Of a stretch of 64,000 bases of DNA, positions 1-64,000 are shown in pieces. The position numbers and the translations under genes are program-made. The notes beneath the pieces were generated by a model. It had not been told where the DNA came from. It ran no database searches and saw only the letters and a program-made list of their open reading frames with translations. The number at the start of each line of letters is the position of its first letter. Position 1 is the first letter of the stretch. Source of the stretch: Roseibacillus sp. (GTDB lineage Bacteria; Verrucomicrobiota; Verrucomicrobiia; Verrucomicrobiales; Akkermansiaceae); assembly GCA_965242925.1 (NCBI GenBank), contig CBDEUM010000038.1, positions 160,001 to 224,000 on the forward strand, written 5' to 3'.

Positions 1-1799
1 CGTTCGGCCTCGCCAGCGAGTTTCTTCTCAGTCTCCTCCAGGGGGGCAATCGCAAATTTCTTCACTTCGGCATCTGTCTTGGCGAGCGTTTCCTTGTGTG
101 CCGCATCCCGGTCCTGCGCTTGGGTGAGGGCCTTGGATTTTTCCTCTCTGATGTTCAATCCGAGGGCATCGATCGAGGCGTTGGTCTTGGCAAGAGTGGC
201 TGCAAGTTTGTCCTTTGCAGCCGTGAGCTCACTGATTCGCTTGCCCGTGGCAGTGTGCGTGGCAGTGGCCTTGGCAAGGGAAGCCTTGGCGTCAGTCAAG
301 GCTTTCTGGGCAGTTTCGAAGGTTGCCTTGGCGGCTGCGGTGGCCTCCGGGACCGAAGCGATTTCCTTCTGCAGCACCACGATGCGGTCGGCAATCCGGG
401 GAGGGTTGCCACTGAGTTGACCCAGTTTCTCGAAGGTATTGGCGTCCCAGGCTTCGATCACGCCGTTCCAGTCTGCGGTAAAGATCCGTTTGCCGTCCTG
501 CGTGATGGCAGTCTCGACCACCATTTCACTGAAAGGCGGCAGGCTTTTCTTCAGATTGAAGTCGGCCTTCCAGATCTTCACTTCGCGGTTGCGTCCGGAG
601 GTAACGAATTCACCGGTGCGGGCGTAGTCGAGGGAAAGCGTTCCGCCGCCATGGGCGGTGAACTTCTTGACCTGTCCGCCATTGTTCATCTCCCAGAAGA
701 TCAGCTGTCCATCTTCAGAGGCGGTGCCGACGATATTTGAGTCGGCTCGCCAGGAAATTGCGGTAATACCGCTGTTGTGGCCGCGGAGGGTGTGAAACTC
801 GTTTCCCGTCTGTGCTTCCCATACCCACACCCCGCCATTGCGATCACCAGTGGCAAGGAGAACGCCGTCCGGCGAATAGGAGAGGGCAGTGACCCAGTCG
901 GTATGCTTCTTGATCGACTTGATTTCCTCCCCGGTCTGGGTGTCCCAGAGCTTGATGAGTCGGGAGGGACCGCCGAGAGCCACGCCTCCCAGGTCAAGAC
1001 GGAGGCTGGCAGCCAGGACGGAATCGAATTCGCGGCCATTCGTCATGAGCATTTTCCCGGTCGTGATGTCCCAGGTGTAGGTCGTGCCCGACTTGCCGGC
1101 AATTCCACCACCTGCCATGAGGTACTTGCCGGTGGGGTGGAAGGAGACCGTTTCGGGGAAGCCCTTGGGGAAGGGGAAGATGGCAGCCAGCTTCAGGGTG
1201 TCCGTATTGTAGAGAAGAATCTGCTTCTGTGCGGTGACGGCGAGAAGGGGAGCCCAGGGGCTGCAGGCCATGTCGTTGACGACCGTGTTGCGGGAGGATG
1301 TTACCGCCGGTTCAAGATTGAGATTCTCAGGCATGGGCGGAGGGCCCTCCGGCTTGGCGGAGGGGTCGACGTCCAGTTTTGCAATCTTGGGGCCACTCGA
1401 CTTCTTTGCCTTGGAGCCCTTGTTTTCCAGCAGGCCGCCATCAATCCAGGACCGCACGAGGTCGGCGTCCTTCTTGGCAAGTTTATCCCCCTTGGGAGGC
1501 ATGAAGGGTTCGGCGGTATGGGTAATGGAAGCGTAGAGTTTCGAACCTGCTCCATCGCCGGGACTGGCGATCGAGCCCCCGGAGCCGCCAGCCATCACCC
1601 CTGTATAGTTGGAGAGATCAAGGTCGCCCTTCTTCTTGTCCGGGTTGTGGCAGTTCAGACAGGCGGATTCGAAAATGGGCAGGATATCATCGTCGTAAGT
1701 GACTTTCTCTGCTGCTTGCAGCGAAGAGAGGAGGGCTGTCCCAGTGACGAAGACAACGCTGGCCCTGGCCAACGAAGGATGATGAACGGATGTTCTCAT
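1..1799 (-). CDS. Planctomycete cytochrome c domain + WD40 repeat + coiled-coil protein (3' end outside window)
   Basis: Not in the ORF track because it has no stop in the window. Translated by hand from ATG at 1799, which overlaps the upstream TGA (TGATG): signal-like N-terminus, VTYDDDILPIFESACLNCH (CxxCH), WD40-type repeats (LIKLWDTQTGEEIKSIKKHTDWVTALSYSPDG; LRGHNSGITAISW) and an Ala/Lys/Glu-rich coiled coil at the window edge. Frame spot-checked at start, middle and edge. Confidence 0.9.
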   Translation of the reverse strand, partial: MRTSVHHPSLARASVVFVTGTALLSSLQAAEKVTYDDDILPIFESACLNCHNPDKKKGDLDLSNYTGVMAGGSGGSIASPGDGAGSKLYASITHTAEPFMPPKGDKLAKKDADLVRSWIDGGLLENKGSKAKKSSGPKIAKLDVDPSAKPEGPPPMPENLNLEPAVTSSRNTVVNDMACSPWAPLLAVTAQKQILLYNTDTLKLAAIFPFPKGFPETVSFHPTGKYLMAGGGIAGKSGTTYTWDITTGKMLMTNGREFDSVLAASLRLDLGGVALGGPSRLIKLWDTQTGEEIKSIKKHTDWVTALSYSPDGVLLATGDRNGGVWVWEAQTGNEFHTLRGHNSGITAISWRADSNIVGTASEDGQLIFWEMNNGGQVKKFTAHGGGTLSLDYARTGEFVTSGRNREVKIWKADFNLKKSLPPFSEMVVETAITQDGKRIFTADWNGVIEAWDANTFEKLGQLSGNPPRIADRIVVLQKEIASVPEATAAAKATFETAQKALTDAKASLAKATATHTATGKRISELTAAKDKLAATLAKTNASIDALGLNIREEKSKALTQAQDRDAAHKETLAKTDAEVKKFAIAPLEETEKKLAGEAE

Positions 1800-4625
1800 C
1801 AGTGATTGAAAATAAACTCCTTGGAATTGAGAATGGCCCAGAAGATATCCTCGAGGACTTCGAGTGGTGGGCTGTCGCCCTTGAGAGCCTCCAGGAGTTT
1901 TGTCTTTTCCGCATCAGTTGGAGCTCGGGAGAGGCAACGGAAGTAGAGGGCCTCGATCACGGCCCCGGGCTCCTCTTTTTCCTTGAGGAGCTTACTGAAC
2001 CACTCCGCCGTTGCGCACGCGATTGTGCACCGCATCGCCATTGAGGAGGTGAAGGGCCTGGGAGAGGTTGGGCTCCATCTTGACCTCGCACGAACAGACC
2101 GTCTGCCGGGTGGCACGACCGAAGGTGGTGAGGAAGTAGGTGGAGGTGTTTCCGTCCGCGATCTGGACGGCGCGAGCTCCGAGGGGAAGTCCGCGGAATT
2201 TGTTGGGAGTCTCAGTAACCTGCGCGAGGGTGTCGAGGAGGACCTCGGCCCGCAAACGCCGGATGAGCGAGTGCGAAAAATTGGTGAGGTCCTTTTCGTT
2301 GGTTTCGTTCGTGCGACTGGAAAGCTGGTAGGTGCGCGAGGTGCAGATATCGTGAACCAGCTTCTTGAAATCATAGTCGTATTCCACGAATTTGGCCGAG
2401 AGGGCCTCAAGCAGTTCCGGGTTGCTGGCGGGATTTGAAATGCGCACGTCGTCAACGGGGTCGGTGATGCCGATTCCGAAGAGGTGTGCCCATACGATGT
2501 TGACCACGTTCTTGGAGAACCACGGATTTTCCCTGGAGGTGAGCCACCCGGCGACCGCTTCACGGCGGGTCTGGTTCTTGATTTCGGCCGGTCCATCGGC
2601 GCCGAGGAACTGGGGAACAGCATTGGCCTTGGTGACCGGGTGGGCGATCTGCCCTCCGCCATCGAAGATGATCTGCTCGTGCGGATCTTCAGCCGGCTTC
2701 TTTCGGATCTGGGCAAAAAGAGCCGCAAAGCCGTAGTAGTCATTCATGGTCCAGCGATCGAAGGGATGGTTGTGACATTGAGCGCACTGGATTCTCGTCC
2801 CCATGAAGACCTGGGCCACGTTCTCGGTACGCTTCTTCACATCGTTCTCGAGTTTGAAGTAGTTGGTGGCCGGGCTCTTGAAGGTCCCGCCCCGGGCGGA
2901 AAGCAAATCGTAGATGATCCGGTTGAAGGGCTGGTTGTTCGCAACCTTGTCCCGCAGCCATTCGTACCAGAGAAGGGCTGACTTGTAACTGACCTGGTTG
3001 GCGTTGTTGCCGGTGGAGCGGATCTGGAGGAGTTCCGCCCACTTCATGACCCACATCTCGGTAAACTCCTTGCGGTCGAGTAATTGAGTGACGAGAGCCG
3101 CCCTCTTTTCGGGATCCTCGTTTTCGAGGAAGATCCTGCGTTCTTCCTCGGTGGGGAGGACGCCCGCGATATCGAGGTAGACGCGGCGCACGAAGACCTC
3201 ATCGCTGCAGAGGTCCGAGGGGTAGATGCGCAGCTTGTGGAGTTTGGCATGGACATGGGTGTCGACGTAGTTGAAGTCCTTGAGCTCGGGCTTCTCATAG
3301 GCGAGGTTGTCCGGGATCACGATGGTCTGGGTTCCCTCGGTGTAGGTATGGAAGCGCGCGAGGAGAAAAGCTTCCCCGCGGTTCTTGGTTGTGGCGACCC
3401 CGGTGGCCTCGTCAATCCCGACGCTGTTGTCGTTTGAGGAACTGAAGCTCGAGAGGTTGGTGACGTCGCGGTCCGTTCCGTCCGAGTAACGGGCGCGGAC
3501 AGTGAGGGGGACCTTTACCTTCTCTCCCTTGAGGACATATTGACTGGGTTCGACATCGATGCCGACAGGCAGGGCAATGTCGTCCTTGTCGTAGGGCACG
3601 CCCGCCTTGATCCAGGAGATGAGCGTTTTTGCATTGGCGGAGTCGAGTTCAAACAGTTTTCCTCCCGTGTGGGGTACCTGTCCGGTGGTCTTGGTCACCA
3701 TGAGGGACTCCGCGGGAAGGGCGAGATTGACACGGCGCCCAGAAAGTTGGCGTGTGATGCGCTGGTGATCGCCCTTCGGATCATAGCCGAAGAGGGAGAG
3801 CATGAACCCGTCCTGTCCCCGTGCGGACCCATGGCAGGATCCCGTGTTGCAGCCTGAAGAGGTCAGGATGGGCATGACGTCAAGCTGGAAGCTGACGGGT
3901 CGCGGCAGGGAGGCGTCTTTCACGGTGACGGGGATCTCCGCCTTCTTGCCACGGAATTCGATAGAGAGGACCGTCTCGCCGTCGGCCTTGGGCTTGAGGA
4001 GGCTGCCTTCCAGGGTGGCGAGTTCCGGATTGGTGAGGCTGAGCTTGGCCCATTCGGTGACGTTACGGGCGGTGGCGTCCTTGTAGTTCCCGATCACCAC
4101 CACGCGGTGGAAGTCGGCTGCGGTCTCAAGGGTAACGCTCCTTGGATAGACCTCCAGTTTGGCCAGGTCGGGGTCAGGTACGTTGGGGTCCTCGGTTGCA
4201 CCGGTGCGGGGCTTGGCGGCAAGAGTTACTCCCTCGGGCCAGCGGGCTCCGGATTCGATCCAGGACTTCAGGATCGCGACCTGGTCCGCGGTGAGTGGTT
4301 CACGGTCGGACTTCTCACTGAGGGGAGGCATGAGGTCATCGTCGTCGGGTGCGAGGATGACGCGCTGAAGCAATTCGGATTCGTCCGGCTTGCCAGCGAC
4401 CAGGGTCTCTCCCGATTCCCCGCCTTTCAGCGCCAGTTCATGAGTGTCGAGACGCAGCTTGCCCTTGTTCTTGGTGCCATTGTGGCATTCGAGGCAGTTT
4501 TGCTCGAGGATGGTCCGGACCTCTTCGAATTCCTTGGAGGAGGGGGGTGCTTCCTCTGCCGCCAGGGAGATGAAGCCCAGGCAGGAAATCCCGCTGGCAA
4601 AGATCGTTGTGAGGAGCAGCTTCAT
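1799..4625 (-). CDS. PSCyt1 cytochrome c + Ig-like + DUF1549 (PSCyt2) + DUF1553 (PSD1) protein; one +1 frameshift near 1998
   Basis: Start MKLLLTT at 4625. Motifs CLECH, CNTGSCHG, CAQCHNHPFD, RRLRAEVLLD. The ORF stops at 1992, but the typical C-terminus (IEALYFRCLSRAPT...EDIFWAILNSKEFIFNH) continues in the adjacent frame to 1799. Confidence 0.88.
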
Positions 4626-4635
4626 TCGTTCCGAA

Positions 4636-7100
4636 TCAGTTGGCGTTCTTGCTCTGGAGGCGGAGTTGCTCAAGCCGTGAGAGTCGCTTCTTGACGGGCT
4701 TGGTTTCCGCTGGCTTGGGAGGTTCCTTCTTGGCAACGACCGGTTTCTTGGGTGCCGGCGGAGGGGGGTCGATACGCAGGACTCCACCGCCCATGGCGGT
4801 GCCACGGATGGGGTGACCGTTTTCCGTGATTACGACAGTGCAGAAGATGTTGGAGGTCTTGCCCTTCTTGGATTCCTTGCTGACGGCAAGGGGAAAGGTG
4901 ATTTCCTTGGATTCCTTATTGATGGTGAGTTCCTCGGTGCTCACGCCGTGGGGGAGTCCATTGACATTGATTCTGGCCTCGCCCTCGAATTCCTTGTGGA
5001 TGGCGATCGTGCACACGAGGTCGGTGTTTTGTCCCAGTTCGGTGGCGGCCAATTCGATCTTCCCTCCAACGTAGGGATCTGCGATTTCGATGGGTTGCAG
5101 CTTGGACGAAACAAAGACCGGGCCCTTGCTGCAGGAGGTTTCCCCGGTAACGAATATGCGCCACTTGGCCACGGCGGCGCCTCCATTGGCGTTGATCCCC
5201 ATCACCACTTCGTTCTGTTCCTTGGGAATAGTCACGCTGGAAGGCGCGCTGACGCCGGGAGGGCGCCAGGGCAGGGTGATCTTGATGGCCTCCTTGAATT
5301 CCGGATGGCGCTTGGCCGTGATCTTCAGGTTCATGGTGCCGTTCTTGACGAGAGGGACGGGCGGGACTTCAAGGTTGAGTTCGAAGGGGGCTTCCTCGAT
5401 AACCGCGATGGAAATCCGCTCGTCGTGGTAGCTGTGGAAGGTGCCGGCGTTGTTGACCTCGATGTGGTGAATACTCTCGGTGAAAGGCTCCGGTGAGCCC
5501 GCTCTTGGGATCCTTCACCTGCAGATGGTTAGAGAGCTCCCGCGATTTCGGCCTCGGGAGCAGCCTCGAAGATTACCGGCATGGTGTTGATGCTGCGGGG
5601 GGCGGTGTCGCGATCGAGGGAGACCCCCTGCGGGAGGTTGGCGGCATCCAGGTCGAGATCGCATCCGATGTTGCTGCGACTCAGGTTGACGACGCGTCCC
5701 ACCCGGTTGCCGCGGGGCACACAAATCATCTTCCACTTCTGGCTGTCGTTGCGGGTGGCGTAGGGAAGAGTGGCAGAGAGGGAGGGGTTCCGCGCGGCGA
5801 TCTCGATCCGGTAGGTGTAATCCGGACCACTGTTGTAAAGCTGGTCGCGGATATTGATGTTATAGATGCCGTCCTCGGGAATCTCAAAGTCGAGTTGGCT
5901 GTCGGGGTCTCCGCTTCCTGCATCGTCGTTGTTGCCAATCTGTTTTGAGTCTCCCTCCTTGCGCACGATGATGTAGGGATCGAGTGGAGAGCGGAGTTGC
6001 CGGGCAAAGACGCGGGCGCGCAGTTTCTGTCCCTTCTTGGCGGCAAAGCGGAACCAGTCCTTGTCTTCCTTCTTGGAAACAATCCCGTGGAAGGCGACAG
6101 GGACCGGGGGCGCTTCGGGCGGGGTGGCCTCCTTGCTGCCTTCGTTCGGTTCCACTTCATTATGATAGGGCAGGGGACTGATCCGGACCGGAATGCCGGA
6201 GGGGGCGAACCACTCGCCATTTCTGATGAAAGCACGAAAGCTCTGTTTCTCCTGGGGAATCTCAAGCTTGCTCACCAGGTTGCCGGTGGGGTCGCCCACG
6301 AAGGTGAACTCCAGAGAATCTCCTGGCCGTGCCCCGGGAGGGTAGACTGCGGTGGGGCGGGGAAACTCGCCCACGTGGAGTCGATACTGGCAGGCACCCG
6401 TTCCCTGGTAGGAGGACTCGCGGACCAGCACCGTATAGGGGCCATCTTCCGGCACCACGATGGAAGCCGCACAGTCGCGGAAGAGAAGAGCGGTGTCATC
6501 ACTGGACGCCAGTTCGAAGCGATCCTTGTTGAGGATGGCGACATAAGGATCAAAGAGAATTCTTCCAAGCCGCATGCCTTCCACTTCAACCGAGAGGCGC
6601 TGTCCCTTTTGGCACTGGAGAAGGTAGTAGTCGGCATCCTCGCGGTCAGCCACGCCTTGCACAGTCTGGTTGATCGCAATCTCCTGGGGTTCGTTGAAGT
6701 TGCTGTTGAGGTCACGGCTTCCGTCCTCGCTGCGCTTTTCCATTACGGTGGGATACTGGCCCACCCAGAAACTTCTCTGGTAGGTCACCCCGCCCTTACA
6801 GCGCAGACGCAGGAGGTGTTCGCCAAGGGGCGCATCGGGAGCGATCGTGATGGTGGCCTTGACCGCCTTGTGCTGGTCTCCCGCCTTCTCAAGGTTGGTG
6901 ACCGTGATCCCGGGCTGATAGAGGAGGATTTCCTGTGGTTCGTAGAGGCGGTCGCCATCGAGGTGGAGGGTTATTTCGGTTCCCCGTTGTCCTCCCCGCG
7001 GCTGGATGGTGCCGATGGTTGGGGTGAAGGCGAGGGAAGGGAGAGCCAGAAGGACTGAAGCCAGACCCCCCATGAAGGTCCGGACAGGAAAGGTGTTCAT
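4636..7100 (-). CDS. PPC (pre-peptidase C-terminal) / Ig-like domain secreted protein; two +1 frameshifts (5529-5530, 5483-5485)
   Basis: Signal peptide, PRGGQRGTE, EVEPN, DKDWFRF, LDPY...NDD motifs. Removing one base at each of two sites joins ORF 5529..7100 to ORF 4636..5334 via GALYHLQVKDPKSGLTGAFTESIHHIEVNNAGTFHSY. Confidence 0.82.
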
Positions 7101-7117
7101 CGGTGTGGTGTTGTTCC

Positions 7118-7133
7118 GACTCCCCGGGGAGTC
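7118..7133. repeat. Perfect 16-bp palindrome / stem-loop between DUF1501 and PPC genes
   Basis: GACTCCCCGGGGAGTC is self-complementary and lies in the 97-bp intergenic gap; no U-tract follows. Confidence 0.6.
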
Positions 7134-7197
7134 AGGGTGGATTGACTGCGAGCGGTCTCTCAGTGCGTTGGTTCTTCAGGTTAGAGGCGGCGCCTCA

Positions 7198-8532
7198 TTA
7201 CGCTTTCTTCTCGAGAATCTCATCCAGCACGCGTCCACCGTCGACGATTTCGATCGGGCGGTCTCCAGGTGCCATCAGTTCCTTGTCCCCAGTGATGCCA
7301 AGCTGGTTGTAGATGGTCTGGGCAAGATCTTCCACGCCCACCCGGTCTTCTTCGGGTTCGCCCCCGAGGGCATCTGACGATCCGTAGATCATTCCGCGCT
7401 TCACGCCGCCGCCTGCCAGCATGACGGAAAAGACTCGGGGCCAGTGGTCACGGCCGGCATTGTTGTTGATCTTGGGGGTCCGTCCGAATTCGGAGGAGAG
7501 AAGAACCATGGTGGAATCCAGGAGGCCACGTTCATCGAGATCGCTGATGAGGGCCGCGAGGGCCTGGTCGATGGGGGGAAGGTTGCTTTCGATGGCGCCC
7601 TTGATGTTGTCATGGTGGTCCCATCCGCCAGCAGTCATGGAGACGAAACGCACCCCGGCCTCCACCAGGCGGCGGGAGAGGAGCATGCGCTGTCCGGGCG
7701 CGTTGATCCCGTAGCGTTCCTTCATCTTCTGGTCCTCGGCATTCAGGTTGAAGGCTTCACGGGCCTTCTGGGAGGAGATCATGGCGTAGGCGTGCTGGTA
7801 GAACGCGTCCATCGACGCGAGGGCATCGGATTCCTCCAAGGACTTGAAATGGTAGTCAACGGTTTCGAGGAGAGAGCGTCGGCGGTTGAAGCGCTTGTCG
7901 TCGACACCGGAGGGCAGGTTCAGGTCGCGGACCGTGAAGTCCTTGCGACTGGGATCGTTTCCAAGCGCAAACGGTCCGTAGGCGGAGGAAAGGTAGCCGG
8001 AGTTGGCAAAGCTATTAGGAACGCTGGGGATGCAGACGTAGGGAGGAAGGTTGTTGTGAGGTCCAAGTTCATGGGAGACTACCGAACCGAAGGAAGGATA
8101 TTTGAGGGCGGGGGAGGGCTTGTAACCGGTGAACATGTTGTGGGTGCCCCGCTCGTGGGCGGCTTCACCGTGAGCCATGGAGCGGATGACAGTGATCTTG
8201 TCCGCAATCTTGGCGAGATGATCGAGGTGCTGGCTGAACCGTTCGCCCTTGATGGCGGTGTTAACCGTTCCGAGCGGTCCGCGGTATTCGGTCGGAGCGA
8301 GGTATTTTGGATCGAAGGTCTCCTGGTGGGCGGCGCCCCCGGGCAGGAAGATATGGATCACGGATTTCGCCACGCCCTCCTTTGTCTCGTAGAATTTCTG
8401 GGCACCCCGGGCTTCCATTTTAAGCAGTTGGGGCAGGGTAAGGCCGAGGCTGCCGAGCATGCCCACGGAGAGAAATTCGCGGCGTGAATAGTCCTGAGCG
8501 AGCGGGTTGCCGGGACACTGTATATTTTTCAT
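7198..8532 (-). CDS. DUF1501 domain protein (Tat signal)
   Basis: SRREFL twin-arginine motif; KSVIHIFLPGG..HQETFDPK, GWDHH, SEFGRTPKIN, GRDHWP. Confidence 0.93.
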   Translation of the reverse strand: MKNIQCPGNPLAQDYSRREFLSVGMLGSLGLTLPQLLKMEARGAQKFYETKEGVAKSVIHIFLPGGAAHQETFDPKYLAPTEYRGPLGTVNTAIKGERFSQHLDHLAKIADKITVIRSMAHGEAAHERGTHNMFTGYKPSPALKYPSFGSVVSHELGPHNNLPPYVCIPSVPNSFANSGYLSSAYGPFALGNDPSRKDFTVRDLNLPSGVDDKRFNRRRSLLETVDYHFKSLEESDALASMDAFYQHAYAMISSQKAREAFNLNAEDQKMKERYGINAPGQRMLLSRRLVEAGVRFVSMTAGGWDHHDNIKGAIESNLPPIDQALAALISDLDERGLLDSTMVLLSSEFGRTPKINNNAGRDHWPRVFSVMLAGGGVKRGMIYGSSDALGGEPEEDRVGVEDLAQTIYNQLGITGDKELMAPGDRPIEIVDGGRVLDEILEKKA

Positions 8533-8679
8533 GGTGATCCTACGGTAGAGATGTTAGTCTTCTTTAAAGATTAATCCCAGAAAGTCTAGGCCCTTTCGTG
8601 GGCTACGACCTGGTCAAGGGCTTCCTTTCATGACAGATGCCCTTAGCCAGGCCAAGCCGCAGAGTAGCATTATTCCTGT

Positions 8680-11277
8680 ATGAGCCTCCCTGAAATTCCC
8701 GGCTACCGGATTGACACGTTAATCGGGAAGGGATCGTGCGGTACTGTTTATAGCGCACGGCATGATTCTGGAAGCCTCGTTGCAGTAAAAATTCTGGATC
8801 CGAAGTCGATCAATCCGGAACTGTTGGGCAACCGGGTCAACCGCCTCTATCGGGCCAGTCCACCCAAGACGACGGTCCCGCTGATAGCCCATTCCCTCGA
8901 AAAAGAGCCCTACCTGCTCATTGGCGGCTTGATGGCCGATCGCGTTATCCAGGGGGCCGGGGAGCGGTTTGTCCCCCGGACGTTACAGCTGCAGCTCGGA
9001 GACTACCTGGGCAAGCGCGGATCATGGATGCTGATTCGACGGTTAGCGCAGGTGCTGGCAGAGTTTCACCGCCGTCGGGTGGCTCACGGCAACCTCAAGC
9101 CTGGGAATATCTTTCTTGATTCTGACAACGAGATTCTCCTGTCGGATTACGCCCAGGGGCTCATGCCGGGTCTAAAGGAACTCTCCTACACGGACGCCCT
9201 GCTCTACGCCCCGCCGGAGCAGCTCATGAATCCTGACGGTTATCTGGAAGGAGCCGGCTACGGTTGGGATGTCTATGCCTTCGGGTCGCTGGCCTTCCGC
9301 CTCCTCAACGGGGTCTTTCCGCGCTGCCATGAAACCTTCGAGAAGGTGGCCCCTGCGATGGGCGAGCAGCGCCGTCGTGGCGTGGAGGCTGATTGCGAGC
9401 GTATCGCGGTTAAGCTGGAGAAGACCCAGCTTGCTGAGTGGAAGGGTGTGGCGCCCACGCGGGAGGAGGAAGAAGGTCGACTGATTGTCGAACGCTGCCT
9501 GCAACTTGATGCATGGAAGCGGTATGGGGACATGCGCGAAGTGCTGCGCGCCCTAGAGACCATTGCGAGCTCCCGCCAACAGCGCCTCGCAGTCGAAGCC
9601 GATCAGTGCCGCGTCGAAATCATCGAACGAAGGCAGAAGAAGTGGCGGAGTGCTGCTACGATGGGAATGGCGGCCTGCGTGACTCTGGGAGCGGCGTTGG
9701 CCTACAAGTTGATCAGTCAGAATAAACCCGAACCTCAGGCGGTGGAGGTGGAAGTTGTGAAGCCGGTGGAGGTGGAGCCCGAGGCGGACCCCGAGAAACT
9801 GCGTCAGCAGCACCGGAAATTCCTTGAGATGCTGGCGGATCGTAGCCAGCTCGAGAAGGTGAGCGAGGAGCAGGAGGCTGCGGTCCACGAGATGGCCAAC
9901 GACCTCATGGAGGCGCACAAGCTCAGCGATCAACTCCTGTCCTGGTCCCTTGAGCGGGGGGCAGAGCAACTTCCCACCCTGGAGGGTCGCATGGGTCGAC
10001 TTTCCATGTTGCAGGACAGGCTGGAGCGCCAGCTCGGAGTGCTTGAGCAGTTGCCGGAAGACCTCCGGAAGAACTCGTGGCGCCTGAAACTGGCTCTGGC
10101 CGAGGTGGCTCTCGCCGGTGACAGGCCACAATTGGCCCGTGAGAAGATGCTGGAGGTCCTTGGCGAGGCCGCAGTGACCGATCTTGATACCCAGAAGCGT
10201 CTGGCCCGTACTCGGGTGCTGGTGTGTCTGGTCGGATCGGAGGATCCCGACACTGAAGTGACGCCTGGGGAACTGTCGGAGACTGAAACTGCTCTTGCCT
10301 CCCTACCGGAAGGCGAGCGCGAGACGCGGCGCCTTAGATCGGCCCTGCGGATGGCGGAGGCACGCATGCAGTTCCGTAACGGCGACAACACGGCTGCACT
10401 TGAGATTTACCGCAAGGCCTTCGCGGAAATGAACCAGTTGTGTGAGGAACAGCCTTCTCTCTCAGCCCTTCGTATCTGGCGGGCCCGGGGCTATACCTCG
10501 GCGGCCCAGGCGGCTACGGGAGCCGGCGAAGTGGATGCCGCAATTCTCCTGCGCGAGCAGGCCGCGGTTGAATTGATGGAGTTGCTTGAAGTTCAGCCCA
10601 ACCGGGCCGATGTCCAGGTGGAGCTTTCCGAGGCGCTGGGTGCGATTGCCCAGTCGGCGCTGGAAGAGGGTGAACTGGACCGGGCAGACGATCTCGCAGC
10701 CCGCTCCCTGGAGTTGCTGGAGACCGCGGTGGGCAATCCCGAGGAGCGCGAAGAGGCACTCAATCAACTGGCCTCTCTCAAGAGTGTGCTGGCGGCCTGC
10801 CGGGCGGGGACCGGATATTCCAAGGATGCGCTGCGCCTCGTCCAGGAAGGCCAGGCCCATGCGGAGGCGGCGCTGCGCAGGAATGCCAAGAATCCGGCCA
10901 CGCGGTTTCGTCTGGGGATCCTGGCCTGGCAGCAATGCGGATTGCTGAGCGCCGAGGGGAAGCACGCCGAGGCTCTGCCCCTGGGAGTCAAGGCGCGCCA
11001 GACCTTCATCGATCTCATTGCTCAAAAGGTGAGTTATCCCAGTCAACGCGAAATTAAACGCTCACTGGCTTACCTCACCGGTGATCTTGGCCGGGCTGCC
11101 CATGATGCCCGCAAGGAGGATGAGGCCGTCAATTATCTCCGGGAGTCGGTGACTACCTGGGAGAGTCTCATGGAGAGTGAGGTCGATAATGATGAATTCC
11201 GCGAACAGCATAGCTGGGCCGCACAGGAACTGCGCGAGTTGGGAGTGATTTCGTCGCTGCCGCAGAAGAAGCGATAG
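8680..11277 (+). CDS. Membrane-anchored Hanks-type Ser/Thr kinase-like protein (degenerate active site) with C-terminal TPR-like helical region
   Basis: GKGSCG glycine loop, VAVK, HGNLKPGN, SDYA, YAPPEQ, WDVYAFG. One hydrophobic segment (AATMGMAACVTLGAALAY), then coiled-coil and helical repeats. Confidence 0.85.
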   Translation: MSLPEIPGYRIDTLIGKGSCGTVYSARHDSGSLVAVKILDPKSINPELLGNRVNRLYRASPPKTTVPLIAHSLEKEPYLLIGGLMADRVIQGAGERFVPRTLQLQLGDYLGKRGSWMLIRRLAQVLAEFHRRRVAHGNLKPGNIFLDSDNEILLSDYAQGLMPGLKELSYTDALLYAPPEQLMNPDGYLEGAGYGWDVYAFGSLAFRLLNGVFPRCHETFEKVAPAMGEQRRRGVEADCERIAVKLEKTQLAEWKGVAPTREEEEGRLIVERCLQLDAWKRYGDMREVLRALETIASSRQQRLAVEADQCRVEIIERRQKKWRSAATMGMAACVTLGAALAYKLISQNKPEPQAVEVEVVKPVEVEPEADPEKLRQQHRKFLEMLADRSQLEKVSEEQEAAVHEMANDLMEAHKLSDQLLSWSLERGAEQLPTLEGRMGRLSMLQDRLERQLGVLEQLPEDLRKNSWRLKLALAEVALAGDRPQLAREKMLEVLGEAAVTDLDTQKRLARTRVLVCLVGSEDPDTEVTPGELSETETALASLPEGERETRRLRSALRMAEARMQFRNGDNTAALEIYRKAFAEMNQLCEEQPSLSALRIWRARGYTSAAQAATGAGEVDAAILLREQAAVELMELLEVQPNRADVQVELSEALGAIAQSALEEGELDRADDLAARSLELLETAVGNPEEREEALNQLASLKSVLAACRAGTGYSKDALRLVQEGQAHAEAALRRNAKNPATRFRLGILAWQQCGLLSAEGKHAEALPLGVKARQTFIDLIAQKVSYPSQREIKRSLAYLTGDLGRAAHDARKEDEAVNYLRESVTTWESLMESEVDNDEFREQHSWAAQELRELGVISSLPQKKR

Positions 11278-11503
11278 CGGAGGAGATTGCCTGCCTCTTT
11301 CGGATTGAGCGGGGAGGTTGAGCAGTCCAGTTCCGGTCGTGGGGGGAATGGACAAAGAGCATTTCCGTTGTTCCGGGAGATCAATGATGGTGTTCCCGGT
11401 CGTTTCCCAGGCCCTGATTTGAGTGGCGCGTTGGATTGCGGAAGCCGGTCTGTCGCTTTTTCGGTTGGCAAGCCCGGGCGCAGGAAGAGGATGATGGGGA
11501 GTC

Positions 11504-12619
11504 ATGAGTGAATTTGCACAACTGAGCCCCCCCGAGCGCATCCTGATGGGCCCTGGTCCGTCCTCTGTTCCGGTTCGGGTGCTGAAGGCCCTGGCGTCGC
11601 CGACGATGGGGCACCTTGATCCGGAATATATCGATGTCATGGATGAGTGCTGCGCCATGTTACGGAGGGTCTTTCGGACCGAGAACGCGCTGACCTTTCC
11701 GGTCTCTGCCACGGGCATGGCGGGAATGGAGGTGATCGCAAGTAATCTGGTGGAGCGGGGTGATGAGGTGATCGTCTGTATCAACGGGGTTTTTGGAGGA
11801 CGAATGAAGGATATCATGGAACGTTGTGGAGCAACTGTGCACACGGTGGAAGCGGAGTGGGGGGAAGTCATCACGGATGAGGCGGTGGGGGAGGCTGTGC
11901 AGGCGCATCCGAAGGCTCGTCTGGTGACCATTGTGCATGCGGAGACCTCAACGGGGGTGCATCAACCGTTGATCGAGATCTCGAAGATGGCACATGAGGC
12001 GGGCATGCTTCTGGCAGTCGATGCAGTGACGTCTCTCGGTGGTCATCCGGTGAATGTCGATGAGTGGGGAATCGATGCCATATTCTCAGGGACACAGAAG
12101 TGTCTGTCCTGTCCCCCCGGGTTGTCGCCGGTCTCGTTTTCGGAGCGTGCAATCACGGTGATGGATGCGCGTGAGAGCAAGGTGCAGAGCTGGTATTTCG
12201 ACGTCTCCATGCTGCGGGACTATTACTCCGGTACCGGCACCCGGGCTTACCATCACACCGCGCCGATCAATATGGTGTATGGTTTGCGGGAGGCTCTGGC
12301 CATCGTGCTGGAAGAGGGGTTGGAGGCGCGCTTTGAGCGGCATCGGGTTATGCACGAGCGCCTGCGGGCCGGGTTGGATCGCCTGGGCATCTCCTACATC
12401 CCGAAGAACTCACTTCACACCCTGAATTGTGTATCAATCCCGGAAGGCGTCGAGGACGGTCCGGTCCGGAGCCGTTTGCTCGACGACTACTCTATCGAGA
12501 TTGGTGCGGGGCTCGGGCCCTTCGCGGGGAAAGCCTGGCGGATTGGGTTGATGGGACATGCGGCAACCCGGCAAAATGTGGACCTGCTGCTGGCAGCGCT
12601 CGGAAAAGTGATGGGATGA
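11504..12619 (+). CDS. Alanine/serine-glyoxylate aminotransferase family (class V PLP)
   Basis: [38 protein letters not shown] (PLP lysine), YHHTAP, WRIGLMG. Confidence 0.93.
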
Positions 12620-14049
12620 TTGAATCGCTGAAAGCGTTGCTTCCGGGTGGCCGGGTCCTTACCGGGGATGTCTACCTTGCGGCCTACGAATCAGACGGTT
12701 TGACGGCCTTCAGGACAAAGCCGCGGGCGGTGGTGCTGCCCGAGACCGGTGAGGAGGTCATCAAGGTCGTGCGCTGGTGCCATCAGCATGGTGTGCCCTT
12801 TGTGGCGAGAGGAAGCGGGACGTCTCTCTCGGGTGGATCACTGCCGGTAGAGGAGGGGATTGTCATCACCCTCAACCGCCTGAACCGCATTCTGGAGGTT
12901 GATCCGGTCAATCGGGTGGCGATCGTGGAACCGGGTGTCATCAATCTCGATGTGACCCGGGCCTCCGAATCGCATGGACTGCACTTTGCTCCTGATCCTT
13001 CAAGCCAGACGATCTGTACGATCGGAGGCAACGTGGCCTTCAATTCAGGGGGGGCGCACTGCCTCAAGTACGGCATGACAGCCAATCACGTGCTGGGGAT
13101 GAAGGCGGTGCTTGCCACCGGGGAGGTGGTAGAGTTCGGAGGGCGGAGCCGTGAGCAGGTGGGGCCGGATTTCACCGGCCTGTTCTGTGGTTCGGAGGGG
13201 CTCTTCGGAGTGGGTTTGGAATTTATCCTGCGCCTGCTCCCGAAGGCTGAGTGTTTCCACACCGTGCTGGCGGGTTACCGCTCCCTGGAGGATGCGGGTA
13301 ATGCGGTGGGTGCCGTGATCGATTCGGGGTTGTTGCCGGGTGCTCTTGAGATAATGGATGCCCTGGCGATTGAAGCGGCCGAGGCGGCGGTGTCCTGTGG
13401 TTACCCGGCGGGGGCTGAGGCGGTCCTCATCGTTGAATTGGAGGGACCGATGGAAAAGGTGGCAGTGGAGCGGGCACAGTTGGACGAAATTCTGGAAAAG
13501 ACCCGTTCCTTCGAGAAACGGGTGGCGGCAGATTCGGTGGAACGCATGACCATCTGGAAAGGGCGGAAGAGCGCCTTCTCCGCGGTGGGCAGGCTGAGCC
13601 CGGATTTCATCGTGCAGGATGGTGTGGTGCCGCGGACCCGACTGGGTGAGGCCCTACGCCGGATTGGTGAGATGTCGGAGGAAACCGGTTTTCGTGTGGC
13701 CAATGTCTTCCATGCCGGCGATGGCAACCTGCATCCGCTCATTCTCTATGATGGACGGAGGGAAGGCAGCCTGGAGGGGGCCGAAGCTCTGGCGGGGCGC
13801 ATCCTTGAGATGTGTGTGGAGATGGGTGGTTCCATTACGGGCGAGCACGGCGTCGGAATGGAAAAGCGCGACTACCTGCCGGGGATGTTTTCGGATTATG
13901 ACATCGAGGTGATGAAGCGGGTGCGAGCGGCTTTCGATCCGAAGGAAGTGGCCAATCCAGGCAAGATGTTCCCGGGACCGGAGGCACCTTCCCTGTCCCG
14001 GTCCGGACTGCATCCGCTCGAGGAGGCGGGCGTGATTTCGAGGGAATGA
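12616..14049 (+). CDS. glcD: Glycolate oxidase FAD subunit GlcD
   Basis: ATG at 12616 overlaps the upstream stop (ATGA). [62 protein letters not shown]. Confidence 0.92.
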
Positions 14050-15116
14050 TGACAGAAAAACCTTCCAGCGCAGAAGAGGTCGCGGAGGTGGTGAGAGCCC
14101 ATGCACGAATCAGCGCAGTGGGCGGACGCACCAAGCCGGCGCTTGTCGGGGAGGGAAAGGACCTTGGATTGAGCGGGTTGACGGGGATCACTGATTACAA
14201 GGCGTCCGAGTACACTTTTACGGCCAGGGCGGGAACGACGATAAGGGAGGTGGAGGAGGTCCTGAAGGCGAAACGGCAGTATCTACCCTTTGATCCGCTC
14301 TTTGCAGAGTCCGGAGCGACGTTGGGGGGGACGGTGGCCTCGGGAGCGTGTGGACCGGGACGCTTTCGTTTTGGCGGATTGCGCGATTTTTTCATCGGAG
14401 TGCAGTTCGTGGACGGGGCGGGTGAGCTGGTTCGCTCGGGGGGCAAGGTGGTCAAGAATGCGGCGGGCTTTGATCTCCCCAAGTTCCTGGTGGGAAGCAT
14501 GGGACGGTTCGGGGTCATGACCGAACTCAGCTTCAAGGTGTTCCCCGCACCATTTGAGACGGTTAATCTGTCGGTTATTTGTCCGGATCATGTGAGCGCG
14601 GTGGAGCGCCTGGCGGAGGTGGCTTCGTCCCGCTGGGAGGCCGATGCGCTCGAATATGACCCTTCCGAGAAGACGATTCTCCTGCGACTCGGTGGTCCCG
14701 GAGAGGCCCTCGATCAAATTTGTGAGGAAATTGAAGGTCGCTGGGCTGGTGAGGTGGAACAGTTCAGGGGGATCACGGGATGGAGGGATCTTCGGGAGGC
14801 CCGTTGGGCGCAGGGGGAGTTTCTTGTCAAGGTCCCGATTACGCTCTCCAGAGTCAGTCAGTTGGCGGGTTGGGTGGATGGCTGTGGGGGCGCGGTGCGA
14901 TGCTGGTGCTCTTCCGGGGGAAATGTTGCCTGGTTTTCGTTTGGGCGGAACGAACTTGATGCAGTTGATGAGATGTTGAAGGGGCATTCAATGGCGGGAT
15001 TGACGATCAGGGGGAGCGATTCCAACGGTCCGTGGTTGGGGGAGCGGAGAGAGAATGCAATTCTTGGAGCGGTGAAGGAGGCTCTCGATCCCGGGAATCG
15101 CTTCCCGGGGATCTGA
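14046..15116 (+). CDS. glcE: Glycolate oxidase FAD subunit GlcE
   Basis: [38 protein letters not shown]; lies between glcD and glcF. Confidence 0.9.
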
Positions 15117-15144
15117 ACTGGTTGTGCAATGGAGGAGAATACCA

Positions 15145-16404
15145 ATGCTTCATAAGATCGACTCGGGGAAGGTCGGACCGTTTGGGGAACCGATGGAGGA
15201 GGCAGTGCGCAGTTGCGTTCACTGCGGATTCTGTCTGGCGGCCTGTCCGACCTATGGCGAACTGGGACAGGAACTCGATACCCCGCGAGGTCGTATCGTG
15301 CTGATGAAGGAGGTGCTTGAGGGTGGACTGGAGATTGAGGAGGCGCTTCCTCATCTCGATGCCTGTCTCGGGTGCCTGGCCTGCGAACCGGCTTGTCCGT
15401 CAGGAGTGGAGTATCGGAACCTCATCAGCCCCTTCCGTGCCCTGGCTGAAGATCAACGCTCTCGTCCGCTTGGAGAGAAAGTCCGTCGGCGTCTGGTCTC
15501 GTGGACGCTTCCTCATCCGGATCGCTTCCGGGTTGCGGCAAGAATGGCCGGGTTGGTCAAGCCGCTTGCCGGGGTTCTGCCCAGGTCGATGCGACCGATG
15601 ATGGATCTCCTGCCGTCCCCGTTGCCACCGGAGCAGAAGTTGCAGGAGCGGTATGAAGCACGGGGCGAACACCGGGCTACTGTGGCCTTGTTGGCTGGGT
15701 GTGCCCAGCAGGTGCTGGATCCTGATATCAACGCGGCCACCATAGACGTTCTTACTCGTAGCGGAGTGGAGGTGGTCGTGCCGCGGGAGCAAACTTGCTG
15801 CGGCGCTCTCTCCTGGCACGTGGGAGACCACCGGGCGGCCAAGGAGTATGCCCGTCGGAATATAGAGGCTTTTTCGAAAGTGGACGCCGTGATCACCAAT
15901 GCGGCGGGGTGTGGGTCCGGGATGCATGAGTATCCGCTGATTCTCAAGGGAACGGATGATGAGGAGCGTGCGGCAGAACTGGCTGCTCTGGTGGTGGATG
16001 TCAGCGTGTTTCTTGAGCGATTGGGTGGACCGGGAGAAATTCCGGATCGGGGAGAAGAGGTAACCATTGCCTATCACGATGCCTGCCATCTCTCCAACGG
16101 TCAGGGGGTAAGGAGTGAGCCGCGGCGACTGCTGCAAAGAATACCAGGGGTGAAGGTTGTGGAACTGTGCGATGCTCACCTTTGTTGTGGATCGGCGGGC
16201 ACCTACAATATCGACCAACCGGAGGTGGCAGCCTCGCTCGGAGAGCAGAAGGCACGGGCGGTCATGGATAGTGGTGTGATGATGGTGGCGAGCGGCAATA
16301 TCGGATGCCTGACCCAGTTGAAGATGCATCTTGGGAGACTTGATGCCTCCATCGAGGTGCGTCACACCATCCAGATCCTGCGGGACGCCCTGAGCGGAAT
16401 ATGA
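15145..16404 (+). CDS. glcF: Glycolate oxidase iron-sulfur subunit GlcF
   Basis: CVHCGFCLAACPT, CLGCLACEPACPSGV, two CCG domains, YHDACHL. GGAGGAG ribosome-binding site at 15131-15137. Confidence 0.93.
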   Translation: MLHKIDSGKVGPFGEPMEEAVRSCVHCGFCLAACPTYGELGQELDTPRGRIVLMKEVLEGGLEIEEALPHLDACLGCLACEPACPSGVEYRNLISPFRALAEDQRSRPLGEKVRRRLVSWTLPHPDRFRVAARMAGLVKPLAGVLPRSMRPMMDLLPSPLPPEQKLQERYEARGEHRATVALLAGCAQQVLDPDINAATIDVLTRSGVEVVVPREQTCCGALSWHVGDHRAAKEYARRNIEAFSKVDAVITNAAGCGSGMHEYPLILKGTDDEERAAELAALVVDVSVFLERLGGPGEIPDRGEEVTIAYHDACHLSNGQGVRSEPRRLLQRIPGVKVVELCDAHLCCGSAGTYNIDQPEVAASLGEQKARAVMDSGVMMVASGNIGCLTQLKMHLGRLDASIEVRHTIQILRDALSGI

Positions 16405-16464
16405 GGAGCGAACCCTGGAATCCTGGAGGAGTGCAGGTGTGTGGCAGGGCGGCAAGGTCCCTCC

Positions 16465-17154
16465 TCACTCCTCCGTGAGATCGATCTCGCACCGGGGCAG
16501 GGCAGATCGGAGACGGCTTCTCCCCTTGGCAGTCACCCTGGTTTCGCCCAGCCAGACTTTTTGGAGGGTCTTGATTCTGACGAGGGAGGCGATGCAGTCA
16601 TCGGTTACCCGGGTATTCCGGAGATTGATTTCCTTAAGGGCCGGGAGAGCAATGAGTTTGGCCACGCCGTCATCGGTTATGGCAGTGTTACGAAGTCCAA
16701 GGTAGAGTAAACTCTGGATGCCTTTGAGGTGATTGAGGCCGGCGTCGGTGATCCTGGTGTTGCCCACCGGGAGATATTTGAGGGACTTCAAGGCAGGGAG
16801 GTGCGCCAGTCCCTTATCGCCGACGTTGGTTTGCCAGAGATTAAGCCACTCCAGTTTCCCGAGATGGGCGAGGTGGACCAGCCCGGAACCGCTCACCGTG
16901 GTGCCTTCCAGGGACAGGTCGGTCAGGGACCTGTAGCCACTGAGGTGAACGAGGTCTTCATCGCTGAGTCTGGCGGATCCGTTGAGTGTTATTTCGGTCA
17001 CCTTTCCGGTCTTGGTGCTCTTAAAGACATGCCCGCCCAGAGCTGCGATTTCACGGGCTGGATTCCCGGCGGTTACCTTTGGCTTGGGCTCGGCTGAAAA
17101 TGATGGAGTCAGCGTGAAAAGCGATGCCGCCAGAATGATGAGGAGGTGGTGCAC
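16465..17154 (-). CDS. Secreted leucine-rich repeat protein
   Basis: Probable GTG start with signal peptide (VHHLLIILAASLFTLTPSFSA); about 24-aa repeats LxxLxLxxTxITDxGLxHL. Confidence 0.85.
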   Translation of the reverse strand: MHHLLIILAASLFTLTPSFSAEPKPKVTAGNPAREIAALGGHVFKSTKTGKVTEITLNGSARLSDEDLVHLSGYRSLTDLSLEGTTVSGSGLVHLAHLGKLEWLNLWQTNVGDKGLAHLPALKSLKYLPVGNTRITDAGLNHLKGIQSLLYLGLRNTAITDDGVAKLIALPALKEINLRNTRVTDDCIASLVRIKTLQKVWLGETRVTAKGRSRLRSALPRCEIDLTEE

Positions 17155-17213
17155 GTTAGTCCAAGTATTCGTCAATTGCGCGGTCAGGCAAGAGAGTTTG
17201 AGAAGAGGAGAGA

Positions 17214-18017
17214 TCACTTTTCTTTTCCTGCGTTGCCAGCGGCGTGCTTGATCACAAAGTTGACGAGTTCCTGGTTCTGGAACCATCCGGGCCACATGTT
17301 GTGGCCCTGGTTTTCAATCACCTTGAGAGTCATGGATCCTCCAAGTGTCCTGTAGCGTTCCGCGACAGTGCGGGAATTGGCATCCAGGGGGACGACACGA
17401 TCCTTGTCGCCGTGGATGTGGAAGATGGGCACTTTGGCCTTGGCCAGCGGAGCGAGGCGGTCGATGGGATTGTGCTGTCCAAGAGTGGCCTTGAGTTCGC
17501 CAGCACTCAATCCGTAGGCACCGCAGGCCCGTGGAAGTCCGGGCCAACTTGCAAGGTTGCACACGGGGTAGATCCCGGCAATGCAGGCCACCTTGTCCGG
17601 GTTCTCGGCGGCCCAGTTATAGAGCATCAGGCCTCCCCGGCTCCGGCCAAGAAGGCAGGCCCGCGGGGTGAGGTCATACTTTTTCACCAGGGTCTCATGC
17701 AGGGCGTTGTAGAGTTTGCGACCGGACGGGCTGCCATAGGATTCTCCCACGTCGATCCCGGCGATGGCTATGCCGCGAGCCAGCCAGCGTTCGAACATCC
17801 ATCTCTCTTCCCTGCCAGGAAGGTTGGGCAACGTCGGGGCATACCAGACCCATGCCGCCGGACCTGCCTTGCGCTGATCGCCGGTGGGTAGAATCAGGAA
17901 GGCGATGCGCCCCTCGATCTCGAATGATGTGCCCGGAAGGGGGAGTTTTTTTCCGGTATCCTGGGCCGACAGAACCTCAAGGAGGGCGAGTGCGAGGCAG
18001 GGGAGTAGTTTGGTCAT
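17214..18017 (-). CDS. Secreted alpha/beta hydrolase (S9-like)
   Basis: Signal peptide; GRSRGG nucleophile elbow, HGDKDRVVP, GHN. Confidence 0.85.
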   Translation of the reverse strand: MTKLLPCLALALLEVLSAQDTGKKLPLPGTSFEIEGRIAFLILPTGDQRKAGPAAWVWYAPTLPNLPGREERWMFERWLARGIAIAGIDVGESYGSPSGRKLYNALHETLVKKYDLTPRACLLGRSRGGLMLYNWAAENPDKVACIAGIYPVCNLASWPGLPRACGAYGLSAGELKATLGQHNPIDRLAPLAKAKVPIFHIHGDKDRVVPLDANSRTVAERYRTLGGSMTLKVIENQGHNMWPGWFQNQELVNFVIKHAAGNAGKEK

Positions 18018-18151
18018 GAGGGAAGGATGAGGCCGATACCAAGGGAGGGTAATCCGTAGCCCGGACTGGTGTCTATCTGCAACTGGAGAGGGCTGATGCT
18101 TGCCAGTTCCGGTTCCAGGCGGCAGGTTTCCCCCCTCCAGTTACCGGTGCG

Positions 18152-19033
18152 ATGAATGAGGGTGAGATCTTTGCAGTTCTGGCCGCCCTGGTCTGGTCCT
18201 TCTGTGTGATCCTGATGAGGGTTGCGGGATTCCAGGTTCCGCCGGTGGCCCTGACGGTTTTCAAGGGTGGAACTGCCACCATCTTCTTTGTGATTGCGAT
18301 TCCGCTGGTCGGCGAATCGTTTTTTCCCTCCCTGTCTGCGTGCAATTATCTGCGCCTGACCGTGAGCGCCATTCTGGGCATCACGATTGCCGATACGCTC
18401 TATGCGGCGGCTCTCAACAGGCTGGGGGCGAGTTTGCAGGCCCTTGCCGGGGTCATGTACTCACCCTCCATGGTGGCGGTGGGGTTTCTGCTCTTTGGGG
18501 AAATGCTGGGACGGTGGGAGTTGCTCGGTGGTGTCCTGGTGGTGGCCGGGGTAGCGGTTGGAATGCATAAGACCGAGGACGTGCATAGCGATCGTGATCT
18601 GGCAGTGGGCATCATCATGGCGGTGAGTTCCCATCTTATAATGGCATTTGGAATCCTCATGGTGCGGGACGTGATCAGGGAACATTCGGTTGTCTGGATC
18701 TCAGCGTATCGTTTTCTGGCGGCTACCGTCGTGCTGGTTGCCGTCGCCTCCATCCGGCTCCCGATACGGGAAGTCTTTCTGGGGTTTCGTCGCCGTGACA
18801 TCTGGAAGATCATGATCCCGATGAGTTTTCTGGGTCCCTTCATGGGAACCATGTTCTGGACAGCAGGGTTCAAGCACACCACTGCGGGGAGGGCGGCGAT
18901 CTACAATCAGTTTTCCACGGTCTTTATCATCATCCTGGCGGTCCTCTTTCTCAGGGAGCGCCTGACGAAGCGCAAGATCCTGGGAGTTCTCCTGGCGGTG
19001 TGCGGAGCGATCCTGGTGGCCATGCAGAAATGA
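18152..19033 (+). CDS. EamA/DMT family transporter
   Basis: About 10 hydrophobic segments in two repeats; LFGE.LG and LFLRERLT motifs. Confidence 0.9.
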   Translation: MNEGEIFAVLAALVWSFCVILMRVAGFQVPPVALTVFKGGTATIFFVIAIPLVGESFFPSLSACNYLRLTVSAILGITIADTLYAAALNRLGASLQALAGVMYSPSMVAVGFLLFGEMLGRWELLGGVLVVAGVAVGMHKTEDVHSDRDLAVGIIMAVSSHLIMAFGILMVRDVIREHSVVWISAYRFLAATVVLVAVASIRLPIREVFLGFRRRDIWKIMIPMSFLGPFMGTMFWTAGFKHTTAGRAAIYNQFSTVFIIILAVLFLRERLTKRKILGVLLAVCGAILVAMQK

Positions 19034-19070
19034 ATCGCCCCCCCTTAACAGGTGAGGTTAGCTGGGATTG

Positions 19071-20180
19071 ATGAAGCGTCGGACATTCGTGATTTCTTCC
19101 TCCGCCAGCACCCTTTTTCTGGGAACTTCCGGCCGGGCGGCGCCGGTAGCCAGGATTCTGGAGACGAAAGTGGTGAGTCAGTTGCCGGATCTGTACCACG
19201 GGTGGCCTACCTTGGCCCGGCGGAAGGATGGGGAACTTCTTCTGGTGTGTTCAGGGGGACGGGAGGCGCATGTGTGCCCCTTTGGCCGCACGGACTTCAT
19301 GCGTTCGACTGACGGGGGAGAGACCTGGTGTTTTCCGCAGGTTGTGATGGACGGCCCCATTGACGATCGTGATGCGGGCGTGCTCGAGACAGCCAGGGGC
19401 AGCATCCTGATCACCAATTTTACGTCCTTGGCCTACGAACCGCAGTTGAAGAACAAGGGGAAGCGCTGGCAGGACGCCCATAACCGGACTGACGCTGAAG
19501 GGCGCAGGAAATCACTCGGGAACTGGATGATCCGCTCCACGGATGGGGGGCTGACGTTCTCGGGTCGTTACCGCGTCCCGGTCAATAGTCCCCATGGTCC
19601 GGTTCAACTCCGTGACGGGCGACTTCTCTATGCCGGTAAGGCGCTCTGGGACAACGAATCAAAAGTGGGTGTCTGCGAGTCAGGGGATGATGGTCAGACC
19701 TGGTCGTGGTTGGCGGATATCCCGGCCCGCAAGGGCGACAATCACAAGGACTATCATGAACTGCACGCAGTGGAGACCCCGGAGGGGGTGCTGGTAGCGC
19801 AGATTCGGAATCATAACAGGACCAACTCCGGCGAGACCCTGCAGTGCAAATCAACTGATGGGGGCAAGACATGGAGTGATCCACGCCCGATCGGGGTGTG
19901 GGGATTGCCCTCGCATCTGCTGCGCCTCAGGGACGGACGTCTTCTCATGAGCTACGGTTACCGCCGCAAGCCGTTCGGGAACCAGGCCCGGGTCAGCGAG
20001 AATGGGGGGAAGACCTGGTCGACTCCCATCATGGTTTCAGTCGACGGTCCGGGTCATGATCTGGGCTACCCTTCGACCGTGGAGCGGGATGACGGCAAAC
20101 TCGTGACGGTGTGGTACGAAAAGATGGCGGATTCCCCGCGGGCTGTCCTGAGACAGGCGATCTGGACGCTTGGGTCCTAG
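19071..20180 (+). CDS. Tat-exported BNR/Asp-box sialidase-like beta-propeller
   Basis: KRRTF Tat motif; five Asp-boxes (STDGGETW, STDGGLTF, SGDDGQTW, STDGGKTW, SENGGKTW); DLGYPS. Confidence 0.85.
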   Translation: MKRRTFVISSSASTLFLGTSGRAAPVARILETKVVSQLPDLYHGWPTLARRKDGELLLVCSGGREAHVCPFGRTDFMRSTDGGETWCFPQVVMDGPIDDRDAGVLETARGSILITNFTSLAYEPQLKNKGKRWQDAHNRTDAEGRRKSLGNWMIRSTDGGLTFSGRYRVPVNSPHGPVQLRDGRLLYAGKALWDNESKVGVCESGDDGQTWSWLADIPARKGDNHKDYHELHAVETPEGVLVAQIRNHNRTNSGETLQCKSTDGGKTWSDPRPIGVWGLPSHLLRLRDGRLLMSYGYRRKPFGNQARVSENGGKTWSTPIMVSVDGPGHDLGYPSTVERDDGKLVTVWYEKMADSPRAVLRQAIWTLGS

Positions 20181-20194
20181 ACGGGGGTTGCCGC

Positions 20195-23100
20195 CTATTT
20201 CAGGCTGGCGAGAAACTCCACCACATCCCGGATCTCCTCCGGCTTGAGCAGAGCAACCATGGGCGGCATGGCCGAGGTGAGGATGTGGCTGGAAATCTCA
20301 TCAGGACGGAGATTACGCTTCTTTCCATTGGCGAGGGTGACGGTCCAGAAGAGGTCGGTCTTTTTGCTGAGGATTCCGGAAACCTCCTCGCCCTCTTTCG
20401 TCCTCAGGACGACCGTTCCGTAACCATCGGAGATGTCGCTACTGGGTGTCAGAAGCGAGGCAACCAGATGCTTACGGTCCCGCTGAGCTCCAATCCTGTT
20501 CAGTTCGGGGCCGATGGTCAGTTCGGTGGATGGCTTTCCTCCCTCCTTGCCCAGTTTGTGGCAGCGAATGCACTGCGCGGCAGCGTGATTGGTTACAAGC
20601 TGTTTGCCCCGTTCCGCATCACCCCCATGCTCAAGGCGGTCGGAGGTTTCAGGAAGTTTGATCCCCTTGGCCTGGGCCGCCTGCCATAATTCCAGTTTCC
20701 ATCGGGGATCGGCTTTTCCGTTCCGGTATTGCTCAACCAGGGATGCGAATTTCTTCCGGGCCCGCGGATCCTTGTCCTCGGCCAGTTGTTTGATGGCCTT
20801 ACCCTGTCCGGCGGATCCTTTCTTTTCCAGAATGCCGAGGAGGAGATCGAGCATGGGCACCCCTGCCTGTGCCGCGTAGGTGCGGGCTTTCTCCTGAACC
20901 TTGGGATCATCAGAAGCAAGGGCGGCCTGCACGAATTCCCCGAGGTCCGGGGAGTTCGTCCTGGCGAGTCCATCGAGCACCTTTATCTGCAGGGAGGAAG
21001 ACAGTTTCCCGAAGTGTTCGCTGGTTCCTTCGAGCCAACTGGCTTCCCCGCGCACGGAAACACCGTTGAGGAGCACTTCGCGCAGTTCATTGTCTTCCAT
21101 GATGACAACCTTGAGCCTGGAGACGGCTTCATTTGCAGGCTTGGAATCCCGGGGCGCGTGTTTTCGGTAGCGTCCCTCCACGGCATCGAGGACAGGTGGC
21201 TGAGACCACCAGAGGAGGGAGGCCAGGGCGGTGCGCTTCATCCTGGAGGAACCTTCCCTGCGCTTGAGATAACCTTCGAGTTGTAACAGGGCCGGATAGG
21301 TGCCGACTCTGAAGGCTGCGTTTATGACGCGGCGCATGAGGGCTTCGTTTGTAAGGCCGGGGCGACCGAGGAGCTGGGACAGGGCGGGCAGGGCTTCCGG
21401 GATGGACTGGTCGTCGTGAATGGCACGAGCGGCTTCCAGGAGGATCAGTTCGTCCCCGTCCTCGAGAAAGGCGGTGATCTCTGGTGCCCGGAGGTTGCGG
21501 AGGGCCACGATGGCGGCGAGACGGACGGTCCTGTTGTCGTGCTCGTGGAGGCTGGCGAGTCGTGCTGGAGACAGAGCTCCTTTCAATCCCATCATGGCAG
21601 CGTGACGCAGGTAGGGATCCTTGGATCCGCCAGTTGCGAGGAGATTGATCAACCCCGGTGCGGCCTCTTCCACCTTGTGCTTGCCAAGGGAGATGGCCGC
21701 AAAGAACTGTACACGCGGTGACTTGTGCTCGAGGGCTGTCAGCAGGTGTTTGCGCAATCCGGCAATCTTCGGCAGGTGTCCCGGGATATCGCCAGCCACC
21801 TTCGCGCACTGGGCGACAACTTCAGGGTCGTCGCTCTGCCAGGCAGGTTCCAGGGAAGTGAGGGCCATGGGGGCGCGGCGGGAGATCTGTCCGATGCCCC
21901 AGATTGCGTGGAGCCGGGCCAGTCGGGTTGCCTCGGGATTCCGGAGGACTTCCGTGAGCGCCTCGGACATGTTGCGCCGCGCCAGTTCCAACTGCCCCTT
22001 CATCCGAACCCGCTGGTCGGGATGGCCAAGCCACCCGGGGAGTTTCCCCGGGGCGATCTTCTCCGCATCAAGGGCCAGGATTCTCTGGGTGTCCCTGCGG
22101 GCCGGATGCTGATGCTCTTCGGTTACATCAAAACGGAAAATCGATCCCCGGCCTCCCCCGTAACACGCAGAATAGAGCGCCCCGTCCGGTCCAACTGCGA
22201 GGCCGGTGTTACTGCGTCCTCCTTTTATGGCCGCCTGTTCCTTGAATTCGAAGTGGGCCCCCTTTTCAAGAAAACGGAAGACCCGGACCTGTCCCTGCTG
22301 GTTGGTCATGAAGAAGCAGTCACTGAGATCAGGGGAGAGTGCGGTTCCGGGATTGGCAGTGAATCCGCAGGGGCCTGGTCCAAAGTTTCCGATAGTGGGT
22401 GTGAGGTAGGCGGCGTGGTCATCGCGGTCGGGGAGGAAGAGACGCTCGTCCATCCAGGGATTGTAGGCTGCGATCCCGCTGATCCTGGTGAAATCCTGCT
22501 TTCGCAACCACTGCCAGTTGAGACGCCATCCATGTTCGCTTCCTTCGGTGATGTAGAGGGCGCGTTCCTTTTCGCCGGGGTAGTCCCCGTCGTTATCCAT
22601 GCTGAAGAGGTTGCCGTGTGCGTCGAAGGCCAGTTCCTGTGCATTACGTTCACCGGAAGAGTAGCGTTCGACTTGGGAGCCATCCAGTTCACAGCGGAAG
22701 ATCCCGCCGCTGTTGGGTTGGTGGTAGATCTTTCCTTCCCTTGTTTTGACGTAGTGCCCCTTGTCCCCGAGGGACCAGTAGACCCTGCCATCAGGTCCGA
22801 GGGCGACCCCGCTCAGGTTGTGGCCGCCCTGGCCCATGTGGACCTGGAAGCCGGTGGCCACGACTTCACGCGCATCGGGGAATCCGTCCCCATCTGAATC
22901 GTGGTAGCGGAGAAAATCTGGTTCGGCCGCTACGAATACGTCCGAATTCACGGCCAGCACCCCGGCTGCGATTCCGGTCACCTCGGTGTGAAATTCACCC
23001 AGGGTTCGAATGGTTTCACCCTTTCCGTCCCCGTCCTTGTCCGCTACCTGTATCACGCTGTCCTTCTGGACGGTGAGATCACGCCAGTCCCTGGCTCCGT

Positions 23101-23821
23101 CTCCGTTTCGATCGGGGATCCAGTTCTTCCCGGTGAGATACTCGCGATACCAGGCGCGGCGCTCCTCCACGGTGGTCAGGCTGAGATCCTTCTTTACGAG
23201 GTCCTGATGGTTGCGAATGTCGAGGCTGCTTTGCTTGCGGCGCCTGGCGGCAGTGACATAGGCCCTTCCCTGATCGTCCACGGAGATCGCCACCGTGTTC
23301 GCAATTGCAGGATCGGTAGCCCATTCGGTCACAACGAACTGCGGTTTCTTCCCGACATCCTGAACGAGGGCCACCCCGGGAGTAATGCCGGGAAGGTGAA
23401 TGGTGTGAACGTTGGCCCAGTCGTTCTCATTGCTGCCAAAAACCGTGAGGCGAAGCCAGCGGGCTTTTCGAGCGGGTAGTTTGTAGGTCACCACCCCGCT
23501 TCGGCTCTCGCTTTGCAGTTTGACCGGGTTGTTCCAGTTCTTCCCATCGTTGGAAGTCGTCATCTCGAACGAATAGTTCCGCTCTGCTGACTGGAAGCCG
23601 ATACCGACCGAGGAGAGCTCAACTTCCTGGTCGAGTTCGCACTGAATCCACGTTCCCCGGCCCTGCATGGCCCATCTGGTGCCGGCATCCTGGTCAAAGG
23701 CCTTGATGGCCTCGTTTCCTGCCTGCTCTCCGGCGGCAGTGATGGACTTGAGCTGGGCGGCAGATGCGGGGGTGAGGCCGAGGACGGCGGCGAGTAGCGC
23801 AACAGGGAAGATTCGATTCAT
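20195..23821 (-). CDS. PVC-type haem-binding CxxCH protein (dehydrogenase-like propeller + HEAT-like repeats + cytochrome c) with N-terminal discoidin/F5-8-type domain
   Basis: Start MNRIFPV with signal peptide; AFDQDAGTRW...WIQCEL discoidin pattern; GPDGRVYWSLGD, GERNAQELAFD; helical repeats; CIRCH...GPEL, SAMP. Confidence 0.88.
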   Translation of the reverse strand: MNRIFPVALLAAVLGLTPASAAQLKSITAAGEQAGNEAIKAFDQDAGTRWAMQGRGTWIQCELDQEVELSSVGIGFQSAERNYSFEMTTSNDGKNWNNPVKLQSESRSGVVTYKLPARKARWLRLTVFGSNENDWANVHTIHLPGITPGVALVQDVGKKPQFVVTEWATDPAIANTVAISVDDQGRAYVTAARRRKQSSLDIRNHQDLVKKDLSLTTVEERRAWYREYLTGKNWIPDRNGDGARDWRDLTVQKDSVIQVADKDGDGKGETIRTLGEFHTEVTGIAAGVLAVNSDVFVAAEPDFLRYHDSDGDGFPDAREVVATGFQVHMGQGGHNLSGVALGPDGRVYWSLGDKGHYVKTREGKIYHQPNSGGIFRCELDGSQVERYSSGERNAQELAFDAHGNLFSMDNDGDYPGEKERALYITEGSEHGWRLNWQWLRKQDFTRISGIAAYNPWMDERLFLPDRDDHAAYLTPTIGNFGPGPCGFTANPGTALSPDLSDCFFMTNQQGQVRVFRFLEKGAHFEFKEQAAIKGGRSNTGLAVGPDGALYSACYGGGRGSIFRFDVTEEHQHPARRDTQRILALDAEKIAPGKLPGWLGHPDQRVRMKGQLELARRNMSEALTEVLRNPEATRLARLHAIWGIGQISRRAPMALTSLEPAWQSDDPEVVAQCAKVAGDIPGHLPKIAGLRKHLLTALEHKSPRVQFFAAISLGKHKVEEAAPGLINLLATGGSKDPYLRHAAMMGLKGALSPARLASLHEHDNRTVRLAAIVALRNLRAPEITAFLEDGDELILLEAARAIHDDQSIPEALPALSQLLGRPGLTNEALMRRVINAAFRVGTYPALLQLEGYLKRREGSSRMKRTALASLLWWSQPPVLDAVEGRYRKHAPRDSKPANEAVSRLKVVIMEDNELREVLLNGVSVRGEASWLEGTSEHFGKLSSSLQIKVLDGLARTNSPDLGEFVQAALASDDPKVQEKARTYAAQAGVPMLDLLLGILEKKGSAGQGKAIKQLAEDKDPRARKKFASLVEQYRNGKADPRWKLELWQAAQAKGIKLPETSDRLEHGGDAERGKQLVTNHAAAQCIRCHKLGKEGGKPSTELTIGPELNRIGAQRDRKHLVASLLTPSSDISDGYGTVVLRTKEGEEVSGILSKKTDLFWTVTLANGKKRNLRPDEISSHILTSAMPPMVALLKPEEIRDVVEFLASLK

Positions 23822-23980
23822 GCTGGGACTTAGCGAGTGTTGGCTACCAGGTCTTGAATGTCCATCTCCCACGAGAGTCCGATGAGGGGACTCCGCCGGG
23901 GCGCGGGATGTCATGGTTGCTTTGGGTGCCGGAGAAACACGGGTATTGACCCCGATTCAGCAGGAAAGTATTCGGCCTGC

Positions 23981-24337
23981 ATGTCCAAGGTCACGATCTA
24001 CCATAATCCGCACTGAGGCTCCTCCGTAAATGCCCTGGCGGTCGCCGAGGAACTGGGAGTGGAGCATGAGGTGATTCTCTACATCAAGACTCCGCCGGAC
24101 CGCGGGGTGCTGGAGTTGATCGTGGAAGGCCTCGAGGATCCGGTGGAGGACCTGGTGCGCAAGGATTCCAAGTTCAAGAAGCTGACGCTCGATCCCGCTG
24201 ACTATGTGGACAACCCGGAGGCGGTGATTGAAATTCTTCTCAAGCACAAGCAACTCCTGCAGCGGCCAGTCCTGGTGCGAGGGAGGAAGGCGATCATCGG
24301 GCGACCCAAGGGACGGATCCATGAGTTCCTTGGATAG
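23981..24337 (+). CDS. arsC: ArsC (glutaredoxin-type arsenate reductase) family selenoprotein; in-frame TGA at codon 12 read as Sec
   Basis: ATG 23981 gives MSKVTIYHNPH-(TGA 24014-24016)-GSSVNAL..., in frame with ORF 24059..24337. The TGA sits at the Cys12 position of the YHNPxC motif; Arg60, Arg95 (QRP) and Arg108 (GRP) are retained. Confidence 0.88.
24018..24065 (+). promoter_or_regulatory. Putative bacterial SECIS element
   Basis: GCTCC (24018-22) pairs with GGAGC (24061-65); TCC pairs with GGA; upper stem CC-TGGC / GCCG-A-GG closes a GGTC loop (24040-43), 23 nt after the UGA. Confidence 0.75.
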
Positions 24338-24373
24338 GGCAGACTTGCCCGCTTGTAAGGAACAGCTTGCAGC

Positions 24374-25861
24374 TCAGGTCAGCAGGCTCTTCACGACGTG
24401 GCCGTGCACGTCGGTGAGTCGGTAGTGCCGGCCCTGGAAGCGATAGGTGAGCCGTTCATGGTTGAGGCCCAGGAGGTGAAGAATGGTGGCATTGAGGTCG
24501 TGGATGTGAACTCCCTTGGAGTCCTTATCCACGATGTTGTAGCACCAATCATCGGTCTCCCCGTAGCTCATGCCGCCCTTGATGCCGCCGCCAGCCATCC
24601 AGATTGAAAAGCAGCGAGGATGGTGATCGCGGCCATAACTGTTGGCATTGCCGCCCTGGCGGTAGACAGTGCGGCCGAACTCGCCACCCCAGATCACAAG
24701 GGTGTCCTCGAGCATGCCGCGCTCCTTGAGATCGCGGATGAGGGCGGAGGAACCCTGGTCGACCTCCCTCGCGATCCTCGGATGTCGATTGGGCAGGTTG
24801 GAGTGATGATCCCAGCCACGGTGGTAGAGTTGAATGAAGCGCACATCGCGCTCGGCGAGTCGGCGTGCGAGAAGGCAGTTGGCAGCGTGAGTGCCTGGAA
24901 TGCGGGCGTCTTCCCCGTAGAGTTTGAAGGTGCTCTCCGGTTCGTCCGAGAAATTGGTAAGCTCCGGGACGGACATCTGCATGCGGTAGGACATCTCGTA
25001 TTGCGCGATGCGGGTGGTGATTTCAGGGTCGCCGACGTCCTGGAAGCGTTCCTGGTTGAGCTTGGAGAGTGTATCGAGAAGTTCGCGTCTGTCCTTGAGA
25101 GGTGCTCCTGTAGGATCCTTCAGGTAGAGAACAGGATCGCCAGCCCCACGCAACTTAACCCCCTGGTGATTGGAGGGCAGGAAGCCGCTACCCCACAGGC
25201 GTGAATAGGTTGGCTGGGCCTGGTTGTCGGAATTCTTGTCGAGGAGAACGACGAAGGCAGGGAGATTGGCATTGGTGCTCCCCAGGCCGTAGCTGGCCCA
25301 TGCTCCGAGGGATGGTCGGCCCGGTTGCTGATGCCCAGTCTGGAAAAAGGTGATGGCCGGGTCGTGATTGATGGCCTCGGTGTGCATCGATTTGATGATG
25401 CAAATGTCATCTGCAATCTGCTGGTGAAAGGGCAGGAGGTTGCTGATCCACTGGCCGGATTGACCGTGCTGGCCGAATTTGGTGAAAGACTTGGCGGCGG
25501 GGAAGGACTTTTGACCAGCCGTCATGCCGGTGAGGCGTTGCTTCCCACGCACGGAGTCGGGAAGATTCTGCCCGTTCAGTTTCTCAAGGGTGGGCTTGTA
25601 ATCGAAGGTATCGATCTGAGAAGGGGCACCGGACTGAAAGAGGTAGATCACGCGTTTGGCCCTGGGGGCGAAGTGCACGGGTCCCGGACTGCCCGGTTCG
25701 TAACCCGGGCCGTTGTTCTCCGCCCTGGGAGCCGCGTGCAGTTGGGGAAGATCGAGAAGAGACGCGAGCGCAGCGGCTCCGATTCCCGCGGTGGTGCCGC
25801 GCTGGAGGAAGTGGCGGCGGGTGAGATTGAGGCGAAACTCGGTGCAGGGGTCGTGGGACAT
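24374..25861 (-). CDS. DUF1501 domain protein (Tat signal)
   Basis: TRRHFL; AKRVIYLFQSGAPSQIDTFDYKP, INHDPA, GWDHH, GEFGRT, GRDHHP, RLTDVHG. Confidence 0.94.
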   Translation of the reverse strand: MSHDPCTEFRLNLTRRHFLQRGTTAGIGAAALASLLDLPQLHAAPRAENNGPGYEPGSPGPVHFAPRAKRVIYLFQSGAPSQIDTFDYKPTLEKLNGQNLPDSVRGKQRLTGMTAGQKSFPAAKSFTKFGQHGQSGQWISNLLPFHQQIADDICIIKSMHTEAINHDPAITFFQTGHQQPGRPSLGAWASYGLGSTNANLPAFVVLLDKNSDNQAQPTYSRLWGSGFLPSNHQGVKLRGAGDPVLYLKDPTGAPLKDRRELLDTLSKLNQERFQDVGDPEITTRIAQYEMSYRMQMSVPELTNFSDEPESTFKLYGEDARIPGTHAANCLLARRLAERDVRFIQLYHRGWDHHSNLPNRHPRIAREVDQGSSALIRDLKERGMLEDTLVIWGGEFGRTVYRQGGNANSYGRDHHPRCFSIWMAGGGIKGGMSYGETDDWCYNIVDKDSKGVHIHDLNATILHLLGLNHERLTYRFQGRHYRLTDVHGHVVKSLLT

Positions 25862-25865
25862 GCTC

Positions 25866-28800
25866 TTATCCTTTGGTGATGGTTTCGCTGAGATTGAGAA
25901 GAATCCGGGCGAGGGCGGTGTAGGCGGCGTGCTCGGATGGTTTGAACTGGGGAGTGGGGGGCAGGGCGCCTACGGAGAGCAGTTTCGTGGCCGTCTCCGG
26001 CTCGGCCTTGTAGCGTGCCAGGTGCTTCTTGAGGGTCTCCTGCAGGATGGAGAGTTCCGATGGGCTGGGCTGACGCGAGGTGACAGTGCGAAATCCGAAG
26101 CGGAGGCGTGCTTTGAGAGTGGCACCACCCTCAAGTATCATGCGCTCAGCGAGAAAGCGGGCAGCCTCCACGAACTGGGGGTCGTGCATGAGAACGAAGG
26201 CCTGCAGGGGAGTGTTTGTGCGGCTCCGGCGCACCATGCAGAATTCGCGTTCGGGGGCATCGAAGGTAGCCATGGATGGAGGGGGGACGGTACGCTTCCA
26301 GTAGGTGTAGAGGCTGCGGCGGTAGAGGTTGGCGGAGTCTTTGGCGTGAGGATACGTACGCGAGTAGCCAGGGCGATTGTTGAGTTCGAGCCACAGTCCG
26401 CTCGGATGGTAGGGGTAGACCGATGGTCCGCCGATCTGTCTGCGCAGCAGGCCGCTGGTGAAAAGGGCGTTGTCCCGGATGACCTCAGCATCCAGCCGCA
26501 TCCTGGGGCCCCGGGCGAGGAGTCGGTTCTCGGGATCACGGGAGTGGGATCCGGCGGTGATGCGTGACGACTGCCGGTAGGTGGCGGAGAGGATGATGTT
26601 GCGCAGGAAACGTTTCACGTCCCAGCCGTTCTCGACGAAGTCGACCGCGAGGTAGTCGAGGAGGCGGGGGTGGCTGGGCCACTCGCCCTGCCGTCCGAAG
26701 TCCTCGCTGGATTTCACTATCCCGGTACCGAAGAGCTGTTGCCAGAAGCGATTGACCGTTACGCGGGCGGTGAGGGGATTATCTTCCCTGGTCATCCACT
26801 TTGCGAGGTCGAGACGATTCGCTGTTCGTCCCTCCGGGAGAGAACCGAAGAAGGAAGGAATGCCCGCCTCGACCACGCGTCCTTTCTTGTCGTACTCGCC
26901 ACGTTCGAGGACGTGGGTAGTGCGCATCCCGGGCTTCTCGGAGAGGACCATGGTAGCGGGGAAGGAGGTCTTCGTGGCCCCCTTCTCGCGCCGCAGGACA
27001 GCGAGTTCGCGGGCGGTCCGGGAAACTTCCGGTGAGCCGAAGCGCCCGGTGAGGTAGGCAGTGAGTTCGTCGCGCCGGGCGGGCGTGCGTTTGGCGGATG
27101 CGGTCTGGAGGATGGACTGAATGGCCAGGGGTATGGGGGGGGTCTTGCCGCGTGCCAGGGCGACTCGAAAGCGCCCGATCTGGTGGCTCTGTCCGTATCC
27201 TTGAACCATGCGCACACGCAAGGCTGCTCCCGCGGGGATGGGATTGGCGAAGGTGAAGACTGCTAATCGGTTCTCGGGCCTGGTGTTTCCGTCCACAGCC
27301 CAGCCGTGACGCCCGGCCTTGCCGTCGATGGCCGCGGCTATTCCGTAGTTCTTCTGTTCGTAGTCGGCCTCGGCGTGGTTAATCTTCACAGGGACGGGTC
27401 TGCCTCCCTTGAGTTGGTAGCTCACCTCAAACTCACTCAGGACAAAGTTGCCGTTGCTGCCCCGACTGGCTGATCCGGCGGTGAGGCTGGGATGGGTGAG
27501 GGCCTCCAGTCGGATGGCGGAGACCGGCCTTTGTAGTTCCTTGGCGAGAAGGAGGTCGTAGTTGTCCGTTCCGGGGTTTTTTCCGCTGGCCAGGATGCTC
27601 TGGTCTGCCAGTGCCTTTAGAGTTGTGCCGCCGGATGAAGTCATGCGGACCGGGACGCCTGCCTGCCAGGTGGAATTTAACTTCTCGAGGAGGTCTTTCT
27701 CCCAGTTGACGGTATCAGCGCCCGACTTCTCGAGAGCATCTTGATACGCCTTTTCCGCCCTGGTCAGGCGTTGCGGGAGATCGTTGCCCGCCCCTGCGAG
27801 AGGAGAGGGAGCGTTGACCTTGGGATTGAATCCGTTGAGTCCGCGTTCGGGGACCTGGTTGAAGAAGGCGAAGAAGCGGTAAAAGTCTTCCTGCGAGACC
27901 GGGTCATACTTGTGATCATGGCAGCGACTGCAGATCAGGGTGAGTCCAAGCCAGACCGTGCTGGTGGTAACCACCCGGTCGATGACATACTCGGTGCGGT
28001 ATTCTTCATCGACAACCCCTCCTTCGATGGTGATGGGGTGATTGCGGTGAAATCCGGTCGCAAGCCGGGTCTGGTCGGTGGCTTCTGGGAGGAGGTCACC
28101 TGCCATCTGCTCGATCGTAAACTGGTCGAACGGTTTGTTGGAATTAAAGGAGTGAATGACCCAGTCGCGCCAAACCCATTGGTCCCGGTTGCGGTCATAC
28201 TGATAACCGTTAGTGTCTGCGTAGCGTGCGGCGTCGAGCCAATAACGGCCCTGGTGTTCGCCGTAGTGGGGTGACCCAAGAAGGCGGTCGGCCGCTTTTT
28301 CCCAGGCCTGCGGTGACTTATCGGAGAGAAAAGCATCGATCCCGGCCGGGGTGGGAGGCAGTCCGTTAAGGTCCAGAGAGGCACGGCGCAACCAGGTGGC
28401 GCGGTCTGCTTCCGGAGCGGGCACGAGGGTTTCCTGTTCCAGGCGGGCAAGGACAAACCGGTCGAGTGGTTGGCGCGGCCATCCGCTGTCCCTGACCGCA
28501 GGGAGAGCGGGTTTTCGTGGGGATTCGAAGGCCCAGTGCCGGGAGAACTTGGCGCCCTGCCTGATCCATTCTTCAAGAAGATTGATCTCTGCCTTGCTCA
28601 AGGACTTGCCGCTCTTCGGTGGCGGCATGACCTCGTCCTTGTCGGCGGACTTGATGCGGTGGATGACATCGCTCTCATCCGGTTTTCCGGCGAGGATGGC
28701 GTGGAAGCCGTCGCGGTTCCGGAGGGCATCTTCGCGCACGTCGAGGCGCAGTTTGGCCTTGCGAGCCTTGGCGTCCGGTCCATGGCACTGGTAGCAGTTC

Positions 28801-28904
28801 TCGGAGAGAAGTGGCTGGATGTCGCGGGCGTAGTCGATCTCCCGACCCCACCCCAGGAACGTGATTGCGGCGAAGAAAACCGCCAGCATGGCGCGGCAAG
28901 GCAT
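25866..28904 (-). CDS. PSCyt1 + DUF1549 + inserted beta-sandwich + DUF1553 protein
   Basis: [32 protein letters not shown], insert with IRLEAL/GNFVLSEFEV, RRSLYTYWKRT, TNTPLQA. Start approximate (28904 or 28889). Confidence 0.92.
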   Translation of the reverse strand: MPCRAMLAVFFAAITFLGWGREIDYARDIQPLLSENCYQCHGPDAKARKAKLRLDVREDALRNRDGFHAILAGKPDESDVIHRIKSADKDEVMPPPKSGKSLSKAEINLLEEWIRQGAKFSRHWAFESPRKPALPAVRDSGWPRQPLDRFVLARLEQETLVPAPEADRATWLRRASLDLNGLPPTPAGIDAFLSDKSPQAWEKAADRLLGSPHYGEHQGRYWLDAARYADTNGYQYDRNRDQWVWRDWVIHSFNSNKPFDQFTIEQMAGDLLPEATDQTRLATGFHRNHPITIEGGVVDEEYRTEYVIDRVVTTSTVWLGLTLICSRCHDHKYDPVSQEDFYRFFAFFNQVPERGLNGFNPKVNAPSPLAGAGNDLPQRLTRAEKAYQDALEKSGADTVNWEKDLLEKLNSTWQAGVPVRMTSSGGTTLKALADQSILASGKNPGTDNYDLLLAKELQRPVSAIRLEALTHPSLTAGSASRGSNGNFVLSEFEVSYQLKGGRPVPVKINHAEADYEQKNYGIAAAIDGKAGRHGWAVDGNTRPENRLAVFTFANPIPAGAALRVRMVQGYGQSHQIGRFRVALARGKTPPIPLAIQSILQTASAKRTPARRDELTAYLTGRFGSPEVSRTARELAVLRREKGATKTSFPATMVLSEKPGMRTTHVLERGEYDKKGRVVEAGIPSFFGSLPEGRTANRLDLAKWMTREDNPLTARVTVNRFWQQLFGTGIVKSSEDFGRQGEWPSHPRLLDYLAVDFVENGWDVKRFLRNIILSATYRQSSRITAGSHSRDPENRLLARGPRMRLDAEVIRDNALFTSGLLRRQIGGPSVYPYHPSGLWLELNNRPGYSRTYPHAKDSANLYRRSLYTYWKRTVPPPSMATFDAPEREFCMVRRSRTNTPLQAFVLMHDPQFVEAARFLAERMILEGGATLKARLRFGFRTVTSRQPSPSELSILQETLKKHLARYKAEPETATKLLSVGALPPTPQFKPSEHAAYTALARILLNLSETITKG

Positions 28905-29047
28905 GCCGTCATTTAGCGACTTCCGGGAGGGCCCGGCTAGCACAATCGGGGCCGCCTGGTCTTCATTGGGGATGCTATCTGACCTCGCGCTTTTGCAGGG
29001 ATCCGGCTCCTGCAAGGCGGGGTTATCTTGTGACCCAGGATGGCGCC

Positions 29048-30265
29048 TCAGTCTACAAGCGCCTCGTAAACGAGCGGTTTGACGGTGGCGCCGAGGTCTC
29101 GCATGGGGAGGGCCTGGGAGAGGGTAATGACGGCCAGTTCGTCCCGCGGAGAGATCCAGAATTCGGTTCCGGCTCCCCCGAGCCATTCGTATTCACCGAT
29201 AGATGATGGTTCGGAATCGATCTTCTCCACCCGGACCGCGAATCCGAGACCGAATCCACGACCCTTGGGAGGGCGGCTGATGGGGTAGGCGGAGTCCGGG
29301 AGTTGATTACGGGTCATTTCCTTTACGGTTGCGGCCTTGAGGAGGCGCGCTCCGTCGAACTGGCCCATGCCGGCGAGCATGAGGCAGAAACGCATGTAGT
29401 CGATTCCGGTGGAAACCAGTCCACCCCCGCCGGAGAGGAACTTGGGAGGCTTCTCGAAGGTGAAGGGACCGGATGTGCCCGGTTGAGGCGCGGTAACGGG
29501 ATTGAGTTTGCGGTCATAGACGAGGGAAAAGCGTCCCCACTTCTCCTCCGGGCAGTAGAAGGAGGTGTCGACCATCCCGAGGGGCTTGAAGATCCGTTCC
29601 TTGAGGAACAGGTCAATAGTCTGCCCGGATCCCACTTCCACAAGATGGGCAAGGGCATCTGTCCCGAAGCTGTAGTGCCATTTGGTGCCTGGTTCCGAGC
29701 GCAGGGGGATGTTGTTGAGGCGTTCGGTCATCTCCCTGAGGGTGCTGTCGGCGAGAGAAGGGAATCCCGCCCTGCGGTAGAGACGGTCCACGGTGATATT
29801 GTTGGGAAAGCCCGCGGTATGGCGGAGGATGTCCCGGACAGTCATCTCATTCTCTGCGGGAGTGGTGCCAACCTTCATGGCATTGACCTTGGGAACGTAT
29901 TTCGAGATGGGTGCATCCAGTGCGAGTTTGCCTTCTTCCACGAGGATCATGGCGGCCACACTGATGACTGTCTTGGTCATGGAATACATCCGGACGATGG
30001 TGTCCCGTTCCATGGGTCTGTTACGGGCCCGGTCGTGCATTCCGTAGGTGCCGAAATGAATCACCTTGCCGTGGCGAGCGACAATTACGGAGGCGCCTGC
30101 GAGTTGGCCTCCTTCGATGAATTTCCTGGTCACGACCTCGTCGATCTTCCCGAGTTTGCCGGCGGACATGCCAACCTCGGCCGGAGAGGCAAAGGGGAGG
30201 CGGTGCTCGGCCTCGGCAGGAAGGGCATAATAGAGAAGGAGAGGGCAGAGGAAGCGACGGATCAT
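29048..30265 (-). CDS. Beta-lactamase family (class C-like) serine hydrolase
   Basis: Signal peptide; SMTK (SxxK), LRHTAG, WHYS, GGGGLVST, WLGGAGT. Confidence 0.9.
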   Translation of the reverse strand: MIRRFLCPLLLYYALPAEAEHRLPFASPAEVGMSAGKLGKIDEVVTRKFIEGGQLAGASVIVARHGKVIHFGTYGMHDRARNRPMERDTIVRMYSMTKTVISVAAMILVEEGKLALDAPISKYVPKVNAMKVGTTPAENEMTVRDILRHTAGFPNNITVDRLYRRAGFPSLADSTLREMTERLNNIPLRSEPGTKWHYSFGTDALAHLVEVGSGQTIDLFLKERIFKPLGMVDTSFYCPEEKWGRFSLVYDRKLNPVTAPQPGTSGPFTFEKPPKFLSGGGGLVSTGIDYMRFCLMLAGMGQFDGARLLKAATVKEMTRNQLPDSAYPISRPPKGRGFGLGFAVRVEKIDSEPSSIGEYEWLGGAGTEFWISPRDELAVITLSQALPMRDLGATVKPLVYEALVD

Positions 30266-30444
30266 GGGCAGGAGGGGCAACTGCTCCTTCTTAGACAGGA
30301 CGGGACCTCCTTTTGAAGTTCTTTGCTGAGTCCCCTTTGCCATGTCCGGGCGGTATCAGGGACAGGGAAGCTGGATCACACGATGATTTGGGACAGAGGA
30401 AGACTTTCTCTTGCACAACCGGAGCGGGGGACAATTCTCTCCTC

Positions 30445-31092
30445 ATGAATTCATTGCTTCCCCTGTTCGTCACTCTCTTACTGGTTGCGGGAGTCCTGGT
30501 TGCTGGTGCAGATGAGGGTTGTCCTCTCTTTAATGGAAAGGATCTGACCGGATGGCAGGGGATGCAGGGTCCGCCTGATAACTGGGGGGTCAAGGACGGG
30601 GTCCTGACCTGTACGGGAGGAAGGGGTGCGCAGTGGCTGGCAACCGGGGAGGAATTTTCGGATTTCGACCTGAGCCTGGACTTCAAGCTGCCGGTCAATG
30701 GTAACAGCGGGGTTTTTATCCGCGCTCCTAGGAAGGGAACACCTTATGTCGACGGGATGGAGATCCAGTTGCTCGACGATTATGGGGAGAAGTGGAAGAA
30801 CCTGAAGCCTGATCAATTCACCGGGGCAATTTATGCTGCGGTCGCGCCCTCCCGGCGCGTTACAAAGAAGGCTGGCCAATGGCAGACCATGCGAATCCTC
30901 TGTGTAGGCCGGAGTTGTTCGGTGTGGGTCAATGGTGAGCAGATCGTTGAGGCAGATCTCGACAAGGTGGCTGCAAAATACGGTCGCAAGGTGCCCGGCC
31001 TAAAGCGCAACTCCGGACTCATCGGGGTCCAGAACCATGGAGATCCGGTTTCCTTCCGTAAGATTGTCATCAAGAAAATCGCCCAGAAGTAA
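30445..31092 (+). CDS. DUF1080 (3-keto-disaccharide hydrolase family) protein
   Basis: LFNGKDLTGW, GNSGVFIR, EIQLLDD, G.IGVQNHG..V.FRKI. Confidence 0.92.
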   Translation: MNSLLPLFVTLLLVAGVLVAGADEGCPLFNGKDLTGWQGMQGPPDNWGVKDGVLTCTGGRGAQWLATGEEFSDFDLSLDFKLPVNGNSGVFIRAPRKGTPYVDGMEIQLLDDYGEKWKNLKPDQFTGAIYAAVAPSRRVTKKAGQWQTMRILCVGRSCSVWVNGEQIVEADLDKVAAKYGRKVPGLKRNSGLIGVQNHGDPVSFRKIVIKKIAQK

Positions 31093-31100
31093 TCGGAGGA

Positions 31101-33653
31101 TTACCGGGTTGAGCGGGAGACACTCCACCCTCCTTCGGAACTGAGTTGGATGGTGACGGGGCCGACTGTTGCGGTTGCGGTGCCGTCTGGTGCGAGGCGG
31201 GTCTGGATTCCGGTTGCGATCTTTCGAGCATCCATCCCCTCATTGAAGGGGCGCAGGACGCTGAGCCAGAACTGTGGCTTGCCGGGTTGGAGGGTGGCCC
31301 GTGCGAAGGTGTTTCGGACATTGCCGCCTCCGATATCCTGTGAAACCCGGTGCTCAACCTGGCCGATTACGAGTTCCTCTTCCTGATGGAAGTGGAGGAC
31401 GAGGCGCTTCCGGTGGGTCTGCCACCAGGCATGATCGCGGGCGGGCGCCTCAAACCAGTTGGGGCCATTTTGGGCGTTCTCTGTCGCTGAAATTAACCAG
31501 CAGGGGGAGGCGTGGTAACCAGCGAGATCCCCGCAGGGGAGGAATTTGTCCCGAACGACGAGGTAGCCTTCAGCGGTGAGAACGCACTCCCGGGTCCATC
31601 TGCTGCGTGCCCCGTAGTAATTCCGCATGGTGAAGCGCCCGAAGGAATCGGCCCCCTTGTTCTCGGCCCGCAGGTGCTTCTGCTCGAGAATTGCACCCCG
31701 GTGCCAGAGGGGGGTGAAATAGCGTGGATTGACGCGCACGTTCGGGGTGATGGAGCCCCCCTGTGACCCCTTGAAGTCGTAGGCCATGCGGGTGTATTGG
31801 GTCTGGCCGTTGAACTTTTCTTCGAGGTTCTCGAGGGTGAGCAGAAGGGAGGCGTCCTCGCCGATATCAGCGACCTCAAGACAGGTTCCCGGGCGGCGCC
31901 CGCCTTTTACGAAGCGAAAGGCCGCCTTCCGCTGTGCGTCAGTCAGTTCCACGATGTGCTCCCCGTGGCGAAGCTCGACCTTCATGTTGTCTGGCAATTC
32001 GTGGAGAGGAGCGAGGATCTTTTCGCCCCCGGGTCCAGCCAGTCGGATGTTCTGGACCCGGGTTCCGGCCGCAAAGTCTCCGATCCGCAGTGAAGTCAGG
32101 TGGTAATCGTCGTTGAGGTTCCAGTAGCCATCCATGTTTCCGTAGGAGAAGCCGAGTCCGGGTTGGTCCCGGCGGCGAAACTTCCCGATCTTGGCGTCAA
32201 AGAACCAGTTTTTCGAATCGGGACCCTCGCGACTGGGGAGGGCCACCTTGATCGACATGGAGGCCATCTTCCAGGACTCCCCGGTGGGAGGGGCCATTCC
32301 CTGGCCTTCCTTCATCGGGAATTTCATGTCGGGAGGAAGGACCGTGAGCAGGTCATACGCTCCTTCCCCGACGCCGGACCGGCCACTGCTGTATTTGCCA
32401 CTCGTGTGCAGGAACTTGGCCCCGTCGACACAGTATTCGTAGAGTTTGCCATCCGAGTCATCGCAATAATGCATGTAGTTGTTGTTGCGGTCGTAGATGT
32501 AGAAGGAAGCGAAGGGCTGTCCGCTTTCCCGGCTGGGACAAAGAAAGAGGCGTTCGGGTTTGCGGTGTTTGTGGGCGCTGTGATAGCCAACGGCTGAACG
32601 ACCGGGTGGAACTCTGGGTTCGATCCCGCGTTTGATGAACCAGGCGTAACGGCGGTGGTAGGCCTTCTGGTATTCTGCGGGCACGGGAACCCCCACCGGT
32701 GGACGTCCTCCCAAGCAGGCCTGCTCGGAAGCCCAGAGGAACTCCGGGTCCTTGAATTCCTTCGCAAAAAGATACCAGATGTGTCCGTCCATGCCTCCGG
32801 CTTCATCAAGGAGATAGCGCGAGTTCCAGGGATCAGCGTAAATGCGGGCCCGGGCGCCCTCCTCCTGGTTGACGCGCACTCCTGAATTCGGATTACCGCG
32901 TAGCCCGCCGCCATGCACATAGGAGAGGTAGCGGTGGAGGTGCTGGTAGAGAAAGTTCCGCTCGGTCTCGAACTTTCCCATCCCCTGGGCCATGTCGTAA
33001 AGCCCCTGGAGGTAGAGGGGGCCATAGGGGTAGTAATTCGTCTCCGTGGTGTCCCCGTATTCCACCAGTTCGCGCCAGAGGGCGTCGAGCCAGGGCTGGT
33101 GTCGTTTGCAGAGGGGGTGGTCGGGGAACATCTGCACTGCGAGGGCCGGGCCGCCATTGATCCCGTAGGGTCGGTTGTTGACGCCCCGCTCGAGGGCGGA
33201 GTAATCGGGAAAATCCAAACGAAGGCTCTCGGTGACAAGGGTCTTGAACTTTTTCTGCTCCTCCCTGCCGATGGCCTTCTGTCTCACCAGTTCGGCAAAG
33301 ATCCGCATGCGGCCGCCGCTGCCCCAGGATTTGTGGTTGTAGAAGAGGGTGAACTGTTCCCCTTTTTCGGTGGCCGCGTCGTAGCGGTCCAGGATGCTCA
33401 TGAAGTAGGCCTTCAGGATCGGAAGCGCGTTTTTTTCCTGCCGGCCATTGTCGATGTAGCGGGAGAGAAGGCGGTCCCACTCCCAGCCTCCCCGATGGAT
33501 CTGCGGATTGCTGCGCCGCACCTCGGCGGCGAACGCTGTAATTTCAGGAGCGGAGAAGGCAGCGTAGTCGGGGAGAGGATGGGAAAACTCGAGGTCCCGG
33601 GAAAGGCCGGGGTAGGCGATCAGACTGGCAAGGAGGAGGGTGAGGGATCGCAT
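31101..33653 (-). CDS. Large secreted hypothetical protein (possible heparinase II/III-like architecture)
   Basis: 850-aa ORF with a signal peptide, aromatic-rich; helical N-half and beta-rich C-half (WTRECVLTAEGYLVVRDKF). The fold guess is weak. Confidence 0.7.
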   Translation of the reverse strand: MRSLTLLLASLIAYPGLSRDLEFSHPLPDYAAFSAPEITAFAAEVRRSNPQIHRGGWEWDRLLSRYIDNGRQEKNALPILKAYFMSILDRYDAATEKGEQFTLFYNHKSWGSGGRMRIFAELVRQKAIGREEQKKFKTLVTESLRLDFPDYSALERGVNNRPYGINGGPALAVQMFPDHPLCKRHQPWLDALWRELVEYGDTTETNYYPYGPLYLQGLYDMAQGMGKFETERNFLYQHLHRYLSYVHGGGLRGNPNSGVRVNQEEGARARIYADPWNSRYLLDEAGGMDGHIWYLFAKEFKDPEFLWASEQACLGGRPPVGVPVPAEYQKAYHRRYAWFIKRGIEPRVPPGRSAVGYHSAHKHRKPERLFLCPSRESGQPFASFYIYDRNNNYMHYCDDSDGKLYEYCVDGAKFLHTSGKYSSGRSGVGEGAYDLLTVLPPDMKFPMKEGQGMAPPTGESWKMASMSIKVALPSREGPDSKNWFFDAKIGKFRRRDQPGLGFSYGNMDGYWNLNDDYHLTSLRIGDFAAGTRVQNIRLAGPGGEKILAPLHELPDNMKVELRHGEHIVELTDAQRKAAFRFVKGGRRPGTCLEVADIGEDASLLLTLENLEEKFNGQTQYTRMAYDFKGSQGGSITPNVRVNPRYFTPLWHRGAILEQKHLRAENKGADSFGRFTMRNYYGARSRWTRECVLTAEGYLVVRDKFLPCGDLAGYHASPCWLISATENAQNGPNWFEAPARDHAWWQTHRKRLVLHFHQEEELVIGQVEHRVSQDIGGGNVRNTFARATLQPGKPQFWLSVLRPFNEGMDARKIATGIQTRLAPDGTATATVGPVTIQLSSEGGWSVSRSTR

Positions 33654-33684
33654 TCGGGGAGAGTGAGAGGTAGTGAAGAAACGT

Positions 33685-34086
33685 TCAGGCCTCCGGTTTG
33701 CGATCGGCGTCGACTACCTCGAAGATGTAGCCGTTGGGTTCCCTGAAGAAGAAGCGCTCGAAGGGGGTTTCCCGGATTGGATCGATGAGTTCGGCTCCGT
33801 GGCCGATGAGGCGCTCCTTGAGAGCGGGGAATTCTTCGAGGGGATAATCAAAGGCAAAGTGCCGGCCGAATTCGGCTTCGAAGGGCGAGATTTCGAATTG
33901 CTCGACATGGAGAAGATGCAGTTGCTGACCATCCCCGATAGCAAGCCAGGCGGCCTCGATGTCGATGTTGCCTGGGCGGGAGATCTGTTTCCATCCAAGG
34001 GTATTCAGGAAAAATTCCCGGGCGGCAATCACATCCCGGGTAGCGAGGGTGAAGTGGTGAAGGCGGGTGAGGGGGGAATCGTCCAC
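33685..34086 (-). CDS. VOC / glyoxalase family protein
   Basis: LHHFTL..RDV..AREFF...LGW, QLHL, RHFAF, RFFFREPNGYIFEV. GTG start inferred. Confidence 0.88.
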   Translation of the reverse strand: MDDSPLTRLHHFTLATRDVIAAREFFLNTLGWKQISRPGNIDIEAAWLAIGDGQQLHLLHVEQFEISPFEAEFGRHFAFDYPLEEFPALKERLIGHGAELIDPIRETPFERFFFREPNGYIFEVVDADRKPEA

Positions 34087-34167
34087 GGTTCCCAGTGTGA
34101 CAGGCGGGGAAAGGGCGGCAAGAGCTGTGTGCTTGCGCTGAATGTGGGGAGCGGGGATAGTGTCGAT

Positions 34168-34632
34168 ATGAAAAGAGCGGTTCTTGCCCTTGCCCTGGCC
34201 ATCCCGTTGGGTCCCCATCCGGTTCAGGCAGACGATGAACCGACCGCGCGAATCCGGGCGCCCAAGTCCGGTGAGAAAGTGGACTACCACTTTGCCGCTA
34301 AGGGACGCTCCAGCAATATTCCCGAGGGACAGGTGGTCATGTTGTTCCGGCCGATCGGTGAGTCGGGATTCCTCTTTCCTCTCAGCGAGGAGTTGAAAGG
34401 GAACCGTTCCTTTACGGAAAAAATCTACCATGAGATGAAAGACGAAGGGAGGCAGGTCATCCAGGTCCGCATGTTGTCTCCTGACCTGGCAGCGAAGGCG
34501 GCCAATTACCGCCGTGAGATTCTCAAGTGGTACGATGGGGGAAAGAAAGGGTCGCAGCCCAGTCTGGCTCCTGGCCTCCTTGAGAACACCAAGCGTCTTG
34601 CCGAGGTGGTCTACGAGTTGGAGAGGGAGTAA
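34168..34632 (+). CDS. Secreted hypothetical protein
   Basis: MKRAVLALALAIPLGPHPVQA signal peptide; 154 aa; fills the gap between flanking genes. Confidence 0.7.
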   Translation: MKRAVLALALAIPLGPHPVQADDEPTARIRAPKSGEKVDYHFAAKGRSSNIPEGQVVMLFRPIGESGFLFPLSEELKGNRSFTEKIYHEMKDEGRQVIQVRMLSPDLAAKAANYRREILKWYDGGKKGSQPSLAPGLLENTKRLAEVVYELERE

Positions 34633-34647
34633 CCTCCAGGGGGCTCG

Positions 34648-36066
34648 CTATGCGAGAATCTCTTCAATCACTTTGCCGTGAACATCGGTCAGGCGGTGAT
34701 TCCTCCCCTGGAACTTGTGGGTGAGGCGGAGGTGATCGATACCGAGGAGGCGCAGGATGGTGGCATTGAGGTCATGGACGTGCACAGGATCCCGGGCCAC
34801 GTTGTAGCTGAAGTCGTCCGTTTCGCCGTGGGTTGTGCCAGCCGCTACTCCGCCGCCCGCCAACCACATGGTGAAGCAGCGGGGGTGGTGGTCCCGGCCG
34901 TAGTTGTCCTTGGTCAATTTGCCCTGGCAGTAGATGGTGCGCCCGAATTCGCCGCCCCAGATGACGAGGGTGTCGTCCAGCATGCCTCGCTCTTCGAGGT
35001 CGATGATGAGGCCGGCGGTAGCCTGGTCGGTATCCAGGCACTGCCTGCGGTGATCGCGCGGGAGGTGTTCATGCTGATCCCAGCCGCGATGGAAGAGTTG
35101 CACGAAGCGCACGCCCCGCTCTACGAGGCGGCGGGCTTGCAGGCAGTGGGCCGCGTAGGTGCCGCGTTGGCGGGCGGCTTCCCCATAGAGTTTCCAGGTG
35201 TGCTCGGGCTCGTCTTCGATATTGGTGATCTCAGGAACGGATTCCTGCATCCGGAAGGCGAGTTCATACTGGGCGATCCGGGCGCGCAGTTCCGGATCGT
35301 CGCCTTCGGCCAGGTGCAGGCGATTCAGGGAAGCGACATCGTCAAGGATCTGGCGGCGTGTTGTCCGGGACAGGCCGGGCGGGTCGTTGAGGTAGAGAAC
35401 CGGAGAGCCGGATCCACGCAGACGCACGCCCTGATGCTCGGTAGGGAGAAAGCCGCTGCCCCAGAGGCGTTTGTAGAGCGGTTGCCCGTTGGTTATGGTG
35501 GCCGAAGTCATGACCACGAAGGCGGGAAGGTTTTCGTTGAGCGATCCCAGTCCGTAGGAGAGCCAGGCTCCGAAACTGGGGCGGCCCGAACGTTCCGAGC
35601 CAGTTTGGAGGAAGGTGATGGCCGGATCATGATTGATGGCATCGGTGTGCATCGACTTTACGAAGCAGAGGCGGTCGGCAATGCCGGCGGTGTGGGGCAT
35701 GAGTTCACTGACCCAGGCCCCGGATTGGCCGTGCTGTTGGAAGTTGAAAGCCGAGGGCGCCACCGGAAAGCGCTTCTGTCCGGAGGTCATGGTGGTGAGG
35801 CGCTGCCCCTTGATGACGGACTCGGGGAGGTCCTGATCGAAGCGCTCGGCCAGTTTGGGCTTGTGGTCGAACAAGTCCATCTGGGAGGGGCCTCCTGATT
35901 GGCAGAGGTAGATCACGCGCCTGGCCCTGGCCGGGAAGTGGGGCAGGGGGGAGGACGTGCCGGCAGCCGCGGCGTCTTCCCGCAGTAGGCTGGCGATGGC
36001 GGCGGATCCCAGTGCGATGCCGGAGCGCTGGAAAAAGAGACGGCGAGTGAAGGGATCGAAATTCAT
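34648..36066 (-). CDS. DUF1501 domain protein (Tat signal)
   Basis: [49 protein letters not shown]. Confidence 0.94.
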
Positions 36067-36070
36067 CTCG

Positions 36071-38407
36071 CTACGGTCGGGTGATGGTCTCGTTGAGGTT
36101 GAGGAGCGTGTTGGCCGCCGCAGTGTAAGCGGCCAGTTCGGAAGGTGAGAGGTCACTGGCAGGTGACGATTCCCCCACTTCGATGAGTTTTTCCGCAGCG
36201 TCTTTCTGCCCATGATAGGTCTCGAGGTGGCGCTGGAGGGAGCGGAGAAGGATTGCAAGTTCCCTGTCCTGAGGGGTGCGGCCGGTCACGAGGCGGAAGC
36301 CGTAACGGATTCGAGCCTGCTCGCTGCCGCCTCCTTCCTTAATCATGCGGGTGGCAAGCCCCCGGGCTGCCTCTACGAAAGTGGTATCATTCAAGAGGAC
36401 GAGGGCCTGGAGGGGAGTGTTGGTGCGTTCGCGGCGACTGTTGCAGACCTCGCGGGAGGGGCTGTCGAAGATCTGTAATCCCGGAGGGGGAATGGCGCGG
36501 CGCCAGAAGGTGTAGAGGCTGCGTCGGTAGAGGGCTTCCCCCTTGTCCTGGAGGTAGCCCTTTTCGTAGGCGGTAGTGGTCGGCCCCGCGATCTCATTCC
36601 ACAGGTTGGCAGGCTGGTAAGGCTTGACGGAAGGACCCCCGGTCCGTTCCACGAGGAGTCCGCTCACAAAGAGAGCCTGATCGCGAATGACCTCGCCCGA
36701 GAGACGCAACCGGGGTGCGTGGGAGAGCAGCAGATTCTCCGGGTCGATCTGGCGGGCTCGCGGGGAGGAGAGGGAGGACTGGCGGTAGGTGGCGCTGGTG
36801 ACGATCATCTTCTGCAGGGCCTTGACGTCCCAGTCCAGGCGGATCAATTCGGTGGCCAGCCAGTCAAGAAGCGCGGGATGAGTCGGGAAGTCGCCCTGGA
36901 CGCCGAAGTCTTCCGAGGATCTGACCAGGCCGATCCCAAAGTGGTGTTGCCAGATGCGGTTGACCGTGACCCGGGCCGTCAGGGGATGCTCCGGGTCGAG
37001 CAGCCAGTGGGCAAGAGCGAGGCGGTTCCTCTCAACCCCGGAGGGGAGAGGGGGCAGGCTGCGGGGCACTCCGGCTTCCACTTTCTGGCGGCGTTGATTG
37101 TACTGGCCACGCTCGAGAATGAAGGTGTCACGCTTCTGGGAGTCCTCCATCACCATGGTGGTGGGGGAGCGATCGAGGAGACGTTGGCGTTCTTCCTCAA
37201 GTTTCTTCAGCTCTTCATTTCCGGCCTGTTCAAGTTGTGCCGCAATCTCCCTGAGGCGTTGTTGGTCCGGGCGGGTGGGGACCTTGAGGAAAGGCTTGGC
37301 ATTGCGGCGATAGGTTCCGGGTTCCGGGGTTTGATTGAAGAAGGCGAACAGGGAGTAGAACTCGTCCTGCGAGACAGGATCGTATTTGTGGTCGTGACAC
37401 CGGGCACAACCGGTAGTGAGTCCCATCCAGACCGATGAAACCGTTTCCACCCGGTCCACGATGTACTCGACGCGGAATTCTTCGGCGATGGCCCCTCCTT
37501 CTCCATTTACGCGGTTGTTGCGGAGAAAGCCGGTAGCAAGCCGTTGTTCCGGGGTTGAATCGGGAAGCAGGTCGCCCGCCAGTTGCTCCAGGGTGAACTG
37601 GTCAAAGGGCATGTTGTCGTTAAGGACGTCAATGAGCCATTCCCGCCAGCGCCACATGGTCCGTGGTTCGTCGTCCTGATAACCGTCGGTATCGGCATAG
37701 CGCGCGAGGTCGAGCCAATCGACCGCCATGTGTTCACCATAGCGCGGAGAGGCCAGAAGACGGTCAACCACCCTCCCATAGGCCTGAGGGGATTTATCGG
37801 CAAGGAAGGCGTCGATTTCCGCAGGAGCAGGAGGCAAACCCGTGAGGTCGAGGGTCACCCGTCGGAGGAGCGTCGCCCTGTCGGCCGTTCTGGCAGGGTG
37901 GAGGCCTGTTGCCCGCATGCGCCGGAGGACATACCTGTCGATTGTCCCTGCTCCAGGCCAGGGAGCGTCCTGGTTTTCCGGGAGCGGGGGACGGTGCAGG
38001 GGGGTGAAGGACCAATGGGGCTGCCAGTCGGCTCCCTGGAGGATCCAGTTCCTGATCTTTTCGATCTCCGCCGGGGTGAGTTGGCGCACTTCCTCCGCGG
38101 GAGGCATCCGCTCTTCGCGGTCGGAATGGGTTATGTGCTCAAACAGGAGGCTCTCCCGGGGCTTGCCGGGGACCACGATGGTTCCTCCTTCACGTTTGGC
38201 GAACCAATCCTCTCTCTGATCGAGACGAAGTCTGGCCTTGCGCTTGGAGGCGTCCACTCCGTGACATTTGAAGCAGGTATCGGAGAGGATGGGGCGGATC
38301 TCGCGGGCAAATTCAACTGGTTCGCCAGCCCGGACAGGGATCACTGATTGACCCGCACTCAGGAAGGTGAGACAGGCGATGGCGCGGACAGGCAGACGGT
38401 AGAGCAT
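36071..38407 (-). CDS. PSCyt1 + DUF1549 + DUF1553 protein (no insert)
   Basis: [48 protein letters not shown]. Confidence 0.93.
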
Positions 38408-38464
38408 CACCAAGGAGGATGTGATATAACTCCCCATAGGACTCAACCGGTCAAGCCGAAGTGC

Positions 38465-40393
38465 TCAGCGTGGATTGATGAGGGCCCGGGCCACCCGGAA
38501 GCCGAGGTTGCCGAGTTCTAGATCCGCATTGCTGTAAAAACGGCCGGCAGCCTGGCGGTTGTTACCCTGGAACCAGGAATTCGAGCGGATTCCACGGAAG
38601 AGGATTCCAGCCCGTGACTCGGTCCAATCCCAGATCCGGTGGTCGATATCGGTCATCCCGTAGGGACTGTTCTTCCATTTTGTCCCGGGAAGAACTGAGT
38701 TGAAGGCGGGAGCAATTCTTCCGAGTCCGCGTCGGAAGTGGGCGTAGTCCTTCTTCCCGGGATCGTAGTAGGCGGCCTTGTACCATTCATCCTCGGTGGG
38801 AAGGAAGATCCTGGCCCCCTTTGCGCGTGGGATCGCTTTCGTGGCATCGGAGAAGTTGTAGGCTCCGCGTTCGGTTTCCCCGCTGTGGAGCCAGTTACAA
38901 TAGCGGGCCGCATCAAACCAGGAGAGGTAGGTGACAGCCAGATGCGAAGTCCCGGGATCAGGGTGGTGATCGAAGGTCCCCTGCTCCGTCTCGGAGCGAA
39001 GGCGCTGGATGCGCATTTTCGGATGGTGGAGGCCATGGGGATCTTCTTTGCGTGCCACCGCGTTGAGAAAGGAGCAGTAGTCTGCATTGCTGACCCGGTG
39101 CGTTCCGATTTCAAAGGTGTGATTGACTGCCCCGTGGGAGCCGACGCGGGGCCGTTCCTCGTCGGGTTTGTTGCCGGGATCACCGATGGTGACGAAGGAT
39201 GCCTTCGCTGGAGGGGGTTCCTCCGGTTCCACCGTGACCGGGTCCTGCCAGAAGGATCGCCCCTCCGGGGGAAGGCGCTGGTAGAAGACGAACTCGGCAA
39301 ACTCCAGGAGCGATTTCCAGTCCTCATTCGAATAGGAATGACCACCCCGACGATAGATCAGACCGTTCAAGTGAGCGCGATCGTGCAACTGGAAGACCGC
39401 CATGGCCGCCCTGCTGGTCGCGTGAGTGCCCACCGGGTTTGCGAAGAGATCGTCAGAGGACTCCAGGCAGAGGAGTGCGCGGGGGGCGACCAGGGCCTTG
39501 AGGAAATGCTGATCGAAGGGGAGGTGAGCTTCTTTTTCAGCGAAGAGGAGAATGCGCTCATGGTACCAGTTCGGCTTGTCGTTCATGCCGATGGATTCCG
39601 CGCCCGGTCCGAGGATCCGGGAGGAACCGGCCCCGCCTGCTCCCGACTGGCAGGGCACCACCAGGTCAATGCGTTCATCGAGAGCTCCGGCCAGGAGGGC
39701 GGCCTTTCCACCGCGTGAATGCCCGGTGATGGCGATGCGATCGTGGTCGACGTCGGGTCGAGATTCAAGGTAGTCGACCACCCGCATTCCTCCCCAGGCC
39801 CAGACGGCCAGCATGGCCCAGTCAAAATCGGGGTAGGCCCGTTGGGCGGGACCGACGTTCCCTCGCTTGTCGGGAGCCAGGTCGCCCCGGGCGTATTCGA
39901 TGAAGAGGTAGTTCTTCTTCATGAACATGGCGGCATTCCTGCTGCCCCCGAGGGAACCCTCTTCCTCGATGATAACCGGGTGGGGTCCCCTGGTCCGGGG
40001 GACATAGGCCAGGATGCGCATCTTGAGCTTCTTCCTGCTGTCGATGACCAGGGTCATCCACTCCTCGGTCCCAAGTCCGCTTTCGTGCTCGCGTACGCGG
40101 TCAACCCGGACGGTGACGCGATCAGGTCTGGGAGGCATGCGGCCGTATTGATAGAAAAGGAGGGGTGAGACGAGTTCGGTCCGGCGGTTGCTCCAGTCGG
40201 CAAGGTTGCCGACCTTGCTTCCGTCCTCGAAGGTGAGGAGGTCAGGGAGACCGGTGATGGGGGAAAGTTGGGAGAGATCAGCGGGAAGTTCAGCATTCGG
40301 GTCCGGCAGTTGGGCGGTGTTCCCCGGGGTGACCTCGCCGGCCAGGAGGGAAAGGGCCGGGAACAGGGAACTGACAAGGAGGGCGACTCGCAT
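38465..40393 (-). CDS. CE15 / glucuronoyl esterase-like hydrolase fused to an FGE-sulfatase (SUMF1)-like domain
   Basis: Start MRVALLV; WAWGGMRVVDYL, GHSRGGKAAL, LPFDQH, GGH; C-terminal SWFDAARYCNWL, LPTEDEWYKAA, SPYG, LGFRVAR. Confidence 0.85.
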   Translation of the reverse strand: MRVALLVSSLFPALSLLAGEVTPGNTAQLPDPNAELPADLSQLSPITGLPDLLTFEDGSKVGNLADWSNRRTELVSPLLFYQYGRMPPRPDRVTVRVDRVREHESGLGTEEWMTLVIDSRKKLKMRILAYVPRTRGPHPVIIEEEGSLGGSRNAAMFMKKNYLFIEYARGDLAPDKRGNVGPAQRAYPDFDWAMLAVWAWGGMRVVDYLESRPDVDHDRIAITGHSRGGKAALLAGALDERIDLVVPCQSGAGGAGSSRILGPGAESIGMNDKPNWYHERILLFAEKEAHLPFDQHFLKALVAPRALLCLESSDDLFANPVGTHATSRAAMAVFQLHDRAHLNGLIYRRGGHSYSNEDWKSLLEFAEFVFYQRLPPEGRSFWQDPVTVEPEEPPPAKASFVTIGDPGNKPDEERPRVGSHGAVNHTFEIGTHRVSNADYCSFLNAVARKEDPHGLHHPKMRIQRLRSETEQGTFDHHPDPGTSHLAVTYLSWFDAARYCNWLHSGETERGAYNFSDATKAIPRAKGARIFLPTEDEWYKAAYYDPGKKDYAHFRRGLGRIAPAFNSVLPGTKWKNSPYGMTDIDHRIWDWTESRAGILFRGIRSNSWFQGNNRQAAGRFYSNADLELGNLGFRVARALINPR

Positions 40394-40592
40394 CGGTGAT
40401 CTTCGTGGGTGGGGAGTGGTTGTAACGCTCAGTCCTTGTAGAAGAAAAGAGGGAATCGCCGGGCTTTCTCTGCGGAGTCGGAAGGGTCGTTGCGCCATTA
40501 CAAAAAGGAAGGATTTGATCCGTCCAAAATGCAGGGTATTACTGGTGGTGAAGGACATGCCGGTGTGTTGTCCGGTAAAAAAAACAAAGGTT

Positions 40593-41570
40593 ATGAAATC
40601 AGGATTTATTATTTCGACACTGGTGGCCATCATCCTGGCTGTTGTGGTGGTGGTTGGGATGGGGCAGATTTCCGATCTGAAAAAGGAGATGGGTGCCCTG
40701 AAGGAGGTAAAACCTGCCAAAAGCGCGGCTGGCCGAACCGAGATCGGAACCTCGTCCCGTGCCGGTCGCATCGCCTCATCCCGTTCCAATAGATCTTCGA
40801 AAAGTGACCGGGTTGCACCAGAGGACGATGATCCTGCTGAGGAAAAGTCGGCGGAGCAGACTCCTGAGCAGATGCTCGGAAACATAATGAAGCTGTTCGC
40901 CGAGAGCGACGCCGGGAAGCGGATGGAGCGGGCCGGTAATATACGGAAGGCGCAGCGTCTTTTCGCTCCGTTGGTGGCGGATTTCGATTTGAGTGATGAC
41001 GATCGGGAGCACTTCCTGGATCTGGCGGGGTCGGCGGCCAACTCAGAGGAAAGCCTCTGGCGCGAGCTCATGTTTGCCGGGGAAGGAAACCGGGAGGAAG
41101 CCCTGCAGAAATGGGAGGCGGCAAATGAGGAACGGGAAACCGCCATGCGGGAGTTCCTTAATGATGACGCGGACTGGAAACGCTACGAGGAGTATGAAGC
41201 GAGGCTGGAAGAGCACGAGCAGGTCCAGGGCGGGATTCGCCGTGCGATGGAGGGGGCTGGCGTGCCTCTCACCCCGGAACAGGAATCACAGCTCGTGGAG
41301 GTGATGTATGACACCCGCCAGGAGAGTGGGATCAATGAAAAGTGGCAAGGCCGGGGTGTGCTGAATCAACTCTCTGAGCCGGGGATTGCCGATCGACTCG
41401 AAGCGGACATGCAGGCGAACCAGGAGGCCATGAGTCCGGGGGTGGCGAATGTGCTGTCACCGCAGCAGGTGGAAGCTTTCAACTCGTCCCAGATCCGTAT
41501 GCGGGAAGGGGCGACGGAAGGGCTGCGCTGGATGGAAACCTTCAGGGGTGGGGGTGGACAGCCCGAATGA
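40593..41570 (+). CDS. Membrane-anchored helical hypothetical protein
   Basis: N-terminal TM segment (FIISTLVAIILAVVVVVGM), low-complexity linker, Glu-rich helices; stop overlaps the next ATG. Confidence 0.75.
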   Translation: MKSGFIISTLVAIILAVVVVVGMGQISDLKKEMGALKEVKPAKSAAGRTEIGTSSRAGRIASSRSNRSSKSDRVAPEDDDPAEEKSAEQTPEQMLGNIMKLFAESDAGKRMERAGNIRKAQRLFAPLVADFDLSDDDREHFLDLAGSAANSEESLWRELMFAGEGNREEALQKWEAANEERETAMREFLNDDADWKRYEEYEARLEEHEQVQGGIRRAMEGAGVPLTPEQESQLVEVMYDTRQESGINEKWQGRGVLNQLSEPGIADRLEADMQANQEAMSPGVANVLSPQQVEAFNSSQIRMREGATEGLRWMETFRGGGGQPE

Positions 41571-42571
41571 AGGCCATGCAGACTTTCCGGGGCTTATCCT
41601 GTTTGCTGTTGCCGGTTCTGTCAGCTGGAGTTCTTTCCGCGCAGACGGAGGCCGGGAAGATTCAGGAGCGGAGCTATGAGTTCAAGGAGGCAGGCAGGGA
41701 AATCGACTACACTCTCTACGTGCCGCGTAGTTACAAGAAGTCCAGGAAGGCTCCCCTGCTCGTCCTGCTCCATGGCCTGGGGAGTAATCCGGACCAGGTG
41801 ATCCGTTACGAGGGGATCACGGATGAAGCGGAGGAGCGGGGTTATCTGGTGGTCGCCCCCTACGGCTACAACGAGCGGGGCTGGTATGGCAGCCAGGGAA
41901 AAGGAAAGGGCAATTTTCTGGGTGGGAGACCGGAGGATCCCGAGAATCTGGGAGAACTCAGCGAGAAGGATGTTCTGAATGTTCTCGGGATTGTGCGGAA
42001 GGAGTTCAACATTGATCCGCAACGCATCTATCTGGCCGGCCATTCGATGGGAGGAGGCGGAACGATCTATCTGGGAGCGGCACACTCCGGGATCTGGGCT
42101 GCCCTGGCGCCGATGTCCCCAGCCTACATGGGAAGTAGTGACATTCTTGAGAAGATCAAGGCCCCCGTCATGATTGTGACCGGGGAGAAGGACACGGTCG
42201 TGCCGGTGCAGATGGTGCGCCCCTTTGTCCAGCGGATGAAGGAGCTCAAGATGAACCACATCTACAAGGAAATTCCCGGTGGGAATCACGGTCCCACCAT
42301 CCACAACAATCCCGGATTGATGGCCGAGGTCTTTGACTTCTTTGATGGGAACTCACTCAAAAAGGAGCATCCGGCAGAGAGTGTGAAGGAGGCCTTCCGC
42401 ACCTTCACCAACAAGGGGGGCAGGACGATCACGGCGCGGATCGTGAGCAGCAGGGGAGAGAAGGTGACCATTGCGCGAAAGGACGGCAAAACCTTTGTCA
42501 TCCCGATCAGCTCGCTGAGTGAGGCAGACCAGGATTATGTGGCCAGGTGGGCAGAGAAGGAAGGCCCCTGA
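41567..42571 (+). CDS. Secreted alpha/beta hydrolase (esterase/peptidase) with C-terminal SHD1 domain
   Basis: PLLVLLHG, GHSMGGGG, GEKD.VVP, GGNHG; RTFTNKGGRTITARIV...LSEADQDYV matches the SHD1 pattern. Confidence 0.87.
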   Translation: MKAMQTFRGLSCLLLPVLSAGVLSAQTEAGKIQERSYEFKEAGREIDYTLYVPRSYKKSRKAPLLVLLHGLGSNPDQVIRYEGITDEAEERGYLVVAPYGYNERGWYGSQGKGKGNFLGGRPEDPENLGELSEKDVLNVLGIVRKEFNIDPQRIYLAGHSMGGGGTIYLGAAHSGIWAALAPMSPAYMGSSDILEKIKAPVMIVTGEKDTVVPVQMVRPFVQRMKELKMNHIYKEIPGGNHGPTIHNNPGLMAEVFDFFDGNSLKKEHPAESVKEAFRTFTNKGGRTITARIVSSRGEKVTIARKDGKTFVIPISSLSEADQDYVARWAEKEGP

Positions 42572-42583
42572 ATCGGAGGGCGC

Positions 42584-43363
42584 TTATCCGAACTTCTTGT
42601 GGGCCTCGTCATGGTCGATGAGGCGGGCGCGGATCAACCCATCGTCCAGTTTTTCACCGAAGGGATCGAGATAGACCCTGCTGGTGCGCTTCTTGTTCTT
42701 TGGCGACAGGCCAAAGACGTGGATGTTGAAGATAAAGGCTGGTTCATCCTCGGCCTTGAACCAGTGGACGTTGTCCTTCTCGTCGGAGATGCTGGAAGAC
42801 TGGCCCGGGACGAACTTGGAATCGATGGTGGGCTTGATGATCATGTGCTTCTCCTCATCGGTGATGCGGTCGTAATGGCGCCCGTGGAAATTGCCTTTCA
42901 GAATCAGGAAGGCCGTGGCCATGTTGTTGTGGCCGTGGGGCACGACCGAGCAGCCCTTCCTGAGGGCGAAGATCTGCTGGCCGAAGACGTAGCGTTCCGG
43001 TCCTCCCTGTAACTTGGGCATTCTGGGGCGATGGCTGCGCGCGCCGTTGTTCATCAGCTTCGGGTTCTTTGCGATAGCCTCGAAGTTGATGAGTTTAAGC
43101 AATTCAGGAAGGTCGATCTGATTGCTCAGGAGGTCCTCCACCTGCGTCTGCCACTGGGTTTGTTTGAGTTGCTGATCCTTCATCGAGAGCCCGATTTCAT
43201 TGACCTGGCTGAGCCACTTTTCAGTTGTGAGACGGGCCTCCTTGGCCAGAAGATTGCTGCTGCAGAGGTGCTCGAGGAGCGAGACGGTGAGCAGGGTCTG
43301 AATCGATTTCCTGCCGAAGTCACGGCGGGTAGTGACGAGGGCCTTATCGTGAGAGTCTTTCAT
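42584..43363 (-). CDS. Putative Tat-exported cupin (thiol dioxygenase-like) protein
   Basis: TRRDF near the N-terminus; VVPHGHNNM, DNVHWF, FIFNIHV. Confidence 0.7.
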   Translation of the reverse strand: MKDSHDKALVTTRRDFGRKSIQTLLTVSLLEHLCSSNLLAKEARLTTEKWLSQVNEIGLSMKDQQLKQTQWQTQVEDLLSNQIDLPELLKLINFEAIAKNPKLMNNGARSHRPRMPKLQGGPERYVFGQQIFALRKGCSVVPHGHNNMATAFLILKGNFHGRHYDRITDEEKHMIIKPTIDSKFVPGQSSSISDEKDNVHWFKAEDEPAFIFNIHVFGLSPKNKKRTSRVYLDPFGEKLDDGLIRARLIDHDEAHKKFG

Positions 43364-43371
43364 TGCTGCCC

Positions 43372-43400
43372 AGTCTTACCTGTATGGAGGGGAGGGTCAA
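43372..43400 (-). promoter_or_regulatory. Putative sigma70-type promoter for the cupin gene
   Basis: Minus strand TTGACC-N17-AAGACT, 8 nt before the ATG. Confidence 0.4.
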
Positions 43401-43421
43401 GGATGGGAGTCCTGTGCCGCC

Positions 43422-43805
43422 TCAATTGGCCCCCTGGCGAATCCAGCGGGCGAGGAGATCCGTTTCCCGGGCGTCGGGCATCTTGCCATCAGGCGGCATG
43501 TGGCCGTCCAAGACCATGTCGAGCAGGAGGCTTTCTCCCGGTTTTCCCGGGACGAGGGCGGGGCCGGTTTCTCCCCCCCTTCGCATGAGTTTGACGGAAC
43601 GGAGATCGAGTCCTGCTTCCTGCGCTTCCTGTCCGTGACATTCGATGCAATAGGTGACCATGAAGGGTTTGAGGTCTCGGTTGAAAGTGAGCGGGGCGTA
43701 GCCCGGAGGAGTCTTCGGGGTGCAACCGATCAGAAGGAGGGGATAGAGGAGCAGCGAGCACAGACGGGCAAGGCTGCCGGGAGAACCGCGGCGGGGTTCC
43801 TTCAT
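43422..43805 (-). CDS. Small stand-alone planctomycete-type cytochrome c, probable lipoprotein
   Basis: LLLIGC lipobox-like motif; FNRDLKP..CIECHG, GLDL, GGETGPALVPGKPGESLL, MPP, WIRQGA. Confidence 0.82.
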   Translation of the reverse strand: MKEPRRGSPGSLARLCSLLLYPLLLIGCTPKTPPGYAPLTFNRDLKPFMVTYCIECHGQEAQEAGLDLRSVKLMRRGGETGPALVPGKPGESLLLDMVLDGHMPPDGKMPDARETDLLARWIRQGAN

Positions 43806-43870
43806 GCGAAGGAGTTGGGTGCCGGTTTGGTCTGTGCCCACTTATGGTCAGGCGAAGGGGAAGCCTTCGC

Positions 43871-45268
43871 TCACTCGGTGTCGGGTTGCCCGCCGTTGGG
43901 AGGACTTGGTGGGGGAGCGGGAGTGAGCCCCAGTTCCTCTCCGAAACGATGCCGGACTTCGGGCGGAAGATCGGCTGTGCTCAGAGCCTGTTGGGCCGCC
44001 GGGCGATCGGCCTCGCTCCACTGGGTGAGGGTGTGGTGCATGAGTCCGAAGCGGCGGTCGTTCTCACTGACGCTCTCGGCCCAGGCAAAGGCGGCACCCG
44101 GATCAGAGTGGACGGTCATGTGGACCACGCGTTCGGACGCTCCGTCCCGCGTGTTGCCAGGAGGCAGGGATTTGACCCATTCGCCGGCCGCCATGCTGTC
44201 AATGCGCATCCACTGTTCGGTGACATCACCGACTGCTCCGCGGCGGATGGCGCCGCGTTCAGGGAGGGTCAGGGCCCACTGCGCGGCTTCCGCCGGACTG
44301 GAGGAGGACCAGACAGAGGCGACTTCCTGGGCCATGTGGCGATACTCGCGGTTGATGGGGCCGGCAGCAGGCAGGTCATTGGCTATTTCGTGGTAGAGGG
44401 TGGCGGCCTCCGAGGGATTGTGCTCAGCCACCGTGCGCAGGACGGCTCGGGTGGCCCTCTGCTGGTCGCCGGGTTCAAGGTCGCGGGCCCACTCCAGGGC
44501 TTCCTGCAGATCCCGCTCCGCCCAGCGGCGCGCCACCGCCTCAAGGACATGGTGACGCTCATCGGGGCTCTCCAGGGAGTCGGTGGTAAAAGCGGCGGCC
44601 TCGGCGGGGTCATGCTCAGCCCATGAGGAAGCAACGCCCCGGAGGGCCCGCATCCGCAGAGCCGGATCATCCAGCGCCATGCTCCATTCGAGGGCTGCAC
44701 TGCGATCGGTTTCCGCCCAGCGGTGGCTCAGGTCGCGCAGGAGGTGGAGGCTATGCTCGGAACCGGGTAACTGGGCGACATAGTCTGCTGCGGAAGCAGG
44801 GTCCTCCTCGGACCAGTGCCGCAGGATATCCTCCATGGTTGAGAACCGGTCCCGGCCGGTGAGGCCTTCACTCCAGCGCAGGGCGGCGGTGGGGTCGCTA
44901 CGACCCCATCGAGAGGCCAGGCGATGGAGGGCCTCACGCCGCCGGGGCCCGTGCGGCATGGCCAGGATGGTTCGGGCTGCGGCTGCGAAATTGGCAGGCC
45001 TGCCCTGTTCCAGGTTCTCAATGAGATTCCGGAGGACGTCGTTTTCTCCTTCAGGGTTGCGTTGTTCTTCCGGATTTTCGCCGGGGTTCTCCCGGGTGGA
45101 CTCCCCGGATCGGTTGCGATCCGAGCTGCTCTTGCGTGCGAGGGTCAGCGCTTCCGTTGTCCCCTCCCTTTCCGTTGCTCCCGATGATGAGAACAGAAAA
45201 TGATCCAGGGCCATTCCGATTGAGAAGGATCCGGCGGCAACTAGCAGGAGGGTGACTTTGGCGGACAT
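43871..45268 (-). CDS. Helical-repeat hypothetical protein
   Basis: N-terminal anchor; about 8 repeats of about 36 aa with the pattern W-x3-DP-x-AA-x2-W-x3-L. Confidence 0.8.
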   Translation of the reverse strand: MSAKVTLLLVAAGSFSIGMALDHFLFSSSGATEREGTTEALTLARKSSSDRNRSGESTRENPGENPEEQRNPEGENDVLRNLIENLEQGRPANFAAAARTILAMPHGPRRREALHRLASRWGRSDPTAALRWSEGLTGRDRFSTMEDILRHWSEEDPASAADYVAQLPGSEHSLHLLRDLSHRWAETDRSAALEWSMALDDPALRMRALRGVASSWAEHDPAEAAAFTTDSLESPDERHHVLEAVARRWAERDLQEALEWARDLEPGDQQRATRAVLRTVAEHNPSEAATLYHEIANDLPAAGPINREYRHMAQEVASVWSSSSPAEAAQWALTLPERGAIRRGAVGDVTEQWMRIDSMAAGEWVKSLPPGNTRDGASERVVHMTVHSDPGAAFAWAESVSENDRRFGLMHHTLTQWSEADRPAAQQALSTADLPPEVRHRFGEELGLTPAPPPSPPNGGQPDTE

Positions 45269-45290
45269 GAAAAAATGCTGGTTCAGTATG

Positions 45291-46619
45291 TCACTTTGCC
45301 TGACCGAGGGCCACCTTGTTCTTCTCGATTCCGGAGAGACGACGCTCGGCCAGTTTTTGCAGAGTCGAAACTCTTTCAGGATGGTCCATGCTCACATCGA
45401 TTTTTTCCTCGATGTCTTTTTCCAGATTGAAAAGGGCAGGGCCGGGGGCTCCCTTCAGTCCGGCGTGGCGGCGGTCGGGGAAGAGCTTCCAGGACCCCAT
45501 CCGGATGGCCTGGAACCCATCACCCCCGTGCCAGTAGAGGAGGTCCTGGCGAGCATGAGGAATGCCCTCCTTCCCCCGGAGCGTTGGCCAGACATTGAGG
45601 CCATCGATGACCGGGCTGCCCTTGCTGTGTTTTCGAAGATCGATGCCGCAGGCATGGGCCAGAGTGGGGAGAAGGTCGATCGCGGAGATAAGGGCAGCGC
45701 TCTCCCGTCCGGGCTTGATGAATCCCGGGTAGCGAACCATGCAGGGAACGCGGGTGCCGCCCTCGAGGGCGGACCATTTCCTGCCCCGGAAGGGATCAGC
45801 CTTCGATTCCCTGGTGAGGGGTTCCGGTCCGTTGTCGGAAAGAAACACCACGATGGTGTCCTTCTCAAGGTGCTGCTCCTTGAGGGTGTCGAGTACTTGA
45901 CCGATACGGTGATCGAGTTCCTCTACGACGTCACCGAAGACGCCGAAGCGTGATTTCCCCTTCCATTCAGGATGGGCCTGGACCGGAAAGTGGGGGGCGG
46001 TGTAGGGGAGGTAGAGGAAGAAGGGTCGTTCTTCATTGGTCTGGAGAAACTTGATGGCTTCGGTGGTAAAGATCTCAGTCAGCCGGCGATTGTCGAATGG
46101 CTTGGCGATCACCTCATCGTCACGCCAGAGCTCCTTGGTCTGGTTGTTGCTCTTGTTGAGGTAGCAGGTGGACTCGAATCCCTGGCGGTGAGGGCGGAGG
46201 GGTGGTTCGTCACCAAGGTGCCACTTGCCAAACATCCCGGTTCTGTATCCCGAAGCCTTGAAGATTTCGGCCATGGTGAGGGCTTCCGGATTCAGTCCCT
46301 GCCCCTTTTTCATCATGTAGCCCACCACGCCCCTGGTCCAGCCGAGTCGGGCCGGGTAGGCGCCGGTAAGTAGCGCCATGCGCGAGGGTGTGCAAACCGT
46401 GGCACCTGAATGGAAGCTGGTCAGTTTCACGCCCTCCCGTGCAAGGCGATCCAGGACAGGGGTCCTTATCCGGGGGTGACCGTAACAGGAAAGATCATGG
46501 TAACCGAGGTCGTCCGCCATGATGAGGACGACGTTGGGGCGACGTTGTCCGCCGGTAGCGACATCCGGGATGGCGAGGGTGACGGCTAGGAAGGAGCAAA
46601 GAAGGTAATACGTTTTCAT
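45291..46619 (-). CDS. Sulfatase (S1, formylglycine-dependent, Cys-type)
   Basis: PNVVLIMADDLGY, CTPSRMALLTG, GKWHLG, SDNG, EGGTRVP. Confidence 0.95.
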   Translation of the reverse strand: MKTYYLLCSFLAVTLAIPDVATGGQRRPNVVLIMADDLGYHDLSCYGHPRIRTPVLDRLAREGVKLTSFHSGATVCTPSRMALLTGAYPARLGWTRGVVGYMMKKGQGLNPEALTMAEIFKASGYRTGMFGKWHLGDEPPLRPHRQGFESTCYLNKSNNQTKELWRDDEVIAKPFDNRRLTEIFTTEAIKFLQTNEERPFFLYLPYTAPHFPVQAHPEWKGKSRFGVFGDVVEELDHRIGQVLDTLKEQHLEKDTIVVFLSDNGPEPLTRESKADPFRGRKWSALEGGTRVPCMVRYPGFIKPGRESAALISAIDLLPTLAHACGIDLRKHSKGSPVIDGLNVWPTLRGKEGIPHARQDLLYWHGGDGFQAIRMGSWKLFPDRRHAGLKGAPGPALFNLEKDIEEKIDVSMDHPERVSTLQKLAERRLSGIEKNKVALGQAK

Positions 46620-46754
46620 GCAGGGATCGAAGGCGTCACATGGAAATGATCCGCATCCGCTGCCCAAGCTAGCAGGGTGGTGTTGATGCGAAAGATCCGC
46701 TTTGCAGGATCCCCCTCCGGGGGAATTGGGGTAGGAACGGGATGGGGAGGAAGG

Positions 46755-49700
46755 CTATTTTCCTGATGACTGCTCTTTGCTCAGGAGGGCGGGTTGCTCC
46801 GGAGCACGATAGAAGGGGCTCCCATACCAGGATAAAAACCTGCGGCACAGTTTTCCGATGTCATCGGCGGTAAGGAGAACACAGGGGATGAGGAAGAGAG
46901 TGATGCCGGTGGCGAAGAGGACTCCGTAGGCGAGGGAAACAGCCATGGGGATCAGGAACTGGGCCTGCAGGGAGTTGTCGAACATGAGTGGAATCAGTCC
47001 GACGAAGGTGGTGACTGAGGTGAGAAAGATGGGTCGGAAGCGCTGGCGACCGGATTGCTGCACCGCAGAAAGCAATGGAACGCCGCGTCGGATTCGTTGA
47101 TTGATGTCATCGACCATGACCAGGGAGTCGTTCACAACCACACCCGCCATGGCGAGAATCCCGAAGAGGGAGAGGTCGGAGGGAGTGATGTCCATGATGA
47201 TGTGACCCAGCAGGGCGCCGATGACACCAAACGGAACGACGATCAGGATGTAGAGCGGTTGCAGGATGGACTGGAAGGGGATCGCGAGGAGGGCAAAGAG
47301 AGCAAACATGAGAGCCACACTGCCAATGATGAGTCGCTTCTTGGTCTCCTCCGCCTCGGCCACGGCACCGGTGAAGACGATGTGGAGGTCTTCGTGGTCA
47401 CGGAGCAGGTCATCGGTGCGTGACTTGAGCGACTTCGCAATACGGACAAGGTCAACGCTCTTGTCCTTCGGTTCCGCACCGATGCGGACAACCTCGGCCC
47501 TGTCATTACGCTCGATAAAGGTCGGGGCTTGGACGAAATTGGTCTTAGCCACTGTGAAGAGGGGGACTTCCGCGCCTGCAGCCGTGCGGATCTTCATTTT
47601 TTCCAGGGTGTTGAAGGTCTCGCGTTGCTTCTTGGGGAGGCGGACCATGACGCGGTATTCGTCGTGGCCACGGAAGACGCGCTGGGCCTCCTCTCCATAG
47701 AAGGCCCGGCGAACCTGGTAGGCCAGAGCCTGCTGGGTCACGCCCAGTTCCGTCCCGCGGGGGGTGAGGCTAAGTTCGACCTCGGTTTGTGGTCGTCGCT
47801 GGTTCACCCAGGCATCGGCGATACCATCATAGCCCTCCAGCATGCGTTCAATCTGCTTGGCGAGATCCCGTTTTGCGTCCGAGGCAGGTCCCCGTAGCTC
47901 CATCTCGAGCGGATCAGTTTCCTTTTCCCCATCGTCACCCCGGGTCTTTTCCGTTCGGATCTTGAGGGTTGCATTGTCCGGGAGTTCACCGATGAGTTCA
48001 CGCCAGCGCTTGATTACAACGTCATTGCTGGGACCCGGGACAGTGCGCACCCCGGGTGGCATCAGGCCGAGGAAGGTGATTGAGTGCGCCTTGTTGTAGG
48101 AGTGGTGGCGGCGTGGGTGGTCGGTACCGATGAGTCGCCAGTGGTTGGTCACGATCGAGCCTTCACTGGGATCGACGAACTCGGTGCGCATCTTCTCGGC
48201 GGCATCGGTGATGCGGTCCGTGTATTCCCGCGTGGTATCGAGGGAGACATGTTCAGGGAGTTTCAGGACGGCGGAGATTTCGGGACGTTCCACCGAGGGA
48301 ATGGAGACGTAGCCGAGGCGACCGCCCGTGAAATAGCCAAGCATGAGGAGACCCATGCAGACAAAAAGCGCGATGGCAGCTACCCGGTGGGCGATCACGA
48401 GTTTGAGAGTCGGTGCGTAGGCCTTGTCGATGAAGATCTGGAGTCCGGCCGCGGCGACCCGTTGCACCTTGCGAATGGGGCTGCGAACCTTGGCCGTGCT
48501 GGTCTTGAGGTGCTTGAGGTGAGCCGGGAGGATGAGCTTGGACTCGACCAGGGAAAAGAGGAGAACCGGGGCGACCACAAAGGGGATCTGGCGTGCAAAA
48601 TTCCCCGTCATGCCGTCGAAGAAGAGAAGGGGCAGGAAGGCGACAATGGTGGTGAGGATTCCGAAGGTGACCGGGACGGTGACAGCCTTGGTGCCCTCAA
48701 TGGCAGCCTCTAGGGGGGGGTCGCCACGTTGGAGGCGGGTATAGACACTCTCTCCGGTCACGATGGCATCGTCCACCACCACTCCGACCACGATGATAAA
48801 ACCGAACAGGCTCATCATATTGGCGGAAATACCGAAGAGCTGCATCACCACGATTCCACCGGCAAAACTGATGGGGATACCGACGACCACCCAGAAGGCG
48901 AGTTGAGGCCGCAGGAAGAGGCCGAGCACGATCATGACGAGGAGAGCGCCCTGGAAGAGAGAGCTCCCCATGGTTTCGAGGCGGGATTTCAGGCTGAGAG
49001 CACGGTCGGCATGGGTGCTCAGGATGATCCCTTCAGGAAAACGGCCGCCGGAATCGTCGACGTACTCGTGGACCTGCTCGGCAATCTTGAGGGCATTTTC
49101 ATTTCCGATACGTCCCACGTCGATGCGGACAGCGGGACGGCGATTGAACTCGGAGATGAACTTCTCCTCGTCATTGGTGTCGGTGATGGTGGTGGCGATT
49201 TCCCCGAGAGTGAGACGCGCTCCGTTGGAGGCGCGCACCGTGATGGAGGCGAATTCTTCGAGGCTGTAGGCCTGGCCCCTGGTCCGGATGTCGAGGCGAC
49301 CGGTGGGGCCGTCAATGGCCCCGGCGGGGAGGTCGATGGAAGATTGCCGGATGGCGTTGGCCACCGCATCTGGAGTGAGGCTGTAGGCTTCCAGCTTCTC
49401 AGTGTTAAGCTCGATGGCTATGCGATGTTCCCTGGGCAGGAAGGCGCGTACGCGGCTGATGCCATCCAGGGCGAGGAGATCGTCGCGGACGCGCTTGGCG
49501 GCGGTGTGGAGTTCATCCTCGGGAAGATCGCCGGTGACTACCACCCAGATGACGGACTTGTAGTCGCTCCTGCTGGGGACCCGGATATGGAAGGGTTCGT
49601 TGGGGGCGGGAATGTTGCTGATGGTCTTGAGGAGGGAGTCGATGTCCTCTTTCAGTTCCCGCAGGTCCTTGCCTTTTCTCGCCTCTACATAGATCCGGGC

Positions 49701-49961
49701 CTGCCCGCGGTCGGCATCCGTATTGAGTTGCTTGACGCCGTCGAGGGATTCCAGGGCGTTTTCGACCGGAACGAGGATCTCCCGCTGGACATCGGTCGGG
49801 CTGGCTCCGGGATATTTCTTCGAGATATAGACCGATCCCCACGGTTCGTCCGGTTCCATCTCAAGCGTGATCTGGAAGAAGGCGACGTAAATTCCGGCCA
49901 GCAGGATGCCGGCCATGAGGAGGTTGGCGGCGATGCCGTTCTTGGCGAACCAGGAGATCAT
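46755..49961 (-). CDS. RND efflux transporter permease (AcrB/AcrD/AcrF family)
   Basis: Start MISWFAKNGIAANLLM; VVDDAIV, VVNDSLV, RFRPIFLTSVTT; two large periplasmic loops. Confidence 0.94.
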   Translation of the reverse strand: MISWFAKNGIAANLLMAGILLAGIYVAFFQITLEMEPDEPWGSVYISKKYPGASPTDVQREILVPVENALESLDGVKQLNTDADRGQARIYVEARKGKDLRELKEDIDSLLKTISNIPAPNEPFHIRVPSRSDYKSVIWVVVTGDLPEDELHTAAKRVRDDLLALDGISRVRAFLPREHRIAIELNTEKLEAYSLTPDAVANAIRQSSIDLPAGAIDGPTGRLDIRTRGQAYSLEEFASITVRASNGARLTLGEIATTITDTNDEEKFISEFNRRPAVRIDVGRIGNENALKIAEQVHEYVDDSGGRFPEGIILSTHADRALSLKSRLETMGSSLFQGALLVMIVLGLFLRPQLAFWVVVGIPISFAGGIVVMQLFGISANMMSLFGFIIVVGVVVDDAIVTGESVYTRLQRGDPPLEAAIEGTKAVTVPVTFGILTTIVAFLPLLFFDGMTGNFARQIPFVVAPVLLFSLVESKLILPAHLKHLKTSTAKVRSPIRKVQRVAAAGLQIFIDKAYAPTLKLVIAHRVAAIALFVCMGLLMLGYFTGGRLGYVSIPSVERPEISAVLKLPEHVSLDTTREYTDRITDAAEKMRTEFVDPSEGSIVTNHWRLIGTDHPRRHHSYNKAHSITFLGLMPPGVRTVPGPSNDVVIKRWRELIGELPDNATLKIRTEKTRGDDGEKETDPLEMELRGPASDAKRDLAKQIERMLEGYDGIADAWVNQRRPQTEVELSLTPRGTELGVTQQALAYQVRRAFYGEEAQRVFRGHDEYRVMVRLPKKQRETFNTLEKMKIRTAAGAEVPLFTVAKTNFVQAPTFIERNDRAEVVRIGAEPKDKSVDLVRIAKSLKSRTDDLLRDHEDLHIVFTGAVAEAEETKKRLIIGSVALMFALFALLAIPFQSILQPLYILIVVPFGVIGALLGHIIMDITPSDLSLFGILAMAGVVVNDSLVMVDDINQRIRRGVPLLSAVQQSGRQRFRPIFLTSVTTFVGLIPLMFDNSLQAQFLIPMAVSLAYGVLFATGITLFLIPCVLLTADDIGKLCRRFLSWYGSPFYRAPEQPALLSKEQSSGK

Positions 49962-49968
49962 TTGCCCG

Positions 49969-51264
49969 TCATTTCTCCGGTTTCTTGTCGGCCTGAGTGA
50001 CTGTTTTGTTCTCCCTGTCCTTCTCAGGCGCTTCCTCGGGGACGTTGTCCTCCACCACCACGATATTTCCGCCGTCGGGGGCATAAACGAGGCGGGTGAG
50101 AACCAGGAGAGTGCCATCCTCGAGGGAAGAGCTCTTGAAGACGATGTGATCGTCGTCAGAGTGGAGGGGACGGATGTAGGCCGTTTCGAGTTTCATGGTC
50201 TCTGGGTTGACGACACGGATGCGGCTGAGTCGGGAGACCGCTTCACGGGGAATGACGAAGACATCCTCGAGCATCTTGCCCGGAATGGCGGCGGTGACCG
50301 GTTGGCCGACGCGAAGGGGAGTCTTCTCTGACTTCAATCCGTAGGGGTCTTCAATGCGGGCGATGGCAAATAGTTCGAGGGTGCTGGCGTCGAGGGCTCC
50401 TTCGGTGCGGAGAATGCTGGCATCCCATGTGGTGGTGGAGTCCTCATCGAGACCATCCTGCAGGGTGACGGAGAGTGGTGGATCGTCGGTGTCTTCGGGC
50501 AGGGTGAGGTCCCCGAGGCGGAGGGTGGATACCGGGAGGCGAACTTCACTGTAATCGGTCGCAAAGATTCCTCCGAGTGGAGTGCCTGCCCCGATGGTCT
50601 GCCCCACTCCGACCGTGCGGGTGAGGACGCGGCCGTCAAAAGGAGCAGTGACCTTGGTTCGTTCCAGATTGCGCAGCGCACTGGCCTCCTGGGCGTGAGC
50701 CAGAGCAAGAGTCTGGCGGGCAGCCTTGAGTTGTGGTTCGCGCCGGACGAGAGCGCTGGGTTCGTCCTTGTAGCCGAGATCCTTCCAGTCCAGGCGAGCC
50801 TGCTCAGCGAGAGCCTCTTCCTTGTCGAGGTTGAGTTGAGCGCTGGCCACCTGCGCCTGAGCGGCGATCAAAGCGACCTGGAAATCGATGGGATTGATTT
50901 CCAGGAGGATATCATCTTTCTTGAAAAAGGCCCCTTCCTCGAAAGTGGGATGAATGGCCTGCACCCGGCCGGAGACCTGGGCGGTGAAAGTGACCAGGCT
51001 ATGGGCCCGAATGTGACCCTGGGTGGGAACGAGCATCTGGTAGTCCTGCCGTTTCAGTTCGTGGACCCGGGCCTCGATGGGCTTGGCTTCCGGTCGGGGT
51101 GGAGCTTCTTCCGGCTGTTCAATGGAGAGCTTGCCGTAACCAATGACCCCTATCACCAGCAGGACGATCGGGAGAACGATGCGCGCTACGATCCCAAGCA
51201 CCTTTGGACGCGGACTCTCTTCCGGAGTCACGAAGGGTGAAGGATGGTCGTCGGAGGGCTGCAT
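49969..51264 (-). CDS. RND periplasmic adaptor (membrane fusion protein)
   Basis: TM anchor, QVSGRV, alpha-hairpin, TKVTAPFDG; directly upstream of the permease. Confidence 0.92.
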   Translation of the reverse strand: MQPSDDHPSPFVTPEESPRPKVLGIVARIVLPIVLLVIGVIGYGKLSIEQPEEAPPRPEAKPIEARVHELKRQDYQMLVPTQGHIRAHSLVTFTAQVSGRVQAIHPTFEEGAFFKKDDILLEINPIDFQVALIAAQAQVASAQLNLDKEEALAEQARLDWKDLGYKDEPSALVRREPQLKAARQTLALAHAQEASALRNLERTKVTAPFDGRVLTRTVGVGQTIGAGTPLGGIFATDYSEVRLPVSTLRLGDLTLPEDTDDPPLSVTLQDGLDEDSTTTWDASILRTEGALDASTLELFAIARIEDPYGLKSEKTPLRVGQPVTAAIPGKMLEDVFVIPREAVSRLSRIRVVNPETMKLETAYIRPLHSDDDHIVFKSSSLEDGTLLVLTRLVYAPDGGNIVVVEDNVPEEAPEKDRENKTVTQADKKPEK

Positions 51265-51476
51265 CTTGATATTGAGTGGATACTACAGGCCGGTCCGTTC
51301 AGCAATGGTAAGGGCCAACAGGCCTGCGAGGGCTGCCTGATAGCACCAAAGCACTGAAAATAAGGTCCCGGTGACTGGATTTGAAGTTCTCTGAGTAGTG
51401 CGTAAAGAGGAGGCGCCTTCCGCAGGATCTGGCGAGACTTGTCGGGTCAGGTGCAATCTGGCTGGATGTGCTTCGC

Positions 51477-52637
51477 ATGAAGAAAACATCATTCCTCTCC
51501 CTGATGATTGGGGCTTGCTGGTGGTGCGCCTTGGTTGGCGCGGGGCAGGCGCGCAGTCACGGCAAGGAAGCGAGGGAGGCCAGTCTGAAGGTTGAGTCCC
51601 TGCAGGAATTGGATCTGGCGATGGAGAAGGAGATCAGGGAGAAGAAAGTTTCCGGGGTGATCGGTCTCATCGGACGGAAGGGCAAGGTGGGCTACTACGA
51701 GACCTTCGGGCAACGTCACCTGGAAAAGGGTGAACCCATGGCCAAGGACAGCCTGTTGCGTATTTATTCAATGACAAAGCCGATCGTCGCGGTGACTGCG
51801 ATGGCGATCTGGGAGGAGGAAAAGTTCAAGCTTGATGATCCGATCTCGAAGCACCTTCCCGAGTGGAAGGAAGTGAAGGTGCGCGAGGGGGATAAGGAGG
51901 TCCCGGCCAGGCGTCCGGTTACGCCTCGCCACCTGATGACGCACACGACAGGGATTACCTATGACGGGAGGGGTCTGAAATTGGGCGGAAAGGATTCCCT
52001 TTCAGATTTCTCGAAATCCATGGCCAGTCGCCCGCTCGTCTTCCATCCGGGAGAACGTTATGCCTACGGGTATTCCCTGGATATTCTGGGGTGTTATCTT
52101 GAGGCGATCGAGGGGAAGACGCTCGATGTCATCATGCGGGAACGGGTTTTCGACAAGTTGGGAATGTCGGATACCGAGTTCTGGGTAAGGAAGGAGGAGG
52201 ATCGTGCACGGGTGGCACTGGTCTACCGGAAGAACAAGGACGGTGAGTTGCATCCTGCCATGGGCACAGATGAGGTGATGAAGCGACCCCCACGCATGAT
52301 GGGAGGGCAGGGATTGATTTCAACCACCGGGGACTACGCCAGATTTTGTGAGATGCTGCTCCGCAAGGGAGAGTTGAATGGGAAGCGCGTTCTCAAGTCG
52401 GAAACCGTTGACCTCATGCTCAAGAATCACCTCAAGGACATAGGGAAGGTTTACGGATTGGGTGGAATGGTGAATGGAAAAGGACGCTATGAGTGGGGCG
52501 GGGCAGCGGGCACCCGTTTCTGGGTGGACTGCGGGGAGGGACATTATGCAGTCTTCATGATCCAGAACTGGGGGCGCAAGCCCGGCACCTGGGACGTATT
52601 CAAGAAGCATGCCCGAGAGGCGCTGGCGGGCGAGTGA
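51477..52637 (+). CDS. Beta-lactamase family serine hydrolase
   Basis: Signal peptide; SMTK, LMTHTTG, YAYG, GGQGLIST, WGGAAGT. Confidence 0.9.
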   Translation: MKKTSFLSLMIGACWWCALVGAGQARSHGKEAREASLKVESLQELDLAMEKEIREKKVSGVIGLIGRKGKVGYYETFGQRHLEKGEPMAKDSLLRIYSMTKPIVAVTAMAIWEEEKFKLDDPISKHLPEWKEVKVREGDKEVPARRPVTPRHLMTHTTGITYDGRGLKLGGKDSLSDFSKSMASRPLVFHPGERYAYGYSLDILGCYLEAIEGKTLDVIMRERVFDKLGMSDTEFWVRKEEDRARVALVYRKNKDGELHPAMGTDEVMKRPPRMMGGQGLISTTGDYARFCEMLLRKGELNGKRVLKSETVDLMLKNHLKDIGKVYGLGGMVNGKGRYEWGGAAGTRFWVDCGEGHYAVFMIQNWGRKPGTWDVFKKHAREALAGE

Positions 52638-52762
52638 GGCTGTGGAGCAGGGCAGGATCCATCGCGCCCCGGCGTGAGGGACGCGATATTTCTGCATGGG
52701 CATGGGGTGACAGGAGGATGTGACTGCAACGACGGATTCTCCATGGCCATCCATTGGGATGA

Positions 52763-52792
52763 TTGACGACCAATACGGCTGAAAGGTAGTCT
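52763..52792 (+). promoter_or_regulatory. Putative sigma70 promoter of the DUF1549/1553-DUF1501 operon
   Basis: TTGACG-N18-TAGTCT. Confidence 0.5.
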
Positions 52793-52801
52793 GCGTGGGT
52801 C

Positions 52802-54593
52802 TTGAGATCTGGCCACCATCCCCGGATTGTGCTGTGCGCAGTGGGCATGTCCCTCTGCGGGTTGTCAGCCGGTCCCCTGCGTGAGGCGGATCTCTGGAGT
52901 GTGCAACCGTTGTCGTCCGAGGTGGAGGTCCCCGCGGTGGCAGACGACGATTGGGTGAATAATCCCATCGATCGTTTCATTCTGGCCAAGTTGGTGGAGA
53001 ACCAACTCAACCCCGTCAGGGAGGAGGCGGACCGCTACACCCTCATCCGGCGCCTCAGTTTCGGGTTGACCGGGTTGCCGCCCTCCTTAGCGGCCATTGA
53101 GCAGTTCGTGAACGACGGGGCGGAGGATGCCTACGGAAAGCTGGTGGGGAGACTTCTTGGGAGTCCGCATTACGGAGAGCGATGGGGACGTCACTGGCTG
53201 GACGTGGTCCGGTTTGGTGAAAGTGACGGGGTTCTCACCGTGAATGAAGACAAGGTGAGGGGCAATGCGTGGAAGTTTCGCGATGCTGTGATCCGTGCCT
53301 TCAATGAGGATCTGCCCTTTGACAAGTTCGTGCGCTATCAGGTGGGCGGGCCGATGGAGGACGAGTCGAAGCGTGATCGTTATGTGGAGCTCAGGCAGTT
53401 CATGCATCTGGGGACGAGGTTGCAGAACAACTCGGATCCCAATGACAAGCAGTTTCACCGTCTGGACGACATGGTGTCTACAACGGGAACCGCTTTCCTG
53501 GGGCTGACCTTCGGATGTGCGCGGTGCCACGATCATCCGGTCGATCCGATGAGCACGGAGGAGTATTACCGGGTTGCCGCATTCTATTTCGATCAGGTCA
53601 GGGAAGCGCCCAAGGCCTCTGCCAGAAAGATTGAACTCCGGGTCAAGGAGCCGCGGGTTCTCCTGAAGGGGAGTTGGAGGTCGCCGGGCAAGTCGGTTGA
53701 GCCCGGATTTCTCCAGGTTCTCATGAAGAAGGATGATCATTACTGGCGTGCAGGGTCCGGGAGCAAACTGGAGGCTCTCGGGCAATGGCTCACCGATCAC
53801 GAGGATGGAGCGGGACAGTTGCTGGCCCGTGTCATCGTGAACCGACTCTGGCACCATCACTTCGGTCAGGGCCTGGTGAGCAGTCCCAACGATTTCGGCA
53901 ATCTAGGCTCTCCGCCCAGTCACCCCGGGTTGCTTGATTATCTTGCCCGCTCCCTCATCGAGGGGGGCTGGCAGTTGAAGAATATCCAGCGGATGATCGT
54001 GACCAGCGCGACCTACCGGCAGTCGTCGTCTGCAGAGACCGCCTTCCTGGAGAAGGACGCCGAGAATACCCTGCTCTGGCACCGCCGTCCGCACCGACTT
54101 GAAGCAGAGGCCATTCGTGACCAGCTTCTCATGGTGGCCGGGGTGCTGCGCGGGGAGATGTTTGGACCGAGCATCTCCATTGGAAATTACAAGACCGAGG
54201 TGCGCGATGAACCAAAGAGTTGGCGGCGGTCCATCTATCTGCAGGCGCATCGATCCGCAAAACATCCGACCTTGAGCCTCTTTGATCCGCCGGATATGAA
54301 GCGGAGCGTGGGTTCGCGCAGCACCGGGGCGGATCCGGTGGGTGCGCTTTTCGCCCTGAATGCCCCGCTTGGGTGGGATCTTGCGAAGCGGCTGTCCAAG
54401 CCGTATTAAAGGGGAGGTCGGCAGTGACCGGGACGAGCAGATTGAGTTGGCTTATCTCCTTCTTCTCTCGCGATTACCGGACGAGGAAGAGCGAAAGCTG
54501 GGGAAGGAGATCCTGGCAGGAAGAAAGGAACGCTCCTTGGTGGATTACTGTCATCTTCTCCTTGGGTTGAATGAATTCATCTACATCAATTAA
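52802..54593 (+). CDS. DUF1549 + DUF1553 protein without N-terminal PSCyt1; one +1 frameshift at 54401-54402
   Basis: NPIDRFI, HYGERWGRHWLDVVRF, CARCHDHPVD, RRSIY. The C-terminus (RIKGEVG...LLGLNEFIYIN) is in the adjacent frame. Start uncertain (52802 TTG or 52847 ATG). Confidence 0.87.
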
Positions 54594-55989
54594 AGACCGG
54601 GTGCTGGGCCGCCGTGATTTTCTCGGACGCCTGAGTCTCGGGGGCATGGCGATGGCCTCGCATGGGCGGGGTGCCGTTCCGGTCCGGTCCTCGCACTACC
54701 GTCCCCGTGCGCGCAATGTCATTCTCCTTTTCATGTGTGGCGGGGCAAGTCACCTGGAGACCTTCGACTATAAACCCCAACTGAAAAAGTGGGCAGGGAA
54801 GCGTGCTGCTGACATTTTCAGCGAGGAGGAACTGCGGGGATTTAATCCCGAAAAGACGTTGGAGGGGTGCAGGATTCTGCCTTCGGTCTTCGACTTCAAG
54901 CAGCATGGCCAGTCCGGCGCCTGGGTCAGTGAGATCTATCCCAGGCTTGCCGAGGTGGTGGATGAGATTGCCTTTCTCAAGGCTGTGCACACCGATTCGG
55001 CGATCCACTCGGTCGGAGAAACGATCTGGCACACCGGCCATGCGCGTTCCGGGTTCCCGAGCATGGGTTCCTGGGTGACTTATGGCCTCGGAAGCGAGGG
55101 ACTGGACCTTCCTCCATACATTGTGATGAAGGATGGGATCTCCACTGCAGGTGACGGGGTGTTCCAGCAGGGCATGCTGCCCGGGAGGCACCAGGCGGCA
55201 GTGGCAAGAGTCGAAAAGGGAAGACCTCCCTTTCCGCACCTTGATCGGCAACCGGGCATGAGTCCGGAACGGCAGCGGGACCAACTGAATCTGTTGAATC
55301 AGCTCAATCGCCGACACCGCGACCGCTACCCCACCCAACCGGAATTGACCGGACGCATCGAAGCGCTGGAGATGGCCTGCAACCTGCAGCAGTCGGCTCA
55401 GGCGGCCTTCGATCTTTCCAGGGAGTCCGCCAGGATGCACGCGCTCTACGGGGACAGTCAGTTTTCGCGGCATTGCCTGACTGCGCGACGCCTGGTGGAA
55501 TCCGGGGTGCGATTCGTGGAGATCCTTGATGGGGCTACGGGACGGAAATGGGACGCGCATGGAAACCGGGGAGGACTCATTGACAACCATCGTAACAATG
55601 CCGGCCGAACCGACCAGGGAATCGCGGCCCTCATTCTCGATCTCAAGGCGCGGGGGATGCTGGAGGAAACGTTGGTTGTGTGGGCCACGGAATTTGGACG
55701 GACCCCGTTCGAGGAAGCCAACCGGGAAGTCAAGATCGGTCGGGGGCATCACCATAAGGGGTTCACCCTCTGGATGGCTGGCGGAGGGGTAAAAGGGGGG
55801 CTCAGCTTTGGCGAGACCGATGAATTCGGAATGCACGCCATGGAGAATGCCGTCCACGTTCACGACGTGCACGCCACCATCCTGCACCTCCTGGGACTGG
55901 ATCACAAGAGGGTCACGTTACGCCACAACAGCCGGGACGTGCGCCTGACAGATGTTTTCGGGAAAGTGATCCACGAAGTCCTGGCTTGA
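54571..55989 (+). CDS. DUF1501 domain protein (Tat signal)
   Basis: GRRDFL; ARNVILLFMCGGASHLETFDYKP, WDAH, TEFGRTP, GRGHH, RLTDVFG. Confidence 0.93.
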   Translation: MNSSTSIKDRVLGRRDFLGRLSLGGMAMASHGRGAVPVRSSHYRPRARNVILLFMCGGASHLETFDYKPQLKKWAGKRAADIFSEEELRGFNPEKTLEGCRILPSVFDFKQHGQSGAWVSEIYPRLAEVVDEIAFLKAVHTDSAIHSVGETIWHTGHARSGFPSMGSWVTYGLGSEGLDLPPYIVMKDGISTAGDGVFQQGMLPGRHQAAVARVEKGRPPFPHLDRQPGMSPERQRDQLNLLNQLNRRHRDRYPTQPELTGRIEALEMACNLQQSAQAAFDLSRESARMHALYGDSQFSRHCLTARRLVESGVRFVEILDGATGRKWDAHGNRGGLIDNHRNNAGRTDQGIAALILDLKARGMLEETLVVWATEFGRTPFEEANREVKIGRGHHHKGFTLWMAGGGVKGGLSFGETDEFGMHAMENAVHVHDVHATILHLLGLDHKRVTLRHNSRDVRLTDVFGKVIHEVLA

Positions 55990-56012
55990 GCTCGGGGGAC
56001 CCGGTTTCGGAG

Positions 56013-58058
56013 TCATTTCAACCACCCGGGGAGCCCCTTTGCGTCCACATTCCAGGCCTGGCGAGATGCCAGATTCAGGAGGGCGTCGATGTCGCCATAC
56101 TTGGCGGCACCGGGCATGAGGTCGGGGTGGCGGATGTCGTTCACCTTGATGAACTTGAATCCGGCGGATTCGATGGCCACCCGGTCGAGGGCTTCACCGG
56201 CCGCGAAGTTGGCGGCTGCAGCCCAGTGGCCGGCTCCCTTCAGGCCAACGAGATCGATTTTCTCTGCTCCGTGGTCATCAGTCCGGATCATTCGTATTGC
56301 GCTGAGGATGTCGTGGACTCTTTGCGCGAAGAGGGGACGATTGTAGCCGAGGGTATAGCAGGCCGCCTCGCGGGGGTTCCTGACCCGGCGGGTCTGGGTC
56401 AGGGGTCCACCATCCTTGAGAAACTCACCCTGCAGGAAGAGGTCAATTCCGCACACTGAGACCCCGTTCCGGAGGAGAGCCCGGACCTCTGACCGAGGAT
56501 TCCCCTGCTCATCGTAGAGGCCAGCCTTGCCGTGGGGGCTGAGGAAGATCGCGGCATGGTTTTTCCAGTTCCTTGGGTAGAGCCAGATCACGGGAACCTG
56601 TTCCCCGTGAGTCGTGTTGTTGTGGAATCCCGGCATCTCCAGGTAGGAGCCGCGATCCTTCTTGCTCATCAGTTGCCATTTCACATCACCAGAGTGGCCA
56701 GGTCTGGAAGCCAGGATCGAATTCCATCCCTGGCGGGCAATTTCAGGGCTGGCCGCGATCCTGGCACCGGATTCGGCGGCCAGCTTGGCGAGAATCCTGC
56801 GTTCGAAGTCAGCCCCGCCTGCAGGTTTGGGATGATTCTTGTCGAAGACGGTGAGCTCTTTTTCCGTCAGGCGCCTGTGAGGACGCTCCTTTTCCGGGGC
56901 CCTGGCCTCCAGGTTGAGGTGCTTGTTGAACCACTTGTACATGGCCTGGCGCGAGGGCAGGTTGTAGTTGTGGTCGAACTCAGTCCGGTCATGCAGCGTG
57001 ACATGGTCCGGAACCCCCAGGAGCTCGTAGGTTTTCCTGAGTTCGGGAAACCCCTTCCTGGACATCTCCTTGGTCCAGTCGTTGGCGGCGGTGAGAGCGA
57101 GTGGCTTGGGTGCGAAGAGCGCAGCAAAGGCGATGTTCCCCTCACTGATGCGCATGAGGGTGGAGTTCTCACAGGTGCATCCGCCCTGCATGGCAGTGCT
57201 GACCATCACGGCAGGCATGGACACCGCCACTCTGGGATCAAGTGCCGAGACGGCAAAACTCTGGGTGCCGCCGCCGCTTGCACCGGTCACTGCGATTCGG
57301 CGGTCGTCAACCTCGGGAAGGCTTTGCAGGAAGTCGATCGCGCGCATGGAGTTCCATGTCTGCAACATCATGATGCTCTGCAGGTGTGACTCCGCCTGCG
57401 GGCTGTAGAGCCCCCAGTTCTTCTCGGAGATCATTTCCGGCCGTTGCTTGGCGAAGCGATGGCCGATCTGGTAGGAGATCTGGTCGTTGTCGCAGTAACC
57501 GATCATGTCGTACTGAAGCACCGTGCACCCGAGGCGGGCGAGACCGACGCAACGCGACTGGATGTGGTTGCGGGCGCTTTCCACGTCGGTTTCCGCTCCC
57601 TGCTGGACCAGCTTTCTGGCGGCGTCTTCACCACAATCGAAGAATCGCGCCTCGTTCCAGTGACCGTGCGGGCAGATCACTCCTGGAATCTTCCCTTTCA
57701 CGGTCTTGGGTCGATAGAGGGAACCGGTGAGGAGGTAGCCCGGGCGGGTTTCGAAGTAGACCTTTTCGACCGTGAAATCCCCACCGTCGATCCGGCCGTG
57801 AATGACAGCGTTGAGCGGGTTGCGATCCGGTTCCGGGAAGAGACCGATCGCGACCTTGAGGTCATGACGGATCTTCTTGGCCCGTTTGGTCCACTGGTCC
57901 TTGGATCCGGGAGGCGTGAAGGGGAAATAGCCGTTGAGATCCCTGAGGGGAGCGAGGCGCTTATCGTTCGGGAGGGTGCCCTCCGGGAGGACCCGAGGCA
58001 CGGAAGCAGCGGCAAGGGAGGAACAGAGACTGGCGAGGACGAGGACGAGCGATTTCAT
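56013..58058 (-). CDS. Secreted acetylxylan esterase-like alpha/beta hydrolase (tandem domains)
   Basis: Start MKSLVLV; VEKVYFE, CPHGHW, TGASGGGTQ, GGCTCEN, HNY; second degenerate hydrolase domain. Confidence 0.85.
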   Translation of the reverse strand: MKSLVLVLASLCSSLAAASVPRVLPEGTLPNDKRLAPLRDLNGYFPFTPPGSKDQWTKRAKKIRHDLKVAIGLFPEPDRNPLNAVIHGRIDGGDFTVEKVYFETRPGYLLTGSLYRPKTVKGKIPGVICPHGHWNEARFFDCGEDAARKLVQQGAETDVESARNHIQSRCVGLARLGCTVLQYDMIGYCDNDQISYQIGHRFAKQRPEMISEKNWGLYSPQAESHLQSIMMLQTWNSMRAIDFLQSLPEVDDRRIAVTGASGGGTQSFAVSALDPRVAVSMPAVMVSTAMQGGCTCENSTLMRISEGNIAFAALFAPKPLALTAANDWTKEMSRKGFPELRKTYELLGVPDHVTLHDRTEFDHNYNLPSRQAMYKWFNKHLNLEARAPEKERPHRRLTEKELTVFDKNHPKPAGGADFERRILAKLAAESGARIAASPEIARQGWNSILASRPGHSGDVKWQLMSKKDRGSYLEMPGFHNNTTHGEQVPVIWLYPRNWKNHAAIFLSPHGKAGLYDEQGNPRSEVRALLRNGVSVCGIDLFLQGEFLKDGGPLTQTRRVRNPREAACYTLGYNRPLFAQRVHDILSAIRMIRTDDHGAEKIDLVGLKGAGHWAAAANFAAGEALDRVAIESAGFKFIKVNDIRHPDLMPGAAKYGDIDALLNLASRQAWNVDAKGLPGWLK

Positions 58059-58205
58059 GAGGGGAAGTGGGATTTCACCCGGAAAGAGCCTGCGGCGCAA
58101 TGGGCAATTATGGCTTCCCGTCCTGATCAGGGAGGAAGGAGGGAGCTCCGGTAACTCTTTCATTCACCTTGTCAAGCGGGTCCGCTTCGGGAAGCATCTG
58201 CGATC

Positions 58206-59066
58206 ATGAAACGTTTCGCCTCCCAGATTTTCATCGTTATTTCGCTCATCGCCGCCCTCACAGGTCCGGCCATCGCGGACAAGAAGAAGGTGGTTTTCCT
58301 GGCCGACGGTGGAAAGAACAGCAAAACCCATAATCATGTCCAGGGAAATGCCGTGCTTGCCGCAGCCCTGGAGAAAAGCGGGCTGGGATTCGAGACTGCC
58401 CAGTACAAGGGGTGGCCCAAGGAAGCCGATGCCTTTGCGGGAGTCGACTGTATCGTGATCTTCTGCAATGGGGGCGGGGGACATCTCATCATGAAGAACC
58501 TTGAGCAGTTTGAGAAGCTCATCGACAGCGGGGCGGGTTTGGTGTGCCTGCACTACGGGGTGGAGGTGCCCAAGGGGAAGGCTGGGGATCTCTTGCTCAA
58601 GGGAATGGGGGGCTACTTCGAGACTCACTGGTCGGTCAACCCGCATTGGACTGCCACTATTGAGCAGTTGCCGAAGCATCCCATCACCCGCGGGTGCACG
58701 CCCTTTGTGCAGAACGATGAGTGGTATTACCACATGCGCTTTGCCCCGGAGATGAAGGGAGTCACGCCTATTCTCTCCGCCCATCCGCCAAAGGAGACCA
58801 TGAAGCGTCCCGATGGCCCGCATTCAAACAATCCGCATGTCCGCAAATCGATGGCGGCCGGAGAGATCCAGCACATCGGGTGGGCCTACGAACGTCCGGG
58901 GGGCAAGGGCCGGGGCTTTGGAACGACGGGGGCACACTACCATGCCACCTGGGACAGCGATAACTGGCGCACCCTTGTTCTCAATGCCATCGCCTGGACA
59001 TCGGGTGTGCCAGTTCCGGAGAAAGGGGTGCCATCTGCGAAGAATCCGGTGAGCGGAGCGAAATAG
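58206..59066 (+). CDS. ThuA-like domain secreted protein
   Basis: Signal peptide; GLVCLHY, HPITRG, DEWYY, GRGFGTTGAHYH, LNAIAW. Confidence 0.85.
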   Translation: MKRFASQIFIVISLIAALTGPAIADKKKVVFLADGGKNSKTHNHVQGNAVLAAALEKSGLGFETAQYKGWPKEADAFAGVDCIVIFCNGGGGHLIMKNLEQFEKLIDSGAGLVCLHYGVEVPKGKAGDLLLKGMGGYFETHWSVNPHWTATIEQLPKHPITRGCTPFVQNDEWYYHMRFAPEMKGVTPILSAHPPKETMKRPDGPHSNNPHVRKSMAAGEIQHIGWAYERPGGKGRGFGTTGAHYHATWDSDNWRTLVLNAIAWTSGVPVPEKGVPSAKNPVSGAK

Positions 59067-59228
59067 ACTGGCGGTCCTCTTCTGCTCCGGTGGAGCTTTG
59101 CCTCGGAAAACGCAGCCTTGATAGCGTCGAACAACATGAAGAGGGGACCTTTTCGCCTGACGCAGGCCTCCCTCTTCAGCCCCGGGATGGGACTTGCCTG
59201 CAGTCCCGCCAAGCCCTAGAGGATCAGT

Positions 59229-60022
59229 ATGAGTTCGCCCAAGAGAGTCATTGTCCTGTTGTTGCCGCTCCTCACCCTCGGGCTACTTGTCCTGGTTGGA
59301 GGCGTGGGCACCGCCCAGAAAGAAAAAGGCCAAAGCAAGGGAAAGGCGATCAAGGCCCTGCTGGTCACTGGAGGGGGCTATCACGATTACAAGACCCAGA
59401 AGAAGATTCTCACGGAAGGGCATCAGCAAGCGGGCTGATGTGGAGTGGGACGTCTTCATGGGTGACGCCAAGCAGACCAAGGAGAAACTCAGCCAGAAGG
59501 ACTGGGCCAAGGACTATGATGTGATCGTCTACAATCTCTGCCATGCCCACGAAACCGACGGGAAGTTTGTGGAAGGACTGGGCAAGGTCCACCACGAGGG
59601 CAAAGCCGCGGTCGTGATCCACTGCGCGATGCACTCCTATCACTGGAAGATTCCAGGTGAAACCAAGCACTGGCCAGCCATGCTGGGAGTGACTTCGCCG
59701 CGGCACGGTCGTCACGCCCCCATCGAGGTGACCAACCTGGCGGCAGACCATCCCGTCATGAAGGGATTTCCTTCGGGAAAATGGAAGACGCCGAAAGGGT
59801 GAACTCTACCACATCAAGAAAGTCTGGCCTACCGCCAAGGTTCTGGCCAAGGGAAGCATCGATGGGGGGAAGGCCTTCCACGATTGCGTGTGGGTGAACG
59901 AGTACGGCAAGGGCAAGGTCTTCGGCACCACCCTGGGCCACCACAACGAAACGATGCAGGAAGAGGTCTATCTCAACCTCGTTGCACGTGGGTTGCTCTG
60001 GACTGTGGGCCAGTTGAAGTAA
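59229..60022 (+). CDS. ThuA-like domain secreted protein; two +1 frameshifts (59418-20, 59797-99)
   Basis: ALLVTGGGYHDY / IHCAMHSY..HPVM / GELY...WVNEYGKGKVFGTTLGHHNETM...RGLLW lie in three successive frames; TAA at 60020-60022. Confidence 0.82.
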
Positions 60023-60127
60023 AACCCGGCATGCCGCGGAAGCCGAAAAATCGGAGGCAAATCCTTCTCCCGGGGCTGGGCGGATGGTTCGGGCAGGGAA
60101 GGCTGTTTTCGCCAAGGTAGATTCATC

Positions 60128-63100
60128 ATGAAACGACTCAAATCGATCCTCACAGGGCTTTCGCTTGCGACGGGCGTTCTGCTTGCTCATTCGCTTGGGG
60201 CCCAGACTCCTCCTGAGCTGGAATCAGTCCGGTTTTCGGGCCCGGAACTCACTCCGTGTCCTGCCTGCCTGTGCGCGGCCCCCACCGGAGAGGTCTTTGT
60301 GGGCGTGGACATGCTCGGTTCACTGGGGAAGGGGCCCGGGAAGGGTAAGATCGTGCGCCTGGTTGATGCCGATGGAGACGGAAAACCGGAGAAGAGCACG
60401 GTTTTCGCCAAGATAGACAATCCTCGTGGCCTGATCTCGATCGGCAGGAAGCTCTACATCCTGCATACGGTCATTCCCGCCAGTAGCGGAAAATTGGAAG
60501 CAATGCATCTCTCGGTCCTGGAAGACAAGGACTGGGATGGAGTGGCCGACGGGGAGGGGAAGATCCTGGTTTCCAACGTGAGTCCACCCAAGCACAATCA
60601 GGCCCGCGGGGCTGATCACACCACCAATGGTATTCGACTGGGGATCGACGGGTGGATCTATATTGCGGTGGGCGACTTTGGAATCGTCGGTGCCAGGGGA
60701 ACGGATGGCAGGGAATTGACCATGCTGGGCGGTGGTGTAGTGCGCGTGCGTCCGGATGGAAGCGAGATGGAGCTCTACACCCACGGTCTGCGCAATATCT
60801 ACGACGTCGCGATCGATCCTCTCATGAACATGTTTACCCGGGGGAATACCAACGACGGGGGAGGGTGGAACATTCGCTTCATTCATCACATTCAATCCGG
60901 GCAGTATGGCTACCCGATGCTTTTCAAGCACTTCACGGACGAGATCATTCCTGCGTTGCAGGATCTGGGAGGGGGGTCGGGAACGGGAGCGCTCTTCCTC
61001 CAGGAGCCAACCTGGCCGGAGAAGTTCAACAATGTGCCCATGATGTGTGACTGGGGACGGAGCCAGCTCATCATTCATCGCCTGACGCCCGATGGAGCGA
61101 GTTTCACCCAGAAGCCGGAAAACTTCATTCGCCTTGCGCAGATTGCGGATGTGGACGTGGATGGCTCCGGCAGATTGTATGGGGCGGCCTGGGATGGAGC
61201 GGGTTACTCGGGCAATCCCAAGAAGGGCTACGTGCAGCGCTACGTTCCCAAAGGGTGGAAGTTCCGGCGATTTCCTGATCCTGCAAAACTCAAGGACAAG
61301 GCTCTGGTAGAACTTCTTCGTTCGGCCAGTGCGACGGCGCGGACGGCAGCATCCCAGGAGTTGCTTAACCGGCCTGCAGTCGCGAAGAATGTAGCCGCGG
61401 TGGCAGTCGACAGGACGGCTTCCCTGGAGTCGCGGGTCGCAGCCATCTTCACTTACAAGCAGATGGAGGGAGCCAGGGCCAATGCTGGATTGATCAGATT
61501 GGCTGCCGATCCTGCCGTAAGGGAGTGGGCCCTGCGTGCCCTCACCGACCGCAGGACGCAGTTGGCCGGGGTGTCCAAGGACCTCTTCGTCTCCGCATTG
61601 AAGGACAAGAATCCCCGCGTGCAGTTGGCGGGCGCGGTGAGCCTGGGCCGATTAGGCGACGTGTCGGCAGCGAAGGATCTTCTGGCGGCGACTATGGTGA
61701 GCAATAGCGAGGAGTCGGCCCTTGAAGGCCCCAAGCCACCGGTTTTCCAGAGCAAGGTCATCGGTAAGAAGGAGACGGTCACCATCGATGTGGATGTTTC
61801 CAAATTCAAGGAGCTCTACCTCATGGTTGCTGACGGGGGCAACGGGACCAGCACGGATCACGCTGCCTGGTTCGAGCCCGTGTTTGTTGACGCTGCCGGC
61901 AAAAAAATGAAACTCCAGTCCCTCAAATGGAAGTCAGCCAAGAGTGGATGGGGCCGGATCGGATTTGGAGTGAGCGCAACCGGTATTGCCCTCAAGACCC
62001 ATGACGGGAAGAGGGCTCCAACCGGACTGGGAACCCATGCGGAATCTCTGATCATCTATGATGTTCCGAAGGGAGCGATCCGCTTCCAGGCGACCGGTGG
62101 GCTGGCCTCGACTTCCCAGCGCGGCACGGTTCAGTTCATTGTCAGTGACTCCAGGCCTGCAAGCAGTGCCGGTGGCCCGGGCAAGGAAGGAGATCATGCA
62201 ACACCCAATCCTGAGATCCTGTTGTCCCATCTGGCGGTGAAAGCCCTGGTAGATCTCAAGGCGACGGATGCCTGTCTGTCTGCTGTCAACACCGATAACG
62301 GGAAGGGGGCTCTTTGGGCTCTGCGCCTCATGCATGATCCCAAGGGAGTGCAGGGGTTGATGGACCTGTATAGTTCGGTGCCCACAAACGGAGCGAGGCT
62401 TGGGATCCTGACAGCTCTCCTGCGTCTCTACCACAAGGAGCTTCCCTACGATGGTTCGTGGTGGTGGGGAACGCGTCCCGATACTCATGGCCCCTACTAC
62501 AAGTACGGAACCTGGGAAGAGTCTGAGAAGATCAGGCAGTTTGTGCATGAGGCCTTCCGGAGTGGTGATCTCGCCCTGCGGAGCGCGATTGTGCGTGCGG
62601 TTTCAAGACACCGGGTTGGTTTCAAGGGAATCAATGACACGGTGGCGGCCAAGACCCCTATCAAGCCGGCTGATCCCACGGTCGATCTGGCCAGCATCGC
62701 GGCCAGGAAAGGGCAGATCGGCAAGATGTCGATCGAGGATGTGCTGCTCATCCTGAAGAGGGCCAAGGGTGAGGTGGCAAAGGGCAAGGAGGTTTTCACC
62801 CGCCAGGGATGCATCGTTTGCCACACTACTGAGAAAGGCCAGCCGCTGAAGGGACCCTTCATGGGACAGGTCGGGGCGGTTCTTTCACCGGAGCAGATTG
62901 CGGAGTCGATCCTCAAGCCAAATGCTTCCATTTCGCAGGGTTTTGCTACGGTGCAGGTCACCACCAGGGACCAGAAGGTCTACGTGGGTTTCGTGACGGC
63001 ACAAAGTGCGGAGGCCATCGAGATTCGGGATATCACCGGCAAGGTGTCTCGGGTCAAGGTGGACAATATCAAGGAGCGCAAGGAGCTCGACATATCGATG

Positions 63101-63181
63101 ATGCCGGGCGGTCTGTCCGATGCGCTGAGCATTGAGGAGTTTGCCTCGCTGGTGGCCTTCCTGGCCTCCCAGAAGGGGTGA
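60128..63181 (+). CDS. PVC-type haem-binding CxxCH protein with internal NPCBM/NEW2-like domain
   Basis: Signal peptide; DGWIYIAVGDFG, GLRNIYD propeller; HEAT-like repeats; DGGNG...DHAAW, GLGTHAES (NPCBM-like); CIVCH, SMMP. Confidence 0.88.
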   Translation: MKRLKSILTGLSLATGVLLAHSLGAQTPPELESVRFSGPELTPCPACLCAAPTGEVFVGVDMLGSLGKGPGKGKIVRLVDADGDGKPEKSTVFAKIDNPRGLISIGRKLYILHTVIPASSGKLEAMHLSVLEDKDWDGVADGEGKILVSNVSPPKHNQARGADHTTNGIRLGIDGWIYIAVGDFGIVGARGTDGRELTMLGGGVVRVRPDGSEMELYTHGLRNIYDVAIDPLMNMFTRGNTNDGGGWNIRFIHHIQSGQYGYPMLFKHFTDEIIPALQDLGGGSGTGALFLQEPTWPEKFNNVPMMCDWGRSQLIIHRLTPDGASFTQKPENFIRLAQIADVDVDGSGRLYGAAWDGAGYSGNPKKGYVQRYVPKGWKFRRFPDPAKLKDKALVELLRSASATARTAASQELLNRPAVAKNVAAVAVDRTASLESRVAAIFTYKQMEGARANAGLIRLAADPAVREWALRALTDRRTQLAGVSKDLFVSALKDKNPRVQLAGAVSLGRLGDVSAAKDLLAATMVSNSEESALEGPKPPVFQSKVIGKKETVTIDVDVSKFKELYLMVADGGNGTSTDHAAWFEPVFVDAAGKKMKLQSLKWKSAKSGWGRIGFGVSATGIALKTHDGKRAPTGLGTHAESLIIYDVPKGAIRFQATGGLASTSQRGTVQFIVSDSRPASSAGGPGKEGDHATPNPEILLSHLAVKALVDLKATDACLSAVNTDNGKGALWALRLMHDPKGVQGLMDLYSSVPTNGARLGILTALLRLYHKELPYDGSWWWGTRPDTHGPYYKYGTWEESEKIRQFVHEAFRSGDLALRSAIVRAVSRHRVGFKGINDTVAAKTPIKPADPTVDLASIAARKGQIGKMSIEDVLLILKRAKGEVAKGKEVFTRQGCIVCHTTEKGQPLKGPFMGQVGAVLSPEQIAESILKPNASISQGFATVQVTTRDQKVYVGFVTAQSAEAIEIRDITGKVSRVKVDNIKERKELDISMMPGGLSDALSIEEFASLVAFLASQKG

Positions 63182-63328
63182 AGGGTGTGGGCACAGGACA
63201 TTTTCGGGCGTCATTCCGGGAGCCTGAACCTACCCTGTTGGCATTCGAAGGTTCTCTGCAGGGTCCCTTTCACGTGAGGGAGGGCCCTCCCCGGGAATTG
63301 TGTGTGATATCTGAAAAGTAGCTCACGG

Positions 63329-63358
63329 TTGACAGGCTGGTGGGAGGGACGCCAGATT
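63329..63358 (+). promoter_or_regulatory. Putative sigma70 promoter of pfp
   Basis: TTGACA-N18-CAGATT, 11 nt before the ATG. Confidence 0.4.
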
Positions 63359-63369
63359 GCGCCTTTCTC

Positions 63370-64000
63370 ATGCCCAAGAAGATTGCATTTCTTACTGCCG
63401 GCGGTCTTGCGCCCTGCCTCTCCTCGTCGATTGGCGGGCTCATTGAAAAGTATAACGAACTGGAGCCTGAGGCAGAATTAAGCGGTTACCTCAACGGCTA
63501 CCAGGGACTCCTCCATGGGCGGAGCATGTCGTTTCCTGCGGAGGTGAAGGATAAACATGAGATTCTTTACCGGTTTGGGGGCAGTCCGATTGGGAACAGC
63601 CGGGTGAAGCTTACCAACGTGGAGGACTGTGAGAAGCGCGGTCTGGTGCAAGCCGGCGAGGAACCGCTCAAGGTGGCGGCGGAGCAACTTCAGAAGGATG
63701 GCATCGACATCCTTCATACCATTGGCGGTGACGACACCAATACCACTGCCGCTGATCTGGCCGGATATCTGCACGATAACGGCTACGAGTTGACCGTGGT
63801 GGGATTGCCCAAGACGGTAGACAACGATGTCTTTCCGATCGTGCAGACCCTGGGGGCCTGGACGGCAGCTGAACAGGGCGCGGTTTTCTTTGAAAACATT
63901 GCCAACGAAAACACGACCAGTACGAGGCATCTCATTATTCACGAGGTGATGGGCCGTCACTGTGGTTGGCTCACTGGTGCAACCGCCGAGGCCTATCGCA
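63370..64000 (+). CDS. pfp: Pyrophosphate-dependent phosphofructokinase (3' end outside window)
   Basis: Not in the ORF track. Hand translation: MPKKIAFLTAGGLAPCLSS, GGSPIGNSRVKLTN, IGGDDT (Asp typical of PPi-dependent enzymes), LPKTVDND, EVMGRHCGWL. Confidence 0.93.
   Translation, partial: MPKKIAFLTAGGLAPCLSSSIGGLIEKYNELEPEAELSGYLNGYQGLLHGRSMSFPAEVKDKHEILYRFGGSPIGNSRVKLTNVEDCEKRGLVQAGEEPLKVAAEQLQKDGIDILHTIGGDDTNTTAADLAGYLHDNGYELTVVGLPKTVDNDVFPIVQTLGAWTAAEQGAVFFENIANENTTSTRHLIIHEVMGRHCGWLTGATAEAYR

Follow-up and report, generated by a model that had tools for sequence, protein, structure and literature searches.

In a 64,000-nucleotide stretch of a Roseibacillus sp. assembly (GCA_965242925.1, contig CBDEUM010000038.1, positions 160,001 to 224,000; hereafter the window), a gene of the ArsC family (PF03960) carries an apparent early stop, TGA at codon 12, that is almost certainly read as selenocysteine (Sec, U) at an ArsC-like active site. 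The gene lies at 23981 to 24337 on the forward strand, from an ATG (23981-23983) to a TAG (24335-24337), and with the TGA (24014-24016, forward strand) read as U it would yield a UxxS protein of 118 amino acids containing no Cys at all. Standard gene calling misses this product: the ORF list made with translation table 11 begins at GTG 24059 and gives a 92-amino-acid ORF (24059 to 24337, forward strand) without the active-site loop. An earlier note on this DNA had pointed to the in-frame ATG at 23981, the TGA at codon 12, the ORF track beginning at 24059 and a Cys-free 118-residue product, all of which held when the sequence was re-read and translated. Its proposal of a Sec-containing ArsC-like enzyme is supported by the pairing of TGA with Cys among homologues, a covarying SECIS element, purifying selection and the Sec machinery of the host. 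On this evidence we put the probability of Sec insertion at UGA12 at about 0.96, and we are nearly as confident that the locus holds a complete gene, standing on its own, whose product is a small cytoplasmic selenoenzyme with the ArsC fold, a member of the "arsenate reductase (ArsC 1), UxxS" family that most likely shares the chemistry of R773 ArsC.

The in-frame TGA is shared by every orthologue analyzed. Among 60 related genomes the gene is present in 14, with TGA at codon 12 in all 14; the carriers are 13 of the 19 genomes of the same genus and one from another genus of the family, and none of the 24 genomes from the order's other families has it. A search of a species-genome collection confirmed 226 loci, and in the best 80 of these codon 12 is TGA in 80 of 80 and TGG in none (both sets draw on GTDB and probably overlap, so the two counts are not additive, and kin within them are not independent). 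These best 80 of 226 loci also all encode the full Arg triad, and 79 of them are free of Cys. By record title, 46 of the best 80 come from Verrucomicrobiota and 34 from Acidimicrobiia/Actinomycetota, and the closest named loci are Akkermansiaceae/Roseibacillus MAGs, which together with the mostly marine sequencing runs that contain this stretch makes a marine Verrucomicrobiales bacterium the most likely source of the window. Against 79 of the best 80 loci (one short locus was left out), pN/pS is 0.18 in codons 2 to 11, which precede the TGA, and 0.23 in codons 27 to 118, values that indicate a gene under purifying selection. This is the opposite of the relaxed selection, combined with a TGA never found in close homologues, that the earlier note had named as grounds for abandoning its reading. 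The Cys/TGA pairing at position 12 that it had hoped to see among homologues was also found: in the 121 of 150 distant representatives that cover the loop, the corresponding column is Cys in 117 and Trp in 4, and close Cys forms occur at 64 to 66% identity.

Downstream of the UGA lies a SECIS-like hairpin (24033 to 24050, forward strand), recognized by covariation and synonymous constraint, with a 7-bp upper stem that has one C-A mismatch in this copy and a GGUC loop at 24040-24043, which follows the UGA at a distance of 23 nt. At the four-fold degenerate codons 18, 20, 21, and 22, third-position entropy averages 0.22 bits, compared with 1.69 bits (minimum, 1.15) at 49 other four-fold codons. 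We examined covariation in 71 sequences, namely the window and 70 of the best 80 of 226 loci, after leaving out one locus identical to the window in this region and nine whose match starts at residue 3 or 4. Pairing is kept in 97.8% of cells, a fraction biased in favor of the hairpin because the structure was drawn from the same 71 sequences, and three of the seven pairs show two-sided compensatory change, above shuffled and slid controls; RNAalifold recovers the outer five of the seven pairs only. The constraints given for bacterial SECIS elements in the text of PMC13188914 are a loop of 3 to 9 nt, a stem of 4 to 16 bp, G in the first two loop positions, a distance of 16 to 37 nt from the UGA and a minimum free energy of at most −7.5 kcal/mol, and the hairpin falls within them with its GGUC loop, 7-bp stem, 23-nt distance, and predicted energy of −7.8 (36-nt piece) to −19 kcal/mol (63 nt). 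A GGU apex is also found 3′ of the TGA in the SelD and FdhA genes of the source genome. The stability of the hairpin alone shows no excess over shuffles (z = 0.03), and Rfam gave no relevant match over 23700 to 24600. Because a loose genome-wide screen for TGA plus hairpin returned 2,539 matches, the hairpin alone proves nothing.

The source genome, which is 89.9% complete, encodes a tRNA-SeC(UCA), SelB (287 bits), and SelD (367 bits), all scoring over their cut-offs, and the SelD gene itself has an in-frame TGA. SelA has no match in this assembly, and for the alternative Sec synthase SepSecS (PF05889) nothing in the genome scores over the cut-off. SelA is present in 18 of the 19 same-genus genomes, and in three relatives selA sits inside a gcvT...selA...rplT(-pheS) block, none of whose genes was found in the source assembly save for one weak, 24% identical gcvT-like match. 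Both rplT and pheS are essential genes. Since they and two flanking genes are missing too, and since 18 of 19 same-genus genomes have selA, its absence points to an assembly gap; with this block missing, absence calls in the source assembly are unreliable in general. The expectation that the genome should encode Sec machinery is thus borne out for tRNA-Sec, SelB, and SelD but not for selA, which probably fell into the same gap as rplT and pheS. Of 36 genomes of the family, 25 are SelA positive, and 14 of these carry the gene; none of the 11 SelA-negative ones does. SelA is matched in 32 of the 34 acidimicrobial carriers, with 31 of these matches over the cut-off.

The source genome holds other selenoprotein candidates, all apart from the gene studied here. 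One is a multicopy family of large FG-GAP plus ASPIC/UnbV (CRTAC1-like) proteins, mostly with AhpC/TSA and TPR domains, whose loci (L147-L153) lie outside the window at C28:4493+, C12:89967+, C13:132387+, C20:16543+, C22:99699-, C30:361056+, C12:51079+, and C17:49805+. Each has one in-frame TGA within a DLUSxxWR motif, followed 17 nt downstream by a GGUC hairpin. The family has 12 matches in the source genome and is present in 11 of 21 genomes searched, with one TGA in all but three short partial matches; it does not appear in Table 1 of PMC13188914, and our literature search found no paper joining its three search concepts. A coding-score screen gave further candidates (C22:63568+, C14:407258-, C14:245880-, C39:27529+, C12:64342+, C34:19637-, C14:573883+): FdhA (above the TIGR01591 cut-off), a TxxU peroxiredoxin, a CxxU AhpD-like protein (above the TIGR01926 cut-off), an HMA-like UxxC protein, two proteins without a family match (motifs TUGSC and DGUVLC), and SelD.

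The predicted protein matches PF03960 at 51.2 bits (cut-off, 24), and it is the only PF03960 protein of the source genome. No recurrent fusion partner was seen among 11 longer homologues scanned. The best TIGR match is TIGR00014, at 90.2 bits (with C scored for U) below its cut-off of 106.05. In the alignment to E. coli ArsC (1i9d; E = 1.4e-14), codon 12 falls on Cys12, and it opens a U-G-S-S motif at codons 12 to 15. An AlphaFold2 model (C in place of U, 23-row alignment) has a pLDDT of 90, and its best fold matches are ArsC structures, with TM scores of 0.77 to 0.82. The ArsC oxyanion-binding triad is Arg60, Arg94, and Arg107, accompanied by His8 and Ser15 (PMC5593903, PMC3169414, as described there). 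Alignment to ArsC structures and orthologues places Arg60 (24158-24160), Arg95 (24263-24265, equivalent to R773 Arg94), and Arg108 (24302-24304, equivalent to R773 Arg107), all on the forward strand, in these positions, in agreement with the earlier claim that the TGA corresponds to R773 Cys12 and that the triad is intact. His8, Asn9, Ser15, Val16, Pro96, Gly107, and Pro109 were likewise confirmed at their codons, and His8, Ser15, and the entire triad are kept in all of the best 80 of 226 loci. PMC5593903 names His8/Asn9/Ser15 and Arg60/Arg107/Pro108 as the sets that arsenic resistance requires, and it gives Lys93/Asn60 as the YffB set; this protein has both of the former and lacks the YffB set.

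The ArsC motif described as HX3CX3R (PMC3169414) is broken at its last position, which is Val16 here (24026-24028, forward strand). Arg occupies this position in 99 of 117 Cys12 representatives, and among the Sec orthologues (best 80 of 226 loci) it is Lys in 41, Thr in 12, Arg in 7, Val, Asp, and Gln in 5 each, Glu in 4, and Asn in 1. Residue 16 is thus relaxed across the Sec clade and is not a mark of this gene. The earlier note had taken the Val as a hint that the substrate may not be arsenate; the residue is indeed Val, but the argument is weak given how variable the position is in these 80 orthologues. We do not file the protein under the glutaredoxin-coupled equivalog because its score falls short of the TIGR00014 cut-off, Arg16 is lacking, and a glutathione context was not found.

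We propose the following mechanism. SelB carrying Sec-tRNA(Sec) would bind the GGUC hairpin 23 nt downstream and so insert Sec at UGA12. In the folded enzyme the Arg60/95/108 triad would hold a tetrahedral oxyanion, most probably arsenate by analogy with R773 ArsC, and the Sec12 selenolate would attack it to form a Se-As intermediate. Because the protein has no resolving Cys, an external thiol system would be needed to resolve this intermediate and release arsenite. A protein resembling thioredoxin or glutaredoxin, or a low-molecular-weight thiol other than glutathione, may act as the reductant; the source genome has one glutaredoxin-domain gene. Glutathione is probably not the reductant, as neither gshA nor gshB turned up in the carriers that were searched, and the glutathione cycle of R773 probably does not apply here. 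The active-site residues leave arsenate as the single most likely substrate. The odds somewhat favor its being a real substrate in vitro, and they fall slightly short of even for a main role in vivo in detoxifying arsenate.

The alternative that survives best accepts the same selenoprotein and gives it a physiological substrate other than arsenate, making it a stand-alone Sec redox enzyme whose ArsC anion pocket takes another ligand, perhaps a different oxyanion, perhaps an anionic thiol or selenium adduct. Its place would be in redox or selenium housekeeping in marine bacteria that are rich in selenoproteins. We regard this as a serious possibility, though a minority one. In its favor, genes for arsenite efflux and glutathione synthesis are undetected in most carriers, which makes doubt about arsenate fair. 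Acr3 matches that exceed the cut-off occur in 2 of the 15 verrucomicrobial carriers, no more often than in non-carriers (3 of 12), and in 4 of 34 acidimicrobial carriers; MIP channels occur in 2 of the 15 carriers, ArsM in none over the cut-off, and ArsB in none (the ArsB control reached its own cut-off in just 1 of 14 genomes). For glutathione synthesis, neither gshB (over the cut-off) nor GshA (PF04262) was found in the 15 carriers, and GCS2 was not found in the source genome. These counts come from mostly incomplete MAGs and cover the genes just named; glutathione synthesis by GshF may occur, and so may efflux through ArsJ (MFS) or ArsP, which tempers the case from missing efflux genes. As to other thiols, mycothiol MshC is over the cut-off in none of the 34 acidimicrobial carriers, with strong sub-threshold matches present, and bacillithiol BshC was not found in the source genome. 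The relaxed residue 16 also favors a different ligand, as does the fact that the nearest structures, 3rdw and 3f0i, are "putative" reductases from structural genomics. Against it stand the Arg triad, His8, and Ser15, kept in all of the best 80 of 226 loci and tied to arsenate reduction in the account of PMC5593903, and the precedent of arsC without arsB that PMC6205960 describes in other bacteria. The source genome has three LMW-PTP-fold genes, all in non-ars contexts; a near-identical block of an LMW-PTP gene, an rpiB-fused gene, and a helix-turn-helix protein gene is found on two contigs (L129 on C27, L130 on C39) and is probably a strain duplication in the bin.

The surroundings of the gene bear on the same question. 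As the earlier note had observed, no ars operon adjoins it: the divergent neighbor encodes a PVC-type heme-binding CxxCH-like protein, and the convergent one is a DUF1501 gene. Reading the sequences of the 40 commonest neighbor clusters of 81 loci revealed no ars-like gene, a result that also favors a substrate other than arsenate, and no shared partner emerged, the commonest neighbor family occurring in only 10 of the 81 loci (an antisense shadow ORF aside). This shadow is a 121-amino-acid ORF at 23957 to 24322 on the reverse strand that overlaps the gene; shadow ORFs of variable length recur in 44 of the 81 loci, and we take them as a by-product of the coding strand. Upstream, motif conservation suggests a putative sigma-70-type promoter (23946 to 23974, forward strand) with a −35 element TTGACC, a 17-nt spacer, and a weak −10 element TATTCG. 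The motif TTG[AC] occurs at −36 to −34 from the start in 28 of 43 verrucomicrobial loci, and a Shine-Dalgarno-like motif in 3 of those 43 versus 21 of 30 acidimicrobial loci, a pattern that suggests a leaderless monocistronic mRNA starting at the ATG. A scan of the locus for consensus promoters and terminators made no call. A GC-rich short inverted repeat without a T-run (24337-24352) lies just 3′ of the stop, between the convergent genes.

Far less probable than either enzymatic reading is a Spx/MgsR-like regulator that would bind RNA polymerase and sense redox state through its Sec. The protein scores weakly against TIGR01617 (42 bits) and against Spx (28 bits), folds much as Spx does (TM about 0.8), and has a Gly at the Gly106 position. 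However, its motif is UxxS and not CxxC, its score to TIGR00014 is far higher while that to TIGR01617 lies well under the 75-bit cut-off, and it is 30 to 34% identical to ArsC versus 21 to 26% to Spx. It also keeps Arg60, Arg108, and Pro109 together with His8, Asn9, and Ser15, which Spx lacks in the account of PMC5593903. We consider a regulatory role very unlikely and retain the ArsC-like selenoenzyme.

A pseudogene or sequencing error, in which TGA12 would be a true stop and either the 92-amino-acid ORF from 24059 or nothing would be made, is strongly disfavored. Three observations could be read this way: most of the best database entries are truncated, selA is not in the source assembly, and raw reads cover the codon poorly. 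Among the 120 best protein matches, 88 are truncated, 28 have W12, and 4 have C; the earlier note had predicted that pipelines would truncate this gene, and these 88 entries are short in the same manner as the 92-amino-acid table 11 ORF. The W12 entries sit on short contigs (longest, 0.5 to 2.4 kb) and are most likely code-4 translations of them. Taken together, 116 of these 120 database proteins are truncated or have W in place of Sec, a systematic annotation error that the present reading corrects. Among runs containing this stretch, which are mostly marine or seawater metagenomes, X7 has a contig that covers the stretch in full with no difference listed at 24014-24016 and so agrees with the TGA. 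An RNA-library contig of run X15 covers 23994 to 24183 (the 5′ half of the gene) and likewise has no difference at the codon, which does not prove transcription; the raw reads of run X21 have a depth below 1 there, too thin to judge the base. The truncating interpretation is further opposed by a TGA shared by all of the best 80 of 226 loci in two phyla, by purifying selection on codons 2 to 11, by a conserved and covarying SECIS, and by the restriction of the gene, within the family, to SelA-positive genomes. We conclude from these comparisons that TGA12 is neither chance nor an assembly error. Decoding of UGA as one of the standard residues, such as Trp (code 4), for which the W12 in 28 of the 120 matches might speak, is the least credible option of all, because the sole UCA-anticodon tRNA of the genome is called tRNA-SeC (above the RF01852 cut-off) and its tRNA-Trp has CCA, the homologous column is Cys, and all of the best 80 of 226 loci have TGA with no TGG.

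A quick tree of 93 rows sets all 81 Sec forms apart by a single branch (SH-aLRT, 87), with the Cys forms at 64 to 66% identity as their sister group. Because Sec forms are 70 to 79% identical across two phyla and patchily spread, the sequences suggest horizontal transfer between phyla. Verrucomicrobial rows nest among acidimicrobial rows in quick trees (SH-aLRT, 82 to 94), and an AU test on 39 hand-picked rows of the 93 did not reject acidimicrobial monophyly (P = 0.232); since this leaves the direction unfixed, we claim no donor. Two records disagree with their titles: in L093, titled Chthoniobacterales, the gene and a neighbor cluster group with Acidimicrobiia, and in L082, titled Acidimicrobiales, the gene groups with Verrucomicrobiota, reflecting either mis-binning or recent transfer. 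Tentatively, the UxxS proteins of marine Verrucomicrobiales and Acidimicrobiia may form one cross-phylum Sec clade that stands outside the glutathione-plus-efflux arsenic system, with either another substrate or a glutathione-independent cycle. If so, the catalogue name "arsenate reductase" is misleading.

The gene appears to belong to a selenoprotein family predicted since 2005 and does not represent a novel type of system. Zhang, Fomenko & Gladyshev (2005, PMC1088965) described 14 Sec "arsenate reductase" genes with UXXS and SECIS from Sargasso Sea DNA, and the GOS survey of 2008 listed 77 sequences of ArsC 1 (pfam03960, UxxS) in 23 samples (PMC2398784). The family also appears in PMC9312934, and Table 1 of PMC13188914 gives it as "predicted with high confidence" and not as "experimentally verified"; AACY01238341 and MBT3519430.1 are published representatives. 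The earlier note had called Sec-type ArsC-like proteins "not unprecedented," which is right as to precedents but understates a catalogued family with these Sargasso and GOS members. Sec has been engineered into the unrelated ArsC of B. subtilis as a mass spectrometry reporter (PMC4150793), and PMC1794560 and bioRxiv 10.64898/2026.04.03.716425 contribute nothing decisive on the family. Our literature search found no assay of a natural Sec ArsC and no paper joining selenocysteine, arsenate reductase, and Verrucomicrobia; the string "Verrucomicrob" is absent from the main text of PMC9312934, PMC13188914, and the 2006 survey, whose supplementary genome lists may include such hosts. A family so far seen mostly as unassigned ocean reads is now placed in identifiable genomes of two phyla. 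Its name is 20 years old and it is still listed as predicted, and a Cys-free 118-amino-acid protein with a compact SECIS offers a convenient test case for whether marine arsenate reduction makes use of selenium and for the reductant used without glutathione.

Among known systems, R773 ArsC (PDB 1i9d, 1jzw) shares with our protein its fold (TM, 0.77 to 0.82), about 31 to 33% identity, His8, a position-12 nucleophile, Ser15, and the Arg60/94/107 triad. Unlike R773 ArsC, the protein described here has Sec for Cys12, Val for Arg16, and 118 amino acids without the C-terminal extension; its gene is outside any ars operon, and in its hosts gshA and gshB went undetected, as for the most part did ArsB and Acr3. 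The stand-alone "putative arsenate reductases" 3rdw and 3f0i resemble it in length, IGRP motif, and structure (TM, 0.81 to 0.82), with 3rdw the best sequence match (E = 1e-16), but they are Cys enzymes at 32 to 34% identity, and the substrate of 3rdw is itself labeled putative. The "arsenate reductase 2/arsenate reductase-like" UxxC proteins (cd03032, NF041106) likewise carry Sec at the first redox position of a fold from the ArsC/Spx superfamily; unlike them, our protein has no resolving Cys, being UxxS and Cys-free, and does not match NF041106. The closest counterpart is the ArsC 1 family (COG1393, PF03960, TIGR00014), with which it shares the ArsC domain, Sec at the catalytic Cys, UxxS, marine origin, and an in-ORF SECIS with G in the apical loop, and from which no defining difference emerged when published representatives were compared by description and not by sequence. 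What this gene adds to the known ArsC 1 family is its host lineage and a genomic setting from which the glutathione and efflux context is missing.
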